DNA from: Ruminococcus sp. | GTDB lineage: Bacteria; Bacillota; Clostridia; Oscillospirales; Ruminococcaceae | NCBI GenBank assembly: GCA_017437285.1 | Contig: JAFSBM010000037.1 | Location: 21,320 to 85,319, forward strand | Length of the DNA: 64,000 bases | Reading direction: 5' to 3' | Shown: positions 1-64,000 of the stretch, piece by piece | Layout: the number at the start of each line of letters is the position of its first letter | Position numbering within the stretch: the stretch's first letter is position 1 | The notes under the pieces: generated by a model | Told to the model about the DNA's origin: nothing | What the model saw: only the letters and a program-made list of their open reading frames with translations | Database searches by the model: none | Translations under genes and position numbers: made by a program

Positions 1-1
1 A

Positions 2-331
2 TCTGCCCTCGGTGAGCCGATGAATGTTGCTACAGCACCAAGCTGCTACACAAATGGTGCAGATTCAAAGATTTATACATACGACGGACTTATAGTTGAG
101 TGTTATGTCCTTGACGGTGCAGAAACAATCTGCGGAGTAACTATTACAAATGGCAATTACTCAACTGATAAGGGAATAAAAATCGGCAGCTCCAAAGCTG
201 ATGTTGAAGCGGCATACGGAGCAGGAGAAGAAATCGGCTATTATACAATATATGCATCAGGCGACAAAGAACTTGATGTTAAATATGAAGGTGATATTGT
301 AACTGAGCTTTCATTTTTAGCAGCAGTATAA
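2..331 (+). CDS. C-terminal part of an unknown protein; the ORF is open to the window edge
   Basis: Frame 2 is open from nt 2 with no stop before the ATG at 20. No recognisable motif. Confidence 0.4.
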   Translation, partial: SALGEPMNVATAPSCYTNGADSKIYTYDGLIVECYVLDGAETICGVTITNGNYSTDKGIKIGSSKADVEAAYGAGEEIGYYTIYASGDKELDVKYEGDIVTELSFLAAV

Positions 332-340
332 GGAGAAAAT

Positions 341-1744
341 ATGGTATTCAGCAGCCCTGTATTCCTGTTCATATTTCTTACGACGGTATATATTCTTTAC
401 AGAATTATACCGTCTGTAAGTATAAAAAACACGATTTTACTGATTTTCAGTCTATTATTTTACACTTATGGTGAACCGAAAGCTATAATTCTTATGATTA
501 TCTCAATTGTAATGAATTATCTTTTCGGTCTTTCAATGAAAAAAGAAAACAAGAGCAGAAAAATATGCCTGTTTTTTTCAATTGTATTAAATCTTACAAT
601 GCTTGGTATATTTAAATATGCAGGATTTGGCACAGAAATGCTCAATGCTCTGTTTTCAGCCAATATGGCAATTCCGCATATAGCTTTGCCTATAGGAATT
701 TCTTTCTATACCTTTCAGGCAATGTCATATGTTATTGACGCATACAAATCACCTGACTACATACAGAAAAATATATTCAAGGTTGCCTTGTATATAACAT
801 TTTTCCCACAGCTTGTAGCAGGTCCTATTGTAAAATATTCTGATTTTGCACATCAGATAGATAACCGCACTATAACTCCACAGATGACAGCTGAGGGTAT
901 AAAGCGATTTATAACAGGTCTTTCAAAAAAGCTGCTTATAGCCAATACAATGGCATATGCAGCTGATTATGTATACAGCCTTGACACCTCTGAGCTTTCA
1001 ATTCCTCTTGCATGGCTGGGATCATTGTCATATCTTTTTCAGATATACTTTGATTTCAGCGGTTACAGCGATATGGCAATCGGACTTGGAGCAATGTTCG
1101 GCTTTACATTTAAGGAAAATTTCAATTATCCCTATATTTCCCAAAGTATGCAGGAATTCTGGCGTAGGTGGCATATTTCCGTTTCCTCATGGTTTAAGGA
1201 GTACTTATATATTCCCCTTGGAGGAAACCGAAAGGGCAAAGTCAGAACGGCAATCAACAAACTTATTGTATTTTTCTGCACGGGATTATGGCACGGTGCA
1301 AGCCTGAACTTTATTGTATGGGGACTTCTCAACGGCATTTTCCTTATGATTGAGTCTTATGGTATTATCAACACTACGAAATGGTTCAGACCACTCAGAC
1401 ACATCTATGCTTTATTGGTAACAATCCTTGCCTTTGTATTTTTCAGAGCAGATAATCTTACAATTGCCTGTCAGTACATCGGGCATATGTTCAAGCCCTC
1501 AGGCGGTACAACACAATGGATTATGTTTGTGGAACAGCTTACACCATTATATTTAGTTGTATTCGTATTCGCAATTATTTTCTCAATGCCTGTTATGGAA
1601 AAAATCAAGGCGTCAGCAAAAAGCAAAAAATCCGCAGCTATTTACGAATTCAGCACATACGGCATATCAATGGTGCTACTGGGACTTTGCATTTTATCTC
1701 TTTCCTCAGCGTCCTATAACCCATTTATTTATTTCAGATTTTAG
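341..1744 (+). CDS. MBOAT-family membrane O-acyltransferase (AlgI/DltB-like)
   Basis: 467 aa, multi-TM. The conserved His region WRRWHISVSSWFKEYLYIPLGG is typical of MBOAT. RBS AAGGAG lies 5 nt upstream of the ATG. Confidence 0.85.
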   Translation: MVFSSPVFLFIFLTTVYILYRIIPSVSIKNTILLIFSLLFYTYGEPKAIILMIISIVMNYLFGLSMKKENKSRKICLFFSIVLNLTMLGIFKYAGFGTEMLNALFSANMAIPHIALPIGISFYTFQAMSYVIDAYKSPDYIQKNIFKVALYITFFPQLVAGPIVKYSDFAHQIDNRTITPQMTAEGIKRFITGLSKKLLIANTMAYAADYVYSLDTSELSIPLAWLGSLSYLFQIYFDFSGYSDMAIGLGAMFGFTFKENFNYPYISQSMQEFWRRWHISVSSWFKEYLYIPLGGNRKGKVRTAINKLIVFFCTGLWHGASLNFIVWGLLNGIFLMIESYGIINTTKWFRPLRHIYALLVTILAFVFFRADNLTIACQYIGHMFKPSGGTTQWIMFVEQLTPLYLVVFVFAIIFSMPVMEKIKASAKSKKSAAIYEFSTYGISMVLLGLCILSLSSASYNPFIYFRF

Positions 1745-1755
1745 GAGGCGGTATA

Positions 1756-3153
1756 ATGAAAAAAGATAATTTATATAGAATTTATACTGCCCTTTTTATG
1801 GGAGTATGCCTTGTTCCTGCCATATGTACACCTTTTGTCAAAGGTGACGCATCAAAGGAAAAGCGTGAACTTGCCAAATTCCCCTCATTTACTAAAGAGG
1901 GAAAACTGAATACAGACTTTTTTGATGAATTTGAAACATATTTCTCAGAAAATTATGCATTCCGTCAGCAGCTTGTAAATGCCGACAGCCGAGTTAAATC
2001 TACCCTTGTAAAGACATCGGCAAATGATGATGTAATTGTGGGTAAGGACGGCTGGCTTTACTACAGCGAAACTCTCGATGATTTCAGAAGAACTGATACA
2101 TTAAGTCAGACAAATATCAATTCAATTGCCTATAATATGCAGGTTATTGAGGACTATTGCAGCAGCAGGGGAGCTGATTTTCTCTTTTTCTCCACACCAA
2201 ACAAAAATACTCTTTATCCCGAAAATATGCCATACAACTACATTCAGACGGATAATGAAAGTAATCTGGAAAGGCTTTCAGAAAAGCTTTCGGGCAAAGA
2301 ATTTTTTGTTGATATGAAATCAGAACTTGAAAATCTCAATTCTGCCACAGCTTTATATCACAAGACTGATACTCATTGGAATAATTTCGGAGCATATGCC
2401 GCACATACAATTCTTATGAACAGACTTGGGAAAAGCTCCTGCGGTACAGGAAACGGCTGGTATACAGCAAATGACCGCTTGGGCGATTTAGCGGCAATGC
2501 TATATCCTGCGGAAGATGCAAAGGATATGCAGCTCCACAACGATTATGAATTCAAGTATGAATACACAAGCCGCTTCAAAGGTCTTGATGATATTTCTAT
2601 AACGACAGCAAACAGCAATGCCGAGGGAAATCTCCTGATGTTCCGTGATTCCTTTGGCGAGGCTATTCTTCCATATATGGCGGAACAGTTTGCAACAGCT
2701 GAATTTTCCAGAGCAGTTCCCTATAATTTGATGAATGTAAAAGTAGGGGATACCGTAGTTTTGGAAATCGTTGAACGAAATCTTGGAAATCTCCTTGATA
2801 CTGCTCCTGTTATGGAAGCTCCGATTCTGCCAATCAAGGACATTGAAGCAGAAAACGGAAATCCGTGGGGTACAACCATAAAAAAGAGAAAAGCAAACGG
2901 TATGACTCATATTTATGGTACTGTTCCCGAAAGCTTTATCAGAAGTGAAAATTATACATTTGCATTTGAAATTGAAGGCACATTATATGAAGCTTTCAAT
3001 ATCTTTGAAAAAGAGCTGCTTGAGGGATTTGAATACAGCCCATACGGCTATTCATTCTATATACCTGAAAGTATAGATACTGCAAGTATGAAAATGATTG
3101 TTTTAAACGAAAATGCCGGAGCAGTTTCTGCTCAATTCTTAACAGAGGGGTAA
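1756..3153 (+). CDS. AlgX/AlgJ-like (DHHW-type) SGNH-like partner of the MBOAT acyltransferase
   Basis: N-terminal signal anchor and motif KTDTHWNNFGAY (the D-x-H-W of AlgJ/AlgX). Lies immediately downstream of the MBOAT gene, with RBS AGGAGG. Confidence 0.7.
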   Translation: MKKDNLYRIYTALFMGVCLVPAICTPFVKGDASKEKRELAKFPSFTKEGKLNTDFFDEFETYFSENYAFRQQLVNADSRVKSTLVKTSANDDVIVGKDGWLYYSETLDDFRRTDTLSQTNINSIAYNMQVIEDYCSSRGADFLFFSTPNKNTLYPENMPYNYIQTDNESNLERLSEKLSGKEFFVDMKSELENLNSATALYHKTDTHWNNFGAYAAHTILMNRLGKSSCGTGNGWYTANDRLGDLAAMLYPAEDAKDMQLHNDYEFKYEYTSRFKGLDDISITTANSNAEGNLLMFRDSFGEAILPYMAEQFATAEFSRAVPYNLMNVKVGDTVVLEIVERNLGNLLDTAPVMEAPILPIKDIEAENGNPWGTTIKKRKANGMTHIYGTVPESFIRSENYTFAFEIEGTLYEAFNIFEKELLEGFEYSPYGYSFYIPESIDTASMKMIVLNENAGAVSAQFLTEG

Positions 3154-3159
3154 TGACAT

Positions 3160-4194
3160 ATGAAGTATACAAAAATTATATCGCTTTTAGCTGCTGCATC
3201 AATGGCAGTTTCACCTGCATCTATGACTGTTTACGCTGAGGGCGATAATACAAATGATAAACCTGCACAGACAGAGCAGACACCGTCAGAGGAAGTTGCA
3301 ACGACTACTACAACCACAGCAGCTGCTACAACTGAAATCACGACAACAGCTGCTACTACAACAGCTGAAGTGACCACAACTACAGCAGATACCGCTACAT
3401 CTACCACAAAACCAACTACAACTGCAACAAAAAAGGTTACAACGACAACAAAACCCAAAACTACCACAACTACTACAGCTACAACAACAGAGCCTGTTAC
3501 TACAACTGTAACTACAACATCGCCTGCTGATAATGCAGTAGTTGTAAAGCCTGTTTGCGAGCATTTTATCAAGAACGATGTCAATGGCGAACTTCGCATT
3601 TCTGTACCGGAGGATGCTACAGCAAAGGTTGATGTAGTTTACGAATCTCCCGAATATGACAAACACGAGTACTACAACTGCACTCTTGAGGGTGGAGAAG
3701 TGTATTCCTTAGCAATCGAGGGCAGAGATACAACTGAGGACGACTACCGCAATTATACCGTCAGTATTTCACTTACAGGCGGAATTTACGGAATCACCTC
3801 CGATAGTTATACAGAGAAATTCAATGTTGCTGATAAAAACGACAATCCTGATTCATTCAAATCTGTAAGCTATATTTTAGCAATTGACAATGTACAGTCC
3901 ACAGAATCATTTGATATTACAACTGATAGAGAAAACCTTAAAAGAGTAGCTTTTCATCTTAACTATGTAATGCTTGGAGATGTAAACGATGACTCAGTTG
4001 TCAATTCTTCTGACGCTTCGATTGTCCTTGCAGAGTATGCAAAAATTTCCACAGGTGCAGCAAGCACTTTAACACAAAAGCAGTCCATAGCAGCTGATGT
4101 AAACAAGGATACTTTAGTTGATTCATCCGATGCTTCAAAAATACTTACATATTACAGTGAAATTTCAACAGGCGGTAAACCTACATGGGATTAA
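3160..4194 (+). CDS. Secreted dockerin protein with a Thr-rich linker and an unknown central domain
   Basis: Signal peptide, ~75-aa Thr-rich linker, and a C-terminal duplicated dockerin segment (GDVNDDSVVNSSDASIVL ... ADVNKDTLVDSSDASKIL). Confidence 0.75.
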   Translation: MKYTKIISLLAAASMAVSPASMTVYAEGDNTNDKPAQTEQTPSEEVATTTTTTAAATTEITTTAATTTAEVTTTTADTATSTTKPTTTATKKVTTTTKPKTTTTTTATTTEPVTTTVTTTSPADNAVVVKPVCEHFIKNDVNGELRISVPEDATAKVDVVYESPEYDKHEYYNCTLEGGEVYSLAIEGRDTTEDDYRNYTVSISLTGGIYGITSDSYTEKFNVADKNDNPDSFKSVSYILAIDNVQSTESFDITTDRENLKRVAFHLNYVMLGDVNDDSVVNSSDASIVLAEYAKISTGAASTLTQKQSIAADVNKDTLVDSSDASKILTYYSEISTGGKPTWD

Positions 4195-7079
4195 TTCAAT
4201 ATAAAATTAACGATAAGCTTTACGGATTTACAATAAATAATATACGAAAAACAAAATTCGGCGATTTTATTGAAATGCGTCACGATAAGACATCTGCACC
4301 ACTTGTATGGCTGAAAAACGACAATGACAACAAGCTTTTCAGCATTTCATTCAAGACAGTTCCCGAAGATGATACGGGCGTATTTCACATACTGGAACAT
4401 TCCGTACTGGGCGGTTCTGAAAACTATCCTGTAAAAGAACCGTTCCTGTATCTGCTGAAAGGCTCAATGAACACATTTCTCAATGCAATGACCTTTCCCG
4501 ATAAGACAATGTATCCTGTTTCAAGCCGAAATAACAGGGATTTTCTCAATCTCACAAAAGTATATCTTGACGCTGTTTTCAAGCCGTTAATTTATACCGT
4601 TCCAAACATTTTCTATCAGGAGGGACATCACATTGAATACAACGGCTGTGACGAGGAAGCGTCATATAAGGGCGTTGTTTTCAATGAAATGAAAGGCTAT
4701 ATCTCATCAGTTCACGAGCGAATTGAAAGTGAAATGAACAGCCTGCTTTATCCCGATACTTCATACAGATTTGAATTCGGAGGACTTCCCTCGGCAATTC
4801 CTGACCTTACCTATGAGCAGTTTACAGATGTTCACAGAAGATATTATAACCCTGCCAATTCATATATATACCTTGACGGTGACATAAATCCCGATGAAGT
4901 TCTGCCCCTTATTGACAGCTATATTTCACAATTTGAGGGAACTGTGGAAATTCCACAGATTAAGTATCAGGAGTCTACAGAAAGCAAGGTATGCGAGCTT
5001 TACTATGATTCTTCCGCTGAATGTGACGAATCCCAGACATATATTGCTGTGGGAAAAATTCTCGGCAGCTGGCAGAATATTGAAGATATAACAGCATACA
5101 GCGTTATCTCAAGAGCAATTGCAGGCAGCAATGATTCTCCCTTGAAAAAAGCAATTGTGGATTCAGGCTTATGCCTTGATGCGGAACTGATAGTTTCTGA
5201 CGGCAATTTACAGCCTAACGGTGTGCTTAAATTTTACAATACCGATAAGGAAAATGGCGAAAAACTGCTTGCTATTACAGCTGATACAGTAAGGCGGCTT
5301 GTAGAAAAAGGCATTGACAGAGATTTGCTTGAAGCCGCAATAAATCGCTGTGAATTCATTTACAGAGAATCGGAAGAACCAAAGGGACTTACCCGCTGTG
5401 TTGATGCAATGTCGTCATGGCTTTATGGCGGTGACCCTCTTATGTATATCGACAAGGATGATGTTTTCAAGAGCCTCAGAGAAAAGCTTGACAGCGATTA
5501 TTTTGAAAAGCTGCTGGAAAAATGGCTTCTTGATGAAAATGGCAGAGCTGTTCTTTATATGCTGCCCTCCGATACATATGGAGAGGAACAGGCACAGGCT
5601 GAAAAAAGCCGTGTACAAAGCGAAGTTACGGCAATGTCAGATGATGAAAAGTCACAGCTTATCAAGCTTAATGAAAATCTTGCTGAATGGCAGAATATCC
5701 CCGACAGCGAGGAGAATACAGCGAAACTTCCTAAACTTCCGCTTACGGAAATTTCAACTGAGCCAATACGATATATAACTGAGGAAAAGAGTGAAAATGG
5801 AATAAAAATCCTCACTCACCCTGTAAGTGAAAGCGAAATTACTGTAATGACGCTGTATTTTGATGCAGATGATTTATCTGCGGAGGAATTGCGTAAATTG
5901 TCGGTTATAGACCGTCTTATTGCGGAATTACCCACTAAGAAATCGGACGGAGTTGAGTTGCAGAAGCGAATTGAGGGAACTTTAGGCAGCCTTACAACAG
6001 ATATTTTACCTGTAGGAAAGGAAAATTCCCCTGAAAGCTGCCGTGTATTCTTTGAATTGAAAACACGCTTTTTATCGAGAAATTTTGATAAGGCGACGGC
6101 TCTTATTTCAGAAATCCTTACAGAAACAGATTTTGTTCAGCCTGAATTTGCATTGAGAGAAATGCGGCAGGATGAGGAAAATATGAAGCAGGATATTATA
6201 TCTGAGGGACACAGGTTTTCCGTCCGCAGAGCAACTGCAAATGCTTCTGCCGAATCTGCGGTTATTGAATTTATGCGTGGATTTGAGGGATATAAGGCAC
6301 TTTGCGAAATCAACCGCCTTTCATCTGATGATTTCTCAGTATATCTTGAAAGTCTGAATGAACTTGCAAAGCGTATTTTCTGCAAGTCAAGGCTTACAGT
6401 TAGCATTGCAGCTGAGGGTGATTACGATTTGTCACAGCTGTTTGATAAACTTCCACAGGGCGAGGCTTGCGAGAAAAACTCAATGGAATTCAAGCTTGAT
6501 ATTTCTGAGAATAACTGCATTGAAATTCCCTCTGCAACAGCATATTCGGGAGCAGTTTTAGGCGGACAGATTGCGGATAAAGCCGCTTGGTCCGTGCTTT
6601 CATCTATGATTACCTATGAGTATCTCTGGAATGAAGTCCGTGTAAAGGGCGGAGCATACGGCTGCGGCTGTAATGTGAACAATATGAAAGAGGCTTGTTT
6701 CCACTCATATTGCGACCCTTCACCTGAAAAAAGCTTCGGTACATTTAAAAATACCGCAGATTTCATAAGGGAATATTGCATGGAAAATACCGATATTTCG
6801 CAGTATATCATAAGCAGTATTGCATCGGGTGAGCCTATTGTAAGCGACGGTGAGTATGTTGCAGCAGCTGACGGAATGTGTTTCAGAGGAATTACACAGG
6901 ATACAAGGCGAAAGCTTCGTGGCGAAGTTCTTGAAATGACCTCTGAAAGGCTATGTGCCGCCGCTGAGGAGTTTGACAAGAAGATGTATTTCTGTGTTGT
7001 AAGCTCTAAAGATACAATTGATGAAGTTATAAAAACTCACCCCGACAGAAAATTCAATTGCGAAAGCATTAACCGGTAA
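4185..7079 (+). CDS. M16C (PreP/insulinase-like) zinc metallopeptidase
   Basis: 964 aa with the HxxEH zinc motif HILEHSVLGGS near the N-terminus. The start overlaps the upstream stop by 10 nt. Confidence 0.85.
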   Translation: MGLIQYKINDKLYGFTINNIRKTKFGDFIEMRHDKTSAPLVWLKNDNDNKLFSISFKTVPEDDTGVFHILEHSVLGGSENYPVKEPFLYLLKGSMNTFLNAMTFPDKTMYPVSSRNNRDFLNLTKVYLDAVFKPLIYTVPNIFYQEGHHIEYNGCDEEASYKGVVFNEMKGYISSVHERIESEMNSLLYPDTSYRFEFGGLPSAIPDLTYEQFTDVHRRYYNPANSYIYLDGDINPDEVLPLIDSYISQFEGTVEIPQIKYQESTESKVCELYYDSSAECDESQTYIAVGKILGSWQNIEDITAYSVISRAIAGSNDSPLKKAIVDSGLCLDAELIVSDGNLQPNGVLKFYNTDKENGEKLLAITADTVRRLVEKGIDRDLLEAAINRCEFIYRESEEPKGLTRCVDAMSSWLYGGDPLMYIDKDDVFKSLREKLDSDYFEKLLEKWLLDENGRAVLYMLPSDTYGEEQAQAEKSRVQSEVTAMSDDEKSQLIKLNENLAEWQNIPDSEENTAKLPKLPLTEISTEPIRYITEEKSENGIKILTHPVSESEITVMTLYFDADDLSAEELRKLSVIDRLIAELPTKKSDGVELQKRIEGTLGSLTTDILPVGKENSPESCRVFFELKTRFLSRNFDKATALISEILTETDFVQPEFALREMRQDEENMKQDIISEGHRFSVRRATANASAESAVIEFMRGFEGYKALCEINRLSSDDFSVYLESLNELAKRIFCKSRLTVSIAAEGDYDLSQLFDKLPQGEACEKNSMEFKLDISENNCIEIPSATAYSGAVLGGQIADKAAWSVLSSMITYEYLWNEVRVKGGAYGCGCNVNNMKEACFHSYCDPSPEKSFGTFKNTADFIREYCMENTDISQYIISSIASGEPIVSDGEYVAAADGMCFRGITQDTRRKLRGEVLEMTSERLCAAAEEFDKKMYFCVVSSKDTIDEVIKTHPDRKFNCESINR

Positions 7080-7083
7080 TAAA

Positions 7084-7120
7084 AAAGGCAGTAACGCAAC
7101 AAAAATGCGATACTGCCTTT
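7084..7120. terminator. Bidirectional hairpin terminator between convergent genes
   Basis: AAAGGCAGTA ... TACTGCCTTT stem flanked by an A-run and a T-run. Confidence 0.6.
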
Positions 7121-7124
7121 AATT

Positions 7125-7724
7125 TTATGTTGTTTGAGTTGCAGTTGTAGTGATTTCCGTAGCGACTGCGGAAGTTGTAGTTTCAGCAGGGGAGGGGGCA
7201 TAATTTATGTATTCAACCTCTGAAAATGTGATTTTCAGCAGATTATTTGGCATTTCAAAAGTATGAATATTACCCTGCCCGTCAAGTGAAAGCGAATAAT
7301 CTCCGCCCTCAAGACTGCCGCTGATTTCAGTAAATCCCTCATTTTCTGTACCTGTCAGCTGTTCCTGTGCAGCAAGGGAATCAACAGCTTCCATAAGATT
7401 TGTAATCATAGCTTTTACAGGAACTGCTGATTTCGGTACTGAAAAATCAAGCCCTTTGTAGCTTGCCTTGACGATATTTTCTTCAAAGGAAAGCTTAACT
7501 CCGCTTAATGTGTTAGGGGAATCAAATTCAGCCTCCCAGCATCTGTCGCCCTTTCGGTAAATAGTTCCCTCTGCGGAAAGCTTATCAAGATTTACCGTCA
7601 TTTTAGCAGAAAATGGCGAGCCGAGATTGTTTTCAAGCTTTGATTGCGTTCCTGTGGGTGTACTGCACGAAACGGATGAAACAACGCATAACAGTGCAAA
7701 AACGGATGATAAAAGTCTTTTCAT
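7125..7724 (-). CDS. Putative lipoprotein, function unknown
   Basis: Lipobox-like VSSVSC after a hydrophobic N-terminus. I moved the start to the ATG at 7724 (GGAG 9 nt upstream); the track start is a TTG. Confidence 0.6.
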   Translation of the reverse strand: MKRLLSSVFALLCVVSSVSCSTPTGTQSKLENNLGSPFSAKMTVNLDKLSAEGTIYRKGDRCWEAEFDSPNTLSGVKLSFEENIVKASYKGLDFSVPKSAVPVKAMITNLMEAVDSLAAQEQLTGTENEGFTEISGSLEGGDYSLSLDGQGNIHTFEMPNNLLKITFSEVEYINYAPSPAETTTSAVATEITTTATQTT

Positions 7725-7777
7725 TGTAATAATCTCCAATCAAAAATTTCCTTTTTACATCCGTTTATTTAAGTTAT

Positions 7778-7840
7778 GGGGTTCTCTAAAAACCGGAACA
7801 CGAGCGAAATCAAGCCATGATGGAGGTTTTTAGAGGTTCC
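7778..7840. repeat. 63-bp degenerate deletion derivative of the 158-bp MITE-like element
   Basis: GGGGTTCTCTAAAAACC ... GGTTTTTAGAGGTTCC. The left arm matches 14/16 nt of the TIR GGGCATCTCTAAAAAC, and AATCAA is shared next to the right arm. Confidence 0.4.
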
Positions 7841-7846
7841 ATTATA

Positions 7847-9544
7847 TTATCCTCTGTCACGCTTTTCTTTGAGAATTTTGAAAGCATCTGAAAGGCAGTC
7901 GATTATATCACGGGGTAGCATTGCTTCCTGACCGTGTTTAGCGGCAGCAGCATCACCTGCAAGACCGTGCATATAAACTCCTGCACAAGCCGCATCGTAT
8001 GGCGAAAATCCCTGTGCAACAGCTGAGCCGATAATTCCCGACAAAACATCACCGCTGCCGCCACGGCTCATACCTGCATTGCCTGTATGATTTGCGGCAG
8101 TATTGAATTTATCGGAAACGATTGTGCCTGCACCTTTAAGAACAACGGTAACTCCGTGCTTTTCGGCGTATTTTTCAGCTACCATAATTCTGTTTTCATT
8201 GATAGCATCAGCATCACAATTAAGCAGTCTGCCCATTTCGCCTGGGTGCGGTGTAAGGATAACCTCTGACTTCCTGTTCACTAATAATTCTATGTCGGAG
8301 GCTATGCAATTTATTCCGTCAGCGTCAACAATTACAGGACAAAATGAATTTTTAATGACAAACCGAACAATTTCCTTAGTATCCTCTGTAACGCCCATAC
8401 CCGAACCGATAATAACAGCTGTTGATTTTTTCAGTTGTTCCTGAAGCTTTTCACGGGTATTGTCATTGAATACCATAAATCCGTTACTGTCATTTTCAAT
8501 TTCAACATATGTTGCTTCGGGTGCAAGTACAGAAATGGTATCAATACATTTGCTTACAGAAGCGGCTTTTACAAGGCCTGCTCCGCTGCGTAATGCACCA
8601 AGTACGGCAAATGCAGCAGCACCACGCATGGAATTGCTGCCTGCAATTACAAGAACAGTGCCAAATGTACCTTTATGGGCATCAAGTTCACGTTTCGGAG
8701 GAAATGCCGCAAGACTGTGACGGTCAATTCTATGGTAGCCGTGTTCTCCGTCAAGGCAGTCATATGCTCTTGGAGGTATGCCTATATCTTCAACTGTAAT
8801 TTTACCGCAGAGCTTTTTCAGCGGATATTGGGTCATACCAAATTTAAGGCAGCCAAGACAAATAGTTTCATCCGCCTTGAAACAGCCCGGGGAAACAGTT
8901 CCCTTTGAGCCGTCGCCGCCGCTGGGTATATCAATGGAAATCTTGTAAGCACTTGTACCTATTGAGAAAATAGTCATAAGGTCGCTGTCAAGCTTACCCT
9001 TGAAGCCTGTACCGAAAACGCCGTCAACAAGTACATCTGCTGACACAATTGCACGATGAACCTGTGTAATACGCTCTTTTTCCTTTACGAGGATTTTTTC
9101 AACAGCAGTAAGCTCCTTTTTATTTTTAAGCTTTGAATTATCATTGTTATAAAGGGTTGAATAATCAAGCTCAGCAGCTTCAATTGCTGCCTCAACTGTT
9201 TCACTTCTGTAGCCTGTGACAATATTTACTTTTTCGGGTAACTGGCTGAAATACTCTTTTGCAATGTCAGTAGAAGGCTCTTTTACAAGATTTACAATGG
9301 TTACGTGATAGCCACGATAAACGAGAATATTAGCCGCCGCAAAGCAGTCACCGCCGTTATTGCCGCTTCCTGCAAGGAAAACGATACTTGTACGCTCAGG
9401 AATATCGTGTTCAGCGGAACAAATCTGAATAATGCGTTCAGCGATTTTTCTTCCTGCATTTCCCATAAGCTCCTTTGGCGAAACTCCAAGCTTTTTAGCC
9501 TGCTTTTCTACCTTGACCATTTGCTTTGTGTTTACAATCTGCAT
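7847..9544 (-). CDS. nnr: Bifunctional NAD(P)H-hydrate repair enzyme (epimerase plus ADP-dependent dehydratase)
   Basis: An N-terminal YjeF_N-like region (GSGNNGGDCFAAA) and a C-terminal carbohydrate-kinase-like region (GGSGDVLSGIIG). RBS AAGGAG. Confidence 0.85.
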   Translation of the reverse strand: MQIVNTKQMVKVEKQAKKLGVSPKELMGNAGRKIAERIIQICSAEHDIPERTSIVFLAGSGNNGGDCFAAANILVYRGYHVTIVNLVKEPSTDIAKEYFSQLPEKVNIVTGYRSETVEAAIEAAELDYSTLYNNDNSKLKNKKELTAVEKILVKEKERITQVHRAIVSADVLVDGVFGTGFKGKLDSDLMTIFSIGTSAYKISIDIPSGGDGSKGTVSPGCFKADETICLGCLKFGMTQYPLKKLCGKITVEDIGIPPRAYDCLDGEHGYHRIDRHSLAAFPPKRELDAHKGTFGTVLVIAGSNSMRGAAAFAVLGALRSGAGLVKAASVSKCIDTISVLAPEATYVEIENDSNGFMVFNDNTREKLQEQLKKSTAVIIGSGMGVTEDTKEIVRFVIKNSFCPVIVDADGINCIASDIELLVNRKSEVILTPHPGEMGRLLNCDADAINENRIMVAEKYAEKHGVTVVLKGAGTIVSDKFNTAANHTGNAGMSRGGSGDVLSGIIGSAVAQGFSPYDAACAGVYMHGLAGDAAAAKHGQEAMLPRDIIDCLSDAFKILKEKRDRG

Positions 9545-9587
9545 TGAATATCACTCCTTTAGAAAAATTCGGTATCTATTGAGGGTA

Positions 9588-10142
9588 TCAGATATTTTGC
9601 GAAATATCCGACAAATATGAACTTTGAACTTCCTGCTTTACCTTGTTTTTAATTGACGGGTGGAGGAATTTTACTATATTTGAAACCATTTTTTCATTCG
9701 GAACAAATACAAGTCGTGTATTTCCATATGTTTCGTGCTGAAAATCAGCATAATATTCATTTTCAACTATGTTATCAGTAGCAAATACCGTTGTCATATC
9801 CTCAGTTTCATCGGGTACATTATCGGTATATTTTCCGAATGCTGTGAATTTACTTACAGAAATTGTGAGCATTTCTTTTCTTTTAGTCTGATTGATAATT
9901 TTATCTATATCAAGCTCACCGTTTGTAAATGTATACTCATATTCCACCTTAGAATTTCTGTAAAGGAAAAACGTACCCACACCAAGTGCAACAGCCACAA
10001 AAAGCAGCAGAAATGAGAAAACAAAACCTGCGATTAATGCTAAAAATGTAAGCAGCATTCCGAGAATTAAAATAATACAGGTTTTCATTCTGTCCGCACC
10101 TGTAGGCTGACGTTTAACAAGCTGTTCTGCAAAATTATCCAT
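9588..10142 (-). CDS. Membrane protein with two N-terminal TM helices, function unknown
   Basis: 184 aa with a hydrophobic stretch at aa 20-60 and RBS AAGGAG. No motif recognised. Confidence 0.55.
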   Translation of the reverse strand: MDNFAEQLVKRQPTGADRMKTCIILILGMLLTFLALIAGFVFSFLLLFVAVALGVGTFFLYRNSKVEYEYTFTNGELDIDKIINQTKRKEMLTISVSKFTAFGKYTDNVPDETEDMTTVFATDNIVENEYYADFQHETYGNTRLVFVPNEKMVSNIVKFLHPSIKNKVKQEVQSSYLSDISQNI

Positions 10143-10243
10143 AATTTTTTTACTCCTTAAAAATGTATTTTATTCCATATATACTATGATAACACATTTT
10201 TTCGGAAATTTCAATAATTAGAAGAAAAAATTTCAAAAAATAC

Positions 10244-10272
10244 TTGATTTTTTTTAAATAAGCTGTTATAAT
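10244..10272 (+). promoter_or_regulatory. Sigma-A type promoter of the pheS leader
   Basis: TTGATT, 17 nt, TATAAT. Confidence 0.5.
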
Positions 10273-10279
10273 ATATATG

Positions 10280-10520
10280 ATATGAAACTCAATGACTGAG
10301 AGAGTAGGCTGAAAATGAAGTCCACAGAGAGGAACACATTGGTGCGAGTGTTCTGACGGAGTATTGGCTGAAGTTCACTCACGAGAGGCAGAGTTGAATG
10401 CATATGCTGTGTAGGCTCTGACGTAAGTCTGCGTTATAGACAAGAGAGTGTCGGCTCTCCCGAAAATGGGTGGTATAGCAAGTTAGTCTTGTCCTGTTTG
10501 GGATGGGACTCTTTTTATTT
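10280..10520 (+). promoter_or_regulatory. T-box riboswitch leader with a Phe specifier
   Basis: AGAGA-type stem I elements. Specifier-loop GAAG-UUC-A has UUC at 10374-10376. T-box sequence AAAUGGGUGGUAUAGCA at 10464-10480. Terminator stem 10485-10494/10501-10510 is followed by CUUUUU. Confidence 0.8.
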
Positions 10521-10552
10521 ACGGCACAAATAAATATACAGGAGTGATTTTT

Positions 10553-11581
10553 TTGAAAGAACAGCTTGAAAGAATTGAAACGCTGGCGAAGCAGGAAATG
10601 GAGTCCTGCACAGACATTAAGGCACTTGACGATTTAAGAGTCAAGTATCTGGGAAAAAAAGGTGAGCTTACTGCTATTTTAAAGCAAATGGGTAAGCTTT
10701 CCGCTGAGGAAAGACCTGTTATCGGTCAGCTTGCAAATCAGGTTAGAGCTGATATTGAAGAAGCTCTCAGCACAAAGCTTGTTGCATTAAAGGCAAACGC
10801 ACAGGCTGAACAGCTTAAATCCGAAACAATTGATATTACTCTCCCCGGAAAGACAGCTCCAATGGGTAAGCTTCACCCTCTTACAAAGGTTGAGAACGAA
10901 ATCCGTGAAATATTCATGGGTATGGGCTTTGATATTGCCGACGGTCCTGAGGTTGACGACGATTATCACGTATTCGAGGCGTTGAACCTTCCTCCCGACC
11001 ACCCTGCAAGAGATACACAGGATACATTCTACATCGAGGGAACAGATGAAACAGTTCTCCTCCGTACACAGACTTCATCTGTACAGGTTCACGTAATGGA
11101 AACTCAGAAACCGCCAATCAGAATTATTTCACCTGGCAGAGTTTTCCGTTCTGACGCTGTAGACGCCACACATTCACCTCTTTTCCACCAGATTGAGGGA
11201 CTTGTAATTGATAAGGGAATCAAGATGAGCGACCTCAAGGGTACACTTGAAATGCTTATGAAGAAGCTTTACGGAAATGACTGCAAGCTTCGTTTCCGTC
11301 CTCACCACTTCCCATTCACAGAACCTTCATGTGAAGTTGATATAAGCTGCTTCAACTGCGGCGGATGCGGATGCTCCATGTGTAAGGACGAGGGATATAT
11401 CGAGCTTCTCGGTGCAGGTATGGTTCATCCTAAGGTGCTTGAAAACTGCGGTATTGACAGTACTGAATATTCAGGCTTTGCATTCGGACTTGGTCTGGAG
11501 CGTATGGTTATGGGACGTTACGACATTAACGACCTCCGTCTGCTTTATGAGAATGATGTAAGATTCTTAGAGCAGTTCTGA
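10553..11581 (+). CDS. pheS: Phenylalanine--tRNA ligase alpha subunit
   Basis: Class II aaRS motifs (HPARDTQDTFY, FRPHHFPFTEPS, GAGMVHP). The TTG at 10553 is preferred because AGGAG lies 8 nt upstream. The track GTG at 10544 overlaps the RBS. Confidence 0.93.
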   Translation: MKEQLERIETLAKQEMESCTDIKALDDLRVKYLGKKGELTAILKQMGKLSAEERPVIGQLANQVRADIEEALSTKLVALKANAQAEQLKSETIDITLPGKTAPMGKLHPLTKVENEIREIFMGMGFDIADGPEVDDDYHVFEALNLPPDHPARDTQDTFYIEGTDETVLLRTQTSSVQVHVMETQKPPIRIISPGRVFRSDAVDATHSPLFHQIEGLVIDKGIKMSDLKGTLEMLMKKLYGNDCKLRFRPHHFPFTEPSCEVDISCFNCGGCGCSMCKDEGYIELLGAGMVHPKVLENCGIDSTEYSGFAFGLGLERMVMGRYDINDLRLLYENDVRFLEQF

Positions 11582-11604
11582 TTATAGAAGGTATAGGGAT
11601 TTTT

Positions 11605-12237
11605 ATGAAAAGGGCAAATAAAACAGTTATTATTTCAATAATACTTATAATAGTTACGATTATTCTAACCGTTCTTTTTCCTGACAGCGGAACTCCTGTC
11701 TTTATATTACTTTTAGTTTTTTTGATATTTCCATTTGTTACGAGAATAGTTAACGGAAATAAGAATCAAAAACTGGTTTATGAGCGTCTTGGAGTGTCAA
11801 CTAAGGAAGAATATTATCGGGCATTATCGGAATTTAATGAACTTATAGCAAACAGATTGTACATTAAGGACGATTTGATAATTAATATTAATTCTTACGA
11901 TATGTATTACATTAATGAAATTGTAAGTATTGAAAAAGTTAATCGTCGTCATTATTCCCGCTATGGTCATACGTATCGTAATATTTCATATGAACTTAAA
12001 ATTATAACAGATTCAATTATTGATACACTCAAATACGATACAAACGTATCAGGCCGTGACTGTGCATATCTGCTTTTGTCGAGAAAGCTGACAGAATTCA
12101 GACAAGATACAGCCGGTGATGTCTATGACGGCTTTGTAAGCAATGAAAAGGCTTATTCTATGGATGAATATGATGATATGATTATGGACGAAGAAGATAT
12201 AAAGGACAGAGAAAACAGAAGTGACTGGCTTGGTTAA
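11605..12237 (+). CDS. Cassette ORF A: 2-TM protein with a soluble C-terminal domain and acidic tail, function unknown
   Basis: 210 aa. Two hydrophobic helices (aa 7-26 and 31-49), then a ~120-aa domain and a DE-rich tail (MDEYDDMIMDEEDIKD). AT-rich codon usage unlike pheS. Confidence 0.6.
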   Translation: MKRANKTVIISIILIIVTIILTVLFPDSGTPVFILLLVFLIFPFVTRIVNGNKNQKLVYERLGVSTKEEYYRALSEFNELIANRLYIKDDLIININSYDMYYINEIVSIEKVNRRHYSRYGHTYRNISYELKIITDSIIDTLKYDTNVSGRDCAYLLLSRKLTEFRQDTAGDVYDGFVSNEKAYSMDEYDDMIMDEEDIKDRENRSDWLG

Positions 12238-12282
12238 AAGAGTAGCATATGACAATTTTAAATTATAAAAGAGGTGAAAATT

Positions 12283-13074
12283 ATGGATGATAAAAAGAAA
12301 AAAGCCATAGAGTTGCTTGTTGATTCCAGTATAGAAAATTTTGTAACTGGTTTAACATCACGTTATGAAAAAGAAGTTGATAGTGATTTTGGTGTTGTTA
12401 ATATGAAAAAGAATAACTGTTTTATTGCTGAACTGGGAGAAGAATTTATGTTCTATTCTGCCTTTGTTCGCAGTTTTGACAGTAGTTTCGGAAATGTTTT
12501 GGAAACATTGGGAAATAATATTGCAAAATTATCTTATGATGTAAGAGGAAATATTAATTCTTTTATGTTGCCGGACCAGACTCAAAGAATAGCTTCTATT
12601 CTTGATAGTTATGGTAAGCATACATCAACACCTGCAATTAGTCATTATGAAAATTTTGATGTAATTTACCCTAAAAATACTGTAAGTTTTCAAACAACTC
12701 ATGTAACTGATAATTATTTTTATAATCCTGATACAAATGAGCATTATCTCATTATGTTAAAATCTCTTGATAATTGTAATACACAACAAGTTTATCATGA
12801 TAAAGAAGAATTGCTTACTCAATTTTTTCTCTTGAAAAATTCACTAAGTAATGAGAATGAAATAAAAATATTATTGTTTTATTGTCTGCCTTTTGAAACC
12901 GAACTGAATAATAGCAACAATTTTATTCTTAATATATTTGAGCCTAATGAATTCTTATTAGGAAAACAATACTGGAATTTTGTTTGCGATGATAATAATG
13001 GTTATTCAATTGTATCTAATCAGGTGAAAAAATCAATAGAAAAGCACATTCTGAAAGTAGGTTTATATGACTAA
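12283..13074 (+). CDS. Cassette ORF B: restriction-endonuclease-like protein, possibly TdeIII-like (unverified)
   Basis: 263 aa from the ATG at 12283 (AAGAGG 8 nt upstream). The SFDSSFGNVLE, TD...YLIMLKS and LLGKQYWNFV segments resemble my recollection of the TdeIII type II REase family. No search was run. Confidence 0.5.
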   Translation: MDDKKKKAIELLVDSSIENFVTGLTSRYEKEVDSDFGVVNMKKNNCFIAELGEEFMFYSAFVRSFDSSFGNVLETLGNNIAKLSYDVRGNINSFMLPDQTQRIASILDSYGKHTSTPAISHYENFDVIYPKNTVSFQTTHVTDNYFYNPDTNEHYLIMLKSLDNCNTQQVYHDKEELLTQFFLLKNSLSNENEIKILLFYCLPFETELNNSNNFILNIFEPNEFLLGKQYWNFVCDDNNGYSIVSNQVKKSIEKHILKVGLYD

Positions 13075-13699
13075 AGTAGAAGCGATAGAAGCCTTAATGC
13101 ATGAATACAATGGGATAATAACTTTAGAAATAATATATAATGAAATAGAAAAGTATTATCCAAACGCTAAATCATCAAACGAGTGGAAATCAGGGCTTAG
13201 AGGTGTCTTATATAGGGAGTTAGGAAAGAAATTTAAACGAATTGATAAATCAATATATTCCCTTATAGATTATGATGAGCGTAATCTAATAGTTCCACAA
13301 AAAGACCTGTTGATTACAGAGCAAGAGGTATTATCCATTGTCAGAACACAACAGCAGAATTTTAGAAAAAAGCTTTTAAATCATCTGAATTTATGCCCTA
13401 TCACATTGATTAATGATAAAAGACTTTTAGTAGCGAGTCATATTAAGCCTTGGTGTTTATCAAATAATGATGAAAGAGTAGACATATATAATGGTTTTAT
13501 GTTGTCGCCACTTTATGATAAATTGTTTGATAGTGGCTTGATAACATTTACAGACCATAAAGAATTATTAGTATCTTCTTCTTTATCTGAAGATACAATA
13601 AAAAAGCTAAATATAAACACAGGTATTTATGATAAACTTCCAGTTAAAGGAAGAGAAAAATATCTGGAATTTCATAATGAAAAAATTTTTATAAAATAA
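13067..13699 (+). CDS. Cassette ORF C: HNH nuclease (HNH_2-type) with an N-terminal wHTH-like domain
   Basis: The motif ASHIKPW...NGFMLSPLYDKLFDSGLITF matches the HNH_2 pattern (H-I-x-P ... N-G ... H/Y-x-x-F-D). The ATG overlaps the ORF B stop by 8 nt (ATGACTAA). Confidence 0.7.
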   Translation: MTKVEAIEALMHEYNGIITLEIIYNEIEKYYPNAKSSNEWKSGLRGVLYRELGKKFKRIDKSIYSLIDYDERNLIVPQKDLLITEQEVLSIVRTQQQNFRKKLLNHLNLCPITLINDKRLLVASHIKPWCLSNNDERVDIYNGFMLSPLYDKLFDSGLITFTDHKELLVSSSLSEDTIKKLNINTGIYDKLPVKGREKYLEFHNEKIFIK

Positions 13700-13726
13700 A
13701 AATTTTATTTAGAAAGGAAAAATTAT

Positions 13727-16183
13727 ATGAATTTATCAATGAAATGGCTCGCTGATTATGTTGATGTCAACGTGCCTATAAAAGATTATTGTCACGCTCT
13801 TACAATGAGCGGTTCAAAGGTAGAGGGCTATGAAATTGAGGGAGAGAAGATTTCCAAGGTTGTAGTAGGAAAAATTCTCTCAAAAGGACCTCACGAAAAC
13901 GCTGATGCTCTCTTTGTATGTCAGGTTGAAGTAGGAGCAGATGCTCCCATTCAGATTGTAACTAATGCAAAAAACGTCAAGGAGGGTGATATTGTTCCTG
14001 TTGCTCTTGACGGTGCTGTACTTCCTGAGGGAAAAATCAAGAAAGGCAAACTCCGTGGCGTTGAAAGCTTTGGTATGTTCTGCGGTCTTGATACTCTCGG
14101 ACTTACAATTAACGATTTCCCTTACGCTGACCCTGAGGGAGTTCTTGTAATTGAAGAAGAATGTGAAATAGGACAGGATATTCATGAGGCTCTAGGTCTT
14201 AATGACACATCAGTTGAGTTTGAAATCACATCAAACCGTCCTGACTGTCTTAGCGTTATTGGTCTTGCAAGAGAAACTGCTGCAACATATAATCTCCCCC
14301 TCACAGTAAAAGAACCTGAATTCAAAGGCGTTGAGGGCGATATCAACGAGATGCTCAAAGTTGATATTCACAACACAGAGAAGTGCCAGAGATATTGTGC
14401 AGGTATCGTTAAGAACGTAAAAATCGGTTCTTCACCTCGCTGGATGAGAGAAAGACTCCGTGCAAGCGGTGTTCGTCCTATCAACAATTTCGTTGATATT
14501 ACAAACTATGTAATGCTCGAATATGGTCAGCCTATGCACGCATTTGACCTCCGCTATGTTGAGGGCGGTCACATCAATGTAAGAAATGCTGTAAATGGCG
14601 AAAAGATTATGACTCTTGACGGTGTTGAGCGTGAACTTACAGAAGATATGCTCGTTATTGCTGACGAGAAAAAGCCTGTTGCAGTTGCAGGTGTTATGGG
14701 CGGTGAGTACAGCGGAATTATGGATGACACAACAACAGTTGTATTCGAGTCCGCATACTTTGAGCCGTCACAGGTTCGCCGTACTTCAAAGAACCTCAAA
14801 TTAAAGTCTGACGCTTCATCACGTTATGAAAAGGGCGTTGACCGTCTTATTTCAATGACTTGCCTTAAACGTGCATTTGAGCTTGTTGAGGAGCTTGGAG
14901 CAGGTGAGGTTGTAAAAACTGTAATTGACTGCGATTACACAGATAAGACTCCTGCATGCGTTGATTTCGATTCTGCTTGGATTAACGAATTCCTCGGAAC
15001 TGAAATTCCCGAAGCTGATATGATTGATTATCTCAATCGCCTTGGCTTTGAGGTTAAGGACGGTAAGGTTTATGCACCTTCATTCCGTATTGACATTGAG
15101 TGCCGTGCTGATATTGCAGAAGAAGTTGCAAGAATTTACGGCTACAATAACATTCCCTCAACTGATTTCAGAGGTGTTGCAAAGGCTGAATTCACAGAGG
15201 AACAGAAATTTGTACGTACATTAAGAAACACATCTGCATCACTTGGCGGATATGAAATTGCTACATATTCATTCGTTTCACCTAAGTATTTCGACAAAAT
15301 CAGACTTTCTGAGGACAGCAAGCTCCGCAAGGTTGTAAGAATTGTAAATCCTCTCGGTGAGGATACAAGCGTTATGAGAACAACTACTATACCCTCAATG
15401 CTTGATGTACTTTCATTCAACTACAATAACCGTAACGAAAAGGCTTGCCTTTTTGAGATTTCCAAGGAATATATTCCTGTTGCTGAAAAGCGTAATTATG
15501 AGGGAGATGAGGCTATTCTCGTAAATAGCGGAAAGCTCCGTCACGAGTACAAGTATCAGCTTCCCGATGAGCCACAGCGTCTTACAATCGGTATGTACGG
15601 CGGTGACGCTGATTTCTACACATTAAAGGGTATGGTTGAGCAGATTTTTGCTGAAATCAATATTGATGATGTAGAGTACATCCGTGCAAATGACTGCGAT
15701 GTATTTGATGAAAAGTCAGCATTCCACCCAGGCAGAAGTGCTGTTATTGTCAAGGACGGTAAATATCTCGGAATTATGGGCGAAATTCACCCCGAAGTAC
15801 AGGAGAATTACAAGCTTGGTGTCAAGACATATGCTGCAAAGCTTAATATTCCTGAAATGCTTGAACTTTCCTGCGATGAAATTTCCTATAAGCCCCTTCC
15901 TAAGTTCCCTGCATCAACTCGTGACCTCAGCGTTATTGTTGACGATGAAGTTCCGGTTGCAGCAATTGAAAAGGCTATCCGTGGAGCAGTAGGCAAGATT
16001 CTTGAAAAGGTTACACTTTTCGACGTATACAAGGGCAAGCAGATTGAGGAGGGCAAAAAGTCCGTTTCATACTCAATTTCAATGCGTTCACACGAGGGTA
16101 CACTCACAGATGAGCAGGCTGACGGTGCAATGAAAAAGGTACTTAAAGCACTTGCTGAAATTGGTGCAGAACTCAGAATGTAA
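13727..16183 (+). CDS. pheT: Phenylalanine--tRNA ligase beta subunit
   Basis: 818 aa. The N-terminus MNLSMKWLADYV, an EMAP/tRNA-binding domain, the B3/4 and B5 regions and a C-terminal FDX-ACB region are all recognisable. Confidence 0.93.
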   Translation: MNLSMKWLADYVDVNVPIKDYCHALTMSGSKVEGYEIEGEKISKVVVGKILSKGPHENADALFVCQVEVGADAPIQIVTNAKNVKEGDIVPVALDGAVLPEGKIKKGKLRGVESFGMFCGLDTLGLTINDFPYADPEGVLVIEEECEIGQDIHEALGLNDTSVEFEITSNRPDCLSVIGLARETAATYNLPLTVKEPEFKGVEGDINEMLKVDIHNTEKCQRYCAGIVKNVKIGSSPRWMRERLRASGVRPINNFVDITNYVMLEYGQPMHAFDLRYVEGGHINVRNAVNGEKIMTLDGVERELTEDMLVIADEKKPVAVAGVMGGEYSGIMDDTTTVVFESAYFEPSQVRRTSKNLKLKSDASSRYEKGVDRLISMTCLKRAFELVEELGAGEVVKTVIDCDYTDKTPACVDFDSAWINEFLGTEIPEADMIDYLNRLGFEVKDGKVYAPSFRIDIECRADIAEEVARIYGYNNIPSTDFRGVAKAEFTEEQKFVRTLRNTSASLGGYEIATYSFVSPKYFDKIRLSEDSKLRKVVRIVNPLGEDTSVMRTTTIPSMLDVLSFNYNNRNEKACLFEISKEYIPVAEKRNYEGDEAILVNSGKLRHEYKYQLPDEPQRLTIGMYGGDADFYTLKGMVEQIFAEINIDDVEYIRANDCDVFDEKSAFHPGRSAVIVKDGKYLGIMGEIHPEVQENYKLGVKTYAAKLNIPEMLELSCDEISYKPLPKFPASTRDLSVIVDDEVPVAAIEKAIRGAVGKILEKVTLFDVYKGKQIEEGKKSVSYSISMRSHEGTLTDEQADGAMKKVLKALAEIGAELRM

Positions 16184-16201
16184 TAAAATAGTATAAAGAT
16201 T

Positions 16202-16247
16202 AAACCGACAATTAGGGCATAAATGCTTTAATTGTCGGTTTTTCTTC
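16202..16247 (+). terminator. Rho-independent terminator of the pheST operon
   Basis: AAACCGACAATT ... AATTGTCGGTTT stem followed by TTTCTTC. Confidence 0.7.
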
Positions 16248-16277
16248 ATTTTGTCCACCTTTTATTCATTTTATCCG

Positions 16278-16306
16278 TTGACATATATTACAAATTGATT
16301 TAAAAT
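16278..16306 (+). promoter_or_regulatory. Sigma-A type promoter upstream of MITE copy 1 and the GH43 gene
   Basis: TTGACA, 17 nt, TAAAAT. Confidence 0.5.
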
Positions 16307-16361
16307 TAATATATAGGATTTAGTTTATTTTTAATTTTGGGTTTAAGGCAATATTGCTATA

Positions 16362-16520
16362 GGGCATCTCTAAAAACCCCTTTTGAGAAAAAAACAGCTA
16401 TGCACGACATCTGCTGCGTCAACCTCCCTTGGAGTGCGAAAGCACGCCTTCGGAAGCTTTCCTTGCAGCTGCCGCACCTATCTGTTTTTTCTTTAATCAA
16501 ACGAGTTTTTAGAGATGCCC
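16362..16520 (+). mobile_element. MITE-like element, copy 1 (159 bp)
   Basis: Perfect 16-bp TIR GGGCATCTCTAAAAAC / GTTTTTAGAGATGCCC. Flanked by direct TATA/TATA. Near-identical to copies at 25948, 28113 and 49106. Confidence 0.65.
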
Positions 16521-16569
16521 TATACAATGTGATATGCCTTTATTTTGGATAATTAATGAGGTGTTAAAA

Positions 16570-18951
16570 ATGAAAAATTCATCTAAGGTATGCAGAGTTA
16601 TTTCTGCATTGTGTGCGGCTGTTTTATGTACAACTGCCGCAACAGCAACTCTGCCTGAAAAGGATACAGCAGTTGCAGCAACAACTTCAACTGTATGCAA
16701 TCCTATTATATGGTCAGATGTTCCCGATTGTGATGTAATCAGAGTTGATGATACATACTATATGGTCAGCACTACTATGTATTTCACCCCAGGTGCTCCC
16801 ATTATGAAGTCGAAAGACCTTGTTTCGTGGGAAATTTGCAACTACGTATATGATACACTTGCTAACGGTGATGTGCAAAATCTTACAAACGGAAAGCACG
16901 ACTATGCTCATGGACAATGGGCTACAAGTCTGCGTTATCACAAGGGTACATACTACGTATTTTTCGGCAGCTACGGCACAGGAAAATCATATATTTACAA
17001 GACAAATGATATCGAAAACGGTGAGTGGACACGCTCCGAAATCAACGGAATGTATCACGATGCTTCAATGATTTTTGATGATGACGGAAGAAATTATCTC
17101 GTATACGGCGGCGGAGGAGAAATCCGCATAAAAGAGCTTAATTCCGAAATGACAGGCTTCAAGTCAGGCGGTGCAGATAAGGTGCTTTTCAAAACAGGCC
17201 TTGATAATCTTGCAGGCGAGGGTGCTCATATCCAGAAAATCGGCGATTACTATTATGTGTTTATTATCGCATGGCCAAGCGGCAGCGGAAGAATTGAGCT
17301 TGTTTACAGAAGTAAAGATATTTTAGGAAATTACGAGGGAAAAACAATCCTCAATTCAGGTATCGGCTCATATGGTGCAGGAGTTGCTCAGGGTGGAATT
17401 GTGGATACTCCCGATGGCAAATGGTACGGTATGCTGTTTCAGGACCATGGCTCAGTAGGACGAATTCCAGCCCTTGTTCCTGTTAACTGGGTTAATAACT
17501 GGCCTGAAATGGGCGTTAACGGAAAAGTTCCCGTTACATTTGAAATTGAGGGCGAATTCACAGGTACACAGCTTGCAAAGGACGATGATTTCTCATATTC
17601 CTCAAATGACCTTGACCTTGTATGGCAATGGAACCACAATCCAGACAATACAGCATGGAGCGTTACAGAGCGTGAGGGCTATCTGCGACTTATCAATAAA
17701 AGCCTTGCAACAAATCTTCTCAATGCAAAAAATACTCTTACACAGCGAACTGAGGGGCCTGCTTGTTCAAGCATAATCAAGCTTGATACAAAGGGAATGA
17801 AAGTCGGCGACTATGCTGGACTTTCCGCATTCCAGTTCAAATACGGAAACGTAGGTGTCTATGTTGCCGATAACGGTGCAAAAAAGATTTATATGTCTGA
17901 AAATGGCGGATATTCGGGTAATGCTGCTGTAACTGACAGCCGTAATAAAATTATTGAAGAATTAAATCTCAACGGCGATGAAATCTATCTCAAAGAAGAA
18001 TTTACATTTGCTACAATAAAATCAGATATGAGTTCTTCAAATAATATTGATAAAGTAAAGTTCTTCTATTCCTATGACGGTCAGAATTGGACACAGATAG
18101 GCAATGAACTTAGTATGTCCTATGATTTGAAGCTGTTCACAGGCTACAGAAGTGCTATTTATAGCTATGCCACAAAGACTACAGGCGGTTATGCTGATAT
18201 TGACTTTTTCGACTATGAGCGTACACCTTGGAACGAAGCACAGGTTGTTGAGCCTAATGATTTCGGCTGGTATTCTGTAAGCGGATTTGAGGGCAGTACC
18301 GACAAATGGGCAGGACGTGGGAGTGCAGTTATTTCACCTACATCGGACGCTTCATTTGTGGGCAGCAGTTCACTTTACATTTCAGAAAGAGAATCGGCTT
18401 GGAACGGAGCATCAATTCCCCTTAGCAAAAATATCTACAAATGCGGTGAAAGTTACAGTTTTAGTGCAAATGTTATGTTCAATGAGGGGGAGGAAATAAA
18501 TAATTTCTTTATGAAATTGCAGTATGTGGGAGCAGACGGCGAAACGTACTATGCTCCTGTAGCAGAGGGTGCAGCACGTAAAAATCAATGGATTCAGCTT
18601 GCAAATTCTTCATTTACAATTCCCGAGGGTGCAACTGATATGTATCTGTATGTGGAAACTGAAAGCGGTACAGATTCATTCTACCTTGACGAGGTTATAA
18701 CAGCAATTGACGGAACAGGAATTTTGGGTGCAGATAAGCCTATCAAGCTTCTCCCTGCGGATTTGAATTTTGACGGAATTGTTGATGTATTCGATTTATG
18801 TCTTGCAAGAGAGGGTGTGGACGGATTTGACAGTACAACTGTGGCAAGTGTTGCAGATGTAAACAAAGACGGAGAATTTGATGAAAATGACCTTAAACTT
18901 ATGGAACAGTTCCTTTTAGGAAAGATCAGCGAATTTCCTATAACTGAATAA
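16570..18951 (+). CDS. GH43 beta-xylosidase/arabinofuranosidase with a CBM (CBM22/4_9-like) and a dockerin
   Basis: GH43 N-terminus NPIIWSDVPDCDVIRVDDTYYMVSTT and catalytic-region motifs. C-terminal dockerin ADLNFDGIVDVFDL ... ADVNKDGEFDENDL. Start moved to the ATG at 16570 (GAGGTG RBS and signal peptide). Confidence 0.85.
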   Translation: MKNSSKVCRVISALCAAVLCTTAATATLPEKDTAVAATTSTVCNPIIWSDVPDCDVIRVDDTYYMVSTTMYFTPGAPIMKSKDLVSWEICNYVYDTLANGDVQNLTNGKHDYAHGQWATSLRYHKGTYYVFFGSYGTGKSYIYKTNDIENGEWTRSEINGMYHDASMIFDDDGRNYLVYGGGGEIRIKELNSEMTGFKSGGADKVLFKTGLDNLAGEGAHIQKIGDYYYVFIIAWPSGSGRIELVYRSKDILGNYEGKTILNSGIGSYGAGVAQGGIVDTPDGKWYGMLFQDHGSVGRIPALVPVNWVNNWPEMGVNGKVPVTFEIEGEFTGTQLAKDDDFSYSSNDLDLVWQWNHNPDNTAWSVTEREGYLRLINKSLATNLLNAKNTLTQRTEGPACSSIIKLDTKGMKVGDYAGLSAFQFKYGNVGVYVADNGAKKIYMSENGGYSGNAAVTDSRNKIIEELNLNGDEIYLKEEFTFATIKSDMSSSNNIDKVKFFYSYDGQNWTQIGNELSMSYDLKLFTGYRSAIYSYATKTTGGYADIDFFDYERTPWNEAQVVEPNDFGWYSVSGFEGSTDKWAGRGSAVISPTSDASFVGSSSLYISERESAWNGASIPLSKNIYKCGESYSFSANVMFNEGEEINNFFMKLQYVGADGETYYAPVAEGAARKNQWIQLANSSFTIPEGATDMYLYVETESGTDSFYLDEVITAIDGTGILGADKPIKLLPADLNFDGIVDVFDLCLAREGVDGFDSTTVASVADVNKDGEFDENDLKLMEQFLLGKISEFPITE

Positions 18952-18954
18952 TAG

Positions 18955-18987
18955 CAAAAAGAGCTTCTTAGACGAGAAGCTCTTTTG
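18955..18987. terminator. Bidirectional hairpin terminator
   Basis: AAAAAGAGCTTC ... GAAGCTCTTTTG stem that overlaps the 3' end of the convergent radical SAM gene. Confidence 0.65.
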
Positions 18988-19921
18988 CATTGGTATAATA
19001 TTTTCCCTGCCATAAATCCATTTGACAGAGTGCTTTGTCAATTCCGCCAAGTACAGCGATTTTATCCATAGTCCATAGGGGAGCGATAAGTTTCGATTTA
19101 TCGCCGTCCCCTGTAATACGCTCAACTACGGTTTCAGGCGGCAAAACTGCAAGCTGCTGTGCGGTTACAGCAATATATTCATCTCTTGTCAGCAATGGAA
19201 AAGGAGAATTCTTGTAAATTTCAGCGAGTTTTGTTCCATTTATAATGTGCAGCATCTGAATTTTTACAGCATCGGGATTAAGTCTTGCAGTTTCCTGTGC
19301 AGTTTCAAGCATCATTTCAGCCGATTCATCAGGCAGTCCGTTTATAATATGCAAACAAACACGGATATTCCGTTCTTTCAGCTTGTTATATCCTGCCACA
19401 AATTCCCCATGGCTGTAACCACGATTGATATTTTTTATAGTTTTCTCATGAATTGTCTGCATACCAAGCTCAACTGTAAGTTCAGTCTGTGAATTAATTT
19501 CACAGAGCAAATCAATAATATCATCACCAAGACAATCTGCTCTTGTGCCGATTGAAATTCCCGATACAGCTGGAAAATCAAGTGCCTCACTATAGATTTT
19601 TCGCAGTTTATCCACTGGTGCATAAGTATTTGTATTTGCCTGAAAATACGCAACTATGGGAACATCACCGTTTTTAACTGAAATTCGCTGATATTCCAGT
19701 TCAAGCTGCTTTGTAACAGATAGATTTTTCTGGGTGAAATAACCGCTGCCGCCGTCACAGAAAATACAGCCGCCATATCCTCGTTTACCGTCAATATTCG
19801 GGCAGGTCATACCGCAATCAATAACTGCCTTATACAGCTTTTTGCCGTATTTTGATTTCAGATAATAATTCAGAGTATGATAACGCTTATTATCCAAGGA
19901 ATATTTAAATGGATTATCCAT
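18968..19921 (-). CDS. Radical SAM protein, TIGR01212-like family
   Basis: Cys cluster CPNIDGKRGYGGCIFCDGGSG plus an Elp3-like core. RBS GGAG. Confidence 0.8.
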   Translation of the reverse strand: MDNPFKYSLDNKRYHTLNYYLKSKYGKKLYKAVIDCGMTCPNIDGKRGYGGCIFCDGGSGYFTQKNLSVTKQLELEYQRISVKNGDVPIVAYFQANTNTYAPVDKLRKIYSEALDFPAVSGISIGTRADCLGDDIIDLLCEINSQTELTVELGMQTIHEKTIKNINRGYSHGEFVAGYNKLKERNIRVCLHIINGLPDESAEMMLETAQETARLNPDAVKIQMLHIINGTKLAEIYKNSPFPLLTRDEYIAVTAQQLAVLPPETVVERITGDGDKSKLIAPLWTMDKIAVLGGIDKALCQMDLWQGKYYTNAKELLV

Positions 19922-19931
19922 AAATTCAACT

Positions 19932-19970
19932 CCAAAAAATCGCTTTCAGAATTAAATCCGAAAGCGATTT
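19932..19970 (-). terminator. Rho-independent terminator after aspS
   Basis: 11-bp stem AAATCGCTTTC/GAAAGCGATTT followed by a T-run on the minus strand. Confidence 0.6.
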
Positions 19971-19975
19971 TATTT

Positions 19976-21751
19976 TTATTCTTCGTTGTCTAAAAGACCA
20001 ATTCCGAGAACGTCAAGGTTTGGCTTATCAACGAATGAAGGACATTCTGACATAAGCTCACTTGCATTCTGAACCTTGGGGAATGCAGTTACATCACGGA
20101 GATTGTCAGCCTTACACATAATCATTGCAAGACGGTCAAGACCGATACCCATACCACCGTGAGGAGGTGAAGCGTAGCGGTAAGCCTCAACGAGGAATCC
20201 AAACTTAGCGTTGATTTCTTCCTCTGTCATACCGAGAGCCTCGAACATCTTCTGCTGAAGCTCGAAATCAGTAATACGGATAGAACCGCTTGAAAGCTCA
20301 GTTCCGTTAAGTACGAGATCCCAAGCCTTAGCACGAACCTTTGCAGGATCGCTGTCGAGATATTCAAGACACTCGTCCATAGGCATTGTGAATGGGTGGT
20401 GTGCTGCAACCCAAGTGTTATTATCCTCGTCATACTCAAAGAAGGGCATTTCAGTAATCCACAGGAAGTTATACTTGTTTTCGTCGATAACTTCAAGTCT
20501 TTTACCGCAAATCAGACGAATTGCACCAAGAGTTGAAAGAACTGTCTTTGTCTTATCAGCACAGATAAGAACAAGGTCGCCCTCATGAGCATCAACTGCT
20601 GCACAAATCTTTTCAAGGTCGCCCTCGCCGAGGAACTTCTTAAAGCTGCAATTTGGCTCGTCTGCCCAACGGATATACGCAAGTCCCTTTGCACCAATAC
20701 CCTTTGCGTGTTCAACAAGCTTATCAATTTCCTTACGTGTATATGTAGCCGCACCGTTCTTGACATTGATTGCACGTACAGAGCCGCCTTCTTCAATAGC
20801 ACTCTTGAATACAACGAAATCTATATCCTTGACAGTATCGGTAATATCCTGGATTTCAAATCCGAAACGTGTATCAGGCTTATCAGAACCGTAACGATTC
20901 ATAGCATCTGCAAAAGTCAGACGGGGGAGGGGCAGCTGTACATCAACATTGAGAATTTCCTTGAATACACGCTGAACAAATCCCTCAACGCAGCCCTGAA
21001 TATCCTCTGCCTCAACGAATGACATTTCAAGGTCAATCTGTGTGAACTCAGGCTGACGGTCAGCACGTAAATCCTCGTCACGGAAGCAACGTGCAAGCTG
21101 AATGTATCTATCGTAACCTGCAACCATAAGAAGCTGCTTATAAATCTGAGGTGACTGGGGGAGTGCATAGAATTTACCCGGATGAATACGTGAGGGGATA
21201 AGATAATCTCTTGCACCCTCGGGAGTTGACTTCATCATCATGGGAGTTTCAATTTCAAGGAATCCGTTTTCATAGAAATACTCACGGGTTACTCTTGCAA
21301 TATTGTGACGCATAATGATATTCTGCTGCAAAGGTGCTCTTCTGAGGTCAAGATAACGATATTTCAGACGAAGTTCCTCGTTAACCTTAGTTTCATTTGT
21401 AATCTCAAAAGGAGGTGTCTGAGCCTTTGAAAGAATACGGAGGTCATTTACAAAAATTTCAACATGACCTGTTTTAAGCTTGTCATTCTTGCTTTCACGC
21501 TCAATTACTTCGCCCTTAGCCATAAGAACATATTCGCTCTTACATGAAGCAGCTTTTTCAAATACAGCGGGGTCGGATTTATCGCTGAATGCAAGCTGAA
21601 CAACGCCTGTTCTGTCACGGAGAACGATAAAAATAACTCCGCCCTTATCTCTTACTCTTTCTACAAAACCGCAAACTACAGCCTCACCGCCGATTTCGGT
21701 AACTTCGCCGCAGTAATGAGTTCTTTTAAGTCCATTCATATTATCAGCCAT
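19976..21751 (-). CDS. aspS: Aspartate--tRNA ligase
   Basis: Class IIb motifs (FRDEDLRADRQPEFTQID, GGMGIGLDR). Start re-called at MADNMNGLKRTHYCG because the track ORF runs 31 codons into hisS. Confidence 0.93.
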   Translation of the reverse strand: MADNMNGLKRTHYCGEVTEIGGEAVVCGFVERVRDKGGVIFIVLRDRTGVVQLAFSDKSDPAVFEKAASCKSEYVLMAKGEVIERESKNDKLKTGHVEIFVNDLRILSKAQTPPFEITNETKVNEELRLKYRYLDLRRAPLQQNIIMRHNIARVTREYFYENGFLEIETPMMMKSTPEGARDYLIPSRIHPGKFYALPQSPQIYKQLLMVAGYDRYIQLARCFRDEDLRADRQPEFTQIDLEMSFVEAEDIQGCVEGFVQRVFKEILNVDVQLPLPRLTFADAMNRYGSDKPDTRFGFEIQDITDTVKDIDFVVFKSAIEEGGSVRAINVKNGAATYTRKEIDKLVEHAKGIGAKGLAYIRWADEPNCSFKKFLGEGDLEKICAAVDAHEGDLVLICADKTKTVLSTLGAIRLICGKRLEVIDENKYNFLWITEMPFFEYDEDNNTWVAAHHPFTMPMDECLEYLDSDPAKVRAKAWDLVLNGTELSSGSIRITDFELQQKMFEALGMTEEEINAKFGFLVEAYRYASPPHGGMGIGLDRLAMIMCKADNLRDVTAFPKVQNASELMSECPSFVDKPNLDVLGIGLLDNEE

Positions 21752-21752
21752 A

Positions 21753-23093
21753 TTATTTCTCTCCTCCCATGAATGAGAAGAGATTACCGTCGCCGGCTTC
21801 TCCCTCCATAACATCCATGATTTTATTAAAGTAGATTTCTTCAAATACTACTGCAAATTTATCATCAAGAGCAATTTCTGTTTCATCGCCCTTTTCCATT
21901 TCTTTAAGCTTAGCCTTGCTCTGTTCAAGCTCGTTATCTCCGAGAACAACAGTAAATGCAGCACCGATTTTATTAGCATATTTCATCTGTGCCTTTAAGC
22001 CTCTGCCCATCATATCATATTCTGCAAAATAGCCGTATTCACGGAGAGCCTTTGAAAGCTCCATAGCCTTTTCAAGAGCAGCATCGCCCATTGTTGCAAA
22101 ATAAATATCGCACTTTTTAGGTACGAGATAATCGCAATTCTGCTTGTCCATAACAAGAAGAAGTCTTTCGATACCCATACCGAAGCCGAGAGCAGGTGTA
22201 TGCTGTCCGCCAAGCTGTTCAATAAGTCCGTCATAACGTCCGCCGCCGCAAACAGTACCCTGTGCACCGATTTCAGTTGTAACAAATTCAAAAACAGTCT
22301 TTGTGTAATAGTCGAGTCCACGAACAATTTTAGGATTAACCTTGTATTCTATGCCAAGCTTTGTGAGATAGGATTTAAGGCTTTCAAAGTGATTGCCGCA
22401 ATCCTCGCAAAGATAGTCAAGAATAAGGGGAGCATCCTTGGCTATATCCTGACAAATAGGACTCTTACAGTCAAGAAGTCGCATAGGATTTTTTATAAGT
22501 CTGTCCTTGCATGTGTCGCAAAGTTCATCCTTACGTGTTTCAAAATATGCCTTTAATGCCTCGTGATATTTTCCACGACATTCGGGACAGCCGATAGAAT
22601 TGATATAAAGCTCAATATTTTTTATACCGAGTCTGTTGAGAAGTGTATTTGCAAGGGAAATTACTTCTGCATCAGCAGCAGGAGATGCACTTCCTGCCAT
22701 TTCAACGCCGAACTGGTGGAATTCACGAAGTCTGCCAGCCTGTGGTCTTTCGTGACGGAAACAGGAAGTCAGGTAGTAAACACGCTGGGGGAGTGCTTCA
22801 TTGAGAAGTCCGTTTTGGAGCATAGCACGGATTGAACCTGCTGTACCCTCGGGACGAAGTGTAAACTTCGACTCCTTAGCCATTACAGTATACATTTCCT
22901 TTTGTACAACGTCAGTAGTTTCACCTACAGAACGGAGGAAAAGGTCAGTATTTTCAAAGGTAGGGAAACGGATTTCGCCAAAGCCAAAGCTTTCAGCTGT
23001 ATCTCTTGCAATTTTTTCAATTGTATGCCATTTGTGTACATCCTTTGGAACGACATCTTCTGTACCATTTGGACGTTTAATATTGAGAGCCAT
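21753..23093 (-). CDS. hisS: Histidine--tRNA ligase
   Basis: Motifs RPEGTAG, CFRHERPQAGRLREFHQ and GGGRYDGL. Start re-called at MALNIKRPNGTED (RBS AAAGAAAGG). The stop lies 1 nt from the aspS ATG. Confidence 0.93.
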   Translation of the reverse strand: MALNIKRPNGTEDVVPKDVHKWHTIEKIARDTAESFGFGEIRFPTFENTDLFLRSVGETTDVVQKEMYTVMAKESKFTLRPEGTAGSIRAMLQNGLLNEALPQRVYYLTSCFRHERPQAGRLREFHQFGVEMAGSASPAADAEVISLANTLLNRLGIKNIELYINSIGCPECRGKYHEALKAYFETRKDELCDTCKDRLIKNPMRLLDCKSPICQDIAKDAPLILDYLCEDCGNHFESLKSYLTKLGIEYKVNPKIVRGLDYYTKTVFEFVTTEIGAQGTVCGGGRYDGLIEQLGGQHTPALGFGMGIERLLLVMDKQNCDYLVPKKCDIYFATMGDAALEKAMELSKALREYGYFAEYDMMGRGLKAQMKYANKIGAAFTVVLGDNELEQSKAKLKEMEKGDETEIALDDKFAVVFEEIYFNKIMDVMEGEAGDGNLFSFMGGEK

Positions 23094-23122
23094 AAAATCA
23101 GCCTTTCTTTTTAACATGAAAA

Positions 23123-23169
23123 TTGTCCCATAAGGGACAATAAACGGATGCCGTAAAAAATACGGCATC
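23123..23169 (-). terminator. Two tandem hairpins between mgsA and hisS (terminator or attenuator-like)
   Basis: Minus strand: GATGCCGTA-TTTTT-TACGGCATC, then TTGTCCC-TTAT-GGGACAA followed by TTTT. Confidence 0.45.
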
Positions 23170-23192
23170 ACGTTGGATATCAGAATATTAAG

Positions 23193-23594
23193 TTATATCG
23201 GGATATTTCCAGCCTGACGCCAGTCAAGGTCGCCTCTTTCGAGAGCAAGAATGAGAGCCTCAGCTGTTGCAATATTTGTAGCAACAGGAACGCTGTGAAC
23301 ATCACATAATCTGAGAAGATCCATATCATTAGGATCATTTGCCTTTGGGTTAATGGGATCTCTGAAAAACAGAAGAACATCAACTTCATTACAGGACAAA
23401 AGCGCAAGAATCTGTTCTGCACCACCACGTCCACTTAAATAACGCTTAATGGGCAGACCTGTAGCCTCGCTTACCTGCTTTCCTGTGGTGTTTGTAGCAA
23501 TAAGTGAATGCTTTGATAAGATTCCGCAGTATGCACTACAGAACTGTACCATAAGTTCTTTTTTTGCATCATGAGCAATTATTGCGATTTTCAT
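23193..23594 (-). CDS. mgsA: Methylglyoxal synthase
   Basis: 133 aa. MKIAIIAHDAKKELM...ATNTTG...GGAEQI matches the MGS fold pattern. Confidence 0.85.
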   Translation of the reverse strand: MKIAIIAHDAKKELMVQFCSAYCGILSKHSLIATNTTGKQVSEATGLPIKRYLSGRGGAEQILALLSCNEVDVLLFFRDPINPKANDPNDMDLLRLCDVHSVPVATNIATAEALILALERGDLDWRQAGNIPI

Positions 23595-23640
23595 TTATCT
23601 GTCCTTTCTCCGCATTGCGGCTTTATTATATTTAATCCTA

Positions 23641-24378
23641 TCAGGATGTTTTTACAGTAAGCGGAACAAATTCACCGCCAAGACGCTTTGAGATAGCATC
23701 AAAAGCCTTTAATGCAGAAGAATCTGTTGGAATAGGGGTACCCTTTCCTGTTGCAACTGTTGTTTTGAAGTCATCGGGAATAACACCGATAAGCTGAACT
23801 CCAACCTTGTCAATGATTTCGTCAAGGTTATTTACAAGAGCCTCACCGATAACCTTTTTGCTTATTTTATTGATAATCAGACGCTGGCTCTTATTGCCTC
23901 TGTTGTAGAACTCGTCAGACATGAGAGCAGCATCTCTGATGCATACGGGATCGGGAGTTGAAACAACAAGAATAAGGTTAGCCTGCTGAACGATATCGAA
24001 TACATGAGAGTTGATACCTGCTCCGGTATCTATAATGATATATTCAAAATACTTCTTAACGCTGCGGCAGATGTCAACAATCTGTTCTGCTGTTACAGCT
24101 GTAAGAGTTTTTGGAGCACAGAGAAGGCTGAGATTTGTAGCCATGGGAACAGAAGCAACAGCATCAAGAGCGTTTTTTCTTCCGTTGAGAACATCACCCA
24201 GATCATATTTTATATCATTTTCAATACCGAACATAATATCAAGGCATCTTAAACCAAAATCAAGCTCAATAAGAAGAGTTCTGTGGCCTTGTTTTGCAAG
24301 GGTGTAACCAAGTCCCGCACATACAGTTGACTTTCCTGTACCGCCCTTTCCTGATGTAACTGCAATAATTTTAGACAT
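23641..24378 (-). CDS. MinD/ParA-family P-loop ATPase
   Basis: Deviant Walker A SGKGGTGKST. Start re-called at MSKIIAV (RBS AAGGAA). There are no adjacent minC/minE genes. Confidence 0.75.
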   Translation of the reverse strand: MSKIIAVTSGKGGTGKSTVCAGLGYTLAKQGHRTLLIELDFGLRCLDIMFGIENDIKYDLGDVLNGRKNALDAVASVPMATNLSLLCAPKTLTAVTAEQIVDICRSVKKYFEYIIIDTGAGINSHVFDIVQQANLILVVSTPDPVCIRDAALMSDEFYNRGNKSQRLIINKISKKVIGEALVNNLDEIIDKVGVQLIGVIPDDFKTTVATGKGTPIPTDSSALKAFDAISKRLGGEFVPLTVKTS

Positions 24379-24563
24379 GACATTTCCTTTCGCTGCTCTG
24401 TTGAGCATATCATTATAAACAATAATTCTAATGTATATTATATCACAATTAAGCGATTTTGTCAAAGAATATTTTGTGTATTTCGTAAAATTGTGTATTT
24501 CAATATTTTCCACATCTCACCTTTGTTTATTTTGCACAAAGGTGAGTGTTTAATACCTGTTTT

Positions 24564-25787
24564 TTAAATTTCCACTCCGTTTTCTGCAAGGAGTTTTCTT
24601 GCTGTTTCAACCGAATCCACACCATCCTTATTCTTAACAGGAGCGAATTCGTTATTTCTTTCAACTTCATATGGCAGACAGCTGCTATGCATATGAATCA
24701 TATCAAGAATAAGTGTTTCGAACTTGAATCCATTGGGCTTTTCAGGAGTAATAAATTCGCCGTTTTCGTTCATATATGGTATCTTCTTATCAACAATATG
24801 AACCGGCATTTTTTGTTTATTGATTTCTACAAGGCAGTCTGTACGGAAAAGATAGTTGAGGATTACACCATATCTGTAAGCCAACTGTCCGTTTTCAAGC
24901 TGCTGATATGTCATTTCATCTGTAAGCTCATAATACTCAACGATTGAGGGTTTTCCGTCTTCAATACACATAACTCCGACTTTTTCTTCGGGAGCAGCTT
25001 TTGAAACAACCTTGCTTCCTGATTCGCTGCCTGTTTCAATAACAGCACCGATGAAGCAGGGGTCTGCAATTCTTTGAAGAACATTATCAACAGCAAAGAC
25101 ATTGAGCCATTCCACGCCCATTCCACAAAGTTCATCAAAAATTCCAGAACGAACAAGAGATGAGAACCAGCCGCCATTTCCGTTTGGAGAAGAAGAAATT
25201 CTGTCCTTATCCTCCATATAGATTTTGCCGTTGAAATCAACGGAGGGAGCCATATCCTGAATGAAAAATCTCACATATTCGCTGTTATAGCCGAAATAAT
25301 TATGCTCCTTGAAAAATTCAACTGTATCTTTGTTGTTCTTTTCGCTTGTCATAATTACGAAAGGAATCCAAGTATCAGTCATTTTTACTACATCAAGAAG
25401 ATTATTTACAAGACATTCAAAAATATAAAGCTCTTTATTTTCGCCGATATTGAACATACCCTTAGGTTTATCAAAACCAAGACGAGTACCCTGACCGCCT
25501 GCAAGGAGAACAGCTGCAACTTTACCTGCTTTAATAGCTTCAATACCTGTTTCAAGATATTTTTCTTTATTTACTGCAATATCTTCTTTTGTAACAGCAG
25601 AAATAGGTTCAATTTTTCCTCTCTTAGCGTCTGCTTTTTTATCAAGGGCATCAAGAATTGAAAAATCAATATTTTTAATTTGTTCAAGCAGACTGTTTTT
25701 CTGCTGTTCATCAAGTTCGTTGTAATAATTGAGAATATGGCTCTGACCATACTTTTCAAGTAAACTCATAGCTGATTCATAATTCAT
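24564..25787 (-). CDS. UDP-sugar (UDP-N-acetylhexosamine/UTP-glucose-1-P) pyrophosphorylase, UDPGP family
   Basis: Motif LLAGGQGTRLGFDKPKG. Start re-called at MNYESAM (AGGAGG RBS). Confidence 0.8.
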   Translation of the reverse strand: MNYESAMSLLEKYGQSHILNYYNELDEQQKNSLLEQIKNIDFSILDALDKKADAKRGKIEPISAVTKEDIAVNKEKYLETGIEAIKAGKVAAVLLAGGQGTRLGFDKPKGMFNIGENKELYIFECLVNNLLDVVKMTDTWIPFVIMTSEKNNKDTVEFFKEHNYFGYNSEYVRFFIQDMAPSVDFNGKIYMEDKDRISSSPNGNGGWFSSLVRSGIFDELCGMGVEWLNVFAVDNVLQRIADPCFIGAVIETGSESGSKVVSKAAPEEKVGVMCIEDGKPSIVEYYELTDEMTYQQLENGQLAYRYGVILNYLFRTDCLVEINKQKMPVHIVDKKIPYMNENGEFITPEKPNGFKFETLILDMIHMHSSCLPYEVERNNEFAPVKNKDGVDSVETARKLLAENGVEI

Positions 25788-25909
25788 AATAATTCCTCCT
25801 ATCGCCATAGCGTACAATTTATATAGATAAATTTATTATACCACATTTTTTTTATTTCGTCAACTACTTTACAAAATAATAGCAAATTTAAAGATATTTT
25901 CCGCAAATA

Positions 25910-25938
25910 TTGACAAATAATTTAGAATTAGTTATAAT
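25910..25938 (+). promoter_or_regulatory. Consensus sigma-A promoter abutting MITE copy 2
   Basis: TTGACA, 17 nt, TATAAT. The predicted +1 lies within a few nt of the MITE left end at 25948. Confidence 0.6.
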
Positions 25939-25947
25939 TTAGATAAA

Positions 25948-26105
25948 GGGCATCTCTAAAAACCCCTTTTGAGAAAAAACATCTATGCACGTCATCTGCT
26001 TCGTCAACCTCCCTCGGAGTGCGGCAGCACGCCTTCGGAAGGTTTCCTTGCAGCTGTCATACCTATCTGTTTTTTCTTTAATCAAACGAGTTTTTAGAGA
26101 TGCCC
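25948..26105 (+). mobile_element. MITE-like element, copy 2 (158 bp)
   Basis: Same 16-bp TIRs, flanked by direct TAAA/TAAA. A few substitutions relative to copy 1. Confidence 0.65.
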
Positions 26106-26144
26106 TAAAGGAAATTTTCTTTTTTTGAGATTTTGGAGGTAATT

Positions 26145-27644
26145 ATGAAAATATCAAGATTTTTTGCATTTTTGTCAGCTTTTGCAGTTACAGGAGGAAT
26201 GATTTCTTCCTATAATTTTACAGGAACTGCACAGGAAAATGAAAAATTCAAGCTTATCTGGAGCGATGAATTTGAGGGTGACAACGTAGATATGACAAAA
26301 TGGTCATATGAGCTTGGTAACTGGAAGTTGGACGAACACGGAAACTATATCACAAATGGCTGGGGAAATAACGAACAGCAGTTTTACACCGATAAAAACG
26401 CTGCGGTAAATGACGGTATATTGACAATTTCGGCACGTCATGAAAATTATGTGGACGAAGTTCAAGGCAGCTATAATTATACATCATCAAGATTGAGTAC
26501 ACAACATAAATTTTCAACCTGCGGAGGAAAAATTGAAGTCCGTTCCCGCTGTGATTCAGGCAAATCCCTATGGCCTGCTATATGGATGTTACCCGAGGAT
26601 AGTCTATATGGCGGCTGGGCAGCATCGGGAGAAATCGACATAATGGAGGGCTGGGGAAGTACTCCCGAAAAAATCTGCGGTACAATCCATTTTGGCGATT
26701 TATGGCCGAATAATACATATCTGACAAAGGATTATTTCTTTGAAAACGGCGATTCTACCGAAAACTGGCATACATATTCAATTGAATGGGAAAAGGACTA
26801 TATCCGCTGGTATGTGGACGATGTTTTATACAGCGAGCAGACAGACTGGTATTCAGCAAATCGTCAGTATCCTGCTCCCTTTGACCAGAATTTTTATCTG
26901 ATACTCAACCTTGCAGTTGGCGGACATTTTGACGGAGTAGACGGAATTTACGGTGATTCCTCAATATTTGCCAATGGTGAAAAGCAGTTTCAGATTGACT
27001 ATGTAAGGGTATATGAAAATACGGAGTCTGATTTCGTTCCCTCTGAAATCAAATCTGCTGCCCTAAAATCATATATGGAAGGTTCTGCTGCAACATTGAC
27101 AAATAAGGATAACTGCACAGAATTTGCAATTGAAAATGTAGGAACTCTTGAATACAGCATTTTAGGAATTATTCCTGCACAAAATGTCAAAGCAGGTGAG
27201 GAATATACCCTTTCATTCGGCATCAATTCCACGGCTGACAGAGAAGCTATTGTAACAGTTGAGGATACGTCATACAACAGATACCTTGACAAGAAAATCG
27301 CACTTACAAGCGATATACAGCGATTTGCATATGATGTAAAGTTTGAAAATGATATGTCAGCTGATATTAAATTCCAGCTTGGAAATATCGGCGAGGCATC
27401 AACCGTTGGACCACACAAAATTGTAATTTCCGATATAAAATGGGAGAAAAAAACACGTGGGGGATTAGCAGGAGATGCAAACAATGACGGAATTGTTTCA
27501 ACAGCTGACCTTGTTTTATTTAGCAGACGACTTCTCGGCGATGCTGTTACAGTAATGAAAAAGAATTGCGATTTATACAAAGATGACCGATTTGATGTTT
27601 TTGACCTTATTAAAATGAGGGAGATTGTAATAAAAGGAGAATGA
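26145..27644 (+). CDS. GH16 beta-1,3(4)-glucanase (laminarinase/lichenase type) with a CBM-like domain and a dockerin
   Basis: Catalytic motif GEIDIMEG, WPAIWMLP, and C-terminal dockerin GDANNDGIVSTADL ... DDRFDVFDL. ATG at 26145 follows GGAGG. Confidence 0.85.
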   Translation: MKISRFFAFLSAFAVTGGMISSYNFTGTAQENEKFKLIWSDEFEGDNVDMTKWSYELGNWKLDEHGNYITNGWGNNEQQFYTDKNAAVNDGILTISARHENYVDEVQGSYNYTSSRLSTQHKFSTCGGKIEVRSRCDSGKSLWPAIWMLPEDSLYGGWAASGEIDIMEGWGSTPEKICGTIHFGDLWPNNTYLTKDYFFENGDSTENWHTYSIEWEKDYIRWYVDDVLYSEQTDWYSANRQYPAPFDQNFYLILNLAVGGHFDGVDGIYGDSSIFANGEKQFQIDYVRVYENTESDFVPSEIKSAALKSYMEGSAATLTNKDNCTEFAIENVGTLEYSILGIIPAQNVKAGEEYTLSFGINSTADREAIVTVEDTSYNRYLDKKIALTSDIQRFAYDVKFENDMSADIKFQLGNIGEASTVGPHKIVISDIKWEKKTRGGLAGDANNDGIVSTADLVLFSRRLLGDAVTVMKKNCDLYKDDRFDVFDLIKMREIVIKGE

Positions 27645-28093
27645 ATATGAATTATACTATACGTGAATTAGAAAATAAAGATTTTCAGCAGCTTATGGAA
27701 CTTTATACTCACCTACATGAAAAGGATATCCCCGAAATGGACGAGCGAGTTTCTTCTGTATGGGAGTCAATTCTTGCTGACAAAAATCATCATATTATTG
27801 TTGCTGAATTAAACGGAAAAATTATTTCTTCTTGCGTATGTGTCATAATTCCCAATCTTACGAGAAATCAGCGTCCCTATGCCTTTGTGGAAAACGTAGT
27901 TACACATTCGGATTTCCGTGGAAAAGGCATAGCCACCGCCTGTCTGAACTATGCAAGGGAAATAGCTAAAAGTGAAAATTGCTACAAGCTTATGCTTCTC
28001 ACAGGCTCAAAAAATGAGAATACATTGAATTTCTACCGCCGTGCAGGATATAACAGCGAGGATAAAACGGCATTTATTCAATGGTTGGAGTGA
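27641..28093 (+). CDS. GNAT-family N-acetyltransferase
   Basis: 150 aa with the acetyl-CoA motif FRGKGIATACLNYA. A 4-nt ATGA overlap joins it to the GH16 gene. Confidence 0.8.
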   Translation: MNMNYTIRELENKDFQQLMELYTHLHEKDIPEMDERVSSVWESILADKNHHIIVAELNGKIISSCVCVIIPNLTRNQRPYAFVENVVTHSDFRGKGIATACLNYAREIAKSENCYKLMLLTGSKNENTLNFYRRAGYNSEDKTAFIQWLE

Positions 28094-28112
28094 GTTATGG
28101 AAAATATGATAA

Positions 28113-28271
28113 GGGCATCTCTAAAAACTCGTTTGATTAAAGAAAAAAACAGATAGGTGCGGCAACTGCAAGGAAACCTTCCGAAGGCGTGCTTTCGCAC
28201 TCCAAGGGAGGTTGACGAAGCAGATGACGTGCATAGCTGTTTTTTCTCAAAAGGGGTTTTTAGAGATGCCC
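28113..28271 (-). mobile_element. MITE-like element, copy 3 (159 bp, inverted orientation)
   Basis: Same TIRs. The flanks ATAA/TTAT are not a direct duplication. Its right end carries the ATG of the next gene. Confidence 0.6.
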
Positions 28272-28652
28272 TTATCTTTATGCGGTGACAATTGCAGTAA
28301 ATGTCCACGTTTTCTTGCACAGACAGATGAGGAACTAAAAGCAGTTGCGGAGTTATGGTTCAGAGTTGGTTGGAGGAATACCATAGTTTCTGTTGATGAA
28401 ATCCGCTGTAATGGCTGTACAGCGGACAAAAACTGCACATACGGTATTGTGAAATGCACAAAAGAACATGGTGTTGAAAAATGCAACCAATGCAAAATGT
28501 TCCCCTGCAATACCATAAAAAATATGCTCAGCCGTACAGAAATGTACAAGGAAATATGTCAAAAAGTCTGCACTACCGATGAATATGATCTTATTTCAGA
28601 GGCGTTTTTTAATAAATACGAAAATCTATGCAAAAAGGACGTTCAGTATTGA
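28266..28652 (+). CDS. DUF3795-like Cys-rich protein
   Basis: The MPLSLCGDNCSKCPRF start and later CNGC and CNQCKMFPC clusters fit the DUF3795 pattern. The track start at 28212 reads through repeat DNA. Confidence 0.6.
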   Translation: MPLSLCGDNCSKCPRFLAQTDEELKAVAELWFRVGWRNTIVSVDEIRCNGCTADKNCTYGIVKCTKEHGVEKCNQCKMFPCNTIKNMLSRTEMYKEICQKVCTTDEYDLISEAFFNKYENLCKKDVQY

Positions 28653-28668
28653 AATGAACGTCCTTTTC
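28635..28668. terminator. Bidirectional hairpin terminator
   Basis: AAGGACGTTCA ... TGAACGTCCTT followed by TTT, between convergent genes. Confidence 0.65.
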
Positions 28669-28671
28669 GTA

Positions 28672-31113
28672 TTATTTAACAGGCAGAGAGGGGAGTAAAC
28701 CTGCATCGAGCATCTGAATACATATAGCATCATCGGGAGTAATGCCAATTTCACCGTTTACATCGGCATTTGTCATTCCCTGTTCTGAAAGCATATACTT
28801 ATCGGGATTGGCAATATACTGGAATATTGCAGCTGCATCAGCAATAGATACAATGCCGTCACAGTTGGAATCACCATAATTTACAGGGGATAGGGGAGGA
28901 GTTGTTGTTATTGGAGCTGTAGTTGTAACTGTAGTAGTTGTTGCAGTTGTCGTAGTTGTAGTGGTGGTGATAGTAGTCGTTGTTGTAAGACTTTCGGGGG
29001 ATACAGGCATAGCTATCCAATTCTGACAACTTGCTCCGTTAACCTCCCATTGCTGAACATTTGCACCGCTGTCCATTAACGCTGAGATAACCTCAACCGC
29101 AGATTTATTTCCGCTTATTTTTGTAAGAATTTTATATGAATTATCCTCATTCTTCACAAATCTGAACTGTTGGTTATCTCCCCCGTTTTGGGTGTAAAGT
29201 GCGATATTTGCACCATTATCAGATTTTTTAGCCTCTACGTCAAGAACAAATGTGCTGTTTTCATCAAGTGCCGTTGCAATGTAATAATAGCCATTTTCAG
29301 CCTCAATCAGCTTCCATACATCGTGAATATAATTTTCAGCTGTACCCCACTGATGTACATTTGAGCCGTTCTGTGCCTTTGCATTTTCAACCTGCATATA
29401 AAGTCCTGAATTAACATTCTTGAAACGGAATAAGGAGCCGTTTTCAAAAGTTTCGTAACTTGGTGCAGCAGGCTTCATTTCGCCGTCAGGCAATGCTGTA
29501 AAGCCTGCACTTGGCATACCTGGTGCGGAATATCTGATATACATCATATCCTTGTTGGAGTTTTTGCAGCCGCTGTTATATGTACAATAATTCTTTGCAT
29601 CATCTGCTGAAAGTGCCTTATATGCGTAATTTGAAGCAGGTCGCCAATTGCATACCTTTGCAGAACCCTCAATGCCTAATCTACGGCAGTTTACACCTTT
29701 TGAGCCTGAATCGGCAAATGAACCTGGGTGAGTTACCTCATTCCAATCGCATACTACATTTCCCTTTGTAGATGCACCGTCATAGTAGCAGCTTTCTGCG
29801 AAAAGCTTACAATCGGAATGAACTGTGTATGCCATACTGAAATTGTAGACAAAGTTATTGAGAGAGTGGAAATATCCATAACGCATAAGACCAGGGGCTC
29901 TTGTAAGAGTATCAGTAAATTTATTGCCTATAATAGACATTCTTGGGAAATTATTTTTGTTTTTGTAGGAATCCTCAGTATCATCGGGATAACCGAGAAT
30001 TAGTCCATATTCGTGAAGTCCGAATGAACAATCGGAAACTGTGCAGTAATCCGCATCATAGCAGCAAGCAAGGAATTTATCCCAGTCGGGAACATTTTCG
30101 CCCTGTGTATTTACTGCATTGTGTCCTACAAAAGTAACATGGTCAACCCATAAATTCTGACCTGAGCCAAAATAAACAACGATTGAGTCATTTCCGTTGG
30201 ATTTTGCATCGTGTTTCATCTCAAAATTTCTGATTATTACATTATTGCCAACGCCCTTATTTGATGATGTGCAGAACTGAACATTGCTGAGAGTATGCTT
30301 GCCATAGCTGCCAACAATTGTTTTATTGCTGCGAACATAAATTCTACCGTCGGGGCAGTAGAAATGATTCTGTGAATCCATTTTTAGCGTTGTAACTCCG
30401 ATATTTTCCTTAACAATAATTGTATAAGGAGTATCAGATTCAGCGTATTTTTTCAAATCGTCAAAAGTTGTTACCTCTACAACTTCACCGAATAAACCGC
30501 CGATATTTCCGGCTTTTATATTTTTTGTGTTATCATCAAAGCAATAACCTGCAAATCCCTGTAAACCGTCAGCATTTAAAAGCCACAACTGTGAATCTGC
30601 ACCTGTGAACTTTTGAAGTGTCATACCGTCAGAGCCTTGGGTAATAGCAAGTTCGGGGTCAGAATAGTTAACAATTTTATAATAAAGGTCATTTTTAAGT
30701 CGGTCCTGTTTGACAGGAACAACAAACCAATGCTGACACTGATGAGATTCGCTGCCAAACATAATTATGCTTGAACCTTCACTTACATTGTAATTATCGG
30801 GAGTTATAAGTCTGCCTGATTCACCATTGGTGATTTTGAAAAATGTTCCCACAGAATTTGCACCTACACGGTCAAATCGCCAAGTTCCAGAATGAGTTCC
30901 GTCAAGTTTTTTAACTGTTAATGATGAACCGTCGGTTGTCCCGTTTTCTGCAAGAACCTTAGAATTATCCTTGGTTGCAATGTTAATGAATTGTGCGGGA
31001 TAATCCACAGATGCGGCATTTGTAATCATCGTAACTGATGAAATATCAAATCCGCAGCAAATGAATGAAATGCACATAATCATTGCTGTAATAACTGAAA
31101 TAAATTTTTTCAT
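28672..31113 (-). CDS. PL1 pectate lyase with two ricin-type (CBM13-like) modules and a dockerin
   Basis: PL1 pattern NNVIIRNFEM...DSIVV...NLWVDHVTF and RAPGLMRYGYFHSLNNF. Q-x-W repeats (QHWF, SQLWLL, QQFRF, QNW). Thr linker and a C-terminal dockerin. Confidence 0.8.
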   Translation of the reverse strand: MKKFISVITAMIMCISFICCGFDISSVTMITNAASVDYPAQFINIATKDNSKVLAENGTTDGSSLTVKKLDGTHSGTWRFDRVGANSVGTFFKITNGESGRLITPDNYNVSEGSSIIMFGSESHQCQHWFVVPVKQDRLKNDLYYKIVNYSDPELAITQGSDGMTLQKFTGADSQLWLLNADGLQGFAGYCFDDNTKNIKAGNIGGLFGEVVEVTTFDDLKKYAESDTPYTIIVKENIGVTTLKMDSQNHFYCPDGRIYVRSNKTIVGSYGKHTLSNVQFCTSSNKGVGNNVIIRNFEMKHDAKSNGNDSIVVYFGSGQNLWVDHVTFVGHNAVNTQGENVPDWDKFLACCYDADYCTVSDCSFGLHEYGLILGYPDDTEDSYKNKNNFPRMSIIGNKFTDTLTRAPGLMRYGYFHSLNNFVYNFSMAYTVHSDCKLFAESCYYDGASTKGNVVCDWNEVTHPGSFADSGSKGVNCRRLGIEGSAKVCNWRPASNYAYKALSADDAKNYCTYNSGCKNSNKDMMYIRYSAPGMPSAGFTALPDGEMKPAAPSYETFENGSLFRFKNVNSGLYMQVENAKAQNGSNVHQWGTAENYIHDVWKLIEAENGYYYIATALDENSTFVLDVEAKKSDNGANIALYTQNGGDNQQFRFVKNEDNSYKILTKISGNKSAVEVISALMDSGANVQQWEVNGASCQNWIAMPVSPESLTTTTTITTTTTTTTATTTTVTTTAPITTTPPLSPVNYGDSNCDGIVSIADAAAIFQYIANPDKYMLSEQGMTNADVNGEIGITPDDAICIQMLDAGLLPSLPVK

Positions 31114-31416
31114 AATTAAACCTCCATAAACATAATTTACAGCCTATAAATATTATACTAATTTTTTTGTTTTATTTCAATGGAATATAATATTTTCTTA
31201 ATAGTTTTTTTGTAACAGAATGAATTGGTTATGCAGTATTGTATTTTCTCTATGGTGATTTGGCGGATTATTCTATACAGCTGAAATACCTGTAATTTTA
31301 TTATTCAGGACTCCCCTGTATTATTTTGTGTTAATAATTGCACCAAACTTATATTTGGTGCAATTATATTTATAAAACTACGGTTTGTTTTTTTCAAATT
31401 CCCCTAATATGAATTA

Positions 31417-31459
31417 CCGAAAAATACCGAAGCCTGTAATTAGACCTCGGTATTTTCGG
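31417..31459 (-). terminator. Hairpin terminator downstream of the orphan gene
   Basis: ~14-bp stem CCGAAAATACCGAGG / CTTCGGTATTTTTCGG on the minus strand, about 50 nt past the stop. Confidence 0.45.
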
Positions 31460-31507
31460 ATTATTGACTTTCAATTTTTTTATCCATTAATCAACTGCTG
31501 AATAAAC

Positions 31508-32104
31508 TCAGTTCTTTGAAACAACTACTCTGTCTGACTTTTTAAAATTAATTGCTTTAGTAAGCTTTCCGTTAGATTCTAATTGCATGATTGCTGTTTT
31601 ACCACTTGAAATAACACAATTTGCCGGAAACAATAATCCATTTATTTCAATTAAAGAATCATCTTCAGTATCACCTTTACTATAAAAAACTTCTCCCGTT
31701 ATATTGTTTTTTATTTCAATAACATCTGAAATAATACCTCTGTGAATTTGTTTTTCATTTCCATTTTTATCTATAATTGTTTCGTTAATGCATTTATAAT
31801 CTTCCCATAATGTCAAAACAAAATCATCTTTTTTATTTTTTACAAAGTAAATTATTTTCTCGAAATTTAAAGCCGCACCCATTTTGGCAATAAATTGAAC
31901 CATATCAGCAGATTTATTTTTTTGACTTTGTTCTGAGGAAATTGTTATTATATTATCGTTTTGAGTATAACTCAAATTTTGCAAACTACTCCAAGCAAAT
32001 TTTTGAATTACGTCTTGATTATTATACTCGGAGAAATTCTGTTTCAAAATAAATATTCTCTTTTCAATCCCATTTTGACTTTTCTTTTTATTATCAAAAA
32101 ACAT
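31508..32104 (-). CDS. Orphan hypothetical protein in an AT-rich cassette
   Basis: 198 aa from the ATG at 32104 (AGAGGA RBS). No motif recognised. Sampled local lines give ~23-33% GC. Confidence 0.5.
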   Translation of the reverse strand: MFFDNKKKSQNGIEKRIFILKQNFSEYNNQDVIQKFAWSSLQNLSYTQNDNIITISSEQSQKNKSADMVQFIAKMGAALNFEKIIYFVKNKKDDFVLTLWEDYKCINETIIDKNGNEKQIHRGIISDVIEIKNNITGEVFYSKGDTEDDSLIEINGLLFPANCVISSGKTAIMQLESNGKLTKAINFKKSDRVVVSKN

Positions 32105-32190
32105 AATATATCCTCTAAACCACAAAACAAACTCTTATTATATTGAAATACCTATTTCAATTCTAAAATAAAAATAGCAACGGAATGGAC

Positions 32191-32856
32191 TCACTTCTTT
32201 GAAACAACAACTCCGCCTGTTTTCCAGATGCTGTCAGCAGGAACAACTCCACGAATACAGCTTGTGGGATAAATATTGGAATTTCTGCCTACAACTGTAC
32301 CGGGATTAAGAACGCTGTTACAGCCAACTTCCACATAATCACCAAGCATTGCACCAATTTTCTTTATGCCTGTTTCAATTGTTTCGCCGTTGGATTTGAT
32401 TACAACATTAGTTTTGTCGGATTTAACATTTGAAGTAATGGAACCTGCACCCATATGGGACTTATAGCCTAAAATGCTGTCGCCTACATAGTTATAATGA
32501 GGAGTCTGAACATTGTCAAAAATAATAACATTTTTTAACTCTACAGAATTACCCACAACGCAGTTATCACCAACAAGTGCGCTGCCTCTGATAAATGCAC
32601 AATGACGAACCTCTGTATTAGCACCGATAATGCATGGAGCACCGATATAAGCACTGGGGAATACCTTAGCAGTTTTATGAATCCATACATTTTCGGCAGG
32701 ATTGTCGTATTCATCGGGATTAAGCTGATTTCCAAGGGAAATAATCAACTCCCCTATCCCCTTTAATGCCTCCCAAGGATATGTAAACTGTTTTAAATAA
32801 TCAGCTGCGATTGTGTGTGTAAGGTCATAAAGCTCTGTAATTTTTACATTATTCAT
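32191..32856 (-). CDS. Hexapeptide-repeat (left-handed beta-helix) transferase, GlmU C-terminal-like
   Basis: Repeated [LIV]-G-x-x-x-x hexapeptides (IGANTEV, VGDNCVVGNSV, VGCNSVLNPGTVVG). Confidence 0.7.
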   Translation of the reverse strand: MNNVKITELYDLTHTIAADYLKQFTYPWEALKGIGELIISLGNQLNPDEYDNPAENVWIHKTAKVFPSAYIGAPCIIGANTEVRHCAFIRGSALVGDNCVVGNSVELKNVIIFDNVQTPHYNYVGDSILGYKSHMGAGSITSNVKSDKTNVVIKSNGETIETGIKKIGAMLGDYVEVGCNSVLNPGTVVGRNSNIYPTSCIRGVVPADSIWKTGGVVVSKK

Positions 32857-32872
32857 TTGAATAATCCTCCGA

Positions 32873-33562
32873 TTATAATTTATATTCTTTTATTTCAGTA
32901 AATATATCGCCTTTATTTGCTCTCAGAGAATAACCGCCGTTATTTCCCGTGATTATATGGTCAACAAGAGGAATTCCGATTACATCAACGGCATTCTTTA
33001 TCTCAATTGTTGACATAATATCGCTTGGTGACGGCTTATTATCGCTTTTTGGGTGATTGTGAGCAATAAACACGTATTTACATTCATTTTTTAAGGCAAA
33101 ATCCGCAATTGATCTTATGGGAGCGTGAACTTCTGAAAATCCGCCATAAGATATAATGGATATGTTGTTTATCTTGAAATTCTTATCCGTAACAACTGCC
33201 GCAAGAACTTCTGTATTTCTGCCTTTGAAATATGATGTGAAGAACTTTTTGGCATTTTCAACGGTGTTCAGACGAATACGCATTGCGTCATTTATTTCGG
33301 TTACACGGCTGACCTGCGATACAAGGTTAATCAGCACAGCAGACGACAAATTAATGTCACATTCTTTCATAAGATATGAAATGTCGCAATCTGCCGCATT
33401 ATACAGATTTCCATACTTATCACAGATTTTCTCTGCCGTTTCTTCCACAGTATCGCCCTTATCAGCATAGGATAGTAAAAGAGCAGTTTTTTCCTGTTCT
33501 GATAAAATACCGATACCATTTTCTTTATATTTTGCTTTGATATTATCAATTGATTTACTCAT
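32873..33562 (-). CDS. RadC-like JAB/MPN domain protein with an intact metal motif and a divergent N-terminus
   Basis: JAMM motif IAHNHPKSDNKPSPSDI plus downstream DH (VDHIITG). Confidence 0.8.
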   Translation of the reverse strand: MSKSIDNIKAKYKENGIGILSEQEKTALLLSYADKGDTVEETAEKICDKYGNLYNAADCDISYLMKECDINLSSAVLINLVSQVSRVTEINDAMRIRLNTVENAKKFFTSYFKGRNTEVLAAVVTDKNFKINNISIISYGGFSEVHAPIRSIADFALKNECKYVFIAHNHPKSDNKPSPSDIMSTIEIKNAVDVIGIPLVDHIITGNNGGYSLRANKGDIFTEIKEYKL

Positions 33563-33563
33563 A

Positions 33564-34235
33564 TTAAACTACAAATGCACTATCATTCAATAATGAATAT
33601 GCACTCCTTTTTCCTATGATTAAAAAATCCTGTAGCCTAATTCCCACAGCAGACAGCTTCTCGGAAATAATATCCATAAGCTGAATATCATTCTGATTTG
33701 GAGATGCTGTGGAATTCATCTTATTTACAGCAACGACTATTCTGCTGCTTTCCTTTTTTACAAGATTATTCATTATCGGTATGGTATCTTTTGTATTTTC
33801 GAGGAATATATCAGCGGAAAATGAAATGCGGAAATTTGTATCAGGACAAAATAAAATGCACTTATTTTCTTCTGTATCGCTGAAATATTCACGGATTAAA
33901 GCCACATATTCATCAGCAGACAGAGCATACTGATTAACCGATATAAACTCCTTGTATTCACCGCAGATATCACCGAAGGTTTTAAGAAAAACCGCAGCAG
34001 ACGCACCTATCCCCTTAATTTTTGTAAGCTCCTTTTCGGGTGCTTTGAGAACCTCATCAAGACAGCCGAATTTTTCAATTAGCCTGTGAGCAATCTCATT
34101 TGTATTTTTCAAGGGGATTCCATAGAAAAGAATTAATTCCAGCAATTCATGCTCATGAAAACTATAAATACCAAACTCATGATAACGCCTTCTCACTCGT
34201 TCTCTATGGCCGCTGTGACAAGATTTACCACTCAT
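33564..34235 (-). CDS. RadC-like protein with an intact HhH N-terminal domain and a degenerate JAB motif
   Basis: N-terminus GHRERVRRRY...IKGIGASAAVFLK is canonical RadC. The position of HNHPSG reads NKMNST, and DH reads DF. Confidence 0.7.
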   Translation of the reverse strand: MSGKSCHSGHRERVRRRYHEFGIYSFHEHELLELILFYGIPLKNTNEIAHRLIEKFGCLDEVLKAPEKELTKIKGIGASAAVFLKTFGDICGEYKEFISVNQYALSADEYVALIREYFSDTEENKCILFCPDTNFRISFSADIFLENTKDTIPIMNNLVKKESSRIVVAVNKMNSTASPNQNDIQLMDIISEKLSAVGIRLQDFLIIGKRSAYSLLNDSAFVV

Positions 34236-34243
34236 AATATCAC

Positions 34244-36637
34244 CTATTTCAGTTCAGCTATTGTTACACCGTCCTCGCCCTCGCCATAAACTCCCGATCT
34301 GAAAGTTTTTACTGAGGGATGATTTTTAAGCCGCTGTTGAACAGCTTTACGCAATAATCCAGTGCCTTTGCCGTGGATAATGCAGATTGTGGAAATATTA
34401 GACATAACCGCCTGATCAATAAAGCTGTCAAGCTGATATACACCGTCATCACAGGCACATCCTCTGATATCAAGCTCCATTTTCCCTCGGCGTTCAACCT
34501 TAACGCCAACCTTTCCCACATTCCGCTTATTTTTCTTAATAGGGGAATTTCCTACAGTTACCTTTGGCGGTTCTTCAAGACGCAGGCGTGATATATTCAT
34601 CTTGGTTTTCATTACGCCCATCTGAACATATACAAATTCACTTCCGTCGGGGTCGCCTGAAATGATACCCTTTCGCTGGAGGTCGGTAATATATACCGTA
34701 TCTCCCCTTCTCAGCTTTCGTGGCAATACATATCCCTCGTTAGGATTATCATTGTTTACAGGATTTGCAATGTCATACATCTTATTAAAACTCTGCTTGG
34801 ACTTGGATTTCATTCCTGAAACATTTGAACTGAAATCCTTTTTATCCTTTTCCTTGCGGAGTTTTTCAAGTTCATCAATAAGCTCATTTGACTGCACCTT
34901 TGTCTGTTCAATGATAGTCATAGCCTGCATACGTGCCTTTTCAAGCTCGTCAGCCTTATTCTTTTCAATGGCTTCAGCTTCAATACGCAGTTTTTCCTCA
35001 TGCTGAGCCGCTTCCGAACGCAGACGGGCAGCCTCATCTCTTTCCTTTTCAAGCTGTTTTCGAGCAGCTTCAAGCTTGCCGATTACATCTTCAAGGCGGA
35101 TATTATTGTCATTAACAAGAGATTTTGCAGTTGCAATTATATCCGAGGGCATACCGAGGCTTTCAGAAATCGCAAAAGCATTTGATTTTCCGGGAGAGCC
35201 TACAATAAGCCTGTATGTGGGTTTCAAGGTGTCAATATCAAATTCGCAGGACGCATTTTCTACATTTTCCGTATCAATTGCAAATACTTTAAGTTCCTGA
35301 TAATGGGTTGTTACCATTAATTTTGCACCATTGAAAATCAGTCTTTGAATAATCGCAATGGCAAGAGCAGCACCCTCAACAGGGTCGGTTCCCGAACCAA
35401 GTTCATCAAGAAGAACAAGGGAGCTTTCATCAGCGGTATTGAGAATTTCAATTACCTTATTTGTATGAGATGAGAATGTAGAAAGATTCTGCTCAATGCT
35501 CTGACTATCGCCAATATCCACAAGGATATTTTTGAAAACAGACATACTGCTGCCGTCAGAAACTGGAATAAGAAGTCCGCACATAGTCATAGCCGCAAGA
35601 AGTCCCGCAGTTTTAAGGGCAACTGTCTTACCGCCTGTATTCGGACCTGTTATGATAAGTGCCTGATAATCCTCACCAAGGGAAAGGTCAATAGGCACGG
35701 CTTTTTTCATATCAAGGAGGGGATGTCTTGCTTTTCTCAGCAATATTTTGCCGTCGTCCGTGATATTAGGCATAGAACATTTCAGCTTTGCCGCTAAATT
35801 AGCCTTGGCAAAGTACAAATTAAGTTCAGCACAAATCTTGTAATTTTCGCAGAGAATGTCGGCATAATCACCGCAATCAGCACAAAGTTCACGGATAATA
35901 CGCTCGATTTCTTCCTGCTCTTTACCTTGAAGAATACGTATGTCGTTATTCGCCTCAACTACTGCCATAGGCTCAATAAAAATTGTCTGTCCCGTAGCAG
36001 ATGTGTCATGCACAAGACCACTCACCTGTCCCCTGTATTCGGTTTTTACAGGGAGTACAAAACGTCCGTCACGTAAGGTGACATTTGTTTCCTGCAAATA
36101 CTGCTGGGTAGTCTTATTCTTTACGATTTTATCGAGAGTTTCACGTAACTGTAACTCTGCACGATGTATTTTTCGGCGAATTGCAGCCAATTCAGGACTT
36201 GCCGCATCTGAAATCTCAGTTTCAGATATAATTGAACGGTCTAACTTTTCAAGGAGCCAGTCATTGGGAGCAAGTCTTGAAAAGAGATAGTCAAGCTCAG
36301 TTTCTACATTTTCACAAGTGCTGTACCACTTGGCAAGACTGCTTATTTGTCGCAGCATAACTGCAACATCCATAAGGTCACGGAGAGAAATTACCGCACC
36401 AGTTTTTGCACGTTTCGCCGATACAGAAACATCTTTAAAGCTGCTGAACGGCGGTGTTCCGTACTGAATGGACAGTTCAAGAGCCTGATTTGTCTTTGTA
36501 TTCTCTTGCAGTACAACGGCTAAATCGCTGCACGGACGAAGCTCCTTTGCCATACGTCTTGTTTCGTCGTTGGAGGCAAAGGAGGAAAGCATATTCAGAA
36601 TTTTATCAAGTTCAAGTGTTTTAAGATAATTATTCAT
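34244..36637 (-). CDS. mutS2: Endonuclease MutS2
   Basis: Walker A GPNTGGKTV, a coiled-coil region and a C-terminal Smr domain (HGKGTGLLRKAV). ATG at 36637 preferred over the TTG at 36649. Confidence 0.9.
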   Translation of the reverse strand: MNNYLKTLELDKILNMLSSFASNDETRRMAKELRPCSDLAVVLQENTKTNQALELSIQYGTPPFSSFKDVSVSAKRAKTGAVISLRDLMDVAVMLRQISSLAKWYSTCENVETELDYLFSRLAPNDWLLEKLDRSIISETEISDAASPELAAIRRKIHRAELQLRETLDKIVKNKTTQQYLQETNVTLRDGRFVLPVKTEYRGQVSGLVHDTSATGQTIFIEPMAVVEANNDIRILQGKEQEEIERIIRELCADCGDYADILCENYKICAELNLYFAKANLAAKLKCSMPNITDDGKILLRKARHPLLDMKKAVPIDLSLGEDYQALIITGPNTGGKTVALKTAGLLAAMTMCGLLIPVSDGSSMSVFKNILVDIGDSQSIEQNLSTFSSHTNKVIEILNTADESSLVLLDELGSGTDPVEGAALAIAIIQRLIFNGAKLMVTTHYQELKVFAIDTENVENASCEFDIDTLKPTYRLIVGSPGKSNAFAISESLGMPSDIIATAKSLVNDNNIRLEDVIGKLEAARKQLEKERDEAARLRSEAAQHEEKLRIEAEAIEKNKADELEKARMQAMTIIEQTKVQSNELIDELEKLRKEKDKKDFSSNVSGMKSKSKQSFNKMYDIANPVNNDNPNEGYVLPRKLRRGDTVYITDLQRKGIISGDPDGSEFVYVQMGVMKTKMNISRLRLEEPPKVTVGNSPIKKNKRNVGKVGVKVERRGKMELDIRGCACDDGVYQLDSFIDQAVMSNISTICIIHGKGTGLLRKAVQQRLKNHPSVKTFRSGVYGEGEDGVTIAELK

Positions 36638-36638
36638 A

Positions 36639-37382
36639 TTACTTACCAATCAATGATTTATAAAAATCTAAAGTATAAAAATTCCTTTCAAGCTGTGATA
36701 GAATATATAATTCCGAAAATCCCGATAGTCTGCACAGGGATTCATCGGAAAGCCGAAAATTGAACAGTCTGTTAAAATCGGCTAAAACTATATGACGAAT
36801 AGCCGACAATTCTGAAATCGTCAGCTTAAAACTATTTTCATCGCCGTGGGAACATTCCGAGCAGCGAAAACAATAATCCGTCAGGGAAAAATATAATTCC
36901 TGCGGTTCAAAGCAGCCGCAGCTGCGACAACACAAAATATCCGGCATAAAGCCTGTTTCAGCCATAAGTCGCAATTCAAAAACGGATTTCAGCATAGCTT
37001 CACTTCGCTGACCGTTTTCAAGAAAATGCAAAGTATTGAGAAAAAGGCGGAGAACATTTCCGCTATCCGTCAGCGATGCCGTAGAAAATCGTAGTATATC
37101 CGCAAAATAGCTTGCAAGAGATATGGCTGTAAGCGATTTTCGCAATTCATAGAAAATATGTATAGGCTCGGAGCTGTTCAGGTGAAATTTCCCTTTGCTT
37201 TCATTATAGCAGAATTTTGAATAGGCAAAAAGCTGGGTGGAGGAGGAAGATGTACCATTGATTTTCCTCGCTCCCCTTACAGATAACTCTATAAGACCTT
37301 TTTCCTTAGTGAGAACGTCTATAAATTTATCCTGCTCCCCAACTGTGCGTTCTTTTAAAACAATGCCCTCAAGTGTTGTCAT
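36639..37382 (-). CDS. recO: DNA repair protein RecO
   Basis: An OB-fold N-terminus and a Cys4 zinc motif (CRSCGC ... CFRCSEC). Start re-called at MTTLEGIVLK. Confidence 0.85.
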   Translation of the reverse strand: MTTLEGIVLKERTVGEQDKFIDVLTKEKGLIELSVRGARKINGTSSSSTQLFAYSKFCYNESKGKFHLNSSEPIHIFYELRKSLTAISLASYFADILRFSTASLTDSGNVLRLFLNTLHFLENGQRSEAMLKSVFELRLMAETGFMPDILCCRSCGCFEPQELYFSLTDYCFRCSECSHGDENSFKLTISELSAIRHIVLADFNRLFNFRLSDESLCRLSGFSELYILSQLERNFYTLDFYKSLIGK

Positions 37383-37467
37383 ACTTATTTTCCTTTTTAA
37401 CATATGCAAGATAATCGTCGATTTTACCGCTGTCGGCGAATATCTCCCAGAGCTGTTCTGTATTCAT
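37369..37467 (-). CDS. YqzL-like micro-protein (32 aa), absent from the ORF track
   Basis: MNTEQLWEIFADSGKIDDYLAYVKKENKYDNT. A GGGGGAG RBS lies 5 nt upstream. It sits between era and recO as yqzL does in Bacillus, and overlaps the recO start by 14 nt. Confidence 0.6.
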   Translation of the reverse strand: MNTEQLWEIFADSGKIDDYLAYVKKENKYDNT

Positions 37468-37532
37468 TTTACTCTCCCCCGTCCGATAATTTGTTATTAT
37501 TATACGTAGACAGGCAGAGATTATAATTGTTA

Positions 37533-38426
37533 TTATTTGTCAGATAATCCGAAGCTGCGGATAAGTCCTTCACGGTTACGCCAATCTTCCTTGACCTTAA
37601 CCCAGCATTGGAGATTTACCTTGATACGGAAGAAATCCTCCAATTCAATACGTGCGGCGGTAGAGGCTTTTTTGAGCATAGCTCCGCCCTTTCCGATGAT
37701 AATTCCCTTGTGAGAGTCACGCTCACAATAAATTACAGCGGAAATATCAAGTATATCCTTATCCTCACGCTCTGTCATCTGTTCAACTCCTACGGCAATA
37801 CCGTGAGGTACTTCATCTTTGAGAAGTTCCAGAAGCTTTTCACGTATCATTTCCCCAGCAAGCACCTTTTCAGGCTGGTCAGTTATCATATCATCGGGGA
37901 AATAATGTATTGATTCCTCGGCAATACCGATAATTTCATCAATAACGAGGTCAACTCCGTTATTTTCGGTAACGCTTACAGGAATAACTGCCTGAAAATC
38001 AGCCTTGGAGGTGAGGTCAGCTATTGTGAGAGCCAACTCCTCCTTGTTTTTCAGCAGGTCAATTTTATTCAGCACAAGAATAATCGGCATACGTGATTTG
38101 TTAAGGGATTTGAGAAGATTTACTTCTGTTTCGTTAATCTTCTTTGTGCAATCCTGAACAAAAAGTACAGCGTCAATATCGCTTACCGATTCCTTGACTG
38201 TATTCAGCATATGTTCGCTCAGTTTATTGACAGGCTTATGTAAACCGGGTGTATCAAAAAATACAAGCTGTGTATCGCCGATATTGCGTATTCCTGTAAT
38301 CCTTGTACGGGTTGTCTGGGATTTACGGCTTACAGCAGCGATTTTTTCACCGATTATAGCATTGAGCAGGGATGATTTACCTGCATTTGTTCTGCCTGCA
38401 ATTGTTACAAAAGCTGTTTTTGACAT
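37533..38426 (-). CDS. era: GTPase Era
   Basis: G1 GRTNAGKSSL, G3 DTPG, G4 NKID and a C-terminal KH domain. Confidence 0.93.
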   Translation of the reverse strand: MSKTAFVTIAGRTNAGKSSLLNAIIGEKIAAVSRKSQTTRTRITGIRNIGDTQLVFFDTPGLHKPVNKLSEHMLNTVKESVSDIDAVLFVQDCTKKINETEVNLLKSLNKSRMPIILVLNKIDLLKNKEELALTIADLTSKADFQAVIPVSVTENNGVDLVIDEIIGIAEESIHYFPDDMITDQPEKVLAGEMIREKLLELLKDEVPHGIAVGVEQMTEREDKDILDISAVIYCERDSHKGIIIGKGGAMLKKASTAARIELEDFFRIKVNLQCWVKVKEDWRNREGLIRSFGLSDK

Positions 38427-38938
38427 TATTCCTTATCTCCTGTAGTAACAAAAGTAACATCACGTGAAATTCCAAGCTTTTCAAGAACTGATTCTTCCTT
38501 TTCACGCATTATACGCTGGTCAAGCTGTGATGTTTCGTGGTCATAGCCGAGAAGATGAAGCATGGAATGAACTGTAAGGAATCCGATTTCACGCTCTAAG
38601 GAATGTCCGTAATTCTGAGCCTGTTTAACGGCAGTTTCAAGAGAAATTACAACATCGCCAAGCTGAACAGCGTTAGTATCGGGATTGATTTCAGTTGTTC
38701 CGTCCTCACTTGTGAGAGGGAAAGAAAGAACATCTGTAACGCTATCCTTGTTTCTGTATGCCTTATTGAGGTTTCTGATTTCATTATTGCTTACGAATGA
38801 AACTGATACTTCTGCATCATTTGCAAACTTTTCTGTTGCAAGAACAGCCTGACAGCATCTTCTGATAAGAAGTCTGATACCAACAGGAACTTTAACCTCC
38901 GTCTGATTATTTTTTACATATACTTTAAGCTTAGGCAT
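38426..38938 (-). CDS. ybeY: rRNA maturation endoribonuclease YbeY
   Basis: Zinc motif HSMLHLLGYDH. A 1-nt TAATG overlap joins it to era. Confidence 0.9.
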   Translation of the reverse strand: MPKLKVYVKNNQTEVKVPVGIRLLIRRCCQAVLATEKFANDAEVSVSFVSNNEIRNLNKAYRNKDSVTDVLSFPLTSEDGTTEINPDTNAVQLGDVVISLETAVKQAQNYGHSLEREIGFLTVHSMLHLLGYDHETSQLDQRIMREKEESVLEKLGISRDVTFVTTGDKE

Positions 38939-39899
38939 GATTTTTTCTCCCTTCGTTAAATTTTTCGTATGCCTTTATAATATCCTGTACAAGCTTATGA
39001 CGGACAACGTCCTTTTCGGAAAAACGATGAATTCCAATATCGTCAATGCCTTTCAGTATTTTAACTGCTTCCACAAGTCCCGATTTTTTAGGGTCGGGCA
39101 AATCTATCTGGGTAATATCTCCTGTAATTACCATACGGCTTTCATTTCCAAGACGGGTAAGGAACATTTTTATCTGTTCAGATGTTGTATTCTGTGCCTC
39201 GTCAAGAATAATAAATGCCTCGTCAAGAGTTCGTCCTCTCATGTAGGCAAGAGGGGCAACCTCGATTATACCTTTTTCCATATAACGGCTGAAACTTTCT
39301 CCGCCGAACATATCAAACAAAGCGTCATAAAGCGGTCTGAGATAAGGGTCAACCTTATCCTGCATATCTCCCGGCAGAAAACCAAGCTTTTCACCTGCTT
39401 CAACAGCAGGACGGGTGAGAATAATTTTCTTGATTTTATGCTCTCTGAATGCTTTTACAGCCATAGCAACCGCAAGGTACGTTTTACCTGTACCTGCGGG
39501 ACCAATTCCAAGAACAATTGTGTTATTCTTTATTTCATCAATGTAATTTTTTTGTCCGATTGTTCTCGGTCTGATAATCTTACCCGATGAAGTAACACAA
39601 ACTCCGTCTTTTCCAAGGTCCTCCAGCTGCTGTTCAGCACCGTCAGCAACAACAGATGTTACATAACGTATAGTCTGGTCACTTAAAACCTGACCGTTAT
39701 TATTCAGCTTAATCAGGGCATTAACGGATTTTTCAGCATCGGCAACGGCTGTTTCTTCACCGATAATTTTAATTCGTCCGTCCCTGTTGATAATGCTCAC
39801 GTTGTAATTTTTTTCAATGTGATGAATGTTGCTGTCAAGCTGTCCGAACAATGCGGAAAGCTGTGCTTCGTCCTCAATGTGAATGATTTTTTCTGCCAT
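38931..39899 (-). CDS. phoH: PhoH-family ATPase
   Basis: Walker A GPAGTGKTYLA and the PhoH signature ILDEAQN. Confidence 0.9.
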   Translation of the reverse strand: MAEKIIHIEDEAQLSALFGQLDSNIHHIEKNYNVSIINRDGRIKIIGEETAVADAEKSVNALIKLNNNGQVLSDQTIRYVTSVVADGAEQQLEDLGKDGVCVTSSGKIIRPRTIGQKNYIDEIKNNTIVLGIGPAGTGKTYLAVAMAVKAFREHKIKKIILTRPAVEAGEKLGFLPGDMQDKVDPYLRPLYDALFDMFGGESFSRYMEKGIIEVAPLAYMRGRTLDEAFIILDEAQNTTSEQIKMFLTRLGNESRMVITGDITQIDLPDPKKSGLVEAVKILKGIDDIGIHRFSEKDVVRHKLVQDIIKAYEKFNEGRKNHA

Positions 39900-40414
39900 T
39901 AAATAACTCCTTTATGTGCATCCTCAAGGAAACAATTTTCCTTAGCCAAGGCGGCGTTTGAATATCTTCCGTCAGCTGAAACATCTTTCAGTACATTGAT
40001 ACATTCAGGGAAATCTATTTCCTGTGAAACTGAGTCAAGCTCCAGTTCGAGGATAGCAAGCTCTGTGGAAAAAGAATAGATATCCATTTCAAAAAGCTGA
40101 TTATGGTAATCAAAACAGATTCTCTTTTTTATTGTGGGAGGATTATCCTTTTTCTCAGTCAGATATTTATTGTAATCCTGTAATGAAATTTCACATTCTT
40201 CCTCAATCCTTTGTGTAGGGCTGAGAAATTTTTTCTGTGTATATACATATTTTTCGTTACCGTTTTCGGTTATTTTCCTAACTCGTCTTTGCAATTCGGA
40301 ATTATCAGCGTTAAGATAAGTCTGAATTATATCAAGCTCTCTGACAACATTAAGCTTTTTCAGTTCGGGTATTTCAATGAGAAACTTTCGTTCAATTTCC
40401 ATTTTTTTCTGCAT
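39899..40414 (-). CDS. CYTH-domain (triphosphate tunnel) protein
   Basis: The EIERKFLI N-terminal signature of CYTH. Start chosen by spacing from GGAG; 40402 is an alternative. Confidence 0.75.
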   Translation of the reverse strand: MQKKMEIERKFLIEIPELKKLNVVRELDIIQTYLNADNSELQRRVRKITENGNEKYVYTQKKFLSPTQRIEEECEISLQDYNKYLTEKKDNPPTIKKRICFDYHNQLFEMDIYSFSTELAILELELDSVSQEIDFPECINVLKDVSADGRYSNAALAKENCFLEDAHKGVI

Positions 40415-40629
40415 ATACATCTCCACGGTTATATTTCATTCCCTTGTGACAGGGTTTTAATACGGGCAATGTTTCAAAAACAGGATAACATAATTCCGCT
40501 ATTATATTATAGCTGATTTTTTGAATATTGTCAACAAAAAAATAAAGATTTTTCTCCCAAAAAATGATTGATATTAATAGTTTTTTTCAAAAGATACTAT
40601 ATAAGACTTATATCGCATGAGTTTTTTGC

Positions 40630-41409
40630 CTATAAATCATTACCATTTTCCAATGAACCCAAATCTGAAAAAAAGCTTGCTAATACAGGAAAATTAGTAT
40701 TTGTACTGTTGGCATCACCGCTATTCATTGTTATTTTGCCATTTTTCTTATTTTGGATAATAAGTTTCAAGCTGTCATTTGAAATTTCCGCCTGTGAATT
40801 CATTTTTTCAACAGCAATCCTGATAATATCATCAGCATAATTCGTACTGAAATTCTCAGCAAGTCCCACTATAGCCTTGTCATCACGTTCCAAGACAGTC
40901 ATAGTAATTTCTGCACCATTTTTTATCTCATTATAGCCGATCTCCATTCGAACAGCACCTGTCACAGCGGCTCTTCGCATAAAAATAGCAAAGATAAAAT
41001 CAAAAAGTCTTTTAATAATATTAATGTATACAGGTGTTGATTTTTTAAATTCAACAGCAAGCAAATATCCGATTTGCTTGTTGCTTTCCAATGTAAAAGC
41101 TTCAAGATATTCGCACAGCTCAACATTTTCATTTATCAAAGATTTCTGATTAAGGCTGTCATAAAGAATATAATAAATCTCCGTCATTTTCATCATCTGA
41201 GTGCATTGGAGCAGGATACCCTCTGCACAGCGGTTCATAAAAGAAAATGATTCGTCATCGTCTATTTTCAAATTCTTTAATTCATAACACAGAGAGTTTA
41301 TAACCGATAAATTTGACCTGTTCTGACTTTCACAGCCGTCCAGAAATGCTTTAATAATTTGAAAATCGGGATTATCACTCATATTGTTGTTATTATTTTT
41401 ATCAGACAT
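40630..41409 (-). CDS. Hypothetical cytoplasmic protein with a poly-Asn N-terminus
   Basis: 259 aa with a strong RBS (AAGGAGG). No TM segment and no motif recognised. Confidence 0.5.
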   Translation of the reverse strand: MSDKNNNNNMSDNPDFQIIKAFLDGCESQNRSNLSVINSLCYELKNLKIDDDESFSFMNRCAEGILLQCTQMMKMTEIYYILYDSLNQKSLINENVELCEYLEAFTLESNKQIGYLLAVEFKKSTPVYINIIKRLFDFIFAIFMRRAAVTGAVRMEIGYNEIKNGAEITMTVLERDDKAIVGLAENFSTNYADDIIRIAVEKMNSQAEISNDSLKLIIQNKKNGKITMNSGDANSTNTNFPVLASFFSDLGSLENGNDL

Positions 41410-41668
41410 TGTAATACCTCCTTTTTAATAGGACTATGTTAATTTCGGTATTTCTTTGAAATATTAGTATTTTTGTGCAGATTATCAAAATTAGCTGTAT
41501 CAACTGCAATCATATATGGGCATCTCTATATTATATTATACTACATTTTTAAAGAAAATGGAATGGTATTTTAAAAGTAATCTATCGTCACTTTTAACAA
41601 AAATATTTGTTGAATATAGTGCTGAATAACATTTTCCTTACAAATCTGTTAATTTTTTATCGAACCTC

Positions 41669-41697
41669 TTGAAAATTTTCCCAATATAGTGTATAAT
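41669..41697 (+). promoter_or_regulatory. Strong sigma-A promoter of gap
   Basis: TTGAAA, 17 nt with an extended TG, then TATAAT. Confidence 0.6.
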
Positions 41698-41753
41698 ATA
41701 AATATCGCAGTTTAATATAAACTGTAATGTAAAATTTCAGGAGGTAATATCCA

Positions 41754-42791
41754 ATGTCAGTTAAAGTTGCTATTAATGGTTTCGGACGTATCGGTCGTCT
41801 TGCATTCAGACAGATGTTTGGTGCAGAGGGTTATGAGGTAGTTGCAATCAACGACCTTACAAAGCCTTCAATGCTCGCTCAGCTTCTCAAGTATGATACA
41901 GCTCAGGGCGGTTACTGCGGTACAATCGGCGAGAACCTTCACACAGTTGAGGCTAACGACGAAAAGGGTACAATCACAGTTGACGGCAAGACTCTCACAA
42001 TCTATGCAAAGGCTAACGCTGCTGAGCTTCCTTGGGGCGAAAACGGCGTAGACGTTGTTCTTGAGTGTACAGGTTTCTACTGCTCAAAGGACAAGGCACA
42101 GGCTCACATCGATGCCGGTGCTAAGAAGGTTGTTATTTCTGCTCCTGCAGGTAACGATCTCCCCACAATCGTTTACAGCGTTAACGAGAAGACTCTCACA
42201 GCTGATGACAAGATCATCTCTGCTGCTTCTTGCACAACAAACTGCCTCGCTCCTATGGCTAAGGCTCTCAACGACTACGCTCCTATCCAGAGTGGTATCA
42301 TGAGCACAATTCACGCTTACACAGGCGATCAGATGATCCTTGACGGTCCTCACAGAAAGGGTGACCTCAGAAGAGCAAGAGCTGGTGCTGCTAACATCGT
42401 TCCTAACTCAACAGGTGCTGCTAAGGCTATCGGTCTTGTAATTCCTGAGCTTAACGGCAAGCTCATCGGTTCTGCACAGAGAGTTCCTGTTCCTACAGGT
42501 TCTACAACAATCCTTACAGCTGTTGTTAAGGGTGCAGATGTAACTAAGGAAGGCATCAACGCTGCTATGAAGGCTGCTGCTTCTGAGTCCTTCGGTTACA
42601 ACACAGATGAGATCGTTTCTTCTGACGTTATCGGCATGAAGTACGGCTCACTCTTCGATGCTACACAGACAATGGTTTCCAAGATTTCTGACGATCTCTA
42701 TGAGGTTCAGGTTGTTTCTTGGTACGACAACGAGAATTCTTACACATCACAGATGGTAAGAACAATCAAGTACTTTGCAGAACTTGGTTAA
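41754..42791 (+). CDS. gap: Type I glyceraldehyde-3-phosphate dehydrogenase
   Basis: NGFGRIGR, the active site SCTTNCLAP, and strongly biased codon usage. Confidence 0.95.
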
Positions 42792-42814
42792 TCGTTAACC
42801 TATTTCAAAAATTC

Positions 42815-42845
42815 AGGGCAGTTCTTTTCGAACTGCCCTTTATTC
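42815..42845 (+). terminator. Rho-independent terminator of gap
   Basis: AGGGCAGTTC-TTTTC-GAACTGCCCT followed by TTTATT. Confidence 0.75.
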
Positions 42846-42868
42846 TATACTTGTGTTTTGAATTGACA

Positions 42869-43234
42869 TTACTCTCCATAGGGAAAATAATGTTCTGCTT
42901 TTGATTGAAACTCCCTTAATAATACTATTTTACCGTTATTGTCAAAATCTGCGATGGTAACTCCGTCGAAACCGTCAATATTACCCTCATAGCTGCATTT
43001 GAAGTACCATTCTGCAATTATGGTTTGTTTATGTTCTATCGTTTGTTTAATTGTCCATTCCAAAACCCTACCCTTGCTATTCCATTCCTCAAACCATTGA
43101 ATAATTTGTGGTAATCCACGATATTCAGGTCCATAACATTCACTATATATAATATTGTCGCTAAATATTTCTTTTACCGTTTTAATATCTACATCTATCC
43201 AAGCCTGAAAATATTTCTGAATAATCTCAGTCAT
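42869..43234 (-). CDS. SnoaL/NTF2-like fold protein
   Basis: 121 aa. The pattern IQKYFQAWIDVD...IYSECYGPEYRG is typical of SnoaL-like proteins. Confidence 0.65.
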   Translation of the reverse strand: MTEIIQKYFQAWIDVDIKTVKEIFSDNIIYSECYGPEYRGLPQIIQWFEEWNSKGRVLEWTIKQTIEHKQTIIAEWYFKCSYEGNIDGFDGVTIADFDNNGKIVLLREFQSKAEHYFPYGE

Positions 43235-43271
43235 AATACACTCCTATAAATTCTTATTTTTCGCTGAGTTG

Positions 43272-43300
43272 ATTATAAAAAGTTTTCCGCATAAAGTCAA
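43272..43300 (-). promoter_or_regulatory. Consensus sigma-A promoter for the SnoaL-like gene
   Basis: Minus strand TTGACT, 17 nt, TATAAT. Confidence 0.55.
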
Positions 43301-43565
43301 TATCATAAGTAATGCAAAGCCGCTTCTGATACAATATCAAAAGCAGCTTTAGTTTTTTATAGCTACCCCGACTCCACCCTCGTATAACAGCTGATATTCG
43401 GTAATAATAAAAACTTGTAAACCATTAAGGTAAATGCACGTGTAACATTGCCGGACATAATAAAAATAAATAGCCTGCCCATTGCCTTAATCGTAAGTAT
43501 TTTTGAAAGTCATTCTCACTTTCGGGAGATAATATCCACTCTGCCATACTACCGCTATTATCGGG

Positions 43566-44018
43566 TTAAATTAATTCAGTAGTCCAGTTCAACTCCTGAA
43601 TTTTCTCGTCAATTTGACGCAATTCCTTAGAAATTACATCAAGCTTTTTCTGATATTCAGATATATCAACGGTGCTTTTAATGAGAATTTCGGTCTTGCT
43701 GTAACGGTCAATTTTTGAACTTGCGTTATTGAGAAACGAACGCATTATATTGACATCTTTCTTCATTCTGTCACGCTTTGAAATAAGCTCTGTAATTGTA
43801 ACACCGTCACATTCTGTTTTGCTGTTTGTAAGATTAATTCTTGTGACAAGATTTTCCAGTTCATCAAGAATTCTGTCCTTTTCAGCTATAAGTTCCACAG
43901 GATTTTCTGCGGGAACATCTCCCTCCTGTACCTTTGCATTGGCATTGAGGCGTATCTGCAATTCATTCAGACGAACTTGCAGACTTGCTCTTTCGGATAA
44001 TGCAGTTGCTAATTTCAT
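43566..44018 (-). CDS. DIP1984-like (septicolysin-like) coiled-coil protein
   Basis: The MKLATALSERASLQVRLNEL N-terminus resembles the DIP1984 family as I recall it; not verified. Confidence 0.55.
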   Translation of the reverse strand: MKLATALSERASLQVRLNELQIRLNANAKVQEGDVPAENPVELIAEKDRILDELENLVTRINLTNSKTECDGVTITELISKRDRMKKDVNIMRSFLNNASSKIDRYSKTEILIKSTVDISEYQKKLDVISKELRQIDEKIQELNWTTELI

Positions 44019-44171
44019 AGTATCACGCTCCTTTAATATGTAATTTTATTATATATTAAGTTTGTGATAGATGTATGATAAAAACAGCTAAAATTTCCAT
44101 TTATATTTTTTTATTTTTGAAATATAATACTATCACGGCATCAATAATTCAACTTTAAGGAGAACAAAACT

Positions 44172-44372
44172 ATGAGCAGCAATTCAAATAACAACAGCGG
44201 TGTAATGACAGAAAAGGGCAGAGAGGCTCTTGAAAGATTTAAGATGGAATCAGCATCTGAGCTTGGCGTAAACCTCAAGCAGGGTTACAATGGCGACCTT
44301 ACTTCACGTGAGGCAGGTTCTATCGGCGGCCGTATGGTTCAGAAGATGATTAACTCTTACAAGATGCAGTAA
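44172..44372 (+). CDS. Alpha/beta-type small acid-soluble spore protein
   Basis: 66 aa with the SASP signatures KMESASELGV and REAGSIGGRMV. Confidence 0.85.
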   Translation: MSSNSNNNSGVMTEKGREALERFKMESASELGVNLKQGYNGDLTSREAGSIGGRMVQKMINSYKMQ

Positions 44373-44390
44373 ATCAGTCTTAAAATATTT

Positions 44391-44418
44391 AAAGGGATGC
44401 CCTCGGACATCCCTTTTT
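44391..44418. terminator. Bidirectional hairpin terminator
   Basis: AAAGGGATG ... CATCCCTTT followed by TT. Confidence 0.7.
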
Positions 44419-44421
44419 ATA

Positions 44422-45294
44422 TTACTTATTTTTTCTTCTCACGAGAACTGCAATAAGGTCAGGACCAATATTTGAAGCAACTGCACAGCCGATTTTAGCG
44501 TACATTTCAGCCTTTTTGCCTGTTTTCTTTATCATTTCCTTTTCAACTTCCTTGGCAAGTGTGTCATCTCTGCCGTAGATAAGAAGATATGGAGTTTGTG
44601 GAGTCATTCTCTTTTCGACACAATCTATAAGCTTTGGAACGATATTCTTTTCACCACGGATTTTCTCAATTGTTGTGGTTACACCGTCGGCAAATTCAAT
44701 AATAGGCTTTAATCCTAAAAGTTCACCTGCAAATGCAGCAGCAGCGGAAATTCTGCCTGATTTTTTTGCGAATTTGAGGTTATAGGGAACAGCATAAACA
44801 GCACATACATCAAACCAGTCCTGAAGATATGCAACAATATCTTCAGCTGTTGCACCCTTATTTATTTTCTTTACAGCTTCCATAATCGGGTAGCCGTAGA
44901 ATACTGTGTAGCATTTTGAGTCAAGGTTGAAAATGCGGATTTTATCCTTTAATTCGGGATTGTTCTCGAATAATTCGTCCTTTGCAAGAATAGCATTATT
45001 ATATGTTACAGAACCAAGGCCGTTAAGAGATACAGTAATAATATCTGTGTAACCCTCGTCAATAGCCTCTTTGTATGCCTCCTCGAACATTGTAGGGTTG
45101 ATTGCGGCATGTTTAGCAGGCTCGTTGGATTTCAGCAGTAAATCGTAAAATTCATCAGCTGACTTATCATACATTTCACGGAAAGTTTCACCGTTTATTG
45201 TGATAGAAAGAGGAAGTACCTTTATTCCAAGTTCGTCTACAACTTCTTTTGTAAGGTCACAGCAGCTGTCTGTGATGATTTTAATTTTTGACAT
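44422..45294 (-). CDS. DegV-family fatty-acid-binding protein
   Basis: N-terminus IKIITDSCCDL. Start re-called at MSKIKI (AAGGAG 9 nt upstream). Confidence 0.85.
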   Translation of the reverse strand: MSKIKIITDSCCDLTKEVVDELGIKVLPLSITINGETFREMYDKSADEFYDLLLKSNEPAKHAAINPTMFEEAYKEAIDEGYTDIITVSLNGLGSVTYNNAILAKDELFENNPELKDKIRIFNLDSKCYTVFYGYPIMEAVKKINKGATAEDIVAYLQDWFDVCAVYAVPYNLKFAKKSGRISAAAAFAGELLGLKPIIEFADGVTTTIEKIRGEKNIVPKLIDCVEKRMTPQTPYLLIYGRDDTLAKEVEKEMIKKTGKKAEMYAKIGCAVASNIGPDLIAVLVRRKNK

Positions 45295-45308
45295 TTCAGT
45301 CATCTCCT

Positions 45309-45806
45309 TTACCATTCATATTGTGTAAGTTTTCCCTCACGGGATAAATCTGGATAATCCCATTGCCGCAGCACTTCATAAGCTGCAATTGCAACGGAAT
45401 TGGACAAGTTTAAGCTTCTCAGTTCATTCCTCATAGGAATTCTGACGCAGCATTCTGGATTTTCATACAACAGCTTTTCGGGAAGTCCCTTATCTTCTCT
45501 GCCGAAAAGCAAATAGCAGTTATCGGGATATACCGCTTCACTGTGTACATATTTTCCCTTAGTTGTAAAATAAAAGAAATTTCCGCCCTTATTCTTGTTA
45601 AAAAAATCTTCAAGATTGTCGTAATAGGTTATATCAAGCTTATCCCAATAGTCAAGACCTGCTCGTTTCAGATGCTTGTCCGAAATGTCAAAGCCAAAGG
45701 GACGAATGAGATGAAGTCTTGCTCCCGTCACAGCACAGGTACGTGAAATATTTCCTGTATTCTGCGGTATCTGCGGTTCTACAAGAACAATGTTAAGTTC
45801 AGCCAT
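45309..45806 (-). CDS. trmL: tRNA (cytidine/uridine-2'-O)-methyltransferase TrmL (SpoU family)
   Basis: 165 aa with NTGNISRTCAVTGARLHLIRPFGF and SLNLSNSVAI. Confidence 0.85.
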   Translation of the reverse strand: MAELNIVLVEPQIPQNTGNISRTCAVTGARLHLIRPFGFDISDKHLKRAGLDYWDKLDITYYDNLEDFFNKNKGGNFFYFTTKGKYVHSEAVYPDNCYLLFGREDKGLPEKLLYENPECCVRIPMRNELRSLNLSNSVAIAAYEVLRQWDYPDLSREGKLTQYEW

Positions 45807-45892
45807 TTATTCTCCTTATGAATAAAAATCTGTGTTTTTCAGAAAATATAAAAGAACTCTCAGAAGTTCAATTAAATTTCGGAAGTGATTAT

Positions 45893-46066
45893 ATGAATAT
45901 TAAAGCTATAACAACAGGTCTTACCGCAGGTGCGGCAATGGGATTTGCGTGCTATGCATTTGCTTCAAGCGGTGCAAGAAAACGTCACAGCATCAAGAAA
46001 AATGCAGGTAAAACTCTTAAAGCCGCAGGAAATCTGCTTGACGATATCACATCAATGATGGGTTAA
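45893..46066 (+). CDS. Small hydrophobic protein (57 aa)
   Basis: MNIKAITTGLTAGAAMGFACYAF followed by a basic tail. Weak RBS GGAAGTGA. Confidence 0.4.
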   Translation: MNIKAITTGLTAGAAMGFACYAFASSGARKRHSIKKNAGKTLKAAGNLLDDITSMMG

Positions 46067-46070
46067 TACA

Positions 46071-46091
46071 ACGGACGGATTATCCGTCCGT
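46071..46091. terminator. Hairpin between convergent genes
   Basis: ACGGACGGA-TTA-TCCGTCCGT with weak T tracts. Confidence 0.45.
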
Positions 46092-46096
46092 ACATA

Positions 46097-46519
46097 TTAT
46101 AAAGCAGAATTTTTTCTGTAGCCTAAATAGCTTTCGAGAATAATTGTTGCGGCAACTGCATCAACAACTGCTTTTCTCTTTTTTCCTCGTGTATTTGTGA
46201 CGTTCATATAATTGTGAGCCGATACGGTTGTGCAGCGTTCATCCCACAATTCTACGGGACAGCCTGTCATTTCTTTCAGTCTTTCGGCGAAAAGAGTGCA
46301 TTTCTCTGCCCTCTCCCCTACTGTATTATTCATATTTTTCGGATAGCCTACAACTATCATTTCCGCCTTGTTTTCCTTAGCTGCCTCAGCGGTTTTTTCA
46401 AGGCATCTATCAAAATCCTTTTCGGCAATTACACCGATAGGGCTTGCAATCAGTTCACTCTTACCGCATATAGCAAGTCCTGTTCGGGAGTCACCAAAAT
46501 CCACAGCCATTATAATCAT
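46097..46519 (-). CDS. ruvX: Holliday junction resolvase-like RuvX (YqgF)
   Basis: N-terminus MAVDFGDSRTGLA, 140 aa. Confidence 0.85.
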   Translation of the reverse strand: MIIMAVDFGDSRTGLAICGKSELIASPIGVIAEKDFDRCLEKTAEAAKENKAEMIVVGYPKNMNNTVGERAEKCTLFAERLKEMTGCPVELWDERCTTVSAHNYMNVTNTRGKKRKAVVDAVAATIILESYLGYRKNSAL

Positions 46520-46525
46520 AAAATA

Positions 46526-47437
46526 TTACCACAGCTGAACTGTACCAATAATATCACGTACAGATGAAATTCCCTTTTTATCAAGGAAATCGTTCATTTC
46601 TTCTACAATTCTCACAGGTGCGTATGGGTCTGTGAAGATAGCAGCACCAACCTGAACAGCAGATGCACCTGCCATCATAAGTTCAATAGCGTCTTTTCCG
46701 CTTGACACACCGCCCATACCGATTACAGGGATTTTAACTGCATTTGCTACCTGATAAACCATACGTACAGCAACAGGGAAAATTGCAGGGCCGCTAAGAC
46801 CGCCCATATTATTGTGTAAAATCGGTCTGCCTGTGTTAATATCAATTCTCATTCCGAGAAGTGTATTTATAAGTGAAACAGCATCAGCACCTGCTGATTC
46901 AACTGCCTTTGCAATTTCAGCAATATTTGTAACATTAGGTGAAAGCTTTACAACAAGGGGTTTTGTTGTGGCGGCACGTACAATTTTTGTTACCTCCGCA
47001 GCCATTTCACAGCTTGTACCGAATGCTGCACCGCCCTGTTTTACGTTAGGGCAGGAAATATTCAGCTCAATCATATGTGCGTCTGTACCTTCAAGCTTTG
47101 CAGCAGTTTCAGCACATTCTTCGGGAGTTGAACCTGCAATATTAGCAAGAACTACAACATCCTTTGTCATAAGATAGGGCAAATCGACCTCAACAAAGTG
47201 GTCGATTCCGGGATTTTGCAGACCAACAGAATTTAACATTCCAGCGGGAGTTTCTGCAATTCTCGGAGCAATATTGCCTGTTCTCTGATGACGTGTTGTA
47301 CCCTTTGTGGCAATTCCGCCAAGCTTATTAAGCGGGAAAAGTTCCTCGTATTCTCTGCCGTAGCCGAATACTCCCGATGCAGGAATTATGGGATTTTTAA
47401 AATCAACTCCGCATATATTTACAGAAAGGTCAGCCAT
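46526..47437 (-). CDS. pyrD: Dihydroorotate dehydrogenase B, catalytic subunit
   Basis: Class 1B DHODH motifs (NPIIPASG, LNISCPNV, GGLSGPAI, GMGGV). Confidence 0.92.
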   Translation of the reverse strand: MADLSVNICGVDFKNPIIPASGVFGYGREYEELFPLNKLGGIATKGTTRHQRTGNIAPRIAETPAGMLNSVGLQNPGIDHFVEVDLPYLMTKDVVVLANIAGSTPEECAETAAKLEGTDAHMIELNISCPNVKQGGAAFGTSCEMAAEVTKIVRAATTKPLVVKLSPNVTNIAEIAKAVESAGADAVSLINTLLGMRIDINTGRPILHNNMGGLSGPAIFPVAVRMVYQVANAVKIPVIGMGGVSSGKDAIELMMAGASAVQVGAAIFTDPYAPVRIVEEMNDFLDKKGISSVRDIIGTVQLW

Positions 47438-48207
47438 TATAAAATTACCTCCTCAGCATTGAATACAGGGCCGTCCTTGCAGACGTGCGCAAAATATTCT
47501 TCGTCATTTCTCTTTGTGCGGCAGGCACAGCCAAGACAAGCACCGATTCCGCAAGCCATACGCTCTTCAAGAGAAATTTCACAGTAAATGCCTTTTTCCT
47601 TGCAGATTGATGCAATTCCTTTGAGCATACCCATTGGACCGCAGGCAAAAACAGCGTCAATTCCGCCTTTTTCTGCCAATTCAGCAAGAGGCTGTGTAAC
47701 AAAGCCGTGAATACCGGCTGAGCCGTCATCTGTGCAGAGAATTGTTTCAGCTCCTGCACTCTTGAAATCCTCCTGAAGAATTACAGCAGAACTGTTTCTG
47801 AATCCGCTGATTGCCACAGCCTTATTGCCGTAAGCCTTTGCAAGAGGAAGCATAGGAGGAGTTCCAATTCCGCCGCCGATAAGCACAACTTTTTTGAAGC
47901 TTTCATCAACTGTAAAACCGTGACCAAGAGGTGCAAGCATATCAACTACATCGCCCTTGTTAAGCTGTGCAATTTCAGCAGTTCCCTCTCCTCTTATTTC
48001 AAATACAATGCGGAGAGTGCCTTTTTCCTTATCAATTCCGCAGATTGAAATAGGTCTGCGGAGAACAAAACTTCCGATTCTGATATGAACAAACTGACCC
48101 GGAACAGCAGCAGCCGCTACTTCGGGGCAGCTGATTTCAAAGCTGTAAATTTCACAGCCAATAGCTTTTTTGTCGATTATAAGATATTTTCCTTGTGTAT
48201 ATTTCAT
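47437..48207 (-). CDS. pyrK: Dihydroorotate dehydrogenase B, electron-transfer subunit
   Basis: An FAD/NAD-binding fold plus the C-terminal 2Fe-2S Cys cluster CGIGACLGCAC. A 1-nt overlap joins it to pyrD. Confidence 0.9.
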   Translation of the reverse strand: MKYTQGKYLIIDKKAIGCEIYSFEISCPEVAAAAVPGQFVHIRIGSFVLRRPISICGIDKEKGTLRIVFEIRGEGTAEIAQLNKGDVVDMLAPLGHGFTVDESFKKVVLIGGGIGTPPMLPLAKAYGNKAVAISGFRNSSAVILQEDFKSAGAETILCTDDGSAGIHGFVTQPLAELAEKGGIDAVFACGPMGMLKGIASICKEKGIYCEISLEERMACGIGACLGCACRTKRNDEEYFAHVCKDGPVFNAEEVIL

Positions 48208-48218
48208 AGTATCACCTG

Positions 48219-48968
48219 TTAATCTTTTTTATTTCCGCAATTCTTACACTTGCCGAATACACCGTATTTTCCGCCGCATAATGGACAGAGTCCAACAGAT
48301 TTCAGATAAGCTGAAACGCACTTGAAACGGTATACTTCGCTTGCTTCATATGCTGTGCCATTGAAATAAATTCGAGTTACACCCTTTTCAGTTGCCTTTC
48401 TGCTGATTTCAAACGAGGGATTTGTGTAATCATTGAGAGGTTCCCAAGTTGTACTGCTGCTTTCAAATACAATTTCTTCAAGTCCGCAGCACATAGCGTT
48501 ATATACAATTTCCTCAACGGAAGCAGGAATTGTAAGAGTCTTTAATCTGTCACAGCCATTGAAAGTTTTGTAGCCGATTTTCTTAATTGTATTGGGCAGA
48601 CGTACATTTGAGAGAGCTGTACAGCCTTCAAAAGCAGAATCGCCGATTGAAAGAACAGTATCGGGGATATGTATAGTTCTGATTGTTGTATTGTCCTTGA
48701 ATGCACAGGCATCAATTTTTGTTACATATTCAGGAATATCCACATCTTCATCATTTCCTGCATATTTTACGAGAGTTTCCTTGTCGCAGAGGAAAATATC
48801 ACCTGTGAGAATAGGTGCAGCCTTTTCGGGAGCAGCCTTTTTTTCTTCCTTTTCAATTTCTATTTTTTCTCCGCAATGTCCGCAATACCAATGGTCAAGT
48901 CTTTTTTCAGCAAACAAAAGAGCTTTACATTTCGGGCAGACAATCTGATAATAGTCGTTAAGTTCCAT
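48219..48968 (-). CDS. Cytoplasmic BspA-type leucine-rich-repeat protein flanked by zinc ribbons
   Basis: N-terminal CPKC...CGHCG, LRR_5-like repeats (IPDTVLSIGDSAFEGCTALSNVRLP), and C-terminal CPLCGG...CKNCG. Confidence 0.7.
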   Translation of the reverse strand: MELNDYYQIVCPKCKALLFAEKRLDHWYCGHCGEKIEIEKEEKKAAPEKAAPILTGDIFLCDKETLVKYAGNDEDVDIPEYVTKIDACAFKDNTTIRTIHIPDTVLSIGDSAFEGCTALSNVRLPNTIKKIGYKTFNGCDRLKTLTIPASVEEIVYNAMCCGLEEIVFESSSTTWEPLNDYTNPSFEISRKATEKGVTRIYFNGTAYEASEVYRFKCVSAYLKSVGLCPLCGGKYGVFGKCKNCGNKKD

Positions 48969-48998
48969 AATTCCTCCTGTTGATACATATTTATATAT

Positions 48999-49027
48999 AT
49001 TATACCATATACAAAAGAAAATTTCAA
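48999..49027 (-). promoter_or_regulatory. Consensus sigma-A promoter for the LRR-pyrK-pyrD-ruvX transcription unit
   Basis: Minus strand TTGAAA, 17 nt, TATAAT. Confidence 0.55.
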
Positions 49028-49105
49028 TATATACCGTAAAATTTAATTTTTATAGCTAATACAATTCATATTGCTCCCCCAATTAACTCTTGAATTTTCT
49101 ATTTT

Positions 49106-49263
49106 GGGCATCTCTAAAAACTCGTTTGATTAAAGAAAAAACAGATAGGTGCGGCAGCTGCAAGGAAAGCTTCCGAAGGCGTGCTTTCGCACTCCAAGGG
49201 AGGTTGACGCAGCAGATGTCGTGCATAGCTGTTTTTTCTCAAAAGGGGTTTTTAGAGATGCCC
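49106..49263 (-). mobile_element. MITE-like element, copy 4 (158 bp, inverted orientation)
   Basis: Same TIRs, flanked by direct TTTT/TTTT. By my hand alignment it differs from copy 1 only by one A in a poly-A run. Confidence 0.65.
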
Positions 49264-49390
49264 TTTTGCTTGGGGAGCAAAATTCAGCGTCAGAAATCCT
49301 CACAATACGACAGTATCATTTCGGCTTTCTTTCTTGCCTTCTGCTCCCCAAGCTTCATATAATTCTTCAAGAGTTAGTTGGCGGAGCAAT

Positions 49391-49424
49391 AAAAAAACAG
49401 CAGACCATAAAAATCTGCTGTTTT
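49391..49424 (-). terminator. Rho-independent terminator of the GH5 gene
   Basis: Minus strand AAACAGCAGA ... TCTGCTGTTT followed by TTTTATT. Confidence 0.65.
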
Positions 49425-49433
49425 GTGATTATT

Positions 49434-51197
49434 TTATTTCTCAGGAAGTGCGTCGATAAGCTTTGCATCAAATTTCTGAATTGCAATACCGTCAGCTACT
49501 GTTAAACCACTTCCCGGTTCGAAACAGTCAGCATTTACAGTGCCTTTCTCTGATAATGAATACTTGTCAGAGTTACCGATAGCCTGATAAATAGCCGCTG
49601 CATCGGCAATTGTAACAACTCCGTCGCAGTTTGCATCACCGTATACTACATCGCCTGAATCAGGTGTTGTTGTAGGCACAGTTGTAGGAGCTGTGGTTGG
49701 CTCTGTTTTAGGCTCGGTTGTTGGTGCTGTTGTAGGTGCTGTAGTCGGTTCAGTTGAAGGTTTAGTTGAAGGCTGAGTATTTCCGCTGTAATAGTCGCTG
49801 AGAGAAATACCTGTACCATTCTGTCCAAGTGGGATTTTATGGTCAAGGCTGATGAATAAGCCGTCATCTGTCTGCCACAGTGAAGGTTCAACAAATTCGT
49901 ACTTTTCCATATCCCATTCTGTCCAGTTGGTGCTGCCTGCAATAAGTCCGCCTGTATCACCTGAGTTTTCATTGAAGCACCAGAATGTATGGTGAATACG
50001 CTTCTCAATCATATAGTCACGGAGAAGTCCCATCCACTTTCTGTTATCACCTGTCGGGTCGTGTTCTGCATCAAGGAATCCGCCCCACTCACCCATAAGA
50101 AGCGGTGAAATCTTTTCCTCAACAAGGAATGCCCATGTATCATACCAGTAATCTTCAAGGAGTGTTTCACGGGTAAAGTCCTTCTTGAACCATTCCTGCT
50201 CCCAAACAAGCGGACCGTAGTCATGGGGAGAATATACAAGCTGGCTCTGATGTTCGCCTAAATCTACGGGGTAATCTCTTACACCACGGAAGTTACCGCC
50301 CCACCATGCACCATGGAAAGCCTGTGCACTTGGGTCGTCATAATGAGCATAATCAACAGCAGGGCTGTTCCAGTCCTTGCCGTTTTCAAATTTAGGATAA
50401 ACTTCAATACCCTCTACCATAAGAAGAAGATTCGGGTTTACTTCCATAATTGCGGCTGATGCTCTTTCAGCGGCGTATTTCCAGTTATTATCAGCAGTTG
50501 AATCATCCCAGATAGCCATACCCTGACCGTCATTCTTGCCGTGAGGCTCATTTTTCAGGTCAAGAGCAATAAGAGTATCGTCATCTTTATAGTAATCAGC
50601 AACCCATGTAAGTGCCTCAATCCAATCCTCATCGCTGTAATTGCTGTCATACCAAAGAGGATACTGGTGACCGTTTGAAGCTGTAGTTGCACAATGAATA
50701 TCAATCATAATCTTGATACCATTTTCTCTGCACCAGTCCACAGCCATATTCCAGATATCAAAGCTGTACTTTGGCTCACTTCCCTCAACGCCGTCAACTG
50801 AAAGCTCAGGGTTTGAATATGTATTGATTTTAACCATATATGGGTCAGGCTCTTGATTTTTCCACTGAAGAAGAATCTGAGTTGACATAGGTACACGGAG
50901 CAGGTTGAAGCCATGGTCTGCAATCTGATTCAGTGCATCGTGCATATTAAGGCTCCATACGCCGTCAAAACATTGTGTTGTAACATTGTAACCAAACCAG
51001 TTACAGCCTGTCAGCCATACAGGGTTGCCGTACATATCAACAATCTCGGCATTTTCATTAACGTGAAGCCAGTCGTCGTGATACTCGTCAGGTGCGGCAG
51101 TTGTAACTGTTTCCTTTGATATGCTGCCTGTTACAACTGTACAAAGCATAAGTGAAGCAGCAATTGTTGAAGCTGCTCTTTTGAAAATTTTTGCCAT
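49434..51197 (-). CDS. GH5 endoglucanase (cellulase) with a Pro/Thr linker and a dockerin
   Basis: Acid/base motif DLKNEPHG, nucleophile region MGEWGG, PT linker, and dockerin GDANCDGVVTIADAAAIYQ. Second ATG chosen because of RBS spacing. Confidence 0.85.
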   Translation of the reverse strand: MAKIFKRAASTIAASLMLCTVVTGSISKETVTTAAPDEYHDDWLHVNENAEIVDMYGNPVWLTGCNWFGYNVTTQCFDGVWSLNMHDALNQIADHGFNLLRVPMSTQILLQWKNQEPDPYMVKINTYSNPELSVDGVEGSEPKYSFDIWNMAVDWCRENGIKIMIDIHCATTASNGHQYPLWYDSNYSDEDWIEALTWVADYYKDDDTLIALDLKNEPHGKNDGQGMAIWDDSTADNNWKYAAERASAAIMEVNPNLLLMVEGIEVYPKFENGKDWNSPAVDYAHYDDPSAQAFHGAWWGGNFRGVRDYPVDLGEHQSQLVYSPHDYGPLVWEQEWFKKDFTRETLLEDYWYDTWAFLVEEKISPLLMGEWGGFLDAEHDPTGDNRKWMGLLRDYMIEKRIHHTFWCFNENSGDTGGLIAGSTNWTEWDMEKYEFVEPSLWQTDDGLFISLDHKIPLGQNGTGISLSDYYSGNTQPSTKPSTEPTTAPTTAPTTEPKTEPTTAPTTVPTTTPDSGDVVYGDANCDGVVTIADAAAIYQAIGNSDKYSLSEKGTVNADCFEPGSGLTVADGIAIQKFDAKLIDALPEK

Positions 51198-51533
51198 AAA
51201 CATTCCCTCTCTTTAACTGAACAAAAATGACACATTTTGTTCATAATTCTCATCTTTATTATATACCATAAAAATCCGAATGTCAAGATTTTTCCGAAAT
51301 TTTCCGAAAAATCTTCGTCAGGATAACAAATGAGCTTCCTTACGGAAGCTCATTTGCCATGATATAGGGATTATTGGGGATTTATAATTAAATGTTGGGG
51401 TAAACATTTAATTACCATGAATTAATTTAAGAGGCTTGTTTTATCCTCTATAAAGTATTATACCACACAAATGTGAAAATTGTGTTAAAATTCGTACTGG
51501 AATAATGACGAAAATCACAACAATTATTTTTGA

Positions 51534-52985
51534 TTATTTGTGCAACTTGCAATCTCTTGCACTGATTTTGAACCAGAATACCGATCCTACGCCTACTTTA
51601 CTTCGTACTCCGTAGTCATAATTATGCAGCTTTAATACAGCTTTAACGATTGATAAACCTAAGCCTGTGCCTACTACTTCACGTTTGTGATTTTCAGAAC
51701 GGTAATACTTATCAAAAATTAACTTCATCTTATCAGGTTCAATTCCGTCACCTGTATCCTCAACCTCAATAAGCACACCTGACGGAGTGTTAATCTGACG
51801 CACAAATACTTTTTTATCCTCGCCGGTATAATTAATTGCATTATTTATAAGGTTGTATATCGCCTGCTCAATCTTAATCGAATCGCAGAAAACTAAACAT
51901 TCTTCATCAGCTGTAAACTGAATTTCATATCCCATTTTTTCGGATATTCCTTTAAATCTGTCAATTATCTCATTCATCTTTGAGCTGATTTCAAACTCGG
52001 AGGGGGTAAGTTTCTGCTTGCCGCTTTCAAGCTTTGACAAATCAAGAATGTCGTTTACCATAAGGGAAAGCCTGTCCGTTTCGCTGATGATAATTTCGAG
52101 ATGTTCGTTACGCTTAACAGGATTATCGCCCGAAAGGTCACGAATCATTTCCGCATAAGCTTTAAGCATAGTCAGCGGAGTTCTCAAATCATGGGAAACA
52201 TTGGCAATTAAATCTCTCTGTAGCCTGTCTACACGGGAAAGTTCCTTTTCCGCATAGGTAAGGGCATCTGCAAGCTGTTTTACTTCGAGGTATCCCCTGC
52301 CGTCAAACTTTGTATTGAAATTTCCCTTTGCAAGGCTTTCAGCGGCTAAAGTTATATTGTCAATAGGTCTGGCAATTTTCCGTGATACAAAAAGTGAAAT
52401 GAAAAATGCCATTATAAGCAGCAGAAAAGTAACTGTCATAAGCTGCCTTTTGATGATTTTAACTGTTGAGCCAACAGGTACAAGAGCTGTATTTATAAAA
52501 AGGTAGCCGTCGGGATTGTCGGTATTTCCCAATGCACAGCCGTGAAGTACCATAAAGTAATTTTTATGGGCATTCTGCAATTTACGCCATATTGGGTAAT
52601 TTCCGTTTTTTTCAATTTCAAGCTGATAGGCGTATGTGCTGTTTGGCTTGTCGTGGATTATACAGTCAACGGAATATTCTTTCGTGTATTTTGATCTGCC
52701 GTAGCGGTCTACGATTTCAATGCACAAGTCGTTTTCCATAGCGATTTTCCCAAGATTTTCGCTGAAATCAACAGGTGTATCATTTTCATAGGATTCAATT
52801 ATAAGTGAAGCCGCAGCCTCAACATCGCTGATTTTCGAGATTGTATAAAACCTCTCCATAAAAAGAATCTGAAACAGCCACAAAAGAATAAAAACTATGA
52901 AAGTAAATCCCATAAAATAAATCCATATGCTGAATTTAAGGGGAATTCTTCCGAATGCTGCTCTTATTCTTTTAATTAGCTTCAA
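51534..52985 (-). CDS. Sensor histidine kinase (two TM helices, HAMP, HisKA, HATPase)
   Basis: H-box SHDLRTPLT, N-box NLINNAINYT, and the G-boxes DTGDGI and GTGLGLSI. Confidence 0.85.
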   Translation of the reverse strand: MKLIKRIRAAFGRIPLKFSIWIYFMGFTFIVFILLWLFQILFMERFYTISKISDVEAAASLIIESYENDTPVDFSENLGKIAMENDLCIEIVDRYGRSKYTKEYSVDCIIHDKPNSTYAYQLEIEKNGNYPIWRKLQNAHKNYFMVLHGCALGNTDNPDGYLFINTALVPVGSTVKIIKRQLMTVTFLLLIMAFFISLFVSRKIARPIDNITLAAESLAKGNFNTKFDGRGYLEVKQLADALTYAEKELSRVDRLQRDLIANVSHDLRTPLTMLKAYAEMIRDLSGDNPVKRNEHLEIIISETDRLSLMVNDILDLSKLESGKQKLTPSEFEISSKMNEIIDRFKGISEKMGYEIQFTADEECLVFCDSIKIEQAIYNLINNAINYTGEDKKVFVRQINTPSGVLIEVEDTGDGIEPDKMKLIFDKYYRSENHKREVVGTGLGLSIVKAVLKLHNYDYGVRSKVGVGSVFWFKISARDCKLHK

Positions 52986-53649
52986 ACTTGTAACCCATTC
53001 CTCTCAGCGTAACAATGAATTTTCGGTATTCTCCAAGGCTATTGCGAAGCATTTTTATATGTGTATCAACTGTTCTGTCATCGCCGAAAAAGTCATAGCC
53101 CCATACTTCTTCAAGAAGCTGATCTCTTGAAAGGGCAATATTCTTGTTTCTTACAAGGAAAAACAGCAAATCGTATTCCTTTGGAGTCATTGAAGCCTTT
53201 TCGTGGTTTACATAAACCTCTCTGCCCGAAATGTCAACTTCAAGTCCCTCAAATACGTATTTGTCAAGCTTGCCGCTATTGACAGCTGTTGTATTTCTTT
53301 TCAGGGCAACCTTTACTCTTGCCATAAGCTCCTTTGGTGAAAAAGGCTTCACAACATAATCGTCAATACCAATTTCAAAGCCGAAAAGCTTGTCATATTC
53401 CTCGCCTCTTGCGGAAAGCATAATTACAGGGATATTCTTTGTTTTGCGGATTTCCTTGCAGGCTGAATATCCGTCAAGGCGGGGCATCATTACGTCCATA
53501 ATAATAAGGTCATAATTGTTATCGTGGCAGAGATTTACTGCCTCCATTCCGTTTTCAGCCTCAGTTACCTCATATCCTTCAAATTCCGCATATTCACGGA
53601 CAACCTTACGGATATTGATTTCATCGTCAACTATTAAAATATGTGCCAT
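52972..53649 (-). CDS. OmpR-family response regulator
   Basis: A receiver domain (ILIVDDE, DLIIMDVMMP) and a winged-helix output (TLRGMGYKF). Start at MAHILIV follows GGAGGA. Confidence 0.9.
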   Translation of the reverse strand: MAHILIVDDEINIRKVVREYAEFEGYEVTEAENGMEAVNLCHDNNYDLIIMDVMMPRLDGYSACKEIRKTKNIPVIMLSARGEEYDKLFGFEIGIDDYVVKPFSPKELMARVKVALKRNTTAVNSGKLDKYVFEGLEVDISGREVYVNHEKASMTPKEYDLLFFLVRNKNIALSRDQLLEEVWGYDFFGDDRTVDTHIKMLRNSLGEYRKFIVTLRGMGYKFEAN

Positions 53650-53812
53650 TTTATATTCCTCCATTTCATTGACACCGCTATGCGGATTGTCATAAAACGC
53701 TTTTTACTACTCTTATTATAACATAATAACTCACCAATGTGAATATATTGTGATATTTTCTTGTGCGTTTGCAACAATTTTATAAAAAATGTTGTGAATT
53801 GGAATTTTATTC

Positions 53813-53841
53813 TTGACTTTTTAGGTGAAATTTGCTATAAT
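53813..53841 (+). promoter_or_regulatory. Sigma-A promoter of the GGDEF-EAL gene
   Basis: TTGACT, 17 nt, TATAAT. Confidence 0.5.
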
Positions 53842-53918
53842 AATTATAACATATACCAGTATAAGCTATGAATAATTATACCTTTGTTAGCTATTAATAA
53901 TAAAGAGAGGTGATTTTC

Positions 53919-56129
53919 TTGAAAAACGGAGATATTCTTGCCGCTTCCCTTGCTATCTGTCTTTCTACAGCTCTTGTTGTAACATTTGCATTTATGCATC
54001 CCGAATATATGGCAGTTACCCTTATTGTGTATTTTCTTTCTATTATAATTACAGGAACTCTTGTTTTTATTATAAGTATGATTTACAATAAGAGAAAAAC
54101 CTCTGTTGATACAGCTGACTTCGTTAAGGTTATTGAGGAACTGGATTCTGAATTCATCGTATGGTCAGATGATTTCAATTATATCAGAATGAACAAATGT
54201 ATAAGAGAACATCTCGGACTTACAGCTGAGGAAAGCGGTACCAAAGAGGCTCTTAAAAAAGCTTTTGCAATTCCCGATCTCAGTGCAAATACTATAACTC
54301 AGATTACAAGCGGAAATTTCCAGTCTACATTTAATAATTCCCAAAACAAAACTGTAAATATCAACTGGAGTACCTCTCTTTTCAAGGATTTCAGAAAAAA
54401 GCATCTTTATCTCAGCACAGGTTTCAATATGACCGAACTGAAAAAAATGAGGACTAACCTTGCCAGTGCAAATGACTTCTTCAATTCCTCTATGGAACTT
54501 GCTGAAATCGGTGTTATTATGAGTACTGACAGAAAGAATTATGCTGCTTCTTCCGAAACAGTTCGTATGTTCAACCTTGATAAAAACAGCATCACTTTTG
54601 AAAAATTCCGTAATCTCATTCATCCAAATGACCGTATGTACTTCGATCATGCCATAAATTCATCAAATGATTACAGTGATGTCAAAAAAATTGAACTTCG
54701 TATCAAGAAGATTAACGGTGCAAGCTATCGTTGGTACAGTTTCCGTTACAAGTCAATCAAGGGAACTGATAACACAAAGCCTCTTTTCGGCGGTGCGTTC
54801 CTTGATATTACCGACGAAAAGGAAAAAGATATTCTCATTGAGCGTCTTGCTTATATTGATGAGGTAACTGAAATAGCAAACCGCAATAAGCTTGTTACTA
54901 TGGGTGATGAAATATGCGAATGCAGCCGCACACTAGGCTACAGCTACTGGGTTATCGTTGTGGATATTGATAAATTCCATATTATAAACGATACCTGCGG
55001 ATACGAAAACGGAAACAATATCCTTCGTAATTTCGCTCATATCCTCTATAAATTCGTGACTCCGGGAGGTCTTGCTGCACGTATCAGCGGCGATAATTTC
55101 GCTCTTGTACTTCGTGATTACGGTGATGACGATCTCCCTCTCCGTACCGCCAAAGGTATTCAGGAGGAATTTTCAATGCTTGCGGTGGATAATTTTGCCG
55201 CTGTAAGCCTTACTTGTTCAATCGGTTATTCAAAAGTTCCCGATGACGGAGATTGTTTTGAAAGTATTCTCGAACACGCTGAATTTGCACTTAAAACAGG
55301 TAATGGTGTATCAGGTACTATCTGCCGTTATGACCCCAGTATGCACGACTCAATTCTCGGCATAACTGAAATCGAGAAGGCTCTCGCACTTGCAATTGAC
55401 AGTAATGAGCTTCATCTTTTCTATCAGCCTAAAATCGACCTTAAAACAGGAAAAATTATGGGTGTAGAGGCTCTTATCCGCTGGATTAAGCCCGACGGAA
55501 CAATTATGGCTCCCGATTCCTTTGTACCTATTGCTGAAAAATCACGTCTTATCGGTAAAATCAGCGAGTTTGTCCTCAATGAGGGTTGTCGTCAGAATGC
55601 ACTCTGGCAGAAGCTTGGTTATCCGAAAATTGTTATGTCAATCAATTTCACTTCCACAGATTTCTATCAGAACGACCTGAAAGACAGAGTTCTTGATGCA
55701 CTTGTAAGAACAGACCTTGACCCTAAATGGCTTGAGGTTGAGCTTACTGAAACAATTGCTCTCAGCGACATTGATTTTGCTGTTGGTCAGATGAATAAGC
55801 TGCGTGATCTTGGCGTAAAGCTTGCTATGGATGATTTTGGTACAGGTTATTCTTCATTGAGTTATCTGCAAATTCTCCCAATCACACTTTTAAAGCTTGA
55901 CCGTTCATTTATTACTGATATTCAGAATGACAACATTGCATACGAAATCGTTTCGGCTGTGATAAGCATTGCAAAATCCAAGCATATCAAAACTATTGCT
56001 GAGGGTGTCGAAAATACTAAACAAGAAGATATTCTCCGCCAGGCAGGCTGTGACTACGGTCAGGGATACCTTTATGGTAAACCTATGCCCGCCGAAGAAC
56101 TTGAAAAACTGCTTCGTGCTGATATGTAA
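53919..56129 (+). CDS. Membrane-anchored PAS / degenerate-GGDEF / EAL protein; likely a c-di-GMP phosphodiesterase
   Basis: Two N-terminal TM helices. The GGDEF position reads SGDNF (55086-55100). EAL motifs are intact (EALIRW, DDFGTGYSSL, EGVE). The TTG at 53919 is preferred over the GTG at 53910. Confidence 0.85.
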   Translation: MKNGDILAASLAICLSTALVVTFAFMHPEYMAVTLIVYFLSIIITGTLVFIISMIYNKRKTSVDTADFVKVIEELDSEFIVWSDDFNYIRMNKCIREHLGLTAEESGTKEALKKAFAIPDLSANTITQITSGNFQSTFNNSQNKTVNINWSTSLFKDFRKKHLYLSTGFNMTELKKMRTNLASANDFFNSSMELAEIGVIMSTDRKNYAASSETVRMFNLDKNSITFEKFRNLIHPNDRMYFDHAINSSNDYSDVKKIELRIKKINGASYRWYSFRYKSIKGTDNTKPLFGGAFLDITDEKEKDILIERLAYIDEVTEIANRNKLVTMGDEICECSRTLGYSYWVIVVDIDKFHIINDTCGYENGNNILRNFAHILYKFVTPGGLAARISGDNFALVLRDYGDDDLPLRTAKGIQEEFSMLAVDNFAAVSLTCSIGYSKVPDDGDCFESILEHAEFALKTGNGVSGTICRYDPSMHDSILGITEIEKALALAIDSNELHLFYQPKIDLKTGKIMGVEALIRWIKPDGTIMAPDSFVPIAEKSRLIGKISEFVLNEGCRQNALWQKLGYPKIVMSINFTSTDFYQNDLKDRVLDALVRTDLDPKWLEVELTETIALSDIDFAVGQMNKLRDLGVKLAMDDFGTGYSSLSYLQILPITLLKLDRSFITDIQNDNIAYEIVSAVISIAKSKHIKTIAEGVENTKQEDILRQAGCDYGQGYLYGKPMPAEELEKLLRADM

Positions 56130-56216
56130 TTCAAATCGGAGATACTCATAGGCAGAGTTCCCCGTAAAATATTAAATATTAACGGTATTATTTATCGTAA
56201 AAATGGAGGTTTTAAA

Positions 56217-57296
56217 ATGAGAAGAATAGGTATTCTGACAAGCGGCGGCGACTGTCCCGGACTTAATGCAACTATCAGAGGTGTAGCAAAGGCTTGCTAT
56301 GAGCAGTTCGGTGAAGATAATGTAGAAATTGTCGGTATATCCAACGGCTACTACGGACTTATCAATAATCTTTGCAAGGAAATGTCACCTTCCTCTTTCT
56401 CTGGTATTCTCACACAGGGCGGTACAATTTTCGGAACAAAGCGTCAGCCGTTCAAGATGATGCAGGTTATCGGCGAAGATAACGTGGACAAGGTTAAAAA
56501 TATGAAGGAAACCTACAAGAAGCAGAAGCTTGATTGTCTGCTTACTCTTGGCGGAAACGGAACTCATAAAACATCTAAGCTCCTTTATGATGAGGGACTT
56601 AATGTAATCGGCTTGCCCAAAACTATCGACAATGATATTTTCGGTACAGATGTTACTTTTGGTTTCCATACAGCTGTGGATATTGCTACAGATGTTATTG
56701 ACCGACTTCATACAACAGCTGCAAGCCACAGCCGTGTGCTTGTATGCGAAGTTATGGGAAATAAGGCAGGTTGGCTTACACTTAATGCAGGTATTGCAGG
56801 CGGTGCTGATATTATCGTTATTCCCGAAATTCCTTATGATATTGACAAAATCTGTGACGCTGTAATGGCTCGTTCAGCATCAGGAAAGACATTCTCTATC
56901 CTTGCTGTTGCTGAGGGTGCATTTGATGTTGCTGAGGCTGAAATGAAGAAAAAGGAAAGAGCTAAAAAGCGTGCAGAGGCAGGAATTATAACTGCTACAG
57001 GACGTATTGCTGCACAAATTCAGCAGAATACAGGCATTGAGGCTCGTGTATGCGTTCCGGGACATATGCTCCGTGGCGGTGCTCCCAGTGCATACGACAG
57101 AATTCTCTCAACTCAGTTCGGCGTATTTGCGGCTTCACTTATTGCTAAGGAAAAATACGGCAGAACTGTTGCTAAAATCGGCGATAAAATTACATCAAAC
57201 AAGCTTGCGGACATAGCAGGAAAAACTAAGTTTGTAACTCCGGACGATCCACTTGTAACATCAGCTAAGGCTATTGGCGTTTCATTCGGAGATTAA
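56217..57296 (+). CDS. pfkA: 6-phosphofructokinase (PfkA family; phosphoryl-donor specificity unresolved)
   Basis: GILTSGGDCPGLNATIRG, KTIDNDI and MGNKAGW. Confidence 0.85.
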   Translation: MRRIGILTSGGDCPGLNATIRGVAKACYEQFGEDNVEIVGISNGYYGLINNLCKEMSPSSFSGILTQGGTIFGTKRQPFKMMQVIGEDNVDKVKNMKETYKKQKLDCLLTLGGNGTHKTSKLLYDEGLNVIGLPKTIDNDIFGTDVTFGFHTAVDIATDVIDRLHTTAASHSRVLVCEVMGNKAGWLTLNAGIAGGADIIVIPEIPYDIDKICDAVMARSASGKTFSILAVAEGAFDVAEAEMKKKERAKKRAEAGIITATGRIAAQIQQNTGIEARVCVPGHMLRGGAPSAYDRILSTQFGVFAASLIAKEKYGRTVAKIGDKITSNKLADIAGKTKFVTPDDPLVTSAKAIGVSFGD

Positions 57297-57314
57297 ATAT
57301 AAGGAGAAAAAATA

Positions 57315-57965
57315 ATGACTTACAAAGAAAGCTTTATCAAATTTATGGTTGACTGCGGTGTACTCACCTTTGGCGAGTTCACTCTGAAAAGCGGACGTAT
57401 TGCTCCCTATTTCATCAACTGCGGAAACTACAAGACAGGCGCTCAGCTTGCTAAGCTTGGCGAATACTACGCTGAGTGTATTCACGAGAATAATATTCCC
57501 GTAGAAACACTTTTCGGACCTGCATACAAGGGTATTCCTCTTGCAGTTTCTACTGTTGTTGCTCTCAGCAATAAATTCGGAATAGACGTTTCTTACTGCT
57601 TTGACCGTAAGGAAGCTAAAGACCACGGCGAGGGCGGTATGTTCGTTGGTAAGGTTCTTACGGATAACGAAAAGGTTATAATCATTGATGATGTTATGAC
57701 TTCCGGAAAGGCTCTCCGTGAGTCTATGCCAAAGCTTAAATCTGCTGCTGATGTCGATGTAACAGGTATGGTTATTACCGTTGACCGTCAGGAAAAGGGT
57801 ACAGGCGAACTTTCAGCTGTACAGGAAGTAAAGCGTGATTTCGGCGTTACTGTTTACCCCATTGTTACAATGGAGGATATTATCAAGGCTATTGAAAACG
57901 ATATAGTTCCCGGTAAGGAATACCTTGATAAGATGATTGAATACAGAAAAACATACGGCGTATAA
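57315..57965 (+). CDS. pyrE: Orotate phosphoribosyltransferase
   Basis: PRPP-binding motif VIIIDDVMTSGKA and N-terminal FGEFTLKSGR. Confidence 0.92.
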   Translation: MTYKESFIKFMVDCGVLTFGEFTLKSGRIAPYFINCGNYKTGAQLAKLGEYYAECIHENNIPVETLFGPAYKGIPLAVSTVVALSNKFGIDVSYCFDRKEAKDHGEGGMFVGKVLTDNEKVIIIDDVMTSGKALRESMPKLKSAADVDVTGMVITVDRQEKGTGELSAVQEVKRDFGVTVYPIVTMEDIIKAIENDIVPGKEYLDKMIEYRKTYGV

Positions 57966-57973
57966 CAACATAA

Positions 57974-58000
57974 CGGGTATCAGCAAATCTGATACCCGTT
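57974..58000 (+). terminator. Hairpin terminator after pyrE
   Basis: CGGGTATCAG-CAAAT-CTGATACCCG followed by TT. Confidence 0.6.
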
Positions 58001-58022
58001 CAATATATCCAAAGGAGACATT

Positions 58023-59087
58023 ATGAAAAAAAGGATATTGTCGCTTTTTACTGCGGCTTCGCTCATTGCACCTGCTGTTTCTTTCACATCTGCAAATTCT
58101 GCTGAAAATTCGCCTAAAGGTTGGCTTATGTGGCATAGTTATTCCGATTATTCCGCCCTTGACAGCCGTCTTTTCTTACGTTCTCCACAGGGGGAAATCA
58201 CGGAAATTTCGGGGAATTTCGTTCACGCAATGAATGGCGATTTCGGCAGCTCCCCTACTGATATTGTATTTATGGCAATTGACAAAGCAGCTGATGAATG
58301 GGATATTTACCGTTATAATTCAATAAGCGGAAAAATCACTAATCTTACTGAAAAAAGCGGTTTTCGCAATGAAGACCCGAAGTTCTCCCCTGACGGTTTG
58401 AATATAGTTTTCAAGCGTGGTTACTGGGATAATTCAAGGAATGATTTTACCTATAATCTGGCGGAAATGAACCTCAGCAGCGGTGAAATAACAATGATTA
58501 CCGATGATACAAAGGAGCAGGCAATGCCCTATTATTCCGAGGACGGCAAGTATATCTATTACTCCGAATATGTGAACGGCATTTCATCAATATGGCGGCT
58601 TGACAGGGAAACATCTGAAAAGTCCGAAATATTCGCTGAAAACGGCGTAACCGCATATTATCCAGTTGTCAAGGGCGAAAATATGTACTTTTCAAAATGG
58701 CATTCAGCTGACAACAGAAATGATATGATTATGCGTTATAACGGCGGTAAAATTCAGCCTATGCCCTTTAATTCAGATAATACCAATTGTTCTGATGCCT
58801 GCCCTTTAAATGATACCGCAATGATTTACAGTTCAACCCTAAACAGCAGTTATGATTTATTCTGTTATGACGGAAATGAAAGCTATTCCCTTGATTTTGC
58901 GTCTACTGATAAAAATGAGCTTGGTGCGGCTTTTTATTCAACTGATGAAATTTTGGAATATGCCGTTGATTTACAGGAATTTCTGCTGGGAGCAGATGCA
59001 CCAAAGGCAAATTATGACGTTGACGGCAACGGAGTTTCCAACTGCTTTGATTTGATTTACGCAAGAAAACTAATGTCAGGAGTATGA
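58023..59087 (+). CDS. Secreted TolB-like (PD40) beta-propeller protein with a C-terminal dockerin-like segment
   Basis: Signal peptide, PD40-like repeats (DPKFSPDGLNIVFKR, MPYYSEDGKYIYYSE), and C-terminal YDVDGNGVSNCFDLIYARKLM. Confidence 0.7.
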   Translation: MKKRILSLFTAASLIAPAVSFTSANSAENSPKGWLMWHSYSDYSALDSRLFLRSPQGEITEISGNFVHAMNGDFGSSPTDIVFMAIDKAADEWDIYRYNSISGKITNLTEKSGFRNEDPKFSPDGLNIVFKRGYWDNSRNDFTYNLAEMNLSSGEITMITDDTKEQAMPYYSEDGKYIYYSEYVNGISSIWRLDRETSEKSEIFAENGVTAYYPVVKGENMYFSKWHSADNRNDMIMRYNGGKIQPMPFNSDNTNCSDACPLNDTAMIYSSTLNSSYDLFCYDGNESYSLDFASTDKNELGAAFYSTDEILEYAVDLQEFLLGADAPKANYDVDGNGVSNCFDLIYARKLMSGV

Positions 59088-59455
59088 TTATGGAATTTAT
59101 TAAAAAAGAAAATATTATAGAATTATCAAATCCCGGAGTTGTTTCAAGACAGCTATTAAATCCCGAAAATTCGGCAAGTGAAAGAGTGACGATTACAGAA
59201 GTTCACCTTGAACCAAATGCAGAACAGCCACGTCATACCCACGAGTTTTCGGAGCAGATATGGTATGCTGTGAAAGGTTCGGGAACGCTTCTTCTTGCAG
59301 ATGACAAGGAAATGCCTTTCAACGTGGGTGATGTTGTCCGCTTTGCTGATAAGGACGTTCACGGGTTAAAAAATAACGGCAAGTCCGAATTTGTATACAT
59401 CTCGGTAACCTCGCCGCCTATTAATTTTGGATATGCTTATAAAGATAAAAAGTGA
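59084..59455 (+). CDS. Cupin-domain protein
   Basis: 123 aa with cupin His motifs (PRHTHEFSEQIWYAVKG, VHGLKN). A 4-nt ATGA overlap joins it to the upstream gene. Confidence 0.75.
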   Translation: MIMEFIKKENIIELSNPGVVSRQLLNPENSASERVTITEVHLEPNAEQPRHTHEFSEQIWYAVKGSGTLLLADDKEMPFNVGDVVRFADKDVHGLKNNGKSEFVYISVTSPPINFGYAYKDKK

Positions 59456-59465
59456 GGTAAGTAAA

Positions 59466-60008
59466 ATGGATTTACACGAAAAATACAGTATAAAACTGCT
59501 CGATGAAGCGGAAATAGTGATTTTAAGCCAGTATATTAAAGAACATCCATATTTGTGGGATACAGTAAAATGCCACTATCATTGTCTGACATTTGCTGTT
59601 ACATACGAAAATTATATGTTTTCATGTACGCAGGAGAGCGGTAAATTTTCTACTATAATCATATGGAAAAATGGTAAAATATTTGATACAGCAAAATGCA
59701 GATTTAAAAATGGTGCCGATTATGGTATAATCGGCACCACGGGAAATGCTGAAATTGACGAGATGATTACAGAAATATCCATTTTTTGTCCCTTTATTTC
59801 AGAGGAATGTTTTTATTGGCTTGTTCACGATTATTTGAAAATTGAGAGTGAGGAATATGATGATGAGTACGAAGAAGGACGATGCAAAATAATCGACTAC
59901 GAAAAGGAAATGGTGAATAAATATCTTGCTGATATTAAGGAGATTTATCTGGAATTTTTGAAATCATCAGGAGATAAAATACGAGAATATTTTAGTAATA
60001 CTACTTGA
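59466..60008 (+). CDS. Hypothetical protein
   Basis: 180 aa from the ATG after GAGGT. No motif recognised. Its 3' end overlaps the convergent gene by 8 nt. Confidence 0.45.
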   Translation: MDLHEKYSIKLLDEAEIVILSQYIKEHPYLWDTVKCHYHCLTFAVTYENYMFSCTQESGKFSTIIIWKNGKIFDTAKCRFKNGADYGIIGTTGNAEIDEMITEISIFCPFISEECFYWLVHDYLKIESEEYDDEYEEGRCKIIDYEKEMVNKYLADIKEIYLEFLKSSGDKIREYFSNTT

Positions 60009-61857
60009 TAAGCTCTTCTCTTAAAAGGCACAAATCAAATACATCAATTTTACCGTCTTTGCAAAGGTCAGCTGCCTCGGAATTTTCAAGCTTTGCGTCG
60101 GAAACTCCCATAATCCAGTTTGTGAGAGATACAGCATCGGCAATTGTCATTTTGCCGTCACCGTTGGCATCACCTTTGACAAATTCGGGAACTACATCTT
60201 CTGTAGGCTTTTCAGTAGTTACTGTTGTAGTTTCTACTGTAGTCGCAGTTGTCGTTGTTGTAGATGATGCTGTAGTAGTAGTTGTTGTTGTTGTATCAAC
60301 TGTGGTAGTAGTTGTTGCTGTGGTAGTCTGTGGAATTTCTTCCTCGATAACTTCAAACTTTCTATTGTATTTTTCAGCGTATGCCTGTGCTGTTGAGCCT
60401 GCATAGCCGTGAATTACAACTGATTTGTCAATGGGTTCTTCGGGTTCTTCAACTGTTTCGCCTGCAACATCTCCCCAGACAGAGGTGATAACTCCGTCAT
60501 TCTCTAAATCGGGCATCTTTTCTTTTATTTTAAATTCAGCAGGAATTGTCTTTTCAGAGTCGAAAATATCACAATCCTTGTCATAGATGTATATATCGCT
60601 TGTACTCTTTGCACCTTTGAGTGTATCCTCATTTATGTAGGATGCTCTGTAGTGAATTTTATTCGTTACATCATTGGTACCGAGAAAGAACGCATCACAT
60701 ACATATGTTACGGATTCGGGGAAATCCACAAGTTCAATATTGCATCGCATCAGAAATGCCCACTCTGCAACACCAACTGTTCCCTCTGCAAATACGGCAT
60801 TTACAATATCTTCTTCACTATCTACAGCCCAGTTATCAACGTAGTGTATGCCGTCCTTAACTTCGATACAGCCCGATTCTGCAAATGCACTAGCACCGAT
60901 ATAGGTAACAGAATCGGGAATATCAAATTCGGTAAGAGATGTACATTCACCAAATGCACCTATACCAATTGCGGAAATATCGCCGTTGAACTTCACATCT
61001 GAAAGAGATTCGCACATATAAAATGTATCCATATGAACAGCATTGATACTTTCGGGAAGTTCAATACTTTCAAGATTTATACAAGCGACAAATGCTGCAT
61101 TATTTATCTGCTTGATATTTTCGGGAATTACCAAATCTTTCAGCTTATAGCAGGTTGCAAAGGCATAGTCGTTGATAATCTCAGCCTTTTCGGAAATTAT
61201 CAGCTCCGTTAAATCCATAGCAGGCGGACAACCGATAACTTTTTTCATATCCTTTGAATAAAGAAGTCCGTCAGATACTGTAAAATAAGGGTTTGTTTCT
61301 GATACTTTTATTTCAGTAACGCTTGGATAAATTATATCTTCATCTGTATTTTCATCTGCCATAATTGTTACATTTGAGGGATTAAATGTTGTTTCTTCGT
61401 CTATTTCTGTAAGCTGAGTGTTTACAGATACAGTATGTGAACCTGATGAACCACTTGAAACTGTGGTTACAATGCATACAAGATCCAACCAGTCAAAATA
61501 CTGCATACTGTCGGGGAGCGTTATGCTTTTAAGATTTCGGCAATATCCAAAGGGTGTGCCGTCAACTCCTACCACGGGTACACCGTTTATTTCAGCAGGA
61601 ATTTCAACTTCTTCGGCTTCAAGGTTTGAAAAATCGGTAAGAAATGCAAAATCCGCATAAACATTAAATGTAAAATCGCCCTCGGTAACTTTCTTATGTG
61701 TAGCTTCAAGGTCAGGCTTTTCAGCGTCTTCTTCCTCACTCTGCTCACTTAAATCCCTGAAGCTTATTGTGTTAAGAGCATTGGCGGTTGGTGTGTAAAT
61801 GTTTGCAACCGAGCCAATAAGCGTAATTGCGGCTAAAAATGCAGTTAATCTTTTCAT
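60001..61857 (-). CDS. Secreted BspA-type LRR protein with a Thr linker and a dockerin
   Basis: Signal peptide, many LRR_5-like repeats (IPENIKQINNAAFVACINLESIELP), a Thr-rich linker, and dockerin GDANGDGKMTIADAVSL ... KDGKIDVFDL. Confidence 0.75.
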   Translation of the reverse strand: MKRLTAFLAAITLIGSVANIYTPTANALNTISFRDLSEQSEEEDAEKPDLEATHKKVTEGDFTFNVYADFAFLTDFSNLEAEEVEIPAEINGVPVVGVDGTPFGYCRNLKSITLPDSMQYFDWLDLVCIVTTVSSGSSGSHTVSVNTQLTEIDEETTFNPSNVTIMADENTDEDIIYPSVTEIKVSETNPYFTVSDGLLYSKDMKKVIGCPPAMDLTELIISEKAEIINDYAFATCYKLKDLVIPENIKQINNAAFVACINLESIELPESINAVHMDTFYMCESLSDVKFNGDISAIGIGAFGECTSLTEFDIPDSVTYIGASAFAESGCIEVKDGIHYVDNWAVDSEEDIVNAVFAEGTVGVAEWAFLMRCNIELVDFPESVTYVCDAFFLGTNDVTNKIHYRASYINEDTLKGAKSTSDIYIYDKDCDIFDSEKTIPAEFKIKEKMPDLENDGVITSVWGDVAGETVEEPEEPIDKSVVIHGYAGSTAQAYAEKYNRKFEVIEEEIPQTTTATTTTTVDTTTTTTTTASSTTTTTATTVETTTVTTEKPTEDVVPEFVKGDANGDGKMTIADAVSLTNWIMGVSDAKLENSEAADLCKDGKIDVFDLCLLREELIK

Positions 61858-61998
61858 AATATTACCTCCGTTATATATTGCTCTACCAACTAAACCTTAC
61901 TGTCAAATACTCGGCAAGGAATAATTGCGGAGCAATAAGATTAATCTTATTATATCATAAATTTTTTATATAGTCAATAATTTCAAAGGAGAATTTAA

Positions 61999-62835
61999 AT
62001 GAAAATTACAGTTTTAATTGAAAACAGCTCCGATTGTGAGCTTGCAAAGGAGCATGGTTTAAGCCTGCTCATTGAAACATCGGATAAAAAAATCCTGCTC
62101 GATGCAGGTTGTTCTGAATTATTTGCAAATAACGCAGATAAGCTGAATATCGACCTTTCAGATGTTGATTTTGCTGTTCTCTCCCATGGTCATTACGACC
62201 ATTCAGGGGGATTTGATGTATTTTTTGAGAGAAACAAAAATGCTGTCCTCTATGCAAGAGCAGGTGCGGACGGTAAATATTACTCCTCTAACGGCGGTAT
62301 TCACGAAATCGGAGTACCTCAGAAAGTTCTTGATTATACCGACAGAATTGAATATGTATCGGATAACAGACAGATTTTCGAGGGTGTTTATCTCGTTGGT
62401 CATAATACTCATGATTTACAGAAAATCGGCGAAAAAGTAAAGCTTTACAAAGGTGAGAACGGTGAAATAGTTCCCGATAATTTTTCTCACGAACAGAGCC
62501 TTATTTTTGACACGCCAAAGGGACTTATTATTTTCAATAGCTGTTCTCATGGAACTGTTGCGAATATTATCCGTGAAACTAAAGAATTTTTCGGTAATAA
62601 GCCAATTTATGCCTATGTGGGCGGACTTCATATGCTTGGAAAAACTCCCGACGGCAAGGAAATTTGTTCATTCATAGATTTTGAGGTTGATGAGCTTTGC
62701 GATTTGATAAAAAAAGAGAAAATCACATATCTCTGCACAGGTCATTGTACTACTCTTGACGGTTATGATAAGGTTAAAGAGCGACTGGGTGACACGGCAG
62801 TGAAGCTTGTAACAGGACTTCAATTTGAGTTATAA
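61999..62835 (+). CDS. MBL-fold metallo-hydrolase
   Basis: Motif LSHGHYDHSGG. Confidence 0.8.
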   Translation: MKITVLIENSSDCELAKEHGLSLLIETSDKKILLDAGCSELFANNADKLNIDLSDVDFAVLSHGHYDHSGGFDVFFERNKNAVLYARAGADGKYYSSNGGIHEIGVPQKVLDYTDRIEYVSDNRQIFEGVYLVGHNTHDLQKIGEKVKLYKGENGEIVPDNFSHEQSLIFDTPKGLIIFNSCSHGTVANIIRETKEFFGNKPIYAYVGGLHMLGKTPDGKEICSFIDFEVDELCDLIKKEKITYLCTGHCTTLDGYDKVKERLGDTAVKLVTGLQFEL

Positions 62836-62894
62836 TCTGTTAACTTCGGTTTACAGTATGTGATAAAAATAATAAAAATCAGCAAAATTATTGT

Positions 62895-62925
62895 GCGGTA
62901 TGCTATAAAGTATACCGCATTTTTT
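62895..62925 (+). terminator. Rho-independent terminator after the MBL-fold gene
   Basis: GCGGTAT ... ATACCGC stem followed by ATTTTTT. Confidence 0.6.
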
Positions 62926-63057
62926 GTGCATACATACGAAATTTAAGAAAATTTTCAGATACTTTGACTTTTTTGCCCTTTAAAATCACTTAGTTATGTA
63001 AGCAATTTAAAGAGGCACTCCCCTGCCCTTAAATAAAATTTCAAAGGAGGCTTTACT

Positions 63058-64000
63058 ATGAAAAAATTATTATCATTAACTCTTACCCTTGCTATGCTGA
63101 TTTCAGCAGTTTCCTGTAATGAAACAGCTGAAAAGAAGTCAGAGCCGAAAAAAAGCTACACCGCTGAGAAAATGAGCGTTGCGGCTTACAAAAAGGAAGC
63201 TTTGCCCTTGCCTGAAAATATGCAAATGGTGTATACAATTATGCCATACAACAACGGCAAAGACTTTCTTATGCTTGGTACAAGCACACGTACACCTGAG
63301 ATATGGAAAGTCAATGGGGATTTTTCGGAATCTGAGATTATTGAATATCCCGAATTTGATGTTGGAGTGAATTATAATCTTACAGCTACCAATGACGGTA
63401 CTATTGTGCTTTTTGTATGTCACGCTGATTACGGCGATTTACCGCCTATTCCGCTGTATGAATACCCCAACGAAGAAGAAATGAAAAAATATGACGAAGT
63501 GGCTGAATACTCGTTTATGATTAAGACGTATTCACCTGACGGAAAGCTTAAATCAGAAGTTACAGTTGAGGATTTCGGAGTAGTTCCCGATAAATCGGTA
63601 AATTTCAAGAACCTATATTCCGATGGTGAAATTGTAATTGCTGAAATCAACGGCGGATTTGAAATGTTCGACATCAACGGAAAATATCTCGGAGAATTCA
63701 AAACAGACAAAGGCGAGGTTGACTGCTTCGGGCAGGATAATCAAGGAAATCTTATCTGTGCTTTGAAAAATGAAGTTGATGAAAAAGAAATTCTCACATT
63801 CTGCAAGGTTGAAAAAGACGGCAAGCTTACAGAATTAAATAATACCGAATACAATTTCGATGAAACAGTTTACGAAATGCAGGCTACAAGCGGAGAATAC
63901 AGCCTGCTCCTGCGTACAAATTCACAGTTATACGGTGTAAAATCCGACACACAGGAAATCGTTTCGCTTTTTGATATTTCGACTTCGGGTTATTCTACAA
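63058..64000 (+). CDS. Putative lipoprotein, 5' part; the ORF runs off the window and is absent from the ORF track
   Basis: AAAGGAGG RBS and MKKLLSLTLTLAMLISAVSC (lipobox). I translated the frame by hand and it stays open for all 314 codons to nt 64000. The minus-strand track ORFs here are antisense artefacts. Confidence 0.65.
   Translation, partial: MKKLLSLTLTLAMLISAVSCNETAEKKSEPKKSYTAEKMSVAAYKKEALPLPENMQMVYTIMPYNNGKDFLMLGTSTRTPEIWKVNGDFSESEIIEYPEFDVGVNYNLTATNDGTIVLFVCHADYGDLPPIPLYEYPNEEEMKKYDEVAEYSFMIKTYSPDGKLKSEVTVEDFGVVPDKSVNFKNLYSDGEIVIAEINGGFEMFDINGKYLGEFKTDKGEVDCFGQDNQGNLICALKNEVDEKEILTFCKVEKDGKLTELNNTEYNFDETVYEMQATSGEYSLLLRTNSQLYGVKSDTQEIVSLFDISTSGYST

Follow-up and report, generated by a model that had tools for sequence, protein, structure and literature searches.

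A resident gene family and a putative restriction-system remnant between pheS and pheT in Ruminococcus

The interrupted operon and its control

The window, i.e. the whole 64-kb stretch of Ruminococcus DNA analysed here, contains the genes for the α and β subunits of phenylalanyl-tRNA synthetase on the same strand, pheS (10544-11581) and pheT (13727-16183), separated by a 2,145-bp gap with three same-strand open reading frames (ORFs A, B and C). These coordinates, given in the initial annotation with pheS ending at 11581 and pheT starting at 13727, are confirmed. The features of the locus are:

9588..10142, minus strand: DUF6106 gene for a protein with two transmembrane (TM) helices, divergent and 5' of pheS, outside the insert (Pfam PF19601, E 5e-9)
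10244..10272, plus strand: putative promoter, the best promoter-like site 5' of the T-box leader (TTGATT-17-TATAAT with extended -10 TG; 10/12 in a consensus scan)
10283..10510, plus strand: tRNA-Phe T-box leader with intrinsic terminator (Rfam RF00230, 104.9 bits versus a gathering score of 93)
10544..11581, plus strand: pheS, phenylalanyl-tRNA synthetase α subunit (Pfam E about 1e-103 to 2e-103)
11605..12237, plus strand: ORF A, 210 aa, resident 2-TM family, two N-terminal TM helices
12238..12282, plus strand: A-to-B spacer with the ribosome-binding site (RBS) of B; native pheT-leader origin by leader alignment
12283..13074, plus strand: ORF B, 263 aa from ATG (PF09520 RE_TdeIII, E 8e-31)
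13067..13699, plus strand: ORF C, 210 aa (PF13391 HNH_2, E 8e-10), overlapping B by 8 bp
13700..13726, plus strand: C-to-pheT spacer with the RBS of pheT; second native pheT-leader type by leader alignment
13727..16183, plus strand: pheT, β subunit (Pfam domains, E 1e-70)
16202..16241, plus strand: strong intrinsic terminator closing the operon (18-pair stem, then T-run; inverted repeat I7)

The DUF6106 gene reflects conserved synteny, since 68 of the 80 related loci have it 5' of pheS. The T-box leader, which controls the whole operon, had been overlooked, as had the recurrence of related modules at pheS|pheT and mutS|mutL described below. Its specifier is UUC (Phe) in the context GAAG-UUC-A, in agreement with the regulated synthetase, and its terminator (10485-10510) has 11 stem pairs ahead of a T-run. 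This terminator and the one after pheT are the only strong terminators at the operon; the gap itself contains just one weak 5-bp stem, within ORF A, consistent with the earlier statement that it lacks a terminator. The gap is also AT-rich, as had been claimed (28.7% GC versus a window mean of 39%). GC content drops from 44.8% in pheS to 31.8%, 27.5% and 28.3% in ORFs A, B and C, and is 42.4% in pheT, while GC3 is 19-26% in the gap genes versus 42% in pheS. Low GC is a common trait of gap genes across the related loci.

As the insert is AT-rich, co-oriented and free of terminators, its sequence indicates that ORFs A, B and C almost certainly share a transcript with pheS and pheT, and the T-box leader probably governs read-through into the entire pheS-A-B-C-pheT unit. 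The stronger proposal, that pheT can be expressed only by such read-through, goes beyond this: the gap has no evident promoter, but promoter-like hexamers are present in it (e.g. a 10/12 match at 11681-11708), so that an internal promoter is possible and read-through may not be the only route. The ATG of ORF B is preceded by a good RBS, and a GTG is found further upstream at 12274. The same haplotype was recovered from at least eight independent metagenome samples, ruling out an assembly artefact.

Two layers of different history within the gap

ORF A is an allele of a very fast-evolving, Ruminococcus-restricted 2-TM family that is native to the pheS|pheT spacer in most species of the R. flavefaciens group. 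The family occupies this gap in 50 of 79 related loci, 16 other gaps being near-empty, and is found as 2-4 tandem copies in nine loci; ORF A belongs to a single BLAST cluster of 63 gap ORFs. Gap lengths across the 79 loci range from 20 to 2,590 bp, so the expectation that the two genes normally adjoin each other does not apply in this clade. Homologs are rare, with 14 matches in 5.8e9 proteins and 26 in 1.84e9 proteins. ORF A has no match in Pfam, PADLOC, NCBIfam or PHROG, and none of 43 family members scores above noise in Pfam. Its AlphaFold model pairs two TM helices with seven strands and one C-terminal helix (domain pLDDT 85-90), suggestive of a domain with PH-like topology. A Foldseek search with this model returned nothing significant, only PH domains at E ~0.2, and membership of a bacterial PH-domain family was rejected on this basis. 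Kinship with the nearby DUF6106 protein was likewise rejected (BLASTP E 3.1, hhalign probability 2.7%).

Alignment of the junctions in relatives, a check proposed with the initial annotation, shows how freely the gap is remodelled. A genome of the same species (L001) carries other gap genes between pheS and pheT; its DNA identity to the window is 95.7% through pheS up to base 11582, where it ends, and resumes exactly at 13727 at 98%, so that the breaks coincide with the stop codon of pheS and the ATG of pheT. In related gaps, chimeric scars in which the 5' end of pheT is joined to the 3' end of pheS (pheT5'::pheS3') lie between tandem copies. In this clade the pheS|pheT gap is therefore a recombination hotspot for unrelated genes. 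With the flanking pheS and pheT as homology arms, strains would exchange alleles of A and at times acquire tandem duplicates of them. Because empty and swapped alleles are common and the breakpoints fall at gene boundaries, homologous recombination evidently adds, removes and swaps the contents of the locus with ease; the suggestion that the insert is parked where its loss would be lethal is unsupported.

ORFs B and C form a second layer, and the idea of one three-gene unit does not survive comparison: A is native to the gap without them, and the hosts L087 and L090 have B-C but no A gene. Horizontal acquisition had been proposed for the whole insert, and holds for this part of it only. B-C was found in none of 80 species representatives, including the same-species genome, while A is resident. 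A close relative of the cassette is in L081, where C is 98% identical to ORF C and the A-type neighbour shares just 34% identity with A; the dS between the two genomes is 0.075 for C versus 0.244 for pheS. Identity between the window and L081 is 95-100% over positions 13118-13837 and then falls sharply to 57-75%, showing that the first ~110 bp of pheT (13727-13837) move together with the cassette. By these comparisons B-C is a strain-specific acquisition, obtained horizontally via homologous recombination.

The junction sequences point to the same process. The A-to-B spacer of the window aligns with that of L081, which in turn aligns with the leader between A' and pheT in the cassette-free loci L007 and L002 (GGGCAGT.TATAA...AAAT.TAAA.GGAGGT). 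The C-to-pheT spacer aligns with the leader between X and pheT in L008 and with scar copies in L006 and L007 (AAAATAATTTGAAAGGA...ATGAATTTATCA). The insert consists of ORFs and RBSs only, with no terminal repeats, target-site duplications or mobile-element ends. B-C would have arrived, and could leave, through one crossover either inside B or close to the conserved 3' tail of A, and another ~110 bp into pheT, as the comparison with L081 shows. Searches for a carrier found only distant matches on viral contigs, confined to the HNH domain, and plasmid matches no more than 34% identical. No pre-insertion allele with an identical A and no B-C was found, all contigs with an identical A also having B-C.

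ORFs B and C and the loss of a methyltransferase

The gene content had been described as a 2-TM protein, a restriction-endonuclease-like protein and an HNH nuclease, and profile searches bear this out. ORF B matches PF09520 at 107.9 bits (cut-off 27.2) over profile positions 2-234 of 242. A sequence search found no solved structure matching it, and its AlphaFold model (pLDDT 74) has the restriction enzyme EcoO109I as top Foldseek match in the PDB (E 5.5e-4, probability 1.0), the further matches being other PD-(D/E)XK nucleases. The active site of this fold is not intact. D143 and K160 are kept, and the catalytic glutamate of the E-x-K motif, which the model places on core strand 153-159, is replaced (E158M). 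Of the near-invariant positions of the family, ORF B conserves 48 of 48 up to residue 157 and only 18 of 45 beyond it. The dN/dS values versus L081 show a similar division, being 0.06 for the N-terminal part (dS 1.18) and 0.37 for the C-terminal part. ORF B is thus probably no longer a nuclease, and its N-terminal part, which is under selection, may still bind DNA or ORF C. Given the intact frame and overall dN/dS of 0.11, ORF B retains some function, which our favoured model leaves unspecified. GANTC (126 sites, observed/expected 0.59) and GGNCC (20 sites, 0.54) are mildly depleted in the window; as a clue to the specificity of B this was discarded as uninformative, since many other palindromes are far more depleted.

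ORF C matches HNH_2 at 38.9 bits (cut-off 21) and the PADLOC HNH model at 1.6e-26, and its HNH domain matches that of VcaM4I (PDB 6YEX, E 3.6e-30). An alignment of 36 members has 48 invariant columns, and ORF C agrees with every one of them, including ASHIKPW...NGF...D..FD.G.ITF. The N-terminal region matches HARE-HTH in nine of the 36 homologs (best 1.3e-5) and Forkhead in eight, with ORF C itself giving only a sub-threshold Forkhead match (E 0.0086), so that the winged-helix assignment rests mainly on homologs. With dN/dS of 0.06-0.17 versus homologs, at dS above 1.5, ORF C is judged by its sequence to be intact, under purifying selection and the persistent core of the module. PADLOC (PADLOC-DB v2) has no match for ORFs A and B and gives C generic HNH and type II restriction endonuclease models only; no known multi-gene defence system was matched by these searches, and the PHROGs yield for C just two weak matches, to entries of function unknown.

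The absence of a methyltransferase had been noted, and was upheld by tblastn with two cognate-type methyltransferases and by screening ORFs of at least 120 aa for motifs. The two motif matches in the window turned out to be aspS and a GH16 hydrolase. No methyltransferase adjoins B-C, and the co-encoded cognate methyltransferase typical of type II restriction-modification (R-M) is thus missing from the window, which covers ~2% of the genome. Environmental loci have the gene order B, C, methyltransferase in defence-island surroundings, and B occurs with a methyltransferase and no C in L095 and on the Psychrobacter plasmid pA3H9. C is intact throughout a decay series (L267, L098, L263), while B is truncated or missing in other lineages carrying C; methyltransferase remnants adjoin C in L098 and L267, which shows that the methyltransferase was lost while C was retained. 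From these sequence relationships B-C is identified as the remnant of an R-HNH-M system, in which a winged-helix-HNH nuclease and an N4/N6 methyltransferase would have accompanied a type II endonuclease of the TdeIII/EcoO109I kind. Together with the missing catalytic glutamate of B, this speaks against reading the absent methyltransferase as the mark of a new methyltransferase-free addiction module. A simple account by decay does not explain the B homologs of L087, L090, L092, L261 and L265, which retain all catalytic motifs yet have no adjacent methyltransferase.

Related modules are also present at pheS|pheT in other Clostridia, where there were at least two phylogenetically separate arrivals (L098 versus the main clade), and three lineages have them at mutS|mutL. 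The literature searched contained no description of a methyltransferase-less nuclease module placed inside pheST or mutSL.

Competing explanations, known parallels and significance

The explanation we favour, and hold to be rather probable, is a two-layer insert exchanged by homologous recombination, with a resident A gene and a B-C restriction remnant whose C protein is likely type IV-like. The first layer would be an allele of the native gap family, moved between strains by the homology of its flanks. The second would be a horizontally exchanged B-C from which the methyltransferase is gone, with B catalytically degenerate and C intact. ORF C is most likely the active component, a methyltransferase-independent nuclease that would cut modified (methylated) foreign DNA; this dependence on modification is suggested by its architecture and the lack of a methyltransferase. 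B would be expressed off a former pheT leader and RBS, a second pheT leader lying 3' of C, and transcription of both genes would start at the pheST promoter and be governed by the tRNA-Phe T-box riboswitch, given the missing terminator, the lack of an evident promoter of their own and the pheT leaders at both junctions.

The DpnI/DpnII loci of Streptococcus pneumoniae described by Lacks et al. offer a parallel: they are reportedly alternative small cassettes at one locus with conserved flanks, swapped by homologous recombination, and one of them is said to encode a methyltransferase-less, methyl-dependent nuclease with a winged-helix domain together with a second small gene. The present case differs in locus and protein families, in lying inside an essential riboswitch-controlled operon, and in that its alternative alleles are membrane-protein genes rather than a complementary R-M system.

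At the protein level, C resembles the winged-helix-HNH type IV enzymes in its putative N-terminal winged helix, C-terminal HNH domain and size, and in standing alone without a methyltransferase. Members of this class, among them SruGXI and HhiV4I (a PUA-wH-HNH enzyme), cleave modified (methylated) foreign DNA in experiments and need no protective methyltransferase (PMC11037411); VcaM4I is the related EVE-HNH enzyme (PDB 6YEX, PMC7897488). C differs from them in having a putative sensor domain of HARE-HTH type rather than a DpnI-like winged helix or EVE domain, in being shorter (210 aa versus 224-283 aa in the published wH-HNH set) and in having environmental relatives within an R-M operon. Similarly, B is like TdeIII (PF09520) and EcoO109I in exceeding the gathering threshold, in its fold and in the full conservation of its N-terminal 157 residues, and unlike the systems of L095 and pA3H9 in having no methyltransferase, in the Glu-to-Met replacement, in the loss of 27 of 45 C-terminal positions and in its HNH partner. 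Allelic R-M loci of the kind surveyed by Kobayashi and colleagues, who report R-M pairs and long target duplications (PMC2853133), likewise show restriction genes inserted or substituted between conserved flanks without a transposase or integrase, and different gene sets replacing one another as alleles of one locus. Methyltransferase-less nuclease pairs precisely within housekeeping operons of the pheST or mutSL type were not reported in that survey.

An unlikely alternative is a homing-type element, in which C, alone or guided by B, cuts the cassette-free spacer of pheS|pheT or mutS|mutL and is copied in by double-strand-break repair. In T-even phages free-standing homing endonucleases are similarly placed, with mobE between nrdA and nrdB and further examples among the seg genes (PMC2790892, PMC2988022). 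As in T4, an HNH gene here splits the genes for two subunits of an essential enzyme (PMC2790892), is polymorphic among close relatives and shows co-conversion of a flank, the ~110 bp of 5' pheT. The minimal insertion without mobile-element ends, the empty search for a plasmid or phage carrier and the persistence of C beyond the decay of B and the methyltransferase would fit this explanation, and the separate arrivals at pheS|pheT and mutS|mutL are suggestive of it. However, ordinary homologous recombination at a hotspot would yield the same pattern, and as this gap exchanges unrelated genes irrespective of C, no targeting nuclease is needed to explain it. The closest characterised relatives of C are restriction enzymes, environmental C genes lie in R-HNH-M operons of defence islands outside core gene pairs, and native pheT leaders persist on both sides of the insert, so that the supposed target is not obviously destroyed; the contexts sampled number only ~10. 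The present example also differs from the phage genes in being on a bacterial chromosome. A broader version, equally doubtful, is that the winged-helix-HNH gene, with or without a TdeIII-like partner, is a chromosomal selfish element colonising the few-base spacer before the second gene of ultra-conserved two-gene operons. Such an element may capture the leader of the downstream gene, supply a new one and spread among Clostridia of the gut through gene conversion stimulated by its nuclease.

A split type II R-M system, with B and/or C active and sequence-specific and the cognate methyltransferase encoded outside the window, seems quite improbable. The B family is usually paired with an adenine or N4/N6 methyltransferase, the closest PADLOC models for C carry type II restriction enzyme labels, the window covers a small part of the genome, and the five lineages with motif-intact B and no adjacent methyltransferase would be compatible with such an arrangement. 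Against it are the degenerate active site of the B studied here, the methyltransferase remnants beside C in L098 and L267, and the presence of GANTC and GGNCC sites in the window. Moreover, the cassette transfers between strains as B-C alone, and a recipient without the methyltransferase would die if either protein were an ordinary type II enzyme.

That B-C is functionless debris carried passively by hotspot recombination is very improbable. The lost methyltransferase, the degenerate catalytic site, the relaxed selection on the C-terminal half of B and the truncation or absence of B elsewhere are as expected of decay, but both ORFs are intact, every invariant residue of C is kept, and the low dN/dS of C and of the N-terminal part of B was obtained at substantial dS. 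Finally, a single acquired A-B-C defence or addiction module, persisting because its deletion from pheST would be lethal, is scarcely credible despite its compact, co-oriented and AT-rich genes in an essential operon and a haplotype stable across samples, as the A family occurs without B-C in 50 related species, B-C occurs without A, the neighbours of L081 differ so sharply in identity, and clean loss is tolerated at the site, as seen from 16 near-empty gaps and the many swapped alleles.

Under the favoured explanation of a two-layer insert, the locus offers a lesson for annotation: three adjacent AT-rich genes represent two unrelated layers, and a restriction-like nuclease can lack its active site. 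More generally, the R. flavefaciens group has a hypervariable gap within its essential, T-box-controlled pheST operon, with pheT5'::pheS3' scars documenting the mechanism, and a methyltransferase-less module with no obvious promoter and no terminator lies inside pheST and mutSL of several lineages of gut Clostridia. If nuclease-driven targeting were true, homing-type mobility would extend to bacterial chromosomes, and under the selfish-element explanation the module would be a restriction-derived equivalent, on bacterial chromosomes, of phage free-standing homing endonucleases. If recombination at conserved flanks is all that is involved, the locus would be a clear natural case of defence genes trafficked through the homology of flanking core genes. 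Polar effects of such insertions on pheT or mutL could alter translation capacity or mutation rate in these bacteria.

Layout and control of the operon

The genes for the alpha and beta chains of phenylalanyl-tRNA synthetase, pheS and pheT, are separated by three co-oriented genes (ORFs A, B and C), with exactly the layout and coordinates reported in the initial annotation.

Features of the pheS-A-B-C-pheT operon (window coordinates)
10283-10499, T-box leader (Rfam RF00230, 104.9 bits; specifier UUC, Phe)
10485-10510, strong terminator of the T-box
10544-11581, + strand, pheS, Pfam-confirmed
11605-12237, + strand, ORF A, a gap ORF belonging to a clade family of two-transmembrane (2-TM) proteins
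12283-13074, + strand, ORF B, PF09520 (TdeIII)
13067-13699, + strand, ORF C, HNH_2
13727-16183, + strand, pheT, Pfam-confirmed
16202-16241, terminator 3' of pheT, the only other strong one

At least eight independent metagenome samples yielded the A-B-C haplotype at 100% identity, so it is genuine. The AT-richness first ascribed to the insert is borne out, with G+C contents of 31.8% (A), 27.5% (B) and 28.3% (C) against 44.8% for pheS, 42.4% for pheT and a window mean of 39%. The insert had also been described as free of terminators and promoters: the former is correct but for a single weak 5-bp stem, whereas promoter-like hexamers do occur, as AT-rich DNA would give, and hence expression of B and C by read-through from upstream is likely, short of proof.

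The region 3' of pheT (16184-16533, compared with the same-species genome L001 and with L002-L004) is also variable: 16362-16519 has no counterpart in L001, and in L002-L004 about 200 bp of additional DNA follows the pheT stop, ahead of the terminator. Across the whole 64-kb window short palindromes are strongly depleted (observed/expected: GCGC 0.05, GGCC 0.15, GATC 0.16; further CCGG 0.19, CCWGG 0.31, CATG 0.34), an avoidance pointing to a long history of contact with many restriction systems.

A hypervariable gap and its resident gene

With pheS as query we collected 80 loci from related Ruminococcus, each representing a different species, and the gap statistics cover the 79 that contain both pheS and pheT. 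The gap ranges from 20 to 2,590 bp; it is near-empty (<=220 bp) in 16 loci, so that comparing junctions, proposed earlier as a way to find empty sites, does recover them; in the other 63 it contains between one and four ORFs, co-oriented and about 130-320 aa long. ORF A and 62 of these gap ORFs form a single family by BLAST clustering, present in 50 of the 79 loci and in 2-4 tandem copies in nine. As gap DNA lies consistently about 8-17 points below pheS in G+C in all these species, low G+C characterizes the locus as such, and that of ORF A is no mark of recent import. ORF A is a resident of the gap and not cargo.

The A family is tiny and fast-evolving, with 14 matches in 5.8e9 proteins, 26 representatives in 1.84e9 and a mean column identity of 21%; it has no match in Pfam, PADLOC, NCBIfam or PHROG. 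The structural model of ORF A predicts two TM helices followed by seven strands and a C-terminal helix in a PH-like topology, and a fold search with this model gave no significant match. ORF A is also unrelated to the DUF6106 gene lying 5' of pheS. Gap occupants outside the A cluster include a 317-aa SH3_3-domain protein (L046:3014-3967) and ORFs of ~190-207 aa without a Pfam match that form two small groups (clusters 1-2, e.g. L011:7035-7619 and L010:5083-5706); these may be more divergent A-family members or unrelated cargo.

Even within the species the gap content is exchanged. L001, whose flanks are 96-98% identical to the window at the DNA level, carries instead a 162-aa ORF and an A-type gene just 44% identical to A, with identity ending at the pheS stop codon and returning at the pheT ATG. 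Together with the near-empty gaps, this speaks against the proposal that the position prevents loss of the insert. In L005-L007 and in L081, a relative that bears B and C, tandem gap genes are separated by chimeric scars (L005:7602-7730; L006 and L007:7614-7735; L081:4449-4559), in which the first ~85-100 bp of pheT, including its RBS and ATG, run into the final ~16-25 bp of pheS across a TAGAG microhomology. Such a scar is the expected footprint of tandem duplication, or of single-crossover (Campbell-type) integration, of a pheS3'-gene-pheT5' unit, and demonstrates that pheS and pheT serve as homology arms.

ORFs B and C as a restriction-system remnant

ORF B is a PF09520 protein (8e-31) whose structural model best matches EcoO109I, a PD-(D/E)XK enzyme that cuts RG^GNCCY. 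The core of the family in a 35-member alignment, HVTD...EHYLIELKASGDLDNKK...FFGTAYNKFGEG..WKQERVRQFF, reads ...EHYLIMLKSLDNCNTQ...LFYCLPFETELNN---SNNFILNIF in the window's B, where all 48 near-invariant positions through residue 157 are retained, against just 18 of the 45 beyond it, and Met stands in place of the Glu of the E-x-K motif. In the model, the third core strand is predicted to carry M158 and K160 and comes after D143, as in the canonical catalytic geometry. Relative to L081, dN/dS is 0.06 in the N-terminal part (dS 1.18) and 0.37 in the C-terminal part. Given these losses and the low N-terminal ratio, B is very probably no longer a nuclease, while its N-terminal part is still constrained; a protective methyltransferase (MTase) would thus not be needed in this strain, and, as first noted, no MTase signature was found within the 64-kb window. 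The B homologs of five other lineages (L087, L090, L092, L261 and L265) retain all catalytic motifs (D...ELK, GTAYNKFGEG..WKQERV), and no adjacent MTase was found on their fetched contigs, which is hard to account for should these be type II endonucleases of the ordinary sort.

ORF C is an HNH_2 protein with a nuclease domain matching VcaM4I (PDB 6YEX; 3.6e-30); its N-terminal part corresponds to a winged helix of the HARE-HTH/forkhead type in homologs. Every invariant family residue is present, and dN/dS against homologs is 0.06-0.17, at dS above 1.5. Experiments support winged-helix-HNH fusions as a class of type IV (modification-dependent) restriction enzymes that do not require an MTase (PMC11037411); by analogy, C probably acts in this manner. 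Residues 80-208 of C, its HNH domain, have counterparts of ~35% identity in two Ruminococcus phages (PV036441.1:16015-16410; PV036433.1:26595-26990), in proteins that lack the winged-helix part.

Neither B nor C occurs in any of the 80 Ruminococcus species representatives; they are the acquired part of the insert and the remnant of a larger system. In distant environmental lineages homologs of B and then C are followed by an N4/N6 MTase-related ORF, among neighbors of the defence-island type (serine recombinase, SMODS, Schlafen-AlbA_2, AAA_13, KilA-N/Bro-N), and B is paired with an MTase as a classical restriction-modification pair in L095 and on the Psychrobacter plasmid pA3H9. This gene order and these pairs argue for an ancestral endonuclease-HNH-MTase unit (R-HNH-M). 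In two environmental loci (L103:5584-6486, L104:5665-6492) a Bro-N or KilA-N protein lies between the HNH gene and the MTase-related ORF, and the match spans only the C-terminal part of the L095 MTase; at these loci the MTase may be split or part of a fusion.

No MTase lies beside B-C in any case examined in gut Clostridia, and C is intact throughout a decay series: truncated B, C and an MTase remnant in L267; a frameshifted MTase remnant and C in L098; C alone in L263; and degenerate B and C in the window and L081. The L267 remnant (6021-6206) is a 62-aa piece 66% identical to the C-terminus of the L095 MTase, and in L098 (6569-7000 and 4138-4980) the frameshifted fragment reads 'DGIDFLKQISDNSLKIVFL' / 'FFDPQYRG...LFLWVDKF' and a tyrosine recombinase gene is found upstream of pheS.

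Arrival by recombination and recurrence at conserved gene pairs

Identity between the window and L081 changes in steps: 92-100% at the DNA level in pheS, none between the A-type genes (34% protein identity), 73-87% within the 5' half of B and 90-95% within its 3' half, 95-100% from C into pheT as far as its base ~110 (13118-13837), then an abrupt fall to 57-75%. In addition, dS is lower in C (0.075) than in pheS (0.244). The locus is a mosaic that homologous recombination generated, one of the crossovers falling ~110 bp into pheT. The low-identity segment of pheT (13838-14194, about residues 38-156, including the tRNA-binding domain) is followed by parts 80-95% identical to L081, whose pheS is ~95% identical, so pheT is itself mosaic. 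Neither terminal repeats nor extra DNA are present in the insert. Its spacer before B is homologous to the native A'-to-pheT leader type and that after C to the other native type, X-to-pheT; B would accordingly be translated from a former pheT leader while pheT retains its own, and B and C would be expected to follow the Phe T-box in expression.

Clostridia-type C genes (>=60% identity; about ten distinct contexts sampled) recur at a few kinds of site. Five lie between pheS and pheT (the window, L081, L087, L090 and L098, with host pheS 98%, 70%, 69% and 47% identical to the window's in the latter four), three between mutS and mutL (L261:4155-5633, L263:5001-5636, L265:4166-5633; B-C or C alone, co-oriented and without MTase), and two within other co-oriented gene pairs (L092, L267). 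In L095 a B homolog (60% identical) and an adjacent N6_N4 MTase (7001-8550) lie between parB and serS, another restriction module immediately 5' of an aminoacyl-tRNA synthetase gene. In the C phylogeny the main pheS-pheT group is a clade (95% bootstrap) with L092 nested within it, and the mutS-mutL trio groups weakly (51%). L098 branches off deeply on its own, implying that C reached the site between pheS and pheT at least twice independently.

The recurrence might reflect merely efficient recombination between very conserved flanks, the reading we favor as simpler, since the gap in the Ruminococcus clade is a hotspot even without B-C. Nuclease-driven, homing-like targeting might also account for it, although the same hotspot weighs against this. 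No phage or plasmid carrier of B-C was found.

The initial annotation was hence right in its observation and partly so in its interpretation: horizontal acquisition holds for B-C, absent from the 80 species and part of the mosaic, and not for A. The three genes are not a unit, nor is the insert a new kind of addiction module that lacks an MTase. Two things are joined in it: a hypervariable membrane-protein gene resident in the gap, and a restriction-system remnant brought in by recombination, in which the putative winged-helix-HNH enzyme is the sole fully intact nuclease. What is new is the placement of an MTase-less nuclease module inside the pheST and mutSL operons of several lineages, in the window under a T-box riboswitch, together with a hypervariable pheS-pheT locus that bears chimeric scars.

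What the first reader, a model, noticed from the sequence alone, without database searches (positions are those of the whole stretch)
12283..13699. Translationally coupled REase-like / HNH nuclease pair with no methyltransferase; the REase-like partner may be catalytically dead
ORF B ends inside the ORF C start (ATGACTAA, 8-nt overlap), which argues for stoichiometric co-expression. ORF C has a clear HNH_2-type core (ASHIKPW ... NGFMLSPLYDKLFDSGLITF) behind an ~80-aa N-terminal domain that looks winged-helix-like. ORF B has the size and several segments I associate with TdeIII-type PD-(D/E)xK enzymes (SFDSSFGNVLE; LLGKQYWNFV). Where I would expect the acidic residue of the (D/E)xK triad, the sequence reads YLIMLKS, with Met in place of Glu/Asp. 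One reading is that B is a DNA-recognition subunit and C is the cutter. With no cognate methylase present, the pair may be modification-dependent (type IV-like) or work by another self/non-self logic.
Basis: inference. Interest (0 to 1): 0.7.

Follow-up and report, generated by a model that had tools for sequence, protein, structure and literature searches.

The report
Disarmed restriction enzyme beside HNH nuclease
Inside the pheS-pheT operon of a gut Clostridia-type bacterium, a restriction-modification cassette has lost its methyltransferase to a winged-helix-HNH nuclease of the modification-dependent kind. Its restriction enzyme gene has become a chimeric copy without an active site, which shows how such cassettes are swapped and disarmed in nature.

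Summary
ORF B (12283-13074) is a true TdeIII/HinfI/MjaII-family PD-(D/E)xK homologue (Pfam 8e-31; best fold match EcoO109I). ORF C (13067-13699) is a winged-helix (HARE-HTH-type) + HNH_2 nuclease. The two overlap by 8 nt, and no methyltransferase motif occurs anywhere in the 64-kb window.

ORF B reads M-L-K where 72 other distinct relatives from fetched loci, plus 29 of 31 aligned proteins, read E-L-K. The change goes well beyond one residue. All 31 family-invariant positions that ORF B has lost lie at aa 158-241.

ORF B is a chimera:
- Codons 1-~150 are 80-91% nt identical to active R genes.
- The remainder is about 50% nt identical to those genes.
- That remainder moves with ORF C as one recently exchanged block (~12700-13840).

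Sister genomes carry different cassettes in the same pheS-pheT slot: R + N6/N4 methyltransferase, intact R + HNH, or HNH alone.

ORF C keeps the four VcaM4I active-site residues and is under purifying selection (dN/dS 0.11).

Best reading: ORF C is the working, probably modification-dependent (type IV-like) nuclease, and ORF B is a dead, disarmed REase remnant. An accessory role for ORF B is not excluded, but a role as an obligatory recognition subunit is unlikely. This is a new variant of known kinds, of moderate interest.

The parts
10283..10499 (+). T-box leader of the pheS-pheT operon. It is the likely transcriptional control for everything up to the terminator after pheT.
   Evidence: Rfam RF00230, 104.9 bits against a gathering score of 93, E=4.9e-23. 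A terminator-like hairpin lies at 10485-10510.
10544..11581 (+). pheS, the left flank of the cassette slot.
   Evidence: The ORF is. The orthologous genes in L001, L012, L014 and L190 carry Phe_tRNA-synt_N and tRNA-synt_2d.
11605..12237 (+). ORF A: a 210-aa predicted membrane protein of unknown function in the low-GC island. It is not a conserved part of the pair.
   Evidence: No Pfam, NCBIfam or PADLOC family. It is absent from L012, L014 and L190, where R follows pheS directly. It is only 35% identical to the 212-aa ORF at the same place in L001.
12283..13074 (+). ORF B: a 263-aa TdeIII/HinfI/MjaII-family REase homologue that is chimeric and lacks the catalytic Glu.
   Evidence: Pfam PF09520, 8.2e-31. 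AF2 model with pLDDT 75; best PDB fold match is EcoO109I (1wtd, prob 0.96), followed by other PD-(D/E)xK nucleases. Alignment A1.
12283..12735 (+). ORF B 5' half (codons 1 to about 151), orthologous to the active R genes that occupy this slot in other genomes.
   Evidence: It is 79-91% nt identical to the R gene of the R-M cassette in L191, and 84% aa identical to P0003. None of the 31 lost invariant positions lies before residue 158.
12709..12762 (+). Remnant of the PD-(D/E)xK active site: D143 (12709-12711), M158 in place of Glu (12754-12756) and K160 (12760-12762). The recombination junction lies in this stretch.
   Evidence: D143 and K160 are invariant, and E158 is present in all relatives except the window clade. 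Strands 138-141, 145-148 and 153-159 of the model carry these residues. Identity to L191 drops from 0.91 to 0.49 across 12690-12780.
12736..13074 (+). ORF B 3' half: a highly divergent R-like segment that travels with ORF C.
   Evidence: It is about 40% aa identical to every relative except P0002 (88%). The best match among 1.84 billion representative proteins is 38-41% identical. All 31 lost family-invariant positions fall at aa 158-241. dN/dS is 0.30 for aa 141-263 and 0.55 (not significant) for aa 158-222.
12700..13840 (+). Recently exchanged recombination block: ORF B 3' half, ORF C, and the first ~110 nt of pheT.
   Evidence: Window against L001, nt identity by segment: 83% before ~12700, 92-97% at 12700-13100, 98-100% at 13100-13830, and 60-70% after ~13840. 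dS is 1.4 for the ORF B 5' half, 0.18 for the 3' half and 0.075 for ORF C.
13067..13074 (+). 8-nt overlap ATGACTAA (ORF C start inside the ORF B stop).
   Evidence: Read directly from the sequence. The same overlap occurs in L001 and L183. Other pairs have gaps of 6-16 nt.
13067..13699 (+). ORF C: a 210-aa winged-helix (HARE-HTH-type) + HNH_2 nuclease and the presumed working enzyme.
   Evidence: HNH_2. PADLOC HNH model PDLC04132, 1.6e-26. VcaM4I 6yex by sequence 1.2e-23 and by fold 1.3e-11; TagI 6ghs. AF2 model pLDDT 92. It retains all 52 family-invariant columns. dN/dS 0.107.
13067..13306 (+). ORF C N-terminal winged-helix / HARE-HTH-type domain (aa 1 to about 80), the putative DNA or modification reader.
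   Evidence: Fold matches to forkhead domains of FOXN1 and FOXN3 (prob 0.97). Pfam HARE-HTH in 9 of 30 family members, best E 9.6e-6; the window protein itself gives only Forkhead at 0.0086.
13319..13696 (+). ORF C linker helix (aa 85-106) and HNH domain, with H125, N142, D151 and D155.
   Evidence: The alignment to VcaM4I places H125, N142, D151 and D155 on VcaM4I H224, N241, D250 and D254. Of these, H224, D250 and D254 were validated by mutagenesis; N241 is the structural Asn of the motif (PMC7897488). Helix 85-106 is in the model.
13727..16183 (+). pheT, the right flank of the cassette slot. Its first ~110 nt belong to the exchanged block.
   Evidence: The orthologues carry tRNA_bind, B3_4, B5 and FDX-ACB.
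16202..16241 (+). The only strong intrinsic-terminator-like hairpin downstream of the T-box; it marks the end of the operon.
   Evidence: 18-pair stem followed by a T-run.

Best explanation
The pair is what remains after a cassette swap at a restriction hot spot inside the T-box-controlled pheS-pheT operon.

Ancestral state. The occupant was an ordinary type II R-M cassette: a TdeIII/HinfI/MjaII-family REase followed by a beta-class N6/N4 methyltransferase.

What changed. In one clade of gut Clostridia (Oscillospirales-like, judged from the names of related records), the methyltransferase was replaced by a 210-220-aa winged-helix (HARE-HTH-type) + HNH_2 nuclease. In the window's lineage, homologous recombination within the conserved THVTDNYFYNP..NEHYLI stretch of the R gene joined two pieces. 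The resident R 5' half was fused to a very divergent R 3' half that comes as one block with the HNH gene.

Consequence for ORF B. The chimera lacks the catalytic Glu and 30 other family-invariant residues, so it no longer cuts DNA.

Consequence for ORF C. It is the working enzyme. Its winged-helix domain binds DNA and probably reads a base modification. A linker helix gates the HNH domain as in VcaM4I, and the HNH domain (H125/N142/D151/D155) nicks or cuts nearby. This makes it a type IV-like, methyltransferase-independent restriction endonuclease.

Expression. Both genes are transcribed by read-through of the pheST operon. ORF C translation is at least partly coupled to ORF B, which may be all that keeps ORF B open.

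Shown: homologies, fold, loss of motifs, chimerism, the exchanged block, the alternative cassettes, and purifying selection on ORF C.
Inferred: loss of ORF B activity, modification dependence of ORF C, and operon read-through.
For: (1) Family and fold. ORF B matches PF09520 at 8e-31, and its best fold match is EcoO109I followed by other PD-(D/E)xK enzymes.

(2) Active-site loss. E158 is Met only in the window, P0001 and P0002. Of 108 columns invariant in 29 canonical relatives, ORF B has changed 31, all at aa 158-241.

(3) Chimera.
- aa 1-140 are 84% identical both to P0002 and to the active P0003.
- aa 141-263 are 88% identical to P0002 and about 40% identical to everything else.
- nt identity to the R gene of L191 falls from 0.91 to 0.49 at about 12735.
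- In a tree of the 5' half, the window, L001 and the active L191 form a trichotomy at 81% each.

(4) Exchanged block. 12700-13840 is 92-100% identical to L001, against 83% and 60-70% on either side.

(5) Same slot, different cassettes.
- pheS-R(ELK)-N6_N4_Mtase-pheT in L190, and pheS end-R-DPPY methyltransferase in L191.
- pheS-R(ELK)-HNH-pheT in L012, L014 and L100.
- pheS-...-HNH-pheT without R in L186 and L187.

(6) Family norm. Among 74 distinct relatives, 30 have an N6_N4 methyltransferase downstream, 30 a D12-class methyltransferase upstream, 7 an HNH partner, 1 a winged-helix-only ORF and 6 nothing detected. The Firmicutes HNH-linked R genes nest inside the N6_N4-linked clade.

(7) ORF C is intact and constrained.
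- It keeps all 52 invariant columns.
- It keeps the VcaM4I catalytic residues.
- Its model has pLDDT 92.
- Its dN/dS is 0.107, p=2e-4.

(8) ORF C relatives persist without a functional R. They are solo in L020, L022, L023 and L186, and sit next to a split R in L016, L018 and L019.

(9) Operon context. The T-box lies upstream, and the only strong terminator lies after pheT.
Against: - ORF B has stayed open. The chance of 123 stop-free codons at its composition is 7e-6, and the other two frames carry 11 and 25 stops. Its aa 141-263 show dN/dS 0.30, p=0.005 against neutrality. So something still constrains it: either a residual protein function or the need to deliver ribosomes to the ORF C start.
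- The R-HNH adjacency recurs across phyla (Firmicutes, CPR Magasanikbacteria, a gammaproteobacterial MAG) and in several genomic contexts. This hints at functional coupling that a pure relic reading does not explain.
- Intact R genes next to HNH and without an adjacent methyltransferase (L012, L014, L183, L188) are unexplained unless a methyltransferase acts in trans.
- Glu migration to another element is known in this superfamily (EcoO109I, Cfr10I; PMC3424549). Residual catalysis therefore cannot be excluded from sequence alone.
- Modification dependence of ORF C rests on homology and architecture only.
Confidence: 0.55

Rival explanations
1. ORF B is a non-catalytic subunit retained for a purpose: sequence-specific DNA binding, targeting or regulation. 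It forms a complex with ORF C, which does the cutting.
For: - Same-strand linkage at -8 to +16 nt is conserved in every R-HNH pair seen, across phyla and genomic contexts.
- ORF B has stayed open despite extreme divergence of its 3' half (7e-6 by chance), and aa 141-263 show dN/dS 0.30, p=0.005.
- HNH-linked R proteins share a modified C-terminal tail, Q[IVL][KR]KS, instead of QYKxS.
- A second family member with a lost Glu (P0241, Q-L-K) also sits next to a separate nuclease, Mrr_cat.
Against: - ORF C relatives exist alone or beside a frameshifted or deleted R, so they do not need R.
- ORF B has lost the family-invariant loop TAYNKFGEG..WKQERV and the GDLDNKK motif, which are candidates for DNA contacts.
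- The remodelled core at aa 158-222 evolves at dN/dS 0.55, not distinguishable from neutral.
- Conservation of the 5' half carries no information, because an active R (L191) is as close to each dead copy as they are to each other.
- ORF C already has its own DNA-binding domain.
Confidence: 0.25
2. This is an ordinary type II restriction enzyme whose methyltransferase lies elsewhere in the genome. ORF B is still active through a compensating acidic residue, and ORF C is an unrelated neighbour.
For: - Migration of the catalytic Glu is documented in EcoO109I and Cfr10I.
- D143, E153, K160 and E74 are retained.
- Only 64 kb of the genome could be inspected for methyltransferases.
Against: - 31 invariant positions are lost in one contiguous region, not a single substitution.
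- Glu is kept in every other one of more than 100 relatives.
- The remodelled core evolves near neutrality.
- The segment arrived by recombination together with the HNH gene.
Confidence: 0.07
3. The pair works like a toxin-antitoxin or abortive-infection module. ORF B (a REase-derived DNA binder) restrains the non-specific HNH nuclease ORF C, or the reverse, until infection.
For: - The VcaM4I HNH domain without its linker helix is toxic and non-specific (PMC7897488).
- Tight two-gene architecture, with insertion inside essential operons (pheS-pheT, mutS-mutL), resembles addiction modules.
Against: - ORF C keeps its own reader domain and the auto-inhibitory linker helix.
- Solo ORF C relatives are tolerated.
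- Neither protein matches a known toxin-antitoxin or abortive-infection family in PADLOC; ORF B has no hit at all.
Confidence: 0.08
4. Both genes are decaying passengers with no current function.
For: - The island is low in GC.
- Its content is variable, with ORF A only 35% identical between close genomes.
- The dead form is known from only three protein clusters.
Against: - ORF C has dN/dS 0.107 (p=2e-4).
- It keeps all invariant and catalytic residues.
- The block carrying it has recently spread between lineages that are otherwise diverged at dS of about 1 or more.
Confidence: 0.05

Closest known systems
TdeIII / HinfI / MjaII family type II restriction endonucleases (Pfam PF09520), with EcoO109I (PDB 1wtd) as the nearest solved fold
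   Same: ORF B is a clear sequence member (8e-31) with a PD-(D/E)xK fold. Its 5' half is 80-91% nt identical to R genes of complete R-M cassettes sitting in the same pheS-pheT slot.
   Different: There is no partner methyltransferase. The ExK Glu is Met. Thirty further family-invariant residues at aa 161-241 are replaced. The 3' half is of separate descent. ORF B is a homologue, not a working member.
Modification-dependent HNH restriction endonucleases VcaM4I (EVE-HNH, 5mC/5hmC) and TagI (PDB 6yex, 6ghs; PMC7897488)
   Same: The HNH domain and the preceding linker helix of ORF C are 37-39% identical to VcaM4I (fold E 1e-11). All four active-site residues are kept. The architecture is reader domain + HNH, with no adjacent methyltransferase.
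   Different: The modification it reads, if any, is unknown. The protein is shorter (210 aa). It is usually preceded by a type II REase homologue.
[quoted passage not shown] 2024, PMC11037411)
   Same: Same two-domain plan (winged helix + HNH, 224-283 aa in that study) and the same rarity of neighbouring methyltransferases.
   Different: Those enzymes are mostly haloarchaeal, and their winged helix was found by similarity to the DpnI winged helix, which reads Gm6ATC. The ORF C domain scores as HARE-HTH or forkhead-like, a type that paper suggests may instead read cytosine modifications. Relatedness of the two winged-helix types was not tested here.
DpnI / DpnII alternative restriction cassettes of Streptococcus pneumoniae (PMC3812788, PMC3573125)
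   Same: One chromosomal slot holds either an R-M cassette or a methyltransferase-less cassette encoding a nuclease of the modification-dependent type. The cassettes are exchanged by homologous recombination through the flanks.
   Different: Here the left crossover lies inside the R gene, so a REase (intact or dead) stays beside the type IV-like gene. Complementary specificity is unproven. The slot lies inside an essential tRNA-synthetase operon.
Degenerate or orphaned REase genes left after decay of an R-M system
   Same: Loss of catalytic residues in an R gene recurs in this family: P0254 (A-L-R) next to a methyltransferase, and a split R in CPR loci.
   Different: ORF B is not truncated or frameshifted. 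It is an intact, in-frame chimera whose dead half is linked to and co-transferred with another nuclease gene.

Membership tests
Pfam PF09520 (RE_TdeIII / HinfI / MjaII) type II REase family | Sequence match above the curated cut-off over most of the profile | tested here: met
   107.9 bits against 27.2, profile positions 2-234 of 242.
Pfam PF09520 (RE_TdeIII / HinfI / MjaII) type II REase family | PD-(D/E)xK fold | tested here: met
   AF2 model with pLDDT 75. Best PDB match is EcoO109I (prob 0.96), then Bse634I, SgrAI, MunI and cap-snatching endonucleases. TM-scores are low (0.37), so the fold is supported but not in detail.
Pfam PF09520 (RE_TdeIII / HinfI / MjaII) type II REase family | Catalytic D...E-x-K triad | tested here: not met
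   D143 and K160 are present, but E158 is Met. Glu is present in 29 of 31 aligned proteins and in all 72 other relatives from fetched loci.
Type II restriction-modification system | Cognate DNA methyltransferase encoded with the REase | tested here: not met
   No methyltransferase motif in the 64-kb window. Of 74 relatives, 60 have an adjacent N6_N4 or D12 methyltransferase. The whole genome could not be searched.
HNH_2 (PF13391) His-Me finger nucleases | Profile match and beta-beta-alpha-Me active-site residues | tested here: met
   38.9 bits against 21. H125, N142, D151 and D155 align with VcaM4I H224, N241, D250 and D254.
Type IV (modification-dependent) restriction endonucleases | Fusion of a DNA or modification reader domain with a nuclease domain, and no cognate methyltransferase | tested here: met
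   Winged helix (aa 1-80) + linker helix + HNH. No methyltransferase in any Firmicutes HNH-linked locus.
Type IV (modification-dependent) restriction endonucleases | Cleavage requires modified DNA | not testable with these tools
   Inferred only from homology to VcaM4I and TagI and from the architecture.
HARE-HTH (PF05066) domain | Profile match in the N-terminal domain | tested here: inconclusive
   9 of 30 family members match (best E 9.6e-6). The window protein itself does not, giving only Forkhead at 0.0086. The fold is a winged helix.
wH-HNH 6mA-dependent enzymes (PMC11037411) | DpnI-type winged helix that reads fully methylated Gm6ATC; Dam-dependent toxicity | not tested
   No sequences of that set were available for comparison. 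DpnI was not among the fold matches.
DpnI/DpnII-type alternative cassettes | Different restriction cassettes at one orthologous locus in related genomes | tested here: met
   pheS-[R-M]-pheT in L190. pheS-[R-HNH]-pheT in L012, L014 and L100. pheS-[dead R-HNH]-pheT in the window and L001. pheS-[HNH]-pheT in L186.
DpnI/DpnII-type alternative cassettes | Complementary specificity: one cuts the unmethylated site, the other the methylated site | not testable with these tools
   The recognition sequences of R, M and ORF C are unknown.

The most novel reading that the evidence does not exclude
The pheS-pheT slot may hold complementary restriction cassettes, as the DpnI/DpnII locus does. On this reading the HARE-HTH-HNH nuclease reads the very mark written by the methyltransferase it replaces.

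The dead R 3' half linked to the HNH gene would then act as a 'disarming arm'. The left crossover must fall inside the R gene. Only a donor block with an inactive R 3' half can delete the methyltransferase of an addictive R-M cassette without killing the recipient. That would explain why this block, rather than an intact R-HNH, has recently spread between diverged lineages.
Probability: 0.2. Interest if true: 0.8.

Novelty: new variant of a known kind. Interest (0 to 1): 0.55.

Why it matters
Type II R-M cassettes behave as addictive elements: losing the methyltransferase while the REase persists kills the cell. This locus offers a natural series of four states in one chromosomal slot: R-M, intact R + HNH, dead chimeric R + HNH, and HNH alone. 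The series shows how such a cassette can be replaced by a methyltransferase-independent nuclease. It also puts the crossover point and the inactivating change in the same recombination block.

The locus further defines a widespread HARE-HTH + HNH_2 family with more than 600 relatives, found in several phyla and often preceded by a TdeIII-family gene. Its specificity is unknown. Modification-dependent nucleases of this size are useful reagents for mapping DNA modifications.

Finally, the intact R + HNH pairs without a nearby methyltransferase remain unexplained and can be tested directly.

Tried and rejected
- Compensated frameshift as the cause of the divergent segment: rejected. In-frame islands of similarity persist (DKEELLTQFFLLKN against EKSALLEEYFLLKN; LLGKQYWNFVC), and the other two frames carry 11 and 25 stops.
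- Search for a donor of the ORF B 3' half: an exhaustive HMMER search of aa 149-263 against 1.84 billion representative proteins found nothing above 38-41% identity. The source lineage is unknown.
- More members of the dead clade: the full-length search lists only P0001 (99%) and P0002 (86%) before identity drops to 65%.
- Conservation of the 5' half (dN/dS 0.057) as evidence that ORF B still functions: rejected. An active R (L191) is equidistant from both dead copies.
- Recognition-site avoidance as a test of whether an R without a methyltransferase is active: inconclusive. GANTC and GGNCC are present in all loci, and many palindromes are depleted genome-wide.
- Sequence search of ORF B against the PDB, NCBIfam, PADLOC and PHROGs: no hits.
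- Pfam scan of the DPQY..LFLWV fragment upstream of the solo HNH in L186: no hit, so it cannot be called a methyltransferase remnant.
- The genome-contig scan with the ORF C alignment returned mostly proteins sharing only the HNH domain. It did not include the window's own species, so the organism could not be named.
- The Aravind and Iyer HARE-HTH paper (PMC3272235) is not held.
- No complex (multimer) prediction tool was available.
Full report
**What is there.**

The region lies between pheS (10544-11581) and pheT (13727-16183). It contains three same-strand ORFs in a low-GC stretch (0.25-0.33 against about 0.43 in the flanks):
- ORF A (11605-12237), a predicted membrane protein with no family match.
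- ORF B (12283-13074, 263 aa), with an AGAGGTG ribosome-binding site.
- ORF C (13067-13699, 210 aa).

ORF B and ORF C share ATGACTAA, an 8-nt overlap. A T-box leader (10283-10499, Rfam 104.9 bits) precedes pheS. The only strong terminator-like hairpin follows pheT at 16202-16241. The island therefore sits inside the pheST operon and is most simply expressed by read-through (inference). No ORF of 40 aa or more lies on the opposite strand between 12255 and 13880.

**Identity of the two proteins.**

ORF B:
- It matches Pfam PF09520 at E=8e-31 over nearly the whole profile. The family is named RE_TdeIII and is labelled HinfI in newer annotations. Steczkiewicz et al. list it under MjaII (PMC3424549).
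- It has no sequence relative in the PDB.
- An AlphaFold model (pLDDT 75) matches EcoO109I best (prob 0.96), followed by other PD-(D/E)xK nucleases.
- The model places D143 before strand 145-148, and the residues H-Y-L-I-M-L-K on strand 153-159. This is the classic position of D...(D/E)xK.

ORF C:
- It matches HNH_2 and a PADLOC HNH model (1.6e-26).
- Its aa 83-209 align to the HNH domain of the modification-dependent enzyme VcaM4I (E=1e-23 by sequence, 1e-11 by fold). TagI is the next fold match.
- The alignment puts ORF C H125, N142, D151 and D155 on VcaM4I H224, N241, D250 and D254. Of these, H224, D250 and D254 were validated by mutagenesis (PMC7897488).
- The long helix 85-106 corresponds to the VcaM4I linker helix, which that paper describes as auto-inhibitory.
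- The first ~80 residues fold as a winged helix (forkhead matches, prob 0.97). Nine of 30 family members match Pfam HARE-HTH.

**Is ORF B catalytically dead?**

An alignment with 29 relatives at 54-65% identity shows H-Y-L-I-E-L-K everywhere, except in the window protein and P0002 at 86% identity. The same E-L-K is present in every other distinct full-length relative recovered from metagenome loci.

The change is much larger than one residue. Of 108 columns invariant among the 29 canonical proteins, ORF B has changed 31. All of them lie at aa 158-241 and none lies before residue 158. The lost motifs include:
- E158.
- GDLDNKK, immediately after the ExK.
- The loop TAYNKFGEG..WKQERV.

Glu migration is known in this superfamily, in EcoO109I and Cfr10I. 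Residual activity therefore cannot be formally excluded. Even so, the coordinated loss of a whole invariant region makes an active nuclease very unlikely (inference; I put it at about 0.85 that ORF B does not cut).

**ORF B is a chimera.**

Identity by region is discontinuous:
- aa 1-140 are 84% identical to P0002 and also 84% identical to P0003, an E-L-K protein.
- aa 141-263 are 88% identical to P0002 and about 40% identical to everything else. Within aa 158-222 the figure is about 23%.

At the DNA level, identity to the R gene of L191 (P0003) is 79-91% up to about 12730, then falls to about 50% within one window. In a tree of the 5' halves, the window, L001 and the active L191 gene are equidistant at 81% each. 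In the 3'-half tree, the window and L001 sit alone on a very long branch.

Comparison with L001 shows a recently shared block:
- 83% identity before ~12700.
- 92-97% at 12700-13100.
- 98-100% from 13100 to about 13830, which is about 100 nt into pheT.
- 60-70% after that.

dS is 1.4 for the ORF B 5' half, 0.18 for its 3' half and 0.075 for ORF C. The ORF B 3' half and ORF C therefore move together by homologous recombination. One crossover lies in the conserved THVTDNYFYNP..NEHYLI stretch of R, and the other lies in the start of pheT. No donor for the 3' half exists in a library of 1.84 billion representative proteins (best 38-41% identity). A compensated frameshift is excluded.

**What the family normally looks like, and what sits in this slot elsewhere.**

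Partners of 74 distinct relatives:

| Partner | Count |
|---|---|
| N6_N4 methyltransferase immediately downstream | 30 |
| D12-class methyltransferase immediately upstream | 30 |
| HNH protein downstream | 7 |
| 82-aa winged-helix-only ORF | 1 |
| Nothing detected | 6 |

The Firmicutes HNH-linked R genes form one clade nested within the N6_N4-linked clade. The HNH gene therefore took the place of the methyltransferase.

Cassettes found in the pheS-pheT slot:
- L190 carries pheS-R(ELK)-N6_N4_Mtase-pheT, with the same upstream neighbours (YjeF, DUF6106).
- L191 shows the end of pheS, then R, then a DPPY methyltransferase.
- L012, L014 and L100 carry pheS-R(ELK)-HNH-pheT.
- L186 and L187 carry the HNH gene in the slot without any R.
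- The window and L001 carry the dead chimera plus HNH.

No ORF with a methyltransferase motif occurs in any Firmicutes HNH-linked locus, nor in the 64-kb window.

**How general is the pair?**

The R + HARE-HTH-HNH adjacency occurs elsewhere:
- Between mutS and mutL (L188).
- At an unrelated site, with the same 8-nt overlap (L183).
- In CPR Magasanikbacteria (L016-L019).
- In a gammaproteobacterial MAG (L021).

It is therefore a recurrent two-gene module. It is not obligatory for the HNH protein:
- Full-length relatives are solo in a Faecalibacterium MAG, a Flavobacteriales MAG and Pontibacter (L020, L022, L023).
- In three of four CPR loci the R gene is split into 65- and 215-aa pieces, while the HNH gene is intact.

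Loss or inactivation of R beside an intact HNH gene has therefore happened at least three times independently. The cases are the window clade, the CPR loci and L186.

**Selection.**

Between the window and L001:

| Region | dN/dS | p against neutrality |
|---|---|---|
| ORF C | 0.107 | 2e-4 |
| ORF B aa 141-263 | 0.30 | 0.005 |
| ORF B aa 158-222 (remodelled core) | 0.55 | 0.21 |
| ORF B 5' half | 0.057 | 1e-19 |

The low value for the 5' half is not informative, because those halves may have belonged to active enzymes until the recent exchange.

ORF B has nevertheless remained open. At its composition, 123 random codons would be stop-free with probability 7e-6. Either a residual protein role or the need to bring ribosomes to the overlapping ORF C start keeps the frame intact. 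I cannot separate these two.

**Most likely mechanism.**

ORF C is the working enzyme. It is a dimeric (by analogy with VcaM4I) winged-helix + HNH nuclease that binds DNA through its reader domain and cuts nearby. It needs no methyltransferase because it targets a feature absent from host DNA, most likely a base modification. This last step is inferred from the following:
- Homology to VcaM4I and TagI.
- The architecture shared with the wH-HNH type IV enzymes of Helbrecht et al. (PMC11037411).
- The absence of methyltransferases.

ORF B is a disarmed REase, a by-product of the cassette swap. An accessory role (about 0.25) remains possible, and so do the other rivals listed.

What remains unexplained is how the intact R genes in L012, L014, L183 and L188 are tolerated without an adjacent methyltransferase. 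Their sites cannot be absent, because GANTC and GGNCC both occur in those loci. Either a methyltransferase acts in trans or R is held in check.

**Comparison with what is known, and novelty.**

Each part is of a known kind:
- ORF B is a PF09520 homologue, but it fails the catalytic-triad and methyltransferase tests.
- ORF C is an HNH_2 nuclease of the modification-dependent type.

The closest system-level analogue is the DpnI/DpnII alternative-cassette locus of S. pneumoniae (PMC3812788, PMC3573125). The differences here are these:
- The crossover lies inside the R gene.
- A REase, intact or dead, therefore stays beside the type IV-like gene.
- The slot lies inside an essential, T-box-controlled operon.

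Literature searches for PF09520/TdeIII, for HNH_2/PF13391 and for HARE-HTH together with HNH found no description of this R + HARE-HTH-HNH module. That is absence in the held library only.

I rate it a new variant of known kinds, with interest 0.55.

Noticed in passing
window 10283-16241: The whole island (ORF A, B, C) lies between a T-box leader plus pheS and pheT plus its terminator. Expression is therefore probably tied to Phe-tRNA charging. Related cassettes are likewise wedged inside housekeeping gene pairs: mutS-mutL (L188), parB-serS (L007) and after guaA (L106).
   Followed up: partly
window 11605-12237; L001 3884-5706: ORF A is a 210-aa membrane protein with an acidic tail and no family match. 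L001 has four unannotated ORFs (181, 36, 170 and 212 aa) at this place, and only the last resembles ORF A (35% identity). This is a second hypervariable insert between pheS and the R gene.
   Followed up: partly
window 1-64000: Short palindromes are strongly under-represented. GATC occurs 29 times against about 180 expected, CCGG 34 against 182, GGCC 14 against 96, GCGC 4 against 76, CGCG 0 against 54, and CTAG 3 against 43. GANTC (126 against 215) is only mildly depleted.
   Followed up: no
L106 4986-6063: An intact E-L-K family REase right after guaA is followed by an 82-aa winged-helix-only ORF (Mrr_N/HARE-like by eye, no Pfam hit). It has neither a methyltransferase nor an HNH domain. This is another methyltransferase-less variant.
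   Followed up: partly
L182 37-3045: The gene order is D12 methyltransferase, Mrr_cat nuclease, then a 349-aa PF09520 protein (P0241) with Q-L-K instead of E-L-K and a C-terminal extension. This is a second case of a Glu-less family member next to a separate nuclease.
   Followed up: no
L016-L019 (CPR Magasanikbacteria): The R gene is split into 65- and 215-aa ORFs in three of four loci and is intact (289 aa) in L017. The neighbours are a 456-aa LexA-DNA-binding + S24 peptidase + N6_N4 methyltransferase fusion on the opposite strand, a Bro-N protein and a 143-149-aa methyltransferase fragment.
   Followed up: partly
L186 4718-5008: In the locus with a solo HNH gene, the stop-to-stop frame that ends in the same ATGACTAA overlap encodes ...FFDPQYRG...RVLRPTGYLFLWVDKF... 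This resembles methyltransferase motifs IV and following, but has no Pfam hit and no start codon.
   Followed up: partly
L180 453-1545: P0254 is a family member with A-L-R in place of E-L-K and a diverged following segment. It is followed by a DPPY methyltransferase, which looks like an R-M cassette whose R has been inactivated while M is kept.
   Followed up: no
window 12391-12474 (ORF B aa 37-64): The most conserved stretch of the whole family (GVINMKKNNCFIAELGEEFMFYSAFVRS) is the part of the AlphaFold model with the lowest confidence (pLDDT below 50). It may fold only on DNA or in a dimer.
   Followed up: no

Follow-up and report, generated by a model that had tools for sequence, protein, structure and literature searches.

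Among hairpin-forming repeats, Correia elements (CREE/NEMIS, from Neisseria), RUP, and ERIC are about 100–160 bp long and combine inverted ends with a hairpin that spans the full length of the element. Hairpin MITEs of the Correia type insert between genes and into 5′ leaders, and influence neighbouring transcripts. Correia elements themselves have 26-nt ends and a TA duplication and, to our knowledge, no cognate transposase is evident in their host. PIF/Harbinger, the eukaryotic relative of IS5, mobilises Tourist-type MITEs, which have solely their ends in common with the transposase element, target A/T-rich sites, and carry a 3-bp TAA/TTA duplication. REP/BIME repeats are short (about 20–40 nt) imperfect palindromes that are often clustered and have no target duplication.

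IS5-family-associated MITEs include BrickBuilt, MITE239/464, and MITE293/700 of Porphyromonas gingivalis as well as ATR of Neisseria, which are short, non-coding and have only their ends in common with an IS (PMC4596501). The ends of the P. gingivalis MITEs match IS5-family ISPg elements, and the same ends are found in Neisseria ISNme1 (PMC4596501). Here we report on a family of 158–159 bp repeats with four copies in the window (the whole 64-kb stretch of Ruminococcus DNA that was analysed), and we consider it highly probable that the element is an IS5-type non-autonomous MITE, mobilised in trans by an IS5-family DDE transposase. This type of element is well known; on sequence grounds, its identical ends and equal duplication length link it here to one particular clade of the IS5 family. 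The family is not named in a large census of prokaryotic MITEs (PMC11602168), and its end, in either orientation and as either variant, was absent from the searchable full-text literature.

The 16-mer GGGCATCTCTAAAAAC had eight exact occurrences in the 64-kb window, arranged as four inward-facing pairs (starting at 16362/16505, 25948/26090, 28113/28256, and 49106/49248). With up to three mismatches allowed, ten matches were obtained in the window versus 0.66 expected, a number reached in 0 of 100 shuffles; the two extra matches are the boundaries of a 64-bp mini element. The elements are located as follows:

16362..16520, + strand: MITE copy 1, 159 bp, with a TATA duplication at 16358–16361 and 16521–16524
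25948..26105, + strand: MITE copy 2, 158 bp, with a TAAA duplication at 25944–25947 and 26106–26109
28113..28271, − strand: MITE copy 3, 159 bp, with left flank ATAA at 28109–28112 and extra TTAT at 28272–28275 on the right
49106..49263, − strand: MITE copy 4, 158 bp, with a TTTT duplication at 49102–49105 and 49264–49267
7778..7841, no strand assigned: mini element of 64 bp, with related ends GGGGTTCTCTAAAAAC and TGGAACCTCTAAAAAC

Alignment, blastn, and nhmmer placed exactly four full-length copies in the window, and blastn and profile search returned no additional full or partial copies there. The four units aligned end to end, with similarity ceasing exactly at the ends, and the 16-nt inverted ends were perfect in 4/4 copies. 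Identity to copy 1 was 99.4% for copy 4, 96.3% for copy 3, and 93.1% for copy 2. A first-pass annotation of this DNA had described four copies of 158–159 bp with 16-bp inverted termini, and our comparisons bear this out at the coordinates above (93–99% identity and four perfect inward-facing pairs). Its finer observations were likewise confirmed in the alignment, in that copies 1 and 4 differ solely by one A in a poly-A run, copies 2 and 3 share the few substitutions that it listed, and the flanks read TATA/TATA, TAAA/TAAA, and TTTT/TTTT, with ATAA/TTAT at copy 3. It had also argued that the poly-A indel breaks the reading frames and that no conserved peptide is encoded; single-base indels in homopolymer runs between copies indeed disrupt every frame, leaving the copies without coding capacity. 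Each copy consists of two 16-nt inverted ends around a G+C-rich core, and similarity to IS ends reaches ~22–24 nt. The mini element, situated between a 204-aa ORF and an NAD(P)H-hydrate repair gene, has a perfect TTAT/TTAT duplication (7774–7777 and 7842–7845) and a relative with 93% identity in another Ruminococcus genome (L085 7092–7148).

Our check of copy number, empty sites, and duplications in relatives' genomes and metagenome contigs returned consistent termini, a fixed 4-bp duplication, and two empty sites. Specifically, of the distinct full-length copies whose flanks could be read (44, drawn from the window and from about 19 genomes of Ruminococcus/Oscillospiraceae among the matches listed), 32 were flanked by a perfect 4-bp direct repeat and 12 were not. 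Perfect repeats of 3, 5, and 6 bp numbered 4, 2, and 0 in the same 44 copies, a shifted control gave 0, and permutation of the right flanks yielded on average 4.0 perfect 4-bp repeats, and at most 11, over 2000 trials. The duplicated tetranucleotides were nearly all composed of A/T (TATA, TAAA, ATAA/TTAT, TTAA, and others). An exact empty site for copy 4 was found in L109, which is 98.2–98.4% identical to the window over 5.75 kb and reads AAAA once at the position where the window reads AAAA, the 158-bp element, and AAAA. Exact empty sites for copy 3 were present in L217 and L218 (97–98% identical to the window, with an intact DUF3795 start), which read ATGGAAAATATGATAA joined to CTTTATGCGG where the window has the 159-bp copy plus four bases. 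Flanks were identical at the junctions of both polymorphic insertions. For copies 1 and 2, the search for empty sites yielded solely filled alleles or contigs that break within the element. Together, these comparisons show direct evidence that the family moved recently in this rumen Ruminococcus, and once into a gene start. Copies 2 and 3, which are inverted around GH16 and GNAT genes, were also considered as a composite transposon; this was rejected because copy 2 is flanked by a TAAA duplication of its own, the outer flanks are unmatched, and the empty allele of copy 3 keeps the GNAT–DUF3795 arrangement.

A search for IS with the same terminal repeats returned IS5-family elements with 4-bp duplications, namely L065, L018, and 38 further full copies, and none in the Ruminococcus loci (~8 kb each). 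In a Cyclobacteriaceae MAG (L065 5975–7226), the same ends bound a 1252-bp element with a single 346-aa transposase ORF, which matched NCBIfam NF033581 (IS5 family; IS5_4) at 1e-80 and 271 bits (cut-off 140), and also Pfam DDE_Tnp_1 (PF01609) and the N-terminal DUF772 (PF05598). The IMG/VR contig L018 (8379–9681) carried a 1303-bp element with the same left end, a TTAA duplication, and a transposase 50% identical to that of L065. A profile from these two transposases recovered thousands of relatives, the named ones being Bacteroidales, and 80 metagenome loci encoding relatives 49–97% identical were fetched. The 38 further IS copies measured 1222–1348 bp, in a clade that spans about 1.22–1.35 kb as a whole, and a perfect 4-bp duplication flanked 13 of them (TTAA in 10 of the 13); the full-length IS favour TTAA, and the MITE uses a wider variety of targets. 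Their end consensus was GGGCA(T/C)CTCTAAAAAC; across 76 ends most positions did not vary, and the T/C variation at position 6 also separates MITE subfamilies, of which there are at least two among 49 distinct copies (ends GGGCATCTC and GGGCACCTC).

In the Bacteroidota MAG JAJUGZ01, at least 16 contigs terminate ~136 nt inside one IS end (L040, L050, L055, L059, L062, L066, L070, L074, L080, L083, L093–L096, L103, and L105). The first 23 nt of this IS are the same as one MITE end, its flanks are A/T tetranucleotides like those of the MITE, and the element is a high-copy IS that fragments the assembly. The autonomous copies that we recovered were apparently all from Bacteroidota or unassigned environmental contigs, and the clade is abundant in Bacteroidota. 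Unrelated cores of 51, 85–88, 108, and 130 bp carried the same ends in genomes labelled Bacteroidota and in one labelled Bdellovibrio, and the IS clade has thus produced MITEs repeatedly. When the sub-terminal sequence of the MITE was compared with 125 IS ends, similarity did not extend past ~16–24 nt and no parent IS could be named. Judged on these 125 ends, the MITE is not a simple internal deletion of an IS, as its core is unrelated to the IS and solely the ends are common to both.

The first-pass annotation had also stated that no transposase lies in the window, which holds within the scope of our searches: tblastn of the 64-kb window returned no match to the cognate IS5 transposase, and family scans of window ORFs (8 with NCBIfam and 25 with Pfam) gave no transposase family. 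A weak IstB_IS21 P-loop match on a PhoH-like window protein is not a transposase match. The Ruminococcus loci, each covering ~8 kb around a copy, gave no transposase of the clade, and the viral, phage, and plasmid collections contained no IS of the clade linked to Ruminococcus, with four IS matches in viral contigs. We propose that the MITE ends would be recognition sites for an IS5-family DDE transposase provided in trans, which would bind GGGCAYCTCTAAAAAC, excise the element, and paste it into A/T-only tetranucleotides (TATA, TAAA, ATAA/TTAT, or TTAA), with repair of a 4-nt staggered target cut giving rise to the 4-bp flanking duplication. From the sequences we infer cut-and-paste chemistry and the presence, now or recently, of a transposase of this clade in the Ruminococcus host. 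Copies 1 and 4 are one base apart and two insertions are polymorphic at 2–3% divergence, so a transposase must have been on hand not long ago. The MITE-like, non-autonomous character that had been proposed for the element is therefore supported by its termini, the 4-bp duplication, the empty sites, the IS5-family ends, and the lack of an Rfam match. Side effects on the host would depend on the landing sites, which lie in 5′ leaders, between genes and, in one case, within the first codons of a gene.

With regard to the host region, the genes of the window include pheST, preceded by a T-box leader, a number of housekeeping and aminoacyl-tRNA synthetase genes, and dockerin-bearing glycoside hydrolases (GH43, GH16, and GH5) together with a pectate lyase. 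Metagenome contigs carry proteins identical to those of the window, and its close DNA relatives, among the matches listed, are all Ruminococcus MAGs, from rumen, caecum, and faeces. The T-box leader upstream of pheS (10283–10499) scored 104.9 bits against a gathering score of 93 in Rfam 15 and was the only feature across the window to pass. Between pheS and pheT, three genes are wedged into a low-G+C stretch (0.30; 11605–13699). One is an ORF of 210 aa that matches no family, another encodes a HinfI-like restriction endonuclease (PF09520), and the third encodes an HNH_2 protein (PF13391); none was recognised as a methyltransferase gene. Repeats within genes were observed at 28906–28987 and 60223–60322, and at 28835–28888, 49600–49653, and 60134–60187. 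These look like coding sequence for Thr-rich linkers and dockerin-type repeats common to cellulosomal proteins, and are unrelated to the MITE.

Copy 1 is located 49 nt upstream of the start of the GH43-dockerin gene (16570), downstream of the pheT terminator and of a promoter-like site (TTGACA-17-TAAAAT), and it probably lies in the leader of the GH43 gene given this position. Copy 2 occupies the divergent region between the UDPGP gene (− strand) and the GH16-dockerin gene (+ strand), and ends 27 nt ahead of the GH16 reading frame. Copy 4, between the terminator of the GH5 gene and the promoter-like site of an LRR_5 gene, looks neutral in effect. All copies had been described as intergenic, and this stands for copies 1, 2, and 4, but not for copy 3, which interrupts a DUF3795 gene behind its fifth codon. 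The two parts of that gene are as follows:

28097..28112, + strand: orphaned native DUF3795 start, ATGGAAAATATGATAA (MENMI), severed from the remainder of the gene by copy 3
28266..28652, + strand: DUF3795 restart frame, whose ATG falls within the inverted end on the right of copy 3 (GAGATGCCC)

An SD-like AAAGGGG is found 9 nt upstream of the restart ATG, and the predicted product would begin MPLSLCGD versus the native MENMITLCGD, with which DUF3795 homologues start (one of them 96% identical). The terminal ATG of the element thus appears to rescue the DUF3795 reading frame. Gene callers place the start at 28224, still deeper inside the element, and the filled allele is present on several metagenome contigs. 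When compared with the empty site, the four bases added at copy 3 (TTAT) are the reverse complement of the left-flank ATAA rather than a direct repeat. Inverted flanks of this kind were also seen at L027 (TAAA/TTTA) and L034 (TTAT/ATAA), and three such cases are close to chance expectation. At copy 3, a template switch may have carried the palindrome on into the flank once a normal ATAA duplication had formed.

Each copy of the element folds as a single long hairpin, and the fold of copy 1 had z-scores of −6.1 and −8.4 on the two strands. Over the 59-pair hairpin, changes on both sides were observed at 15 pairs, versus 9.6 in column shuffles and 2–8 in slid-partner controls, and compensated cells numbered 81 versus 27.8; RNAalifold agreed on the main helices. 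For all 49 copies, folding was more stable in the reverse complement of the alignment orientation (mean of −80.7 versus −64.1 kcal/mol), and canonical or wobble cells made up 96.2% on the reverse-complement strand versus 89.4% on the other. Nine high-frequency non-Watson-Crick states (alignment columns 6/157, 18/146, 23/142, 26/138, 43/116, 44/115, 47/112, 48/111, and 66/94) were all G.U on the better-folding strand (C.A on the other) and never reversed. In addition, the stem is preceded by an A6 run and followed by a T6 run, a layout that resembles a bidirectional terminator. These features would be consistent with an element whose main role is that of a regulatory hairpin or a structured RNA (for example a small RNA, a mobile terminator, or an element for mRNA stability), with its fold under selection and transposition serving only as the means of spread. 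We consider this explanation unlikely. A match to a structured RNA family would have pointed towards it, but no Rfam 15 family reached threshold on the element, and the best hit, MIR9486, is a generic match to a long hairpin that stays far under threshold (31.6 bits versus a gathering score of 100). A scan for the terminator consensus does not call the element, and copy 1 has a promoter-like site on one side and the GH43 gene, which is intact, on the other, a placement that speaks against strong termination. Where flanking genes are co-oriented, the transcript would carry the weaker-folding orientation in 15 cases versus 6 (binomial p ~0.08, not significant; counted from the ORF table, with the context of copy 3 corrected from gene calls). 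Rare variants showed no strand bias, and template switching from arm to arm in a palindrome can yield compensated changes without selection. The strand asymmetry could stem from selection, in the multiplying copies, on an RNA or single-stranded DNA form, from avoidance of strong transcript hairpins, or from a founder effect.

A further speculation, to which we give a small chance, is that the hairpin core of the MITE, rather than being inert filler, is a strand-specific RNA or single-stranded DNA module, selected in the proliferating copies and mobilised by a transposase clade that is otherwise of Bacteroidota. If so, what the element disperses through cellulolytic Ruminococcus genomes would be a functional hairpin, accompanied now and then by a ribosome-binding site and a start codon, and its mobilisation by a clade otherwise seen in Bacteroidota would make it dependent on a transposase acquired across phyla, for example via phage or plasmid.

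The distribution of the family was examined by scanning one genome per species with the end plus six sub-terminal bases as query, which gave at least 88 stretches. Using blastn with copy 1, full-length copies at 84–99% identity were detected in at least 19 or so species-level genomes, labelled Ruminococcus, Oscillospiraceae, Clostridia, and Ca. Ornithomonoglobus among the matches listed. After deduplication, there were at least 49 distinct full-length copies (those of the window counted), with the 16-nt ends conserved in the 49, and one MAG carried at least 17. JAZQFV01 is one of the relatives rich in copies. Shorter versions of 88–125 bp without the hairpin tip were also found (L038 729–816, L108 1699–1788, L026 1711–1806, L034 3995–4094, and L027 4897–5021), and the isolate R. 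flavefaciens FD-1 has one 96-bp derivative. The loss of the tip was roughly symmetrical in these deletion derivatives, as palindrome instability would predict. Contigs assembled from short reads of this organism repeatedly start or stop within the MITE (L110–L118 and L212–L216), in line with a multi-copy repeat longer than the k-mer of the assembler; as a result, gene neighbourhoods around the copies are systematically truncated.

Two apparent exceptions were rejected. A full-length copy in an ‘Alistipes’ MAG (L069; JAMPAJ010000001.1) is not a cross-phylum copy, as its neighbours, read from translated ORFs, are recJ and genes for a SigE-like sporulation sigma factor and a SpoIIGA-like protease (G+C 45–53%), which indicates a clostridial scaffold and an incorrect taxonomic label or bin. 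In L084, ends 1470 bp apart do not form a full IS and are instead two separate MITEs around Hsp20 and small membrane-protein genes. A phage collection gave no match to the IS clade or the MITE, and one partial MITE was seen in a viral contig (L016). The sole match in a plasmid collection was a 60-nt stretch of R. albus 7 pRUMAL02 (268450–268509; L206 1501–1560), which is 80% identical to core positions 46–106 (E = 7e-5), has no inverted ends, and sits with a P4-family primase gene on one side and small ORFs on the other. This stretch may be a source of the MITE core or a chance match.

The cognate transposase was found neither in the window nor in the Ruminococcus loci (~8 kb each), and this, along with several deletion derivatives and truncated copies, would fit immobile relics of an extinct IS that are kept by descent and no longer transpose in this lineage. 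We regard this explanation as very unlikely, considering that copies 1 and 4 are nearly identical, that the two polymorphic insertions separate strains only 2–3% diverged and have identical junction flanks, and that a single MAG carries so many copies. REP/BIME-like or other palindromic repeats, spread via a route other than DDE chemistry (a RAYT/Y1 transposase or recombination), would also be palindromic, mostly intergenic, and multi-copy, but such an origin is exceedingly improbable as it is contradicted by the fixed 4-bp duplication, the precise empty sites, and the ends identical to those of DDE IS5-family elements, and the 158-bp units are dispersed singly, with no REP-like short unit and no clustered arrays.

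As an IS5-type MITE, the family accounts for a 158-bp repeat that recurs in Ruminococcus genomes of the rumen and gut, for metagenome assembly breaks at fixed points in these organisms, and for at least one gene call (DUF3795) that starts inside the repeat. It is a clean and recent example of such a MITE active in uncultured cellulolytic Clostridia, and it leaves knowledge of how MITEs work unchanged. Because copies are found directly upstream of cellulosomal glycoside hydrolase genes, filled and empty alleles could serve as natural expression experiments. The 16-nt end, conserved at transposase identities down to 49% and reused by unrelated cores across phyla, can be used as a search key for the IS clade.

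When compared with known systems, Tourist-type MITEs differ from this family in their eukaryotic hosts and unrelated ends, and Correia elements, RUP, and ERIC are unrelated in sequence and differ in their hosts and transposase families. The InsH protein of IS5 itself shows 25% identity to the cognate transposase over 91% of the length. The closest named relatives are IS1168 and IS1169 (Bacteroides; annotated plasmids), with transposases ~48–50% identical to that of L018 over 93–96% of the length, a size of about 1.3 kb, and ends of a similar type (GGGGACTTCTATAAAT and GAGGAGTTCTATAAAT). However, both are autonomous, their ends differ from GGGCATCTCTAAAAAC at about 5–6 of 16 positions, and they are not the actual partner of the MITE. 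The P. gingivalis and Neisseria MITEs have ends GAGACCTTTGCA, variable or absent duplications, tandem repeats in some cases, and a cognate IS in the same genomes, whereas the present family has a clean 4-bp duplication, and no in-host IS was found in the window and the ~8-kb Ruminococcus loci. Nonetheless, in both cases the core is unrelated to the transposase gene and identical IS5-type ends cross phyla, here between Clostridia and Bacteroidota.
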